DNA of 9,616 nucleotides, taken from positions 1-9,616 of the IMG/VR virus record IMGVR_UViG_3300005964_000002. One strand, given 5' to 3'. The notes under the pieces were generated by a model that made no database searches, was not told the origin of the DNA, and was given only the letters and a program-made list of their open reading frames with translations. Made by a program: the position numbers and the translations under genes. How positions within the stretch are numbered: position 1 is the first letter of the stretch; each line of letters opens with the position of its first letter. This document shows positions 1-9,616 of this stretch, piece by piece.

Positions 1-80
1 CTTTCTTAGCATCATCCCCTCCAAATGGAGTAATGCCTTCAAATTCTCAGCCACAAAAAACAATAGTTCTAATAGGATGA
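1..80 (+). CDS. 3' end of upstream gene, probably the large rudiviral terminal-fibre protein (SIRV2 ORF1070-like); partial
   Basis: Open frame from position 3 (FLASSPPNGVMPSNSQPQKTIVLIG) ends in TGA at 78-80, 7 nt before the ATG at 88. Identity is inferred only from recalled SIRV gene order (1070-564-158b-309). Confidence 0.5.
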   Translation, partial: FLASSPPNGVMPSNSQPQKTIVLIG

Positions 81-87
81 TGTAGAA

Positions 88-1470
88 ATGTTTGCAGTAA
101 CTAATATAACATTTTCATTCCCCTGTCAGTCAGTTTATCAAATTGCTAATTTATTATCTTCTCCAACTAAATATTCATTAATTTCATCTTCCTTATGGAA
201 CGAAATAGTAAACGATTTATACTTAACTTACAGTGTTTTTAAATATATTAACTATTTATCTCAATATCCATATCCAGAATATATACAGCCCGCAATTGAT
301 GAATTTCTTAATTTTCCTTATCAATTTACGCCTTATCCATTTACGTCTCTATTGATTGCACAAAAAGGAATTCCTCTCACTGCAAATGATTTTAATAAAC
401 TTATTGATGCAATTGTAGAATTAGCTAACGAATTTGATATTCAACTAAAAACACAACTAAGTCACGTTCAACATGATCAAATTGTCAAATCTTCACAATT
501 TTCAAATGTAATTTATGCAATAAATCAATTATTAACTTTCGACTATAATACTTACTTTCTTTTAAGTTGCTCAGGTTATGAATTCAGAAACTTACTAAAT
601 ACACAAAATACATTTTTGAATGTGTTAATTGGAATTTTAAATACAGCAATAACTATATCACATAACACTTATGTTAAAAATTTACTTATATACAATTCGA
701 AATATTCTATATCTATTTATGGATCTATCGGCACAATAGCAATGGAAATAGACAATGGTGGAATATATTTACATAATTAAAGTTCAATTGAAAGAATTAA
801 TATAAATCAAGAAGAAATAGGAATTTATTTGAACAATAATCCTTATGTTAATTCTATTAATATAGGAACTGATAATGGAGGAATGTATTTATATAATTAC
901 GGTTCAGTTGAAACAATTAATATAAATCAAGAACAAATAGGAATTTTTTTGCATAATAATTTTTATGTTAATTCTATTAATATAGAAACTGATAATGGTG
1001 GAATATATTTACATGATTACAGTTCAGTTGAAAGAATTAATATAAATCAAGAACAAATAGGAATTTATTTGCATAATAATTCTTATGCTAATTCTATTAA
1101 TATAGGAACTGATAATGGCGGAGTACATTTACATGATTACGGTTCAGCTGAAACAATTAATATAAATCAAGAAAATAATGGAATTTATTTGGACGATAAT
1201 TCTTATGCTAATTCTATTAATATAGGAACTGATAATGGCGGAATATATTTAGATATTTATGGATCAGCCAATATAATCACTATACAAACCGAAAATGCCG
1301 GTGTGTATTTAAATGACAACAATTATGTAAAGACTCTATATATAGAAAATAATGTTGGAGGAATATATTTATATAATAATGCGATAATAGAAAATTTAAT
1401 TTGTAAACAAAATTCTGGAGGAGTATATGTTTTTGGAAATGCGAAAATCATAAATAATCAGTGTGCCTAA
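88..1470 (+). pseudogene. Rudiviral minor structural protein (SIRV2 ORF564-like) with C-terminal beta-solenoid repeats; 460-codon frame interrupted by a single in-frame TAA at 778-780
   Basis: ORFs 88-780 and 829-1470 share a frame, and 781-828 is open (SSIERININQEEIGIY). The TAA sits where later repeat copies have TAC/TAT (898-900, 1018-1020, 1138-1140, 1258-1260). Position upstream of the convergent 158-aa methyltransferase matches SIRV synteny. Confidence 0.75.
751..1260 (+). repeat. Coding tandem repeat: 120-bp (40-aa) unit of two 60-bp subunits; 4 full copies (781, 901, 1021, 1141), a partial copy at 751-780, and degenerate copies to about 1440
   Basis: Directly visible: 'attaatataaatcaagaa' and 'attctattaatatagRaactgataatgg' recur every 120 nt. 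Protein unit is xSxExININQExxGIxLxxN-xYxNSINIxTDNGGxxLxxY. Confidence 0.97.
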
Positions 1471-1494
1471 TTTCAAATTTATAATTTGAAATTA
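1468..1494. terminator. Perfect 12-bp inverted repeat between convergent genes (possible bidirectional terminator or RNA-end structure)
   Basis: taatttcaaatt-tat-aatttgaaatta overlaps the stop at 1468-1470. Very AT-rich, so function is uncertain. Confidence 0.35.
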
Positions 1495-1590
1495 TTTCTA
1501 TAACTTTTAAGTTTATAATTTTGAATTTGCATATATTCGGTCTTAATTCTAAAGTAAAAAGTTCTAAATTTGACCTCATAATGCATCTAA

Positions 1591-2067
1591 CTATAATTTA
1601 CAAAATACAAATTCTTTATTATCATCGGTTATGAAAGTCAAAATTGTTCCGTAAAGTTTTTTCATTAACCCAAATCTATTTTCTGTCCAATCATGAATAG
1701 CTATACAATATTGTTTATATTTCTGTAATTGAGAAAAATCTAAGTTCTTTTCGCATCCTTCACAATCCATAACTAAAATGTCAGTATTTGGATATTCTTT
1801 ACCAGACCATCCCCCATGAATTTCAACTTTATCACAAATATTAAATTCTTTACAAACTTTTTCTTTAAATCTCCTGTTTAACTCATCACTTTTTTCAAAA
1901 CCAATAATTTTCTTTGCATCTTTTAACAAAAAGTATAAAGCTGAACTTCCACAATCATTTCCAATTATCGTAATTGTTTTATCTTTTACATCTAATTTTC
2001 CATAAGCTAAATCAAATTCATGCCAATAACAACATTGCAATTTACAGAAATAATCTTTATAATCCAT
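1591..2067 (-). CDS. SAM-dependent methyltransferase (FkbM-like; SIRV ORF158b-like)
   Basis: Motif I-like ITIIGNDCGSSALYFL, KKIIGFE, and DILVMDCEGCE (FkbM K-x-D-x-E-G-x-E-like). Shine-Dalgarno AGGTGA at 2077-2072. 158 aa. Confidence 0.85.
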   Translation of the reverse strand: MDYKDYFCKLQCCYWHEFDLAYGKLDVKDKTITIIGNDCGSSALYFLLKDAKKIIGFEKSDELNRRFKEKVCKEFNICDKVEIHGGWSGKEYPNTDILVMDCEGCEKNLDFSQLQKYKQYCIAIHDWTENRFGLMKKLYGTILTFITDDNKEFVFCKL

Positions 2068-2087
2068 AGGATCACCTAACTACAAAA

Positions 2088-3017
2088 TTAGGGACTAATA
2101 ACTTCAAATAATGCATAAACTTTACATTTTCCAGTTGCCCATGCGTAAATATTACTAGGATTATTCACATGTATCTCCAAACTATCATTTTGCAAAATTG
2201 GGAAATTATTGTATAAATTATTTCCAATGTAAACTATGTAGTTACTCAAGTTTTGTAATATTATTCTTACAGTTTCAATAGAGGGACCTGAATAAAGTGG
2301 AGAAGGAAATGTTGAAACATCAAGTTGAAGGCCTTGAATTGTTGGAGGACTTAAGTACAAACCGAGTTTATTAATTGTATTTGCTAAACCGACAGTCGCT
2401 AAATAAACATATCCAAGTACATATTCTAAAGAATCAGCAACAAAATATATTGCATTTTGTAACGAAATTCCTAATCTTTTAGCTATTGAATTTATAGTTT
2501 CATAAAATGAAATATAGAAATTCTGTAAATCTTCTTTTATTATAGTTCTAGATTGTTCAATATTTGAAATTAAATAATTTACGACATTATAAATTGTTTC
2601 GTATAAAGCAATTGTATCTTTCTCTAAAATTGAAGTTGCAGTAGGAACAGCAACTACAATTTTTTCATAAATTTCTTGAGGAAGTTTAACAATCGAATAG
2701 TACAATTGTTCATTTGAGTATAAAATTGAATTTATTTGTTGATTTGCAGTTGCTATAAAGCCTGCAATATAAATTGGATCAAGTTCAGTTAGCACAGGCT
2801 GACCCGCAACATAAACCTCATCATAGAAAAATCCAGAATCTGCAGTTATTGAATTTGGAACTGTAAGATTCCCATTTTTCAGAATTGAAGTAACTGCATT
2901 TCCTCCAGTTTCATACAATTGAATTAGCAAAAGTGATGCAGTGTTCCACATACTAGAAGTTAGTCTTTGGAATGGTGACGCAAGTAATTCGCTAATTGAA
3001 GTATATGTAACGCTCAT
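2088..3017 (-). CDS. Conserved rudiviral 309-aa protein (SIRV2 ORF309-like), possibly virion-associated
   Basis: Long ORF co-oriented with the methyltransferase, 20-nt gap. GTC promoter motif lies 19 nt upstream of the ATG. Central helical region and beta-rich C-terminal domain (RIILQNLSNYIVYIG). Confidence 0.8.
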   Translation of the reverse strand: MSVTYTSISELLASPFQRLTSSMWNTASLLLIQLYETGGNAVTSILKNGNLTVPNSITADSGFFYDEVYVAGQPVLTELDPIYIAGFIATANQQINSILYSNEQLYYSIVKLPQEIYEKIVVAVPTATSILEKDTIALYETIYNVVNYLISNIEQSRTIIKEDLQNFYISFYETINSIAKRLGISLQNAIYFVADSLEYVLGYVYLATVGLANTINKLGLYLSPPTIQGLQLDVSTFPSPLYSGPSIETVRIILQNLSNYIVYIGNNLYNNFPILQNDSLEIHVNNPSNIYAWATGKCKVYALFEVISP

Positions 3018-3032
3018 ACTATTTTTATCTAA

Positions 3033-3047
3033 TCATGACCTAAAAAA
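3033..3047 (-). promoter_or_regulatory. Rudiviral GTC-type promoter of the 309-aa gene
   Basis: Minus strand reads TTTTTTAGGTCATGA; GTC (3039-3037) is followed by 19 nt and then the ATG at 3017. Confidence 0.7.
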
Positions 3048-3060
3048 CTATTCACAACTA

Positions 3061-3078
3061 ATTCATAATATTATGAAT
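3061..3078. promoter_or_regulatory. Perfect 18-bp palindrome between divergent promoters (candidate operator)
   Basis: attcataatattatgaat equals its own reverse complement. Confidence 0.4.
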
Positions 3079-3118
3079 ATAGCATGTTCTCATTGATCTT
3101 ACCAGAAATCAAGATAAC

Positions 3119-3133
3119 TAATATTTGTCATAA
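3119..3133 (+). promoter_or_regulatory. Rudiviral GTC-type promoter of the glycosyltransferase operon
   Basis: TAATATTTGTCATAA; GTC (3127-3129) is followed by 19 nt and then the ATG at 3149. Confidence 0.7.
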
Positions 3134-3148
3134 CTTGAGAAGAATATT

Positions 3149-3754
3149 ATGAAGATTTTCACATTTGCGGGATTTACAAAACATCTAAAGGAATTGGATT
3201 TTGATTATGTCGTCTTGGATAAGACATTTAATGATATAACTCCCCAGTTAATCGAAAAATTTAAAGAAAAGATAATCTGGAATGAAACAAATAGTGATAT
3301 AAGACCTGTAAGAATTGCGAAACAATTGCTAAAAATTCTAGAGACAGCGAAAAAATTAGATGATGACATATTCGCTATAGTAGATAGTGATCTAATTGTT
3401 CCAAATTTGAGAAATATTGACCCTCAGGATGAAATATTGACTTTGTGCTATTGGCTTTATTATCCATGGGTTAATGAAATAAGACCATTCTGTTCAGGAA
3501 CAAATTATATATTTAGGAAAAATCATATTCCAATTTTTGAAATTATATTAAATGCTTATCTTGATAAACAATATTATGAAGAATTTCCAGTTGATATATT
3601 TCTACATGACCATATTCTTCACGTAAATGTTCTAAAATTAGGAACTATTCATTACGTTAAAACTCCAGAAGGAGAGAAAAAAATGGAATTTACTTGGAAG
3701 GATATAAATCAAGTATTTAAGCATATTCCTGAAGTTGTATTAATAGCATGGTAA
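3149..3754 (+). CDS. Putative GT-A-fold glycosyltransferase
   Basis: DxD motif after a hydrophobic strand (IFAIVDSDLIV) and a CSGTNYIF segment; directly upstream of a GT-B enzyme, as in rudiviruses. Confidence 0.7.
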   Translation: MKIFTFAGFTKHLKELDFDYVVLDKTFNDITPQLIEKFKEKIIWNETNSDIRPVRIAKQLLKILETAKKLDDDIFAIVDSDLIVPNLRNIDPQDEILTLCYWLYYPWVNEIRPFCSGTNYIFRKNHIPIFEIILNAYLDKQYYEEFPVDIFLHDHILHVNVLKLGTIHYVKTPEGEKKMEFTWKDINQVFKHIPEVVLIAW

Positions 3755-3773
3755 AAAATAAGGTGATATATAA

Positions 3774-4835
3774 TTGGAAAAACCGATTTATTACGTTTAT
3801 CCTCAACATCATGACGTTTCTTTTAAGTTTGTAGCAAAAGAACATATAAAAATGTTAAGAGAAAAATATACAGTTTACGAAATTCCGGCTTTATCATTTT
3901 ATCAATTTACACCTTTCAAATATCCAATTTCCATAATTCATCCGTTCTTTTATAGTATGTGGCATTGGGGCAATGTTGAATTTTCTTTCTTTAAACAGTA
4001 TAGATCTAGAGTTAGTCAGATTATTGGAATTGAAGTGGCCGATAGTGATAGAATTGCAGAGAAATTTATTGAATATGGAAATAATTATGCTGACAAAATT
4101 GTTGTAAATTCTGAATGGTCAAAAAATGCATTTATAAACTCAGGTTTAAAGATTCCAATATTTAAAGTAGTCCATAATTTCAATTCTAGACTTTTAGCGA
4201 AAGATGAGGAATTGAAAGTTGATGACCAAGTTAAGTATATTGAAAAAGTTAAAAATGAAAAGAAAATTAAGTTAGTAATGATATCGTTATGGCATTCCGA
4301 CTTTAGAAAAGGGGCCGATTTATTTCATGTTATAGCAAAGGAAATACAAAAAGAAAGAGATGATATTTATTTCCTAGTAAAATCAGGAGGACCTAGAACT
4401 GATTTTCAAGACTTGAAAATGTTTAATCTCACTGGAAATACAGACTTTGATAATATTGTAAAAATGTATAGAATATCAGATTTATATTTATTAACTTCAA
4501 GAGGAGGAAGTTTTGAACTTAATGGACTTGAGGCATTTGTTTCCAAAATTCCGACAATTGCCACAAAAGGCGGGGCATGGGAAGAATATTTTCCTAATGC
4601 TTTGAAAGATTTACTAATTAATTCATGCAATTCACCAGTGATTCTTCCAGGAAACCCAATTCATATAGGCAAAGGTGTGGAAATATGTATAAATAACACA
4701 ATAGATAAAATATTAGAAGTTATAGATAAATTAGATGAATATAAAGCACGAATTGAGGAGAATTATAATTTCTGGTTAGAAAATTTCAGTTATAATGCAG
4801 TAAAAAAACAACTTTTCAATGTCTTAACTTTTTGA
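3774..4835 (+). CDS. GT-B glycosyltransferase (GT4 / Glycos_transf_1)
   Basis: Motifs ADKIVVNSEWSK, RKGADL and SDLYLLTSRGGSFELNGLEAFVSKIPTIAT. TTG start with Shine-Dalgarno AGGTGA at 3761-3766. Confidence 0.92.
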   Translation: MEKPIYYVYPQHHDVSFKFVAKEHIKMLREKYTVYEIPALSFYQFTPFKYPISIIHPFFYSMWHWGNVEFSFFKQYRSRVSQIIGIEVADSDRIAEKFIEYGNNYADKIVVNSEWSKNAFINSGLKIPIFKVVHNFNSRLLAKDEELKVDDQVKYIEKVKNEKKIKLVMISLWHSDFRKGADLFHVIAKEIQKERDDIYFLVKSGGPRTDFQDLKMFNLTGNTDFDNIVKMYRISDLYLLTSRGGSFELNGLEAFVSKIPTIATKGGAWEEYFPNALKDLLINSCNSPVILPGNPIHIGKGVEICINNTIDKILEVIDKLDEYKARIEENYNFWLENFSYNAVKKQLFNVLTF

Positions 4836-5177
4836 TAAAAGTTCAACAATTTGTTTTAATAATTCTGTATTTTCTCCTCTTTCTGTACCAATTACTTCAC
4901 TAACAAATTCATCAATCTTCAATAATTGTAAAGTTCTTTGAATTATCGAAACTGAAAATTTATGAGTTTGTTGAACTATCTGAAAGATCTTTTTCGCTAT
5001 TTTTTCAGCATTAAATTTGTTATATTCAATTATAAGAGAAACATTGCTATATTTCGCTATGACTCTTTCATTTTCAATACTTATGATAAGCTTATATTCA
5101 TTATCTACAACTATTTCGGCCTTATTATTGCTAATTCTGACTATAGTATTTTCACTTAACTTTAAATTGTTATTCAT
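4824..5177 (-). CDS. Hypothetical protein, 117 aa (start revised from 5243 to 5177, MNNNLKL...)
   Basis: Promoter AAAAAAATATATACGTCATAA places GTC 20 nt upstream of the ATG at 5177. The longer start at 5243 falls inside the divergent promoter motif. Overlaps the GT stop region by 12 nt. Confidence 0.75.
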   Translation of the reverse strand: MNNNLKLSENTIVRISNNKAEIVVDNEYKLIISIENERVIAKYSNVSLIIEYNKFNAEKIAKKIFQIVQQTHKFSVSIIQRTLQLLKIDEFVSEVIGTERGENTELLKQIVELLSKS

Positions 5178-5193
5178 GATCAACTGATAAGTT

Positions 5194-5214
5194 TTATGAC
5201 GTATATATTTTTTT
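5194..5214 (-). promoter_or_regulatory. BRE/TATA plus GTC promoter of the 117-aa gene
   Basis: Minus strand reads AAAAAAATATATACGTCATAA, with GTC at 5200-5198. Confidence 0.7.
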
Positions 5215-5230
5215 ACTTTTATCATAAGCA

Positions 5231-5245
5231 TTAAATTGGTCATAA
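5231..5245 (+). promoter_or_regulatory. GTC-type promoter of the transporter-TGT operon
   Basis: TTAAATTGGTCATAA; GTC (5239-5241) is followed by 19 nt and then the ATG at 5261. Confidence 0.7.
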
Positions 5246-5260
5246 AATCGCATCCATAAT

Positions 5261-6451
5261 ATGGAATTCCAAAGAAAAACTTCAGGAGTTATAAAAAGTT
5301 TTAATTCTCTAGATATTTTTTCAATAAATCTTTTATACATGGGAATTTTAAGCGGTATAAGTTATCCTCTTTTTGTCTCAAGTCTTCTAAAATCTGTAAA
5401 CTTGTTATTTGCAATTTTGATAGGTGCAATTTTTGAAATTCCGCTTTTAGTAATGTATTACACACTAACTAAAAAAATTCCGTTAAACGGAGGCGATTAT
5501 GCGTATATTCGTTCTACATTTTCGCCAAAATTCTATACAATTTTCGGAATTTCACTCTGGCTAATTTACGTATTTTCTGCACCAATATTAGCTGACCTAG
5601 TACTCCTAAATTTCAATATTCCAGTAATTGATAAGTTCTTTATTTCAGAAATGTTATTCGCTATTGCTTTGTTCAGTATAGTTAAAAAGTCAATTTATGC
5701 ATATTTAGTAGACGGATTAGCAATTTTACAAATAATTGTTTCTGTAATTCTGCCAATCTCAAGTTTTCATTTTCAAGTCCAAAATTTCACATTATCAAAC
5801 ACCTTACTTTCAGCTTTACTATTTGATTTGTCTATGTTTTTATTTCTAAATGCAATTAGTTATATTGCAGGGGAAACAAAAAATGTGAATAAAAATATGA
5901 AAATTGGTTATTTCATAAGCTATGTAGTAGTTACCATATTAGCGATATTAGATAGTTATTCGAATCTAAACATATTATTTATGTTAATGCCGATATGGTT
6001 CATGAGTTATATTTTTATAACTACACTAATCCAAAGTCGATTAGTGCAAAATCTTGCATTTGATAAAATCTTACCTGAGAAATTTGCAAAAATATCGCCA
6101 AATGCCTTACTATTGATCTTTATCGGTGATACTATTACAAATATTCTAGAAAATTTGTTAAACTTTTCAATTTCATTTGGATTTGATGGCTTATTATTTA
6201 TTTTCTGGAATTTCATAATTGTTAGTTTTGCATTTCTCAGATTAACCAATAACAAATTGATATTTTCTACTGTATTAATTAGCTTAGCTTTACAAATTTT
6301 CCTATTTTTCTATCTAGGCATGCAAAATCAAGTATTTTATAACTTTGTGATTGAAGGAAACGCAATATATATAATACTAAGGATATTAATAATGCCAATT
6401 ATAGGAGGAATTATTTACTTATTGAGGAGAAAAGTGATAAATGTTGAATAA
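5261..6451 (+). CDS. APC-superfamily (amino acid permease-like) membrane transporter
   Basis: About 11-12 hydrophobic segments; APC signatures IPLNGGDYAYIR, ISYIAGETKN and LAFDKILPEKFAKI; N-terminal FQRKTSGVIK typical of archaeal APC permeases. Confidence 0.9.
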   Translation: MEFQRKTSGVIKSFNSLDIFSINLLYMGILSGISYPLFVSSLLKSVNLLFAILIGAIFEIPLLVMYYTLTKKIPLNGGDYAYIRSTFSPKFYTIFGISLWLIYVFSAPILADLVLLNFNIPVIDKFFISEMLFAIALFSIVKKSIYAYLVDGLAILQIIVSVILPISSFHFQVQNFTLSNTLLSALLFDLSMFLFLNAISYIAGETKNVNKNMKIGYFISYVVVTILAILDSYSNLNILFMLMPIWFMSYIFITTLIQSRLVQNLAFDKILPEKFAKISPNALLLIFIGDTITNILENLLNFSISFGFDGLLFIFWNFIIVSFAFLRLTNNKLIFSTVLISLALQIFLFFYLGMQNQVFYNFVIEGNAIYIILRILIMPIIGGIIYLLRRKVINVE

Positions 6452-6453
6452 AA

Positions 6454-7356
6454 ATGAAATTAATATTTGGATTAAGTTCAAGATCAACTTATCTATTAAA
6501 AACTAATTTTCCAGTTTTAATTAATCAATTGAAATTTAGAAAAAAAGAATGGAAAAATGAGACATGGGTAGATAGTGGAGGCTATCAAATTCTATTACAC
6601 GGTTTAGAAATTTCTGTAAAAGATGTCCTGAAGAAGTACAAAAAGATAGATGCATATGCGTTTTTTTCTCTCGATATTGCTAGCGTTTTTTCTCCTTTGG
6701 ACAAACGAAATTTTGAATATTTTGAATATTTGTACACAAAAATAGAATGGTTAGAAAAAATTATACCAGTGATACATATTTATCCAATTCAAGATATAGA
6801 TGAGGCAATTGATTTTTATAAACAATATACTTATTATTTTTCAATTGGTGGACTTGTGGCATCTAGCAAAATGAAAGTTTTAATTTATACATTTCCATGG
6901 GTTTATTACTTAAGAAAAAAAGTTCCATATCTTCACGTTCTCGGAATGCCGGCACCGTATTTTCTTCAGACGTTCAATTTTGCTAATAGCATGGACACAG
7001 CAACTTACAGTAAAATAACCGGATTTAGAGATATATTTTGGTTTGATGGATCTAGAAGATATGTCGGAAATATGGAAACGAGAAGAAAAAGATGTAAAAT
7101 CACAAAAGAAGAAAAAGAACAATTGTTTGAATTCCTAGATAAACATAATTTTCCTTTTGAATATGACTTGAGCAATAGAAAAATTATAGAACTTATAAAT
7201 GCTTACATTTTATTCTATAATAATTGGAGAATAAAGAATAAATATACAGAATATGCAGAAAAACTTAGAAAAATGGGGCTAGATAATTTAGTAAATGAGT
7301 TAATTAGGAACTATAAATTTGCAAGTCAAATATTAAAACAAAAAAGAGAAAAATAG
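6454..7356 (+). CDS. tRNA-guanine transglycosylase-family protein (TGT/DpdA-like)
   Basis: TGT motifs WVDSGGYQ, FSLDI, IIPVIH, FSIGGLV, LHVLG and NSMDT. Starts 2 nt after the transporter stop. No obvious CxCxxC zinc motif or PUA tRNA-binding extension. Confidence 0.88.
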   Translation: MKLIFGLSSRSTYLLKTNFPVLINQLKFRKKEWKNETWVDSGGYQILLHGLEISVKDVLKKYKKIDAYAFFSLDIASVFSPLDKRNFEYFEYLYTKIEWLEKIIPVIHIYPIQDIDEAIDFYKQYTYYFSIGGLVASSKMKVLIYTFPWVYYLRKKVPYLHVLGMPAPYFLQTFNFANSMDTATYSKITGFRDIFWFDGSRRYVGNMETRRKRCKITKEEKEQLFEFLDKHNFPFEYDLSNRKIIELINAYILFYNNWRIKNKYTEYAEKLRKMGLDNLVNELIRNYKFASQILKQKREK

Positions 7357-7474
7357 ACGATAAAAAATACAATAGTCAATAATTTGTACCAATTTTTAAC
7401 GATTAAAAATCTTAATTCAAATAAGTTATCCACTTTTTGTCACCGAAATAATGAAAAATATAAACTTATAAAAG

Positions 7475-7494
7475 AAAAATTAAAAAGTCAAAAA
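7475..7494 (+). promoter_or_regulatory. GTC-type promoter of the DndC-like gene
   Basis: AAAAATTAAAAAGTCAAAAA; GTC (7487-7489) is followed by 20 nt and then the ATG at 7510. Confidence 0.6.
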
Positions 7495-7509
7495 TAAACC
7501 ATATTTCAT

Positions 7510-8724
7510 ATGTCTCTTAGATTGTCTGAAGATCCCAAAGTTCATGAAACATTCAATGTATTCGATAGCCTGAAGGACAGGAAAAACTATGTCATAGCGT
7601 TTTCAGGCGGAAAAGACTCAACAACACTTTCTATTCTTTTCTATGAATGGTTAATTTCCAGGAATCAGAAGGGAAAGCATGTGTTCTTTGTTCACAATGA
7701 CACCGAGTCGGAATATGATGTTCTAGAGGATTATGCAATCAATTTCCTTCATGAGATCTGTGAAAAGATCAATGAATCGGGTAATCTATGTATAAATTAC
7801 ATTACGAAACCTAAAGGAAACTTTTACTGGAAATCTATATTTTTGGGATATGTAGCACCCACAACTAGTTTCCGCTGGTGTATTTATGACCTGAAGGTCT
7901 CACCAAATAAAAGAAGTTTAAAAAATTTAATTAAAAAATATGGTGACTTAGTACTATTCACAGGTCATAGAGAAAATGAATCGATAGCAAGAAAAGTGAC
8001 AATGAAAAAGTATTCATGTGGATTAGATTCTATGGATTGTGCAAGTGCTTTTTATCTCAATGTCTCAATGAAAAATGTAATTAAAGTGGCACCAATAAGA
8101 AAATGGGATCTTGAAGACGTTTGGAAATATTTAAGATCAAAAAGGGGAGAATTCAACATAGATACATTATTTGATGTAATGTATAAGAATACTAGTTCTA
8201 GATGGGGATGTTGGCATTGCACTCTAGTAAAAGTACAGAAAAGTGTATATAACTTAGACGAAAAATATTTTCCTCTGGAGGCTTTAAGAATACTTTACAG
8301 AACAATATCAGATCTCGAAAGATTCAGATTACGAAAAGATTGGGGATACTCGAAACTAGGCGCCCTATCGCCAAAGGGAAGAGCAATACTCATGTATGGA
8401 ACAAAAGTTATAGAAAATATAGGAATAAAATTGTATGGATTAGACTTCAAATTAGAGGGAACCCATAGCTTAAGAGAAATCATGTTTGAGCTAGATGAGG
8501 ACATAGCAGACAGGGAAGTCATGACCATAGCTAAGGAATTGAAGTCAAAGACTAGTCGTATCATTCCGATAGGTGTGCTTAGAGGACAAAGAATGACCAA
8601 AACGGATGAAGAAGTGATACTTCACATGGCGGAAAGCAATGTTTCCCTTAACGTTTTAAAAATTCATTCTACAAAGGATCATTTCAAGGATCTTGTCCAC
8701 AATATTAGAAATGAGATGAGTTAA
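7510..8724 (+). CDS. dndC: DndC/TdpC-like DNA phosphorothioation sulfurtransferase (PAPS-reductase / PP-loop adenylyltransferase fold, probable Fe-S)
   Basis: PP-loop AFSGGKDST; NDTESE; DndC-typical FYWKSIFLGYVAPTTSFRWCIYDLKVSP; TGHRENESIAR; APIRKWDLEDVWKYL; SRWGCWHCTLV; C-terminal LGALSPKGR. Confidence 0.8.
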   Translation: MSLRLSEDPKVHETFNVFDSLKDRKNYVIAFSGGKDSTTLSILFYEWLISRNQKGKHVFFVHNDTESEYDVLEDYAINFLHEICEKINESGNLCINYITKPKGNFYWKSIFLGYVAPTTSFRWCIYDLKVSPNKRSLKNLIKKYGDLVLFTGHRENESIARKVTMKKYSCGLDSMDCASAFYLNVSMKNVIKVAPIRKWDLEDVWKYLRSKRGEFNIDTLFDVMYKNTSSRWGCWHCTLVKVQKSVYNLDEKYFPLEALRILYRTISDLERFRLRKDWGYSKLGALSPKGRAILMYGTKVIENIGIKLYGLDFKLEGTHSLREIMFELDEDIADREVMTIAKELKSKTSRIIPIGVLRGQRMTKTDEEVILHMAESNVSLNVLKIHSTKDHFKDLVHNIRNEMS

Positions 8725-8730
8725 AAAAGA

Positions 8731-8988
8731 TTAGCTTGTTTTCTTATATTGCTCTATAAAATTGGCTAACCTTTTAAGAAAAACCTCAAAATTATAACTT
8801 ATATAGGGATATTTACTTGCACTTTGTAAATCCTTGTAAAAATCCTCTATATCCTCTTCTTTTAAAACCTTTGAATATGATAAAAGGTAATTAAGATAAA
8901 ACTCATCAGCACCGGTTGTTGGATGAAGATTGTATAATTCTGTTACAATTTCGTTTTTTAACTCCTTAAAGTCCTTCTTAAAATTCAT
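8731..8988 (-). CDS. Small helical hypothetical protein, 85 aa (start revised to MNFKK...)
   Basis: Shine-Dalgarno GGTGAT 6 nt upstream of the ATG at 8988; starts 2 nt after the stop of the upstream HTH gene. Confidence 0.8.
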   Translation of the reverse strand: MNFKKDFKELKNEIVTELYNLHPTTGADEFYLNYLLSYSKVLKEEDIEDFYKDLQSASKYPYISYNFEVFLKRLANFIEQYKKTS

Positions 8989-8990
8989 TT

Positions 8991-9164
8991 TTAAATCACC
9001 CAGCAATCTTCCATCATTTTCTTTACTTTTCTTTCCGAAATATTTAAAAAATTGGCTATTTGTTGAACTGTGTAGCCCTTTCGGGCTAACTCATGAGCTA
9101 TGCTTATTAAATCGACTTCATCTTGCACGTAATATTTTACGCCTTCAACTTGGACGACTCTCAT
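8991..9164 (-). CDS. 57-aa HTH DNA-binding protein, homolog of SIRV1 ORF56a / SIRV2 gp1
   Basis: Manual translation MRVVQVEGVKYYVQDEVDLISIAHELARKGYTVQQIANFLNISERKVKKMMEDCWVI*. Classic HTH (GYTVQQIANFLNISERKV), closely resembling my recollection of SIRV gp1. Not in the ORF track. Confidence 0.9.
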   Translation of the reverse strand: MRVVQVEGVKYYVQDEVDLISIAHELARKGYTVQQIANFLNISERKVKKMMEDCWVI

Positions 9165-9199
9165 TTCTGTATCACTATCATTTATCTTGTAGTCAGCCC

Positions 9200-9213
9200 T
9201 TAATAAAGTTTTC
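9200..9213 (-). promoter_or_regulatory. BRE/TATA promoter candidate for the HTH gene
   Basis: Minus strand reads GAAAACTTTATTAA, 35 nt upstream of the ATG at 9164; canonical archaeal type without GTC. Confidence 0.5.
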
Positions 9214-9263
9214 TCTATCTTTTTACCTTTATAGCTTACGCCGTTTTTCTTATAAAAATATAT

Positions 9264-9425
9264 TTAATCTTTATATTTCTTTTTTAACATTCTAATTAAT
9301 TCTTCTTCTTCAATCCGTTTCATTTCCTGTCTTAATTCCAATAAGAAAAAGAGAAATAATAACTCATAAAAAAATCCAACAATAACTATAAGCCATGTTG
9401 GATCTAGTGATGCATTTAAATCCAT
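9264..9425 (-). CDS. 53-aa single-pass membrane protein with charged C-terminal helix
   Basis: Manual translation MDLNASLDPTWLIVIVGFFYELLFLFFLLELRQEMKRIEEEELIRMLKKKYKD*; Shine-Dalgarno GAGGT upstream. Not in the ORF track. Confidence 0.75.
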   Translation of the reverse strand: MDLNASLDPTWLIVIVGFFYELLFLFFLLELRQEMKRIEEEELIRMLKKKYKD

Positions 9426-9440
9426 ATTTTCATACCTCAG

Positions 9441-9616
9441 TTATACTTTTTCATTAATAATTTTATCTAACTTATGATTGAATTTTGCTTTTATCTCATC
9501 AGGACTCAGCAATTGATAGACTTCATCACTGAGAAGTTCAGATATTATATCTATGTTTTTTTCTTCTAAATTTTCAAAAATACACTCGTCCAGATATCGA
9601 TCTTCATTAAGTATAT
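9441..9616 (-). CDS. C-terminal part of an acidic hypothetical protein (starts outside the window)
   Basis: Open frame ...ILNEDRYLDECIFENLEEKNIDIISELLSDEVYQLLSPDEIKAKFNHKLDKIINEKV* ends in TAA at 9443-9441, just before the next gene's Shine-Dalgarno. Confidence 0.7.
   Translation of the reverse strand, partial: ILNEDRYLDECIFENLEEKNIDIISELLSDEVYQLLSPDEIKAKFNHKLDKIINEKV

What the first reader, a model, noticed from the sequence alone, without database searches (positions are those of the whole stretch)
5261..8724. Three co-oriented genes forming a possible dual DNA-modification cassette: transporter, TGT/DpdA-like and DndC-like
Seen: three consecutive + strand genes, two from nucleic-acid modification families. 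Established: viral TGT paralogs (DpdA) exchange DNA guanine for 7-deazaguanine bases and protect against restriction; cellular dpd and dnd islands share components (DpdB resembles DndB). Inference: the virus may carry both base and backbone modification. Alternatively, the PP-loop enzyme acts on the TGT-inserted base by adenylation and thiolation to give an undescribed nucleoside.
Basis: inference. Interest (0 to 1): 0.8.

Follow-up and report, generated by a model that had tools for sequence, protein, structure and literature searches.

The report
Rudivirus DpdA pair plus orphan DndC-like gene
An archaeal rod-shaped virus carries its family's usual transporter plus DNA base-swapping enzyme pair, and next to it a separately acquired sulfur-type DNA-modification gene that looks borrowed from a host defence island, so the two sit side by side without forming one pathway.

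Summary
The three co-oriented genes exist as described, in a Yellowstone Sulfolobus rudivirus contig (~81% nt identity to SIRV8). They are two units, not one cassette.

**Permease + TGT-like pair.** This is an old, near-core rudiviral pair with a 2-nt gap, adjacent in 13/13 Usarudivirus-like loci and present in SIRV1/2/3 and SRV. The TGT-like protein has a TGT fold, keeps the catalytic aspartates, and lacks the zinc site and tRNA-binding domains. It is 38% identical to STSV2_15, and STSV2 DNA contains dCDG. Ligamenvirales DpdA genes were already catalogued in 2019.

**DndC-like gene.** It has PP-loop SGGKDS plus FRWC and CWHC cysteines. It is a lineage-specific insertion: a 153-nt spacer, GC3 0.32 against 0.12–0.22, and absent from every deposited rudivirus. 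It lies inverted relative to TGT in a second rudivirus lineage, and sits alone in at least four other mobile elements without TGT. In all seven cassette-bearing loci its relatives are linked to a PD-(D/E)XK protein and an SF1 helicase, not to DndD/E or TGT. dN/dS is 0.04–0.10.

**Best reading.** It is an orphan, self-protective DNA-backbone modification enzyme, probably making phosphorothioate, captured from an uncharacterised crenarchaeal restriction-like island. Dual modification is plausible. Sequential chemistry on one nucleoside is not supported.

The parts
5261..6451 (+). Rudivirus-specific polytopic membrane permease (APC-like), first gene of the conserved permease/TGT pair
   Evidence: phrog_8289 at E 9e-195; Pfam AA_permease_2 at 20 bits, below cut-off. 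~10-11 hydrophobic segments. Homologs in SIRV1-11, SBRV1, SSRV1, ARV2 and SRV. No close cellular homolog.
6454..7356 (+). Minimal TGT-fold transglycosylase, DpdA-like. D40 (DSGGYQ), D74 (SLD), G132 and D181 (xxDTA) are invariant. No Zn site, no PUA or C-terminal tRNA-binding domains.
   Evidence: phrog_887 at E 2e-65. Alignments A2/A3. Profile vs 1iq8 at E 5.8e-5, aligning D95/D130/D249. AF2 pLDDT 94; all top PDB hits are TGTs. 38% identity to STSV2_15. Starts 2 nt after the permease stop.
7357..7509 (.). 153-nt AT-rich spacer with two T5 runs. Synteny with the SIRVs ends at about 7357.
   Evidence: No bacterial-type terminator or exact TTTAWATA box here.
7510..8724 (+). Orphan DndC-family PP-loop / Fe-S-type enzyme (404 aa). 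Has SGGKDS at 32-37, FRWC at 121-124 and CWHC at 234-237. The last ~70 residues are helical and family-specific.
   Evidence: AF2 pLDDT 88.6. GC3 0.32 vs 0.12-0.22. dN/dS 0.04-0.10. No rudivirus match in the phage collection.
8994..9164 (-). 57-aa HTH protein, probable Aca8 homolog. It marks the anti-defence-rich terminal region that begins right after gene 3.
   Evidence: phrog_7067 at E 9e-27. Homolog in SIRV2 at 1228-1386, two copies per genome. Aca8 = SIRV2 gp01/gp54 per PMC11065993.

Best explanation
The window is the right arm of a Usarudivirus-like Sulfolobus rod-shaped virus. It holds two independent DNA-modification modules that are neighbours by position only.

Module A, the permease plus a minimal TGT-fold enzyme, is an ancestral rudiviral pair. 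The enzyme most likely exchanges guanine in DNA for a 7-deazaguanine-type base, as DpdA does. The co-transcribed permease plausibly supplies the free base. The DNA substrate, the identity of the base and the permease's role are inferred.

Module B, the DndC-like gene, is a recent single-gene acquisition in the variable region between the last core gene and the Aca8/anti-defence terminus. It derives from the modification component of an uncharacterised crenarchaeal island: DndC-like enzyme + PD-(D/E)XK protein + SF1 helicase, sometimes with a Walker-A NTPase, a ~355-aa partner and a second SspD-like PAPS reductase.

The viral enzyme most likely uses its PP-loop to adenylate a DNA backbone phosphate. 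It then transfers sulfur, delivered via its cysteine/Fe-S site from a host cysteine desulfurase, to give phosphorothioate. This marks viral DNA as 'self' and escapes the cognate nuclease-helicase, the way phage orphan methyltransferases work.

Shown: family membership, motif conservation, purifying selection, mobility, and linkage of relatives to nuclease-helicase. Inferred: the chemistry (phosphorothioate), the substrate (viral DNA), and the anti-restriction role.
For: Independence of the modules:
- Permease/TGT are adjacent in 13/13 loci; gene 3 is present in only 2 of them, which are 95% identical.
- No rudivirus in the phage collection has gene 3.
- The 153-nt spacer contrasts with the 2-nt gap, and GC3 is 0.32 vs 0.12-0.22.
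- L119 has gene 3 convergent with TGT.
- 76-81%-identical copies sit on a pRN1-primase element, a bicaudavirus-like contig, and RHH and B116-like contexts without TGT.

Origin of gene 3:
- The mobile copies form one 100/100 clade, sister to Sulfolobales chromosomal copies.
- DndC-like + PD-(D/E)XK + SF1 helicase are linked in Stygiolobus, S. shibatae, L030-32, L033, L120, L127/128 and, in variant form, Pyrobaculum.
- L120, from the same metagenome as the sibling rudivirus contig, carries an 81%-identical copy inside a full cassette.

Enzymology:
- SGGKDS, FRWC and CWHC are invariant.
- hhalign to bacterial DndC gives E 1.3e-68.
- dN/dS is 0.04-0.10 and all motifs are kept in every copy.

Precedents:
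- tdpC alone suffices for phosphorothioation (PMC12914056).
- A phage PAPS reductase counters Dnd (Piel 2022, cited in PMC13551039).

Module A:
- TGT fold and catalytic Asp residues.
- Fold matches to proteins of phages nt-1 and phiST.
- 38% identity to STSV2_15, which lies beside ArcS2, and STSV2 DNA contains dCDG.
- 12 Ligamenvirales were counted as DpdA-encoding viruses (PMC6884629).
Against: - No chemistry was measured, so phosphorothioate is inferred only from family membership.
- Dnd, Ssp and BREX-4 phosphorothioation all need an NTPase partner (PMC12914056), and the virus encodes none in the window. The larger cellular cassettes do contain a Walker-A protein, so the orphan enzyme may be inactive alone or may depend on host partners.
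- Gene 3 scores far below the curated DndC cut-off.
- I could not compare it with TdpC: the paper is not held, and no Tdp-named chain matched by sequence.
- The fold search of the gene 3 model could not be run.
- The restriction role of the helicase/nuclease pair is inferred from domain content only.
- For module A, no 7-deazaguanine synthesis gene lies in the window. Hutinet 2023 report that STSV2's host lacks the pathway, so the base source is unknown.
- The permease-base link rests on gene adjacency alone.
Confidence: 0.55

Rival explanations
1. One pathway, the first reader's alternative: the PP-loop enzyme adenylates and thiolates or amidates the base inserted by the TGT-like enzyme, for example a carboxy-deazaguanine, to give a new nucleoside.
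For: The genes are physically adjacent in the window lineage and in L119. STSV2, which has a homologous TGT, carries dCDG, whose carboxylate is the kind of group PP-loop enzymes such as QueC activate (plus general knowledge).
Against: Gene 3 is DndC/PAPS_reduct family, not QueC family. It occurs without TGT in at least four mobile contexts and all cassette-bearing loci. TGT occurs without gene 3 in all deposited rudiviruses. Orientation is not conserved. Composition differs and the spacer is 153 nt.
Confidence: 0.05
2. Gene 3 counters a host phosphorothioate-type defence without marking viral DNA. It could do so by titrating or poisoning partners of the host enzyme, or by mis-modifying host DNA.
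For: The virus carries only one component of a multi-gene island. The mechanism of the phage PAPS-reductase anti-Dnd effect cited is not given there. Gene 3 lies next to the Aca8/anti-defence terminus.
Against: All catalytic motifs are invariant under strong purifying selection. That argues for retained enzymatic activity and against a decoy.
Confidence: 0.15
3. Gene 3 is an auxiliary sulfur or RNA enzyme (tRNA thiolation of the TtuA/Ncs6 type, or PAPS/APS reduction) that boosts host metabolism or translation during infection.
For: Weak hits to ATP_bind_3, TilS, LarE, CysH and [4Fe-4S] tRNA thiolases.
Against: The best matches by far are DndC models (E 1e-37 vs 1e-5 or weaker). Cassette-borne relatives sit in nuclease/helicase/methyltransferase islands beside integrases and DUF1156 proteins, not with sulfur-assimilation or tRNA genes.
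Confidence: 0.07
4. The TGT-like protein acts on tRNA, as a minimal ArcTGT or as the TGT-like N-terminal module of a split ArcS, and not on DNA. The window would then hold at most one DNA modification.
For: The best structural and profile matches are ArcTGT. In Sulfurisphaera the chromosomal homolog is head-to-head with a DUF5591/ArcS-core gene. Public annotations call it a tRNA-ribosyltransferase.
Against: It lacks the zinc site and all C-terminal tRNA-binding domains of ArcTGT. It keeps both catalytic aspartates. The homologous STSV2 gene pairs with ArcS2 in a virus whose DNA carries dCDG. Phage DpdA-type proteins are its viral fold neighbours.
Confidence: 0.2

Closest known systems
DndC (Dnd phosphorothioation system)
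   Same: PP-loop SGGKDS, FRWC and CxxC cysteines. Homologous over ~330 residues (hhalign E 1.3e-68, 29% identity).
   Different: Scores 122 bits vs the 290-bit cut-off. It is shorter, with a family-specific C-terminal ~70 residues. It is never linked to DndD, DndE or DndB. Control bacterial DndC genes score 390-474 bits and are flanked by DndD or DndA.
TdpC of the thermophile TdpABC system (An et al. 2025, known to me only through citing papers)
   Same: A single PAPS-reductase-type gene sufficient for phosphorothioation, in a three-gene cluster, in extremophiles. The minimal archaeal cassette here also has three genes.
   Different: Sequence or structural relatedness could not be tested. The partners here are an SF1 (Upf1-like) helicase and a PD-(D/E)XK protein, and no Tdp-named PDB chain matched them. 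The Tdp system was reported from bacteria.
Phage-encoded orphan PAPS reductases (anti-Dnd; Piel et al. 2022; Aca-linked examples in PMC13551039)
   Same: A single DndC/SspD-like gene in a variable, anti-defence-rich region of a viral genome, proposed to evade phosphorothioate-based restriction.
   Different: Those are bacteriophages. Here the carrier is a crenarchaeal rudivirus, and the source system is a different, uncharacterised cassette.
Viral DpdA (DpdA1-4), in particular STSV2_15
   Same: TGT fold, catalytic aspartates and no tRNA-binding domains. 38% identity to STSV2_15. Ligamenvirales were already counted as DpdA carriers.
   Different: No hit to Pfam TGT or to DUF6610 (DpdA4). No zinc site. 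No ArcS or preQ0 genes nearby. Uniquely paired with a membrane permease. Rudiviral DNA modification has not, to my knowledge, been measured.
Orphan DNA methyltransferases of phages
   Same: The logic is the same: a virus keeps only the 'M' half of a host restriction-modification system to mark its own DNA.
   Different: The chemistry differs: backbone sulfur, inferred, instead of base methylation.

Membership tests
DndC (TIGR03183 / PADLOC DndC) | PP-loop ATP-pyrophosphatase motif SGGKDS | tested here: met
   Residues 32-37, invariant in 33 family members.
DndC (TIGR03183 / PADLOC DndC) | Conserved cysteines for an Fe-S cluster (RWC ... CxxC) | tested here: met
   C124, C234 and C237 are invariant; C170 and C177 are nearly so. 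This is at sequence level only; cluster binding was not tested.
DndC (TIGR03183 / PADLOC DndC) | Score above the curated family cut-off | tested here: not met
   121.7 bits vs 290.4. Control bacterial DndC proteins score 390-474 bits on the PADLOC models, against 127 bits here.
DndC (TIGR03183 / PADLOC DndC) | Operon partners DndD (ABC-type ATPase) and DndE | tested here: not met
   None in the window, in related mobile loci or in the cassettes. Bacterial controls do have DndD or DndA.
TdpABC (TdpC) | Sequence or structural homology to TdpC | not testable with these tools
   The paper is not held. No Tdp model appeared in NCBIfam or PADLOC hits. The fold search of the gene 3 model was unavailable.
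TdpABC (TdpC) | Three-gene cluster in a thermophile, with a single modification gene | tested here: inconclusive
   The minimal cassette DndC-like + helicase + PD-(D/E)XK occurs in S. shibatae and L030-32. Other loci have extra genes, including a Walker-A protein. Identity of the partners with TdpA/B is unknown.
TGT / DpdA superfamily | TIM-barrel TGT fold | tested here: met
   AF2 pLDDT 94. The top 50 PDB matches are all TGTs, with ArcTGT first at E 7e-9.
TGT / DpdA superfamily | Catalytic aspartates and the base-binding aspartate | tested here: met
   D40, D74 and D181 are invariant and align with ArcTGT D95, D130 and D249.
TGT / DpdA superfamily | Zinc-binding CxCxxC...H subdomain of canonical TGTs | tested here: not met
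   The protein has one cysteine, and there is no conserved Cys or His after D181.
TGT / DpdA superfamily | Pfam TGT (PF01702) or DUF6610 (DpdA4) match | tested here: not met
   No Pfam family at E <= 0.01.
TGT / DpdA superfamily | Acts on DNA, inserting a 7-deazaguanine | not testable with these tools
   Only indirect evidence: homology to STSV2_15 in a virus whose DNA has dCDG.
APC-superfamily permease | Pfam AA_permease_2 above the gathering score; 10-12 TM helices | tested here: inconclusive
   20 bits vs 27. A few close homologs carry precomputed PF13520. ~10-11 hydrophobic segments.

The most novel reading that the evidence does not exclude
The two modules meet on the same DNA. The rudivirus would carry a 7-deazaguanine base and a sulfur modification at once. 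The DndC-like enzyme, working as a single protein without an NTPase, would either phosphorothioate deazaguanine-containing sites or thiolate the inserted base itself, giving a nucleoside or dinucleotide not yet described. The lineage-specific placement next to the DpdA gene would then be more than coincidence.
Probability: 0.05. Interest if true: 0.85.

Novelty: new member of a known kind. Interest (0 to 1): 0.45.

Why it matters
If the best reading holds, three things follow. First, a model archaeal virus family offers a natural pair of near-isogenic lineages, with and without an orphan DndC-like gene, for testing whether archaeal viruses use backbone modification as anti-restriction. Second, the analysis points to an uncharacterised DndC-like/PD-(D/E)XK/SF1-helicase island in Sulfolobales and Thermoproteales as a candidate modification-dependent defence system. 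Third, the conserved permease-DpdA pair is a candidate answer to a question Hutinet et al. 2023 left open: where Sulfolobus viruses get their 7-deazaguanine when the host lacks the pathway. All three are testable in laboratory Sulfolobus strains with SIRV2-type viruses. The finding as originally framed, a dual-modification cassette, is weaker than it looked.

Tried and rejected
- Direct PDB sequence searches with genes 2 and 3 gave nothing. Only family profiles worked.
- The 309-aa upstream core protein is not a second TGT.
- The genome-contig scan with the family alignment was swamped by generic bacterial DndC and did not return the Sulfolobales relatives. I reused it only as a DndC control.
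- Thermus contig L112 was too fragmented to use as a possible Tdp bridge.
- The SIRV early-promoter core TTTAWATA is not upstream of gene 3, and its count in the window is at chance level.
- The bacterial-type promoter/terminator scan and the repeat search around gene 3 gave nothing above chance and no insertion-site repeats.
- PADLOC and NCBIfam gave no names for the ~470, ~590 and ~355-aa cassette proteins.
- PDB sequence searches with the cassette helicase and nuclease found only generic Upf1-like helicases.
- The 325-aa neighbour of the Sulfurisphaera TGT-like gene is unrelated to the viral permease.
- The primary Tdp paper is not held.
- A look-up of Acidianus homolog P0119 found no record.
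Full report
**What the window is**

The 9,616-base window is IMG/VR contig 3300005964_000002. It aligns at about 81% nucleotide identity with Sulfolobus islandicus rod-shaped viruses 8, 10, 9, 11 and 4, all Usarudivirus from Yellowstone. The alignment runs from position 18 to about 7357 and resumes near 9000 in terminal-region sequence. Upstream of the finding lie the usual rudiviral genes: a SAM methyltransferase, a 309-aa core protein, a 201-aa protein and a GT1 glycosyltransferase. The host context is therefore a hyperthermophilic crenarchaeon and the virus is a linear dsDNA rudivirus.

**Observation**

The three + strand ORFs exist exactly as stated.

Gene 1 (5261-6451) is a polytopic membrane protein:
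- It matches phrog_8289 at E 9e-195.
- Its Pfam AA_permease_2 hit is sub-threshold.
- It has roughly 10-11 hydrophobic segments.

Gene 2 (6454-7356) has no Pfam, NCBIfam or direct PDB sequence match, but other evidence places it:
- It matches phrog_887 'queuine tRNA-ribosyltransferase' at E 2e-65.
- A profile of its family hits Pyrococcus ArcTGT (1iq8) at E 5.8e-5, and weakly the Salmonella DNA-guanine transglycosylase 7ui4.
- Its AlphaFold model (pLDDT 94.1) returns only tRNA-guanine transglycosylases among the best 50 PDB matches.

Gene 3 (7510-8724) belongs to the DndC/PAPS-reductase family:
- It matches PAPS_reduct at E 3e-14 and PADLOC DndC at E 1.6e-37.
- Its NCBIfam DndC score is 121.7 bits, against a cut-off of 290.4.
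- Profile against profile, it is homologous to bacterial DndC over residues 4-331 (probability 100%, E 1.3e-68, 29% identity).

**The permease/TGT pair is old and tight**

- The permease stop and the TGT start are 2 nt apart.
- tblastn over all fetched rudiviral loci finds the two genes adjacent in 13 of 13 loci.
- In the deposited phage collection the permease is present in SIRV1-11, SBRV1, SSRV1, ARV2 and SRV. The TGT-like gene is present in SIRV1-11, SBRV1 and SRV.
- Bautista et al. 2017 list a tRNA-guanine transglycosylase among the SIRV core clusters (PMC5454432).
- Outside rudiviruses the permease has no close cellular homolog at the sensitivity used.

**What the TGT-like protein is**

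An alignment of 30 family members (25-81% identity) shows invariant D40 in DSGGYQ, D74 in SLD, G132, the H161-x-L163-G164 motif and D181 in xxDTA. In the HMMER alignment, D40, D74 and D181 fall on ArcTGT D95, D130 and D249, which are the two catalytic aspartates and the base-binding aspartate. The numbering was read from that alignment; the roles come from established TGT enzymology.

The protein has a single cysteine, and the family has no conserved Cys or His that could form the TGT zinc site. At 300 residues it also lacks the C-terminal tRNA-binding domains.

It is 38% identical (E 1e-51) to STSV1, STSV2 and STSV4 proteins. The STSV2 homolog, STSV2_15, overlaps the start of STSV2_16. Hutinet et al. 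2023 identify STSV2_16 as ArcS2, state that STSV2 encodes DpdA and ArcS, and measured dCDG at 0.04% of G in STSV2 DNA (PMC10516641).

A chromosomal homolog in Sulfurisphaera lies head-to-head with a DUF5591 (ArcS-core) gene. In the viral structure library the nearest non-rudiviral neighbours are phage TGT/DpdA-type proteins, including proteins of Vibrio phage nt-1 and Cellulophaga phage phiST. Hutinet et al. 2019 already counted 12 Ligamenvirales among DpdA-encoding viruses (PMC6884629).

The DpdA reading is therefore reasonable and is not new. It has not been tested for rudiviruses, and the family matches neither Pfam TGT nor DUF6610/DpdA4. The base used and the permease's role are inferences. 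The permease is a candidate supplier of the base, which would address the open question in Hutinet 2023 about the source of 7-deazaguanine in Sulfolobus viruses.

**Gene 3 is a separate, recently acquired unit**

1. Synteny with every deposited rudivirus stops at about 7357 and resumes near 9000. tblastn with gene 3 finds no rudivirus in the phage collection.
2. A 153-nt AT-rich spacer with two T5 runs separates it from the TGT gene.
3. Its GC3 is 0.32, against 0.12-0.22 for all nine core genes in the window.
4. In IMG/VR only one other contig, 95-97% identical and so the same lineage, has both genes. The metagenome scan adds short contigs of that same lineage.
5. That scan also adds L119, a second rudivirus lineage (TGT 89% identical, gene 3 84% identical). 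There gene 3 lies on the opposite strand, convergent with the TGT gene, and pieces of the window's downstream flank are rearranged around it.
6. Copies 76-81% identical occur without any TGT or permease in four other contexts:
   - a contig with a pRN1-type primase and ThyX (L002);
   - a bicaudavirus-like contig (L006);
   - contigs with RHH proteins (L007);
   - contigs with B116-like proteins (L009).
7. Immediately downstream begins the terminal region with a 57-aa HTH protein. Its SIRV2 homolog lies at 1228-1386 and occurs twice per genome, matching Aca8 (gp01/gp54) of PMC11065993. That region is described there as rich in early anti-defence genes.

**Where gene 3 comes from**

A maximum-likelihood tree puts the seven mobile-element copies in one 100/100 clade, sister to Sulfolobales chromosomal copies.

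Every cassette-borne relative examined lies beside a PD-(D/E)XK protein of ~620-690 aa and an SF1 (AAA_11/AAA_12, Upf1-like) helicase of ~520-540 aa:
- Stygiolobus caldivivus, Saccharolobus shibatae, and metagenomic loci L030-32 and L033;
- the most divergent member, on L127/128, there with a methyltransferase;
- in variant form, Pyrobaculum ferrireducens.

Three loci add further genes: a ~590-aa protein with a conserved Walker A motif, a ~355-aa protein, a ~470-aa protein and a second, SspD-like PAPS reductase. None of these partners matches DndD, DndE, SspB/C, BrxC or any named defence protein. Control bacterial DndC genes, by contrast, are flanked by DndD or DndA.

L120 comes from the same metagenome as the sibling rudiviral contig. 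It carries a gene 3 homolog 81% identical to the window's inside such a full cassette. Its DNA is GC-rich (0.47) and synonymous sites are saturated, so the transfer is not very recent. The exhaustive profile search finds only about two dozen 50%-identity clusters that match over the full length. Beyond that the family grades into the wider DndC-like superfamily.

**Is the viral copy functional?**

SGGKDS, FRWC and GCWHC are present in all eight mobile copies compared. Pairwise dN/dS against the window copy is 0.04-0.10. The AF2 model is confident (pLDDT 88.6), apart from the loop at 168-179 that carries the two nearly invariant cysteines.

**Mechanism**

Established knowledge of DndC describes an Fe-S protein with ATP-pyrophosphatase activity that is essential for phosphorothioation (PMC8569181). 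Citing papers report that tdpC alone suffices for phosphorothioation, through an adenylated DNA intermediate (PMC12914056, citing An et al. 2025).

On that basis the most likely action has three steps:
1. PP-loop-dependent adenylation of a backbone phosphate.
2. Sulfur transfer from a host cysteine-desulfurase-fed cysteine/Fe-S site.
3. The resulting phosphorothioate marks viral DNA as 'self' for the cognate nuclease-helicase.

Precedents exist for a phage PAPS reductase countering Dnd, and for PAPS reductases in Aca-controlled anti-defence loci (PMC13551039).

There is a caveat. Dnd, Ssp and BREX-4 all require an NTPase partner, and the virus has none in the window. The enzyme must therefore either be self-sufficient like TdpC or borrow host partners. 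I could not test relatedness to TdpC.

The observation and the family calls are right. 'Both base and backbone modification' remains plausible, as two independent systems. 'Cassette' and 'PP-loop enzyme acts on the TGT-inserted base' are not supported by distribution, orientation, composition or the contexts of relatives.

Novelty is modest:
- The DpdA-like gene and its permease partner are known annotations.
- Orphan PAPS reductases are known in phages.
- New here are the presence of such a gene in a rudivirus lineage, its spread among Sulfolobales mobile elements, and the conserved DndC-like/PD-(D/E)XK/SF1-helicase island it appears to come from.

Noticed in passing
L003:8494-19379; L033:5654-15891; L120:264-9475; L005:10001-14594; L030:8001-12662; L127:2254-11194: A conserved crenarchaeal island: DndC-like gene + PD-(D/E)XK protein (~620-690 aa) + SF1 helicase (~520-540 aa). 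Some loci add a Walker-A protein (~590 aa, A-x-Y-G-R-G-K-T), a ~355-aa protein, a ~470-aa protein and an SspD-like second PAPS reductase. The partners match no PADLOC, NCBIfam or PDB entry by name. It is a candidate modification-dependent defence system.
   Followed up: partly
window:8994-9164 (- strand): A 57-aa HTH protein (phrog_7067, mislabelled 'terminase small subunit' in RefSeq SIRVs). Its SIRV2 homolog lies at 1228-1386 and occurs twice per genome, consistent with Aca8 (gp01/gp54). A TTTAAATA box at 9048-9041 precedes the next minus-strand ORF, which starts at 9006.
   Followed up: partly
L126:7397-8885: In a Sulfurisphaera chromosome the TGT-like homolog (37% identical) lies head-to-head with a 182-aa DUF5591 (ArcS core) gene. 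This mirrors STSV2_15/STSV2_16. The pair could be a split ArcS-like or a cellular DpdA/ArcS2 module.
   Followed up: no
window:88-780 and 829-1470: Two ORFs of 230 and 213 aa both match different parts of phrog_10791 (511-position profile) and phrog_14297. SIRV8 has one 511-aa gene (gp45) at this position. The gene may be split or strongly diverged in this lineage.
   Followed up: no
window:4824-5243 (- strand): A 139-aa protein divergent from the permease, with weak ParB-C-terminal and FtsK-gamma (winged-helix) matches. It is only 39-50% identical among Usarudivirus-like loci, although both flanking genes are 80-88% identical.
   Followed up: no
L120, L002, L009 (whole loci): Contigs carrying 76-81%-identical copies of gene 3 have GC 0.47-0.50, against 0.27 for the rudivirus. 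The gene family has crossed between mobile elements of hosts with very different base composition.
   Followed up: no
L118 and L031 (both metagenome Ga0208683); L117 and L120 (both Ga0081474): Rudivirus contigs carrying gene 3 and contigs carrying the DndC-like/helicase/nuclease cassette come from the same hot-spring metagenomes, so virus and candidate target system coexist.
   Followed up: no

What the first reader, a model, noticed from the sequence alone, without database searches (positions are those of the whole stretch)
7357..8730. The DndC-like gene looks horizontally acquired but is wired to a viral promoter
Seen: four 60-nt lines counted by hand in this gene average about 35% GC (23-43%), versus about 23% (18-33%) for four lines of the neighbouring TGT gene. 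Yet it has an AT-rich box plus GTC 20 nt before its ATG, matching the spacing at four other starts in the window. It sits at the junction between the core block and the inward-facing terminal genes. Inference: a host-derived gene domesticated into the viral transcription programme, which argues it is functional.
Basis: partly seen in the sequence, partly recalled or inferred. Interest (0 to 1): 0.65.

Follow-up and report, generated by a model that had tools for sequence, protein, structure and literature searches.

The report
Captured DndC-like gene in a rudivirus
A rod-shaped hot-spring archaeal virus carries an intact, selectively maintained gene for a DndC-type (DNA-sulfur-modification-like) enzyme that it took from other mobile elements and that sits behind a rudivirus-style promoter; its likely job is to help the virus escape a host nuclease system, but that job is inferred, not shown.

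Summary
ORF 7510-8724 has 34.5% GC and GC3 of 32%. The nine genes upstream of it have 24-30% GC and pooled GC3 of 18%. The GC-richest gene-sized stretch of the window is this ORF. An A/T box plus GTC lies 20 nt before the ATG, as at three core starts.

The window is a usarudivirus fragment, about 81% identical in DNA to SIRV8/10/4. Homology to the isolated SIRVs stops at the end of the TGT gene; in SIRV10 inward-facing terminal genes follow directly (empty site).

The protein has the DndC core: PP-loop, FRWC and RWGCWHC motifs. It scores far below the DndC cut-off and has no DndD/E partners.

Its nearest relatives (76-96% identical) are solitary genes in other mobile elements: two rudiviral contexts, a bicaudavirus-like contig and a pRN-type plasmid. 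In each, the gene is GC-richer than its flanks. Only the rudiviral copies carry box+GTC.

Cellular relatives (36-47% identical) always sit beside a PD-(D/E)XK nuclease and an SF1 helicase. dN/dS is 0.089 against a sister virus.

"Host-derived" is only indirectly true. The likeliest role, still inferred, is an orphan nucleic-acid modification enzyme used as counter-defence.

The parts
6454..7356 (+). TGT-like gene (300 aa); last gene of the block collinear with usarudiviruses and left border of the variable spot
   Evidence: phrog_887 queuine tRNA-ribosyltransferase, E = 2e-65. Megablast to SIRV8/10/9/4/11 ends at 7350-7394. In DNA runs X1/X2, contigs matching TGT run on into unlike sequence at 7354/7367.
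7357..7468 (+). A/T-rich spacer (the whole intergenic stretch 7357-7509 is 19% GC) with a T-tract at 7434-7438, a possible terminator of the TGT operon; not shared with the second rudiviral context
   Evidence: Sequence and GC. Homology of L109/L110 to the window begins only at 7469. The terminator role is an inference.
7469..7509 (+). Promoter-like part of the cassette: A/T box 7475-7486, GTC 7487-7489, then 20 nt to the ATG; a leaderless or near-leaderless mRNA is predicted
   Evidence: Identical in L012 and L108. Box, GTC and the 20-nt spacing are kept in L109/L110 at 83% overall identity. Same spacing class as three core starts. Motif known from SIRV1/2. Start site not mapped.
7510..8724 (+). 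DndC-like PP-loop ATP-pyrophosphatase / PAPS-reductase-fold protein, 404 aa
   Evidence: PF01507 at 53.8 bits against a cut-off of 22.5. TIGR03183 DndC at 121.7 bits against a cut-off of 290.4, residues 22-249 only. PADLOC DndC E = 1.6e-37. AlphaFold2 model with pLDDT 91.5. Foldseek top hits are APS/PAPS reductases. Predicted DndC clusters match at TM 0.68-0.71 over residues 1-350. dN/dS 0.089.
7603..7620 (+). PP-loop SGGKDS (residues 32-37)
   Evidence: S32, G33, G34, K35 and S37 are invariant, and D36 is present in at least 90%, among 50 homologues. Aligned to the PP-loop of a Salmonella DndC.
7876..7881 (+). W123-C124 of the FRWC motif
   Evidence: Invariant in A1. Aligned to FRWC of bona fide DndC.
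8200..8220 (+). R231-W-G-C234-W-H-C237 motif (likely Fe-S or catalytic cysteines)
   Evidence: R231, G233, C234, W235 and C237 are invariant. Aligned to RFGCWTC of DndC. The Fe-S role is inferred from what is known of DndC.
7742..7779 (.). Stretch matched by a host CRISPR spacer (1 mismatch in 38)
   Evidence: In metatranscriptome runs X23 and X24, short contigs hold this stretch flanked on both sides by the same 25-nt repeat-like sequence (tables 7 and 8). The stretch is identical in L012/L108, with 3-6 mismatches in other alleles.
8731..9006 (-). orf91, convergent neighbour; also absent from the isolated SIRVs and not part of the DndC cassette
   Evidence: No hit in the family libraries or by tblastn in the phage collection. 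Present in L012 (70% aa identity, dN/dS 0.33) and L108. Absent next to the gene in L109/L110.

Best explanation
The 1.26-kb unit 7469-8724 is a promoter plus one ORF. It is an accessory gene cassette that a usarudivirus lineage acquired from the pool of Sulfolobales mobile elements. It sits in the variable spot just behind the conserved TGT gene.

The protein keeps the catalytic core of DndC: a PP-loop for ATP-dependent adenylation and three invariant cysteines. It is under purifying selection as strong as that on core virus genes. It is preceded by the rudivirus-type A/T box + GTC at the spacing used by core genes. It is therefore most likely transcribed by the host RNA polymerase as a leaderless mRNA during infection.

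Most likely mechanism (inferred): the enzyme uses ATP and an Fe-S-bound sulfur to place a sulfur-type mark (phosphorothioate-like) on nucleic acid, most probably viral DNA. It would act as an orphan modification enzyme, copying the self-mark of the host system in which its cellular relatives are always embedded (DndC-like + PD-(D/E)XK nuclease + SF1 helicase). The viral genome would then escape that nuclease.

Shown: the compositional offset, the empty site in SIRV10, the multi-context distribution, the phylogeny, purifying selection, motif conservation, promoter-motif conservation and the cellular gene linkage.

Inferred: the transcription start, the chemistry, the substrate and the counter-defence role.

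My odds: acquired and functional about 0.9; rudivirus-type promoter in use about 0.75; nucleic-acid modification enzyme about 0.6; counter-defence against the cellular triad specifically about 0.35.
For: Composition.

Gene absent from the isolated rudiviruses, and an empty site in SIRV10 with other cargo in SIRV8 and SIRV4.

A sister virus (L012, 92% nt identity) has the same layout. dN/dS is 0.089 for this gene against 0.085-0.19 for five other shared genes (orf201, glycosyltransferase, orf139, permease, TGT) and 0.33 for orf91. The promoter is identical.

A second rudiviral context (L109/L110) shares exactly 7469-8724 and keeps box+GTC+20 nt.

Solitary copies 76-81% identical lie in a pRN-type plasmid-like contig, a bicaudavirus-like contig and two unclassified elements. 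One of these is beside a type II methyltransferase-like gene. Each copy is GC-richer than its flanks and has a different upstream sequence without GTC.

Tree: the mobile-element clade (100% SH-aLRT) is sister to a Sulfolobales cellular clade, and the rudiviral copies are nested within it (99%).

50-56% of ancestral G/C synonymous third positions are A/T in the rudiviral copies.

In 8 of 8 cell-clade loci the gene adjoins a helicase and a 620-690-aa nuclease-like neighbour. Pfam PDDEXK_1 hits this neighbour weakly in six of the eight loci and not in L115; in L105-L107 it was detected by tblastn only. Only 7 of 351 genomes of the class have the family. Integrase, transposase, DUF1156 and PIN genes lie nearby.

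DndC core motifs and fold.

Contigs 97% identical to the gene occur in two RNA libraries.

Stand-alone phage PAPS reductases in anti-defence hot spots have been noted by others: PMC13551039.
Against: There is no direct evidence of transcription. Only contigs could be laid, and RNA libraries may hold DNA.

There is no chemical evidence of any modification.

Bona fide DndC needs DndA/IscS, DndD and DndE. None is present in the window or beside any homologue. The cellular helicase and nuclease could themselves be the nicking and ATPase partners of a modification complex. In that case a solitary viral enzyme could not act alone.

The mobile-element clade is only 36-47% identical to the cellular proteins and sits on a long stem branch (0.67), so its specificity or function may have changed.

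The GC excess is seen in every mobile-element context. It might partly reflect a gene-intrinsic bias rather than a fading transfer signal. The direction of recent synonymous changes depends on the outgroup used.

The host of this virus, and whether that host carries the triad, are unknown.
Confidence: 0.5

Rival explanations
1. Partner-dependent or inhibitory role. The viral protein does not modify DNA on its own. It either plugs into the host's helicase-nuclease pair, redirecting or saturating it, or it acts as a decoy that blocks that system.
For: The cellular homologue is always linked to the helicase and the PD-(D/E)XK protein. This may mean they form one complex, as SspB/C/D do. Known DndC and SspD do not act alone (established knowledge of the Dnd and Ssp systems).
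Against: All catalytic motifs are invariant in the solitary copies. A mere decoy would not need them. No interaction was tested.
Confidence: 0.15
2. RNA or tRNA thiolation enzyme of the TtuA/NcsA type, which adjusts translation or RNA stability at high temperature during infection.
For: Three invariant cysteines beside a PP-loop resemble the [4Fe-4S]-dependent tRNA thiolases. TtuA and NcsA appear among the fold and profile hits. The neighbouring gene is a tRNA-guanine-transglycosylase-like gene.
Against: The DndC profiles score far higher (122-129 bits) than any tRNA-thiolase or TilS model (25 bits or less). Whole-chain structural matches are to DndC clusters. Cellular relatives lie with a nuclease and a helicase in defence-island-like settings.
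Confidence: 0.1
3. The gene works with the adjacent TGT-like gene in a 7-deazaguanine (queuosine/archaeosine-type) base-modification pathway, standing in for a QueC-like PP-loop enzyme.
For: The gene is adjacent to TGT on the same strand. QueC is also a PP-loop enzyme and appears among weak fold hits.
Against: TGT is conserved in SIRV4/8/9/10/11 without this gene. The gene occurs in five other contexts without TGT, including a second rudiviral position. The two genes are separated by a 153-nt spacer with its own promoter-like site. QueC matches are marginal (E = 0.4).
Confidence: 0.05
4. Auxiliary metabolic gene: an assimilatory APS/PAPS reductase that boosts host sulfur assimilation.
For: Pfam names the domain PAPS_reduct. 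The best solved structural matches are APS/PAPS reductases.
Against: cysH, APS-reductase and PAPS-reductase models score 20-30 bits against cut-offs of 165-254. The protein has an extra 150-aa C-terminal part shared with DndC-like models. Its genomic company in cells is a nuclease and a helicase, not sulfate-assimilation genes.
Confidence: 0.05
5. Cargo that benefits the carrier by harming competitors: a defence or superinfection-exclusion gene that mobile elements carry against other elements.
For: The family sits in defence-island-like regions of cells and on plasmids and viruses. The plasmid-like contig also carries KwaA- and MoxR/VWA-type genes.
Against: On mobile elements it travels without any nuclease or other effector. 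A modification enzyme alone does not exclude anything.
Confidence: 0.1
6. No transfer signal at all: the GC offset comes from amino-acid content or chance.
For: GC1 and GC2 of the gene are within or near the range of the other genes.
Against: The excess is largest at third positions (32% against 18%, p = 2e-9). The gene is missing from the isolated relatives and there is an empty site. The tree nests it among copies from other elements.
Confidence: 0.02

Closest known systems
DndC, the PP-loop/[4Fe-4S] sulfurtransferase of the DndABCDE DNA phosphorothioation system (TIGR03183)
   Same: It has the PP-loop SGGKDS and the FRWC and R(F/W)GCWxCT motifs. It is 29% identical over residues 22-248 to a DndC from a Salmonella dndBCDE cluster (hhalign probability 99.9). 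Predicted structures match at TM 0.68-0.71 over residues 1-350.
   Different: It scores 121.7 bits against a cut-off of 290.4. It lacks the cysteine-rich insert before the GCWxC motif. The sequence of the C-terminal 155 residues does not align with DndC. No DndB/D/E or cysteine desulfurase gene lies nearby in any of the loci seen. The protein is 404 aa, against 450-540 aa for DndC.
Stand-alone PAPS-reductase/DndC-like genes of bacteriophages (PHROG 424, 12882, 2302), for example in Mu-like Pseudomonas phages and Rhizobium phage RR1-A
   Same: These are solitary virus-borne genes of the same fold. Others have noted that they cluster in variable, anti-defence-rich regions (PMC13551039). Their function is untested.
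   Different: They are only 24-31% identical. This gene belongs to a crenarchaeal clade with its own cellular sister group and partner genes. No archaeal rudivirus in the collection was recorded with one.
Orphan DNA methyltransferases of phages (functional analogy only)
   Same: It is a modification gene carried without its restriction partner, in an accessory region, while cellular relatives sit beside a nuclease. In one element (L007) the DndC-like gene lies beside a type II methyltransferase-like gene.
   Different: The fold and the chemistry are different, and the analogy has not been tested.
SspD (SspABCD single-strand phosphorothioation) and BrxP (type 4 BREX)
   Same: They are PAPS-reductase-fold proteins of defence systems. 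PADLOC gives weak matches of 34.5 and 46.8 bits.
   Different: These matches are much weaker than those to DndC, and the partner genes are absent.
SIRV1/SIRV2 promoters with a GTC trinucleotide downstream of the TATA box (Kessler et al. 2004, as cited in PMC5569661)
   Same: An A/T box is followed directly by GTC upstream of the gene and of three core genes here. Many terminal genes of SIRV4/8/10 have the same arrangement.
   Different: Here the motif lies 19-20 nt from the ATG, which implies leaderless mRNAs. Many SIRV terminal genes have it 30-38 nt upstream, with a GGTG-type leader. The role of GTC is unknown.

Membership tests
Pfam PF01507 PAPS_reduct (PP-loop ATP pyrophosphatase fold) | Score above the gathering threshold over the whole domain | tested here: met
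   53.8 bits against 22.5; residues 27-238 on profile positions 2-173 of 175. Foldseek finds APS/PAPS reductases at probability 1.00.
DndC (TIGR03183) | Reaches the curated equivalog cut-off over its full length | tested here: not met
   121.7 bits against 290.4; only residues 22-249 match profile positions 11-257 of 447.
DndC (TIGR03183) | PP-loop SGGKDS plus the FRWC and RFGCWxCT cysteine motifs | tested here: met
   Invariant in 50 homologues and aligned to a dndBCDE-cluster DndC. The cysteine-rich insert of DndC before GCWxC is missing.
DndC (TIGR03183) | Encoded with dndD and dndE (and dndA/iscS, often dndB) | tested here: not met
   No such genes in the window, in the mobile-element loci or in the 8 cellular loci. 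The cellular neighbours are an SF1 helicase and a PD-(D/E)XK protein.
DndC (TIGR03183) | C-terminal half of DndC | tested here: inconclusive
   Sequence alignments stop at residue 249. Predicted DndC cluster models superpose up to residue 339-350. The last 155 residues alone have no solved relative (Z no higher than 4.9).
DndC (TIGR03183) | [4Fe-4S] cluster, ATP pyrophosphatase activity, phosphorothioate formation | not testable with these tools
   Needs purified protein and DNA chemistry.
Assimilatory PAPS/APS reductase (CysH; TIGR00434, TIGR02055, TIGR02057) | Reaches the curated cut-off | tested here: not met
   30.1, 19.7 and 19.7 bits against 165.1, 235.3 and 254.2.
QueC (7-cyano-7-deazaguanine synthase) | Sequence match to QueC and conserved linkage to TGT/DpdA | tested here: not met
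   No QueC family hit. The PDB QueC match is E = 0.4 with the family profile. Linkage to TGT is seen only in this virus lineage.
Rudiviral TATA + GTC promoter class | A/T-rich box followed directly by GTC upstream of the gene, conserved among related viruses | tested here: met
   The motif is described in PMC5569661, citing Kessler et al. 2004.
Rudiviral TATA + GTC promoter class | Transcription starts about 20-25 nt downstream of the box | not testable with these tools
   Only assembled contigs of the RNA runs could be laid, and they cannot show starts.
Candidate cellular system: DndC-like + PD-(D/E)XK + SF1 helicase | All three genes adjacent | tested here: not met
   The window and the five other mobile-element contexts carry the DndC-like gene alone. 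The triad is found in 8 of 8 cell-clade loci.

The most novel reading that the evidence does not exclude
The conserved crenarchaeal cluster is DndC-like + PD-(D/E)XK nuclease + SF1 helicase. In half the loci it also includes a second short PAPS-reductase-fold gene and three unknown genes. This cluster would be an undescribed modification-dependent defence system of Sulfolobales and Thermoproteales. The solitary copies spreading among rudiviruses, bicaudavirus-like viruses and plasmids would be its stolen modification half, used as a shared counter-defence. That would be the first sulfur-type orphan modification escape in archaeal viruses.
Probability: 0.3. Interest if true: 0.75.

Novelty: new variant of a known kind. 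Interest (0 to 1): 0.55.

Why it matters
Rudiviruses are model archaeal viruses, and the accessory genes at their genome ends include the known archaeal anti-CRISPRs. Very few counter-measures against non-CRISPR defences are known in archaea.

This cassette pairs a virus-borne enzyme with a specific candidate host system: a nuclease + helicase + DndC-like triad. That gives a concrete pair to test in Sulfolobus/Saccharolobus genetics.

It also gives a clean natural example of promoter fitting. The same ORF has a different upstream region in each type of element, and the A/T box + GTC signature appears only in rudiviruses. This could be used to test what the unexplained GTC element does.

If the chemistry is phosphorothioation, it would extend that DNA backbone modification to hyperthermophilic viruses.

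Tried and rejected
1. Scan of genome contigs with the family alignment. It was of no use for the archaeal clade. I replaced it with a search of 351 genomes of the class and region fetches.

2. PDB search by sequence with the single protein found nothing. With the profile it found only PP-loop stretches. No DndC structure is solved.

3. The C-terminal 155 residues were folded alone (pLDDT 93.6). They were searched with Foldseek (no match at E <= 0.001) and VIA-align wide (best Z 4.9, within noise for helical domains). No fold assignment is made.

4. A functional link to the neighbouring TGT-like gene was rejected, because the linkage is not conserved.

5. PADLOC, Pfam and NCBIfam scans of the unknown cellular neighbours (464-474 aa, 585-595 aa, 349-365 aa) gave nothing usable. 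The helicase and nuclease hit only weakly to Mokosh, Druantia and Cas4 models. I could not show that the triad is a named system. Paper searches for it gave nothing; absence from the searchable library is not proof of novelty.

6. Nucleotide searches of the flanks of L007 and L009 in the phage collection found no match. Those two elements stay unclassified.

7. Direction of recent synonymous changes between the window and L012. With L109 as outgroup, W>S exceeds S>W (24 to 15). With the GC-rich outgroups it reverses (20 S>W to 6), and with all three agreeing it is 8 to 3. Homoplasy makes this test inconclusive. I do not claim that amelioration is still going on.

8. Codon-usage distance: the gene is the most deviant of ten (1.14 against 0.75-1.08), but not by a wide margin. 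I treat this as weak support only.

9. Read laying (one call, 2,701 letters). All runs were contigs, so there are no starts, ends, strand or expression levels. Depth contrasts between TGT and the DndC-like gene are not used as measurements.

10. Complex prediction was not used. I make no binding claim, and gene neighbourhood alone is not reason enough.

No alternative genetic code was needed. 
Full report
WHAT THE WINDOW IS. The window is a 9,616-base virus record, estimated about 30% complete. Megablast finds 54-61% of it in Yellowstone usarudiviruses SIRV8, 10, 9, 4 and 11, at 80-82% identity. The matched block covers a methyltransferase, a glycosyltransferase, an amino-acid-permease-like gene and a TGT-like gene. 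Every match ends at 7350-7394, just after the TGT stop at 7356. A more sensitive search of 7300-9616 picks the SIRVs up again only from about 9000, in small terminal genes. So 7358 to about 9000 has no counterpart in any isolated rudivirus. This stretch holds the ORF in question and a convergent 91-aa ORF.

CHECK OF THE OBSERVATION: COMPOSITION. The ORF is 7510-8724 (404 aa).
- Its GC is 34.5%, against 24.0-29.7% for the nine genes upstream of it.
- The excess is largest at third codon positions: 32.1% against 18.4% pooled for those nine genes (Fisher p = 2e-9). It is therefore not an effect of amino-acid content.
- Among all 1215-nt windows, the GC-richest starts at 7506.
Its 23% for TGT is low; the real value is 27.1%.

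CHECK OF THE OBSERVATION: PROMOTER MOTIF. An A/T box (7475-7486) is followed by GTC (7487-7489) and then 20 nt to the ATG. Three core starts (orf309, orf201, permease) have GTC after an A/T-rich stretch 19 nt before the ATG; a fourth case is looser. Four of 13 starts have the motif at -22/-23, against 3.1% of all ATGs in the window (p = 5e-4). These four starts lack a GGTG-type ribosome-binding site, whereas operon-internal genes have one. This fits leaderless first-gene mRNAs, an inference from what is known of Sulfolobales. The GTC element after the TATA box is a described feature of SIRV1/2 promoters (Kessler et al. 2004, as cited in PMC5569661). It is common upstream of terminal genes of SIRV4, 8 and 10.

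THE PROTEIN.
- Pfam gives PAPS_reduct above threshold.
- The best curated and defence-library matches are DndC (TIGR03183 121.7 bits; PADLOC DndC E = 1.6e-37). They cover only residues 22-249 and lie far below the DndC cut-off of 290.4 bits.
- A profile of 50 homologues was aligned to a DndC from a Salmonella dndBCDE cluster. It gives 29% identity over residues 22-248. The PP-loop SGGKDS, FRWC and R(F/W)GCWxCT motifs line up. The cysteine-rich insert of DndC is absent.
- These motifs are invariant in the family.
- The AlphaFold2 model is confident (pLDDT 91.5). Solved relatives are APS/PAPS reductases and Fe-S tRNA thiolases, matching the N-terminal 220 residues.
- Predicted DndC cluster models superpose over residues 1-350 at TM 0.68-0.71.
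- The last 155 residues have no recognisable solved relative.
- Conclusion: it is a DndC-like enzyme in its core, but not a member of DndC proper.

WHERE THE GENE CAME FROM: ABSENCE AND THE EMPTY SITE. No rudivirus or other archaeal virus in the phage collection encodes a homologue (tblastn). In SIRV10 the TGT gene is followed after 14 nt by inward-facing terminal genes, which is an empty site. SIRV8 and SIRV4 hold other genes at that spot. In DNA runs from hot springs, contigs that match TGT diverge from the window at 7354-7367.

WHERE THE GENE CAME FROM: CLOSE RELATIVES IN METAGENOMES.
- A sister virus (L012, 92% nt identity) and contig L108 have the same layout.
- A second rudiviral arrangement (L109/L110, 84% aa identity) has the gene between different terminal genes. 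Its homology to the window runs exactly from 7469 to 8724, that is, promoter plus ORF. The box, GTC and 20-nt spacing are kept.
- Solitary copies 76-81% identical lie in four other settings. These are a pRN-type plasmid-like contig with a primase-helicase (L003), a contig related to bicaudaviruses SMV3/4 and YNP1 (L006, also L111), and two unclassified elements (L007, L009). L007 has ribbon-helix-helix genes and a methyltransferase-like gene; L009 has a B116-like gene.
- Their upstream sequences differ from one another and lack GTC at that position.
- In each context the gene is GC-richer than its flanks. The pairs are 52.7/46.7, 54.5/48.6, 49.3/38.2, 48.8/34.7, 45.2/32.0 and, in the rudiviruses, 33.5-34.5/25-28%.

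WHERE THE GENE CAME FROM: PHYLOGENY. A maximum-likelihood tree puts all mobile-element copies in one clade (100% SH-aLRT) on a long stem. That clade is sister to a Sulfolobales cellular clade. The low-GC rudiviral copies form a nested subclade (99%) among the GC-rich copies. At synonymous sites where the GC-rich copies agree on G or C, 50-56% are A or T in the rudiviral copies; the reverse change affects 8-19% of sites. The simplest reading is that the family was captured once from cells by a mobile element. It then spread among elements and entered rudiviruses from a GC-richer element. There it lost much, but not all, of its GC. Whether this loss continues could not be settled. "Host-derived" is thus true only indirectly.

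IS IT FUNCTIONAL? Against L012, dN/dS is 0.089. Five other shared genes (orf201, glycosyltransferase, orf139, permease, TGT) give 0.085-0.19 and orf91 gives 0.33. The promoter box and GTC are identical in the three closest viruses and kept in the second context. Two metatranscriptome runs hold contigs 97% identical to the gene at 7899-8144 and 7971-8144. This fits expression but does not prove it, since RNA libraries can hold DNA and contigs show neither starts nor strand.

WHAT THE CELLULAR RELATIVES SAY. The family is rare in cells. Seven of 351 species genomes of the class match at E <= 1e-20, and four match strongly. The cell-clade loci examined were Stygiolobus caldivivus, Saccharolobus shibatae, three further genomes and three metagenome contigs. 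In all eight, the gene lies directly beside an SF1 helicase (AAA_11/AAA_12, about 520-540 aa) and a 620-690-aa nuclease-like protein. This holds in both convergent and divergent layouts and down to about 30% identity between loci. Pfam's PD-(D/E)XK model hits this large neighbour only weakly, and not in L115. In L105-L107 the neighbour was found by tblastn alone.

Half of these loci also have a second, short PAPS-reductase-fold gene and three unknown genes. An integrase, a transposase, DUF1156 methylase-like genes and a PIN gene lie nearby. PADLOC models match the helicase and the nuclease only weakly. I found no paper describing this cluster. On mobile elements the gene is always alone.

MECHANISM AND RIVALS. 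A modification-type enzyme that is tied to a nuclease in cells, and solitary on viruses and plasmids, fits the pattern of orphan methyltransferases used to escape restriction. I therefore favour an orphan nucleic-acid sulfur-modification enzyme that marks the viral genome as "self". This step is inferred.

The main caveat is that Dnd- and Ssp-type enzymes need nicking and ATPase partners. The cellular helicase and nuclease might be those partners rather than a restriction module. The viral protein would then need, or interfere with, host partners. The other rivals are weaker for the reasons given in their entries. These are tRNA thiolation, a TGT-linked deazaguanine pathway, sulfur assimilation and an exclusion gene.

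NOVELTY AND VERDICT. Virus-borne DndC/PAPS-reductase-like genes are known in bacteriophages and are suspected anti-defence genes. A crenarchaeal, mobile-element-spread clade appears not to be recorded in the collections and papers I could search. Nor does its rudivirus-fitted promoter, or a cellular sister group tied to a nuclease-helicase pair. I rate the finding a new variant of a known kind, with interest 0.55.

Noticed in passing
window 6788-6827, 6840-6875 and 7742-7779: In two hot-spring metatranscriptome runs these 36-40-nt stretches occur as short contigs flanked by CRISPR-repeat-like sequence. The flanks are GTTTCATCCTCAAAGGAATTGAAAG and, for one spacer, GCTAATCTACTATAGAATTGAAAG. They look like transcribed host spacers against the TGT-like and DndC-like genes, with 1-2 mismatches.
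   Followed up: partly
window 88-1470 (stop codon at 778-780): Two ORFs (230 and 213 aa) are in one frame, separated by a single in-frame stop. The sister virus L012 has Tyr there and one continuous 440-aa ORF. The protein is built of repeats of about 35 aa (NSINIGTDNGG...ININQE). This is either a nonsense mutation or an assembly error in a repeat protein.
   Followed up: partly
L004 8494-19379; L016 7654-17891; L115 263-10493; also L013, L014, L105-L107: A conserved crenarchaeal cluster: an unknown gene (464-474 aa), the DndC-like gene, an SF1 helicase, a PD-(D/E)XK protein, a short SspD-like PAPS-reductase gene (260 aa) and two further unknown genes (about 590 and 360 aa). The minimal form is DndC-like + helicase + nuclease. 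It is not matched as a system by PADLOC models.
   Followed up: partly
window 6454-7356: The TGT-like protein matches PHROG 887 (queuine tRNA-ribosyltransferase, E = 2e-65). It has no Pfam or NCBIfam hit at E <= 0.01, so it is a divergent member. Whether it acts on tRNA or DNA (DpdA-like) was not examined.
   Followed up: no
window 8761 (within orf91, minus strand): Contigs in both DNA runs carry a 12-nt insertion (TTGGCTAACCTT) that duplicates the adjacent sequence. It is an in-frame length polymorphism in the population (table 4).
   Followed up: no
L007 978-4283: In one unclassified element the DndC-like gene follows two ribbon-helix-helix genes and faces a 523-aa type II methyltransferase-like gene. 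This places two modification-type genes side by side.
   Followed up: no
L003 1-13482: The plasmid-like contig carrying a copy 76% identical also encodes a pRN1-type primase-helicase, MoxR/VWA proteins, a KwaA-like protein, a MazE-like antitoxin and a ThyX thymidylate synthase just upstream of the DndC-like gene.
   Followed up: no
window 7434-7441: A second TTTTTGTC lies 70 nt upstream of the ATG and is conserved in L012 and L108. It could be a terminator T-tract of the TGT operon or a second box+GTC element.
   Followed up: no

Follow-up and report, generated by a model that had tools for sequence, protein, structure and literature searches.

Introduction

DNA-backbone sulfur marks, or phosphorothioate (PT) links, are used by cells as a label of self, and the sulfur is inserted by enzymes of the DndC/TdpC type. 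Canonical DndC (of DndABCDE; TIGR03183) requires DndD/E (PMC12707154) and is often associated with dndB and dndA as well, while in archaea a PT-linked antiviral system, DndCDEA-PbeABCD, with a multi-protein writer, is found in haloarchaea (PMC6459918). A single-protein writer was described only in 2025: TdpC of the TdpABC system of thermophilic bacteria, for which tdpC alone is reported to suffice for PT synthesis (PMC12914056, citing An et al. 2025, Nat Chem Biol 21:1160; primary paper PMID 39820821). On the viral side, phage "PAPS reductase" homologs have been proposed, and in one case reported, as anti-Dnd genes that promote evasion of Dnd (PMC13551039, citing Piel et al. 2022).

Here we examined a stand-alone gene of this type in a rudivirus, a rod-shaped virus of hot-spring archaea. 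The window, i.e., the whole stretch of DNA that was analysed, comprises positions 1 to 9,616 (9,616 nucleotides) of IMG/VR record IMGVR_UViG_3300005964_000002. A sequence-only reading of it had proposed that an intact 404-aa ORF carries the DndC-clade motif set without any PT partner gene beside it, that such a gene is not part of the SIRV1/2 core, and that the virus captured a host self-marking enzyme to phosphorothioate its own genome and pass as self, with a decoy that poisons the host PT complex or protection from oxidative damage as alternatives.

Results

To test whether the ORF and its motifs are as proposed, we first translated the locus and searched its product against profile libraries. 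The ORF runs from ATG to TAA with no internal stop, and all of the proposed motifs were present: SGGKDS (aa 32-37), GYVAPTTSFRWC..LKVSP (aa 113-132), GHRENESIARK (aa 152-162), PIRKWDLEDVWKYL (aa 195-208) and SRWGCWHCT (aa 230-238), with residues that are invariant or nearly invariant across 34 family members. The features of the locus are as follows.

7510..8724 (+): intact 404-aa ORF of a DndC/TdpC-superfamily PP-loop enzyme, a candidate single-protein DNA phosphorothioation writer
7603..7620 (+): PP-loop SGGKDS (aa 32-37), the ATP pyrophosphatase/adenylation motif, invariant in 34 family members and aligned with TdpC and DndC
7870..7881 (+): FRWC (aa 121-124), with invariant Cys124
8017..8040 (+): Cys170-x6-Cys177 dyad, shared with true TdpC and with phage/cyanobacterial ~400-aa relatives and absent from canonical DndC; Cys present in 32/34 family members
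8206..8223 (+): GCWHCT (aa 233-238), with invariant Cys234 and Cys237
8422..8721 (+): predicted helical C-terminal extension (aa 305-404), specific to the archaeal family, absent from TdpC and unrelated to the DndC C-terminus; less conserved than the rest (mean top-residue frequency 0.45 against 0.61)
7357..7509 (+): AT-rich intergenic region upstream of the ORF with TATA-like strings (for example TTAAAAAG 23-30 nt before the ATG), read directly from the sequence as a presumed promoter and not statistically distinguishable from background
7395..9000 (no strand): lineage-specific segment that carries the ORF, between the conserved TGT-like gene and the conserved terminal-proximal rudiviral region, with the highest GC in the window (0.33-0.34 against 0.22-0.30 elsewhere)

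The match to this superfamily was far above chance (Pfam PAPS_reduct, 3e-14; NCBIfam DndC, 3.7e-35; PADLOC DndC, 1.6e-37). The protein belongs to the PP-loop ATP pyrophosphatase/PAPS-reductase superfamily (PF01507, 53.8 bits against a cutoff of 22.5), and DndC models scored 122-129 bits, compared to 34.5 bits for SspD, 46.8 bits for BrxP (DndC in the same search, 127.6) and 30.1 bits for cysH. Its AF2 model (pLDDT 88.6) predicted a PAPS-reductase/TtuA-like fold for aa ~20-245, with Foldseek hits to APS/PAPS reductases, TtuA and FAD synthase at E from 3.5e-6 to 1e-4. PDB sequence searches (single sequence and profile) and the Foldseek search found no solved DndC or TdpC in these libraries, only the generic PAPS-reductase, TtuA and FAD-synthase folds, and a viral structure library gave only phage "PAPS reductases".

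We next asked whether the gene has partners and whether it is a regular part of rudiviral genomes. None of the other ORFs in the window hit a Dnd, Ssp, Brx, Pbe or Tdp partner or a cysteine desulfurase. tblastn against 50,697 phage and archaeal-virus records found only bacterial phage hits at 24-31% identity and no rudivirus, such that the gene is indeed not in the SIRV1/2 core and most rudiviruses do without it; no sequenced phage, archaeal virus or plasmid record carries a close homolog. The gene immediately upstream (6454..7356), which the sequence-only reading did not mention, is a TGT-like gene matching a queuine tRNA-ribosyltransferase family (phrog_887, 2e-65). The small convergent downstream ORF (8731..9006) is specific to rudiviruses and was rejected as a conserved partner.

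To examine whether the location is real, we compared the surroundings of the ORF to related genomes. The genome is Usarudivirus-like, and its match to SIRV4-11 ends near 7357-7394 and resumes near 9000, thereby delimiting a ~1.6 kb lineage-specific segment. Both junctions were reproduced, with sequence divergence, in seven independent contigs from other datasets at 84-97% nucleotide identity, one of them a single 6.9 kb alignment on a 28 kb contig, and the rudiviral copies were monophyletic (97/100). An assembly chimera or host contamination, for which only the high GC of the gene speaks, is thus refuted. Taken together, the observation made from the sequence alone is confirmed.

Having established that the gene is genuine, we proceeded to determine its place within the superfamily. 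As TdpC reference we used loci L095 and L134, validated because neighbours of TdpC match the PDB chains named TdpA and TdpB (8wet) at 7e-104 and 4e-118. By profile scores and trees the protein grouped with DndC/TdpC-type enzymes and not with metabolic PAPS/APS reductases or FAD synthetases, yet in a separate, third clade: in IQ-TREE, TdpC plus TdpC-type (96/98), the archaeal family (97/95) and DndC (84/81) formed an unresolved trichotomy. The protein is neither canonical DndC nor TdpC in the strict sense. Against TIGR03183 it scored 121.7 bits, below the cutoff of 290.4, matching only profile positions 11-257 of 447, though the core motifs FRWC, GxRxxES..R, PI..W and GCWxC are invariant alignment columns. 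It also lacks the cysteine dyad in the insert just before GCWxC, described as unique to DndC (PMC12839542): no Cys was found in that region in 34 of 35 archaeal family members, while 54 canonical DndC have two. Instead, Cys170 and Cys177 align with the Cys-x6-7-Cys dyad of the TdpCs in L095 and L134, a dyad counted in 35/35 archaeal members, 2/2 TdpC and 39 TdpC-type proteins. An iterated HMM search with annotated DndB, D, E and A probes hit 0 of 16 archaeal loci, compared to DndD in 29 of 48 canonical loci, and TdpA/B probes hit only L134, L095 and L114, no archaeal locus and not the window.

We then examined the genomic contexts of the relatives. A scan of genome contigs returned mostly bacterial DndC and missed the Sulfolobales genomes, and so cellular contexts were obtained by exact-protein look-ups. 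Every cellular member examined sat beside an SF1 helicase and a PD-(D/E)XK protein, in Stygiolobus caldivivus, Saccharolobus shibatae and five metagenomic contexts (L137-139, L140, L146, L147/148 and L158), the chromosomal relatives in Stygiolobus, S. shibatae and metagenomes being 42-50% identical to the viral protein. One complete cassette, L158, has a writer 81% identical to the viral protein and 93% identical to another orphan copy, and it comes from the same metagenome as L151, a 28 kb contig of a related rudivirus; neither the window nor L151 contains a helicase or nuclease. However, L158 sits on a ~47% GC contig whereas the virus is ~27% GC, and the low-GC cellular systems, which are most like a plausible host, share only 42-47% identity with the viral enzyme, and so a matching of target motifs remains unproven.

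The Sulfolobales helicase and nuclease are not homologous to TdpAB. PDB searches with them gave no Tdp-named chain, only Upf1/Sen1-type P-loop hits and chance primase hits, and no known defence model covered them beyond weak partial hits, so that a PT-sensing role for them is a guess. In four islands, including L158, a P-loop ATPase (~585 aa) and a ~350-aa protein are conserved nearby, and these could be required modification partners that the virus lacks. They had no PADLOC, Pfam or NCBIfam hit that would make them Ssp-like, and the AF2 model of the ATPase was poor (pLDDT 56). The three-gene cassettes in S. shibatae, at around 144.9-149.5 kb of CP077713.1, and in L137-139 lack this pair.

Orphan copies of the writer were found on rudivirus, bicaudavirus-like, pRN1-type plasmid-like and unknown elements, with GC from 0.35 to 0.55, and are under strong purifying selection (dN/dS 0.05-0.10 over the whole protein). 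No avoidance of 4-mer palindromes, including the GATC reported for Tdp, was seen, though the power of this analysis is low.

Discussion

The interpretation offered by the sequence-only reading is partly supported. The computational tests it had named came out in its favour, namely the grouping of the protein, the restriction-like neighbourhoods of its nearest cellular homologs and the exclusion of a chimera. Nevertheless, PT formation by this family is an inference by analogy, the cellular partners are not TdpAB, DndFGH or PbeABCD, so that the supposed host PT defence is itself uncharacterised, and the idea is less new than was implied, given the phage precedent.

We suggest, with moderate confidence, that the ORF encodes an orphan phosphorothioation writer used for anti-restriction. 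In this view, and by analogy with TdpC, an active PP-loop, cysteine-rich enzyme would bind ATP through SGGKDS, adenylate a non-bridging backbone oxygen of DNA and replace the AMP with sulfur held by its conserved cysteines (Cys124, 170, 177, 234 and 237, probably an Fe-S or persulfide site), the sulfur coming from host metabolism. In cells, where close relatives are the only modification-type gene of their cassettes, the helicase and nuclease would presumably form a restriction module that spares marked DNA, and the virus, carrying the writer alone, would mark its replicating genome and pass as self. The gene would have entered the rudivirus lineage once, into the variable terminal region, from a pool of nearly identical genes that circulate among Sulfolobales viruses, plasmids and defence islands. 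Our analysis demonstrates the family membership, the intact catalytic motifs, the purifying selection, the orphan status, the cassette context and the real viral location, while the PT chemistry, the autonomy of the enzyme, restriction by the cassette and protection of the virus are inferred.

An alternative, which we consider unlikely, is that the enzyme does make PT or a related backbone mark on viral DNA, but for another benefit: general nuclease resistance (against CRISPR-Cas or other host nucleases, or the host-DNA degradation that rudiviruses trigger) or protection from oxidative or thermal damage. PT links resist nucleases and can act as antioxidants, the spread of orphan copies over very different elements suggests a benefit not tied to one host system, and no palindrome is avoided. 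Against this, the helicase and nuclease beside every cellular member examined are the signature of a modification-restriction pair and not of a stress function, and most rudiviruses lack the gene. Slightly less likely still, the viral protein may not be autonomous, acting as a decoy or dominant-negative subunit or recruiting host partners, for example the ATPase and ~350-aa pair, to redirect the host's marking machinery to viral DNA. The conservation of that pair in four islands and the dependence of canonical DndC on DndD/E speak for it, whereas the invariant catalytic residues and low dN/dS, which a pure decoy does not need, the three-gene cassettes without the pair and the lack of DndD/E homologs in the 16 archaeal loci speak against it.

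Another substrate, i.e., RNA or tRNA thiolation or a step in a 7-deazaguanine pathway with the adjacent TGT-like gene, is less likely again. Fold matches do include the tRNA thiolases TtuA and NcsA and also TilS, but the TGT-like gene is conserved in SIRV4-11 without this ORF and is absent from every other locus carrying the ORF, the two co-occurring nowhere outside this rudivirus lineage. Furthermore, similarity to DndC/TdpC is orders of magnitude stronger than to TilS or LarE, and the cellular partners act on DNA. A metabolic PAPS/APS reductase or FAD-synthetase-like auxiliary gene, suggested by the Pfam and PHROG names, is very unlikely given the cysH score of 30.1 against a cutoff of 165.1, the PAPS_reductase score of 19.7 against 254.2, the lack of an ECGLH-type C-terminal motif and the tree.

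More broadly, and only tentatively, a lineage of rudiviruses, along with bicaudavirus-like viruses and plasmids of Sulfolobales, may encode a single-protein PT enzyme and sulfur-mark their genomes to defeat a previously undescribed Sulfolobales restriction system built from a TdpC-type writer, an SF1 helicase and a Cas4-like PD-(D/E)XK nuclease. If true, this would be the first virus-encoded DNA backbone modification in archaeal viruses and would define a new PT-dependent defence family, with non-homologous restriction parts swapped onto a shared writer. If active, the enzyme would show that archaeal viruses and plasmids steal the sulfur label much as phages steal methyltransferases, and would provide a compact, thermostable, one-gene PT writer for study. 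The comparative data further point to the helicase-nuclease cassette of Stygiolobus, Saccharolobus and uncultured relatives as a candidate new PT-dependent defence system, whose natural counter-measure would already be in hand, making the virus-host arms race in Sulfolobales, where few defences beyond CRISPR have been demonstrated, directly testable in existing laboratory strains.

In comparison with known systems, canonical DndC is the best HMM match and shares the catalytic motif set, but differs in its dyad insert, its C-terminal region and its partner genes. TdpC shares the PP-loop core, the FRWC and GCWxC motifs and the extra dyad between the GxRxxES..R and PI..W motifs; it is likewise compact (367 against 404 aa), occurs in thermophiles and is the only modification gene of its cassette, and the two align over aa 25-302 at 27% identity (E = 2e-25). 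Yet the hhalign profile score to the TdpC-type group (270) is lower than to DndC (380), TdpA (HerA/DUF87) and TdpB are absent, and the archaeal family has its own ~100-aa C-terminal extension. DndCDEA-PbeABCD is also archaeal, PT-linked and antiviral, with a DndC-family writer, but its Pbe proteins are unrelated to the SF1 helicase and PD-(D/E)XK pair. Phage orphan DNA methyltransferases follow the logic proposed here, a solitary writer without a cognate nuclease marking invader DNA as self, with a base methyl group in place of a backbone sulfur and no homology. Finally, phage-encoded "PAPS reductases" (phrog_12882 and phrog_424; for example Pseudomonas phage Dobby/phiC725A, Rhizobium phage RR1-A and Thermus phage Tsatsa) are stand-alone genes in variable regions of viral genomes with the same proposed role, and their ~400-aa group on IMG/VR contigs carries the TdpC-type dyad; they share only 24-31% identity with the rudiviral protein and belong to bacterial viruses, whereas the archaeal-virus copies form their own clade and a near-identical copy of their writer sits inside a full helicase-nuclease cassette.

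An intact DndC/TdpC-like reading frame

To examine whether the gene proposed by the sequence-only reading is genuine, we first translated the region and searched its product against profile and structure libraries. The observation held: the reading frame is an uninterrupted ATG-to-TAA ORF of 404 amino acids, and every motif that the sequence-only reading had listed is present in it:
7510..8724 (+), the ORF, 404 aa
aa 32-37, SGGKDS
aa 113-132, GYVAPTTSFRWC..LKVSP
aa 152-162, GHRENESIARK
aa 195-208, PIRKWDLEDVWKYL
aa 230-238, SRWGCWHCT

Pfam identified PAPS_reduct at 3e-14, and NCBIfam identified DndC (TIGR03183) at 121.7 bits and 3.7e-35, though only over profile positions 11-257 of 447 and below the 290-bit cutoff. 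The PADLOC models gave DndC at 1.6e-37, compared to 3e-13 for BrxP and 4e-9 for SspD, while the cysH and PAPS-reductase models scored only 20-30 bits against cutoffs of 165-254. An AlphaFold model built on 34 relatives was confident (pLDDT 88.6), and its first ~245 residues matched APS/PAPS reductases, TtuA/NcsA and FAD synthase, whereas the helical C-terminal part matched nothing; no DndC or TdpC structure was found in the libraries searched.

Genomic location of the gene

We next asked where the gene sits in the viral genome. The window is a Usarudivirus-like contig, with positions 1-7394 and about 9000-9616 matching SIRV4-11 from Yellowstone at roughly 76-87% nucleotide identity, and positions 7395-9000 matching no sequenced virus. 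To the left of the ORF, the gene order is that of SIRV10 (SAM methyltransferase, glycosyltransferase, permease-like gene, TGT-like gene), yet in SIRV10 the slot following the TGT-like gene holds unrelated small genes. None of 50,697 phage and archaeal-virus records, and no sequenced plasmid, encodes a close homolog. The ORF also has the highest GC in the window (0.345, compared to 0.22-0.30). Other features of the window are as follows:
5261-6451 (+), an amino-acid-permease-like membrane protein
6454-7356 (+), a TGT-like gene (phrog_887 queuine tRNA-ribosyltransferase, 2e-65), without a Pfam, NCBIfam or PDB sequence hit
754-1327, a tandem array of a 120-bp (40-aa) unit, 4.3-4.8 copies at 85-89% match
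88..780 and 829..1470, two ORFs, the array spanning the end of the first and most of the second

The TGT-like gene and the permease-like gene are conserved as a pair in SIRV4-11, and the former could be a DpdA-like DNA or tRNA transglycosylase. The two ORFs at the tandem array both match the C-terminal part of the same rudiviral protein family (phrog_10791/14297), which is a single 511-aa gene in SIRV10; this looks like a repeat-variable structural or fibre-like protein, here split into two ORFs.

Seven contigs from other datasets were collinear with the window (IMG/VR contig 3300005964_000002) across both junctions at 84-97% nucleotide identity, one of them as a single 6.9 kb alignment on a 28.2 kb rudivirus contig (L151). 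The gene is therefore truly viral, and the objection that it is an assembly chimera fails. In one further rudivirus-like contig (L157, 898-2644) the gene, 84% identical at the amino acid level, is inverted and relocated to a different slot among the small terminal genes, showing rearrangement of the terminal variable region. All rudiviral copies form one clade (97/100), which indicates a single acquisition followed by vertical divergence.

A third lineage of the DndC/TdpC superfamily

Having established that the gene is viral, we proceeded to characterize its protein family. A search of 5.8 billion proteins returned only 34 relatives; against the family profile, members scored at least 490 bits, while the best bacterial DndC-like protein scored 256. 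A TdpC reference was obtained indirectly. In a Thermus contig (L134), the genes next to the DndC-like gene match PDB chains named TdpB and TdpA (8wet) at 4e-118 and 7e-104, respectively, though the TdpC gene of this draft contig (Thermus sp. JCM 17653, 1394-2424) is split over two frames (139 aa and 282 aa), owing either to a sequencing error or to a frameshift. An Armatimonadales locus (L095) has an intact TdpC (367 aa) followed by TdpB-like and TdpA-like genes. TdpA is a HerA/DUF87 ATPase.

In a maximum-likelihood tree, three clades met in an unresolved trichotomy: TdpC together with phage and cyanobacterial proteins of about 400 aa (96/98), canonical DndC (84/81) and the archaeal family (97/95). 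Profile-profile comparison placed the archaeal family at least as close to DndC (score 380) as to the TdpC-type group (270). One structural signature cuts the other way: all 35 archaeal members, both TdpCs and 39 phage or cyanobacterial proteins have a Cys-x6-7-Cys dyad at positions 170/177 of the window protein and no Cys before GCWxC, whereas the 54 canonical DndCs have the opposite pattern, which is the dyad described as unique to DndC (PMC12839542). Homologs of DndB, D, E and A were absent from all 16 archaeal loci, while DndD was found in 29 of 48 canonical loci. The protein is therefore a third lineage of the DndC/TdpC superfamily, with a TdpC-like cysteine layout and its own ~100-aa C-terminal extension.

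The comparison also drew attention to two groups outside the archaeal family. A large clade of ~400-aa phage-borne 'PAPS reductases' on IMG/VR phage contigs (L006-L028) shares the TdpC-type dyad and groups with true TdpC (96/98), and these may be single-protein PT writers of tailed phages. In addition, a cyanobacterial locus (L108, Leptolyngbya; 9872-11125 and 13841-15490) and a locus from an uncultured bacterium whose writer groups with the cyanobacterial ones (L131; 9905-11134 and 14792-16399) each carry a TdpC-type gene and a canonical DndC-type gene within 5 kb, with DndD nearby.

Cellular relatives lie beside a helicase and a nuclease-like protein

To learn which genes accompany the cellular relatives, we inspected their neighborhoods. 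Wherever a relative sits in a long cellular contig, it is flanked by an SF1 helicase (ResIII/AAA_11/AAA_12, 518-543 aa) and a PD-(D/E)XK, Cas4-like protein (620-693 aa). This holds for:
Stygiolobus caldivivus (L003; AP024597.1, 1382354-1403550)
Saccharolobus shibatae (L005; CP077713.1, 134898-156070)
contigs L137-139
contig L140
contig L146
contigs L147/148

Pyrobaculum has a different large helicase next to the gene, and more distant relatives of the pair a few kb upstream. In three contigs (L137, 9184-10732; L138, 1875-3423; L139, 2376-3924) the helicase is called as two pieces (104 aa and 361 aa), which may represent a disrupted restriction gene next to an intact writer. The partners showed no similarity to TdpA or TdpB and gave only weak partial hits to known defence models, and no PADLOC system model covers the cassette. 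We suggest that this recurrent and apparently undescribed combination of a TdpC-type writer, an SF1 helicase and a Cas4-like PD-(D/E)XK protein, found in the loci listed and in contig L158 (described below), is a candidate new PT-dependent restriction system of Sulfolobales.

Four islands also hold a P-loop ATPase (~585 aa, Walker A GRGKT, Walker B DEFE) and a ~350-aa protein, neither with a family hit. The coordinates of this second module, which include a short SspD-like PAPS reductase where there is one, are:
L003, 15292-19379
L140, 5654-6448 and 13068-15891
L146, 6762-10493
L158, 3003-5797

In three of the four, these follow a short SspD-like PAPS reductase (~260 aa), while L158 has the ATPase and the 347-aa protein without it. 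This second module may be an Ssp-like writer module, or may supply accessory factors of the 400-aa writer.

Link between the viral gene and the cassette

The viral protein belongs to a tight sub-clade (100/100) that is sister to the Sulfolobales chromosomal clade. Its members are stand-alone genes on rudivirus contigs, on a bicaudavirus-like contig (L141, with SMV3, SMV4 and YNP1 matches), on a pRN1-primase plasmid-like contig (L002) and on unidentified small-gene elements (L142-145). Gene GC in these copies runs from 0.35 to 0.55, and pairwise dN/dS is 0.05-0.10. The same sub-clade contains L158, an 11.2 kb contig of ~47% GC, whose writer is 81% identical to the viral protein and 93% identical to the L142 orphan and lies in a complete cassette with the PD-(D/E)XK protein, the SF1 helicase, the ATPase and the ~350-aa protein. 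L158 and the 28 kb rudivirus contig L151 come from the same metagenome, and a rudiviral copy (L156) and a three-gene cellular cassette (L138) likewise share a metagenome.

Interpretation

The evidence best fits an orphan writer used for anti-restriction, and the inference of the sequence-only reading, namely that the virus captured a host self-marking enzyme to phosphorothioate its own genome and pass as self, is partly supported. What the analysis itself establishes is that the catalytic residues are intact, that the gene is under strong purifying selection, that it occurs as an orphan in at least four kinds of mobile element and that a near-identical copy lies inside a writer-helicase-nuclease cassette; the PT chemistry, by contrast, is inferred by analogy with DndC and TdpC, no direct assay supporting it in this clade, and the restriction role of the cassette is a guess. 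tdpC alone is reported to make PT (PMC12914056, citing An et al. 2025), yet the ATPase and its ~350-aa companion may be a required partner of the writer. In addition, the 81% relative sits in DNA of much higher GC than the virus, and so a match between the target of the viral enzyme and that of a cassette in the true host is conjectural.

Of the alternatives considered, a different benefit of PT (nuclease, CRISPR or stress protection) remains possible. A pure decoy is unlikely given the conservation. A link to the TGT-like neighbour is not supported, since that gene, itself highly divergent, is conserved in SIRV4-11 without the ORF and is absent from all other loci with it; the small downstream ORF, too, is not a conserved partner. 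A metabolic PAPS-reductase role is excluded by the HMM scores and the tree.

Relation to known systems

No paper was found that links rudiviruses to phosphorothioation. PAPS-reductase homologs, however, have been noted in archaeal viruses and plasmids (PMC11437467, refs 52-54), and phage copies have been proposed as anti-RM or anti-PT genes, one of them being cited as promoting evasion of Dnd (PMC13551039, citing Piel et al. 2022). The proposed role is therefore already on record for phage genes, and what our analysis adds to these precedents is a distinct archaeal clade with TdpC-type cysteines, its spread as an orphan gene through Sulfolobales viruses and plasmids, and its tie to an uncharacterised helicase-nuclease cassette.
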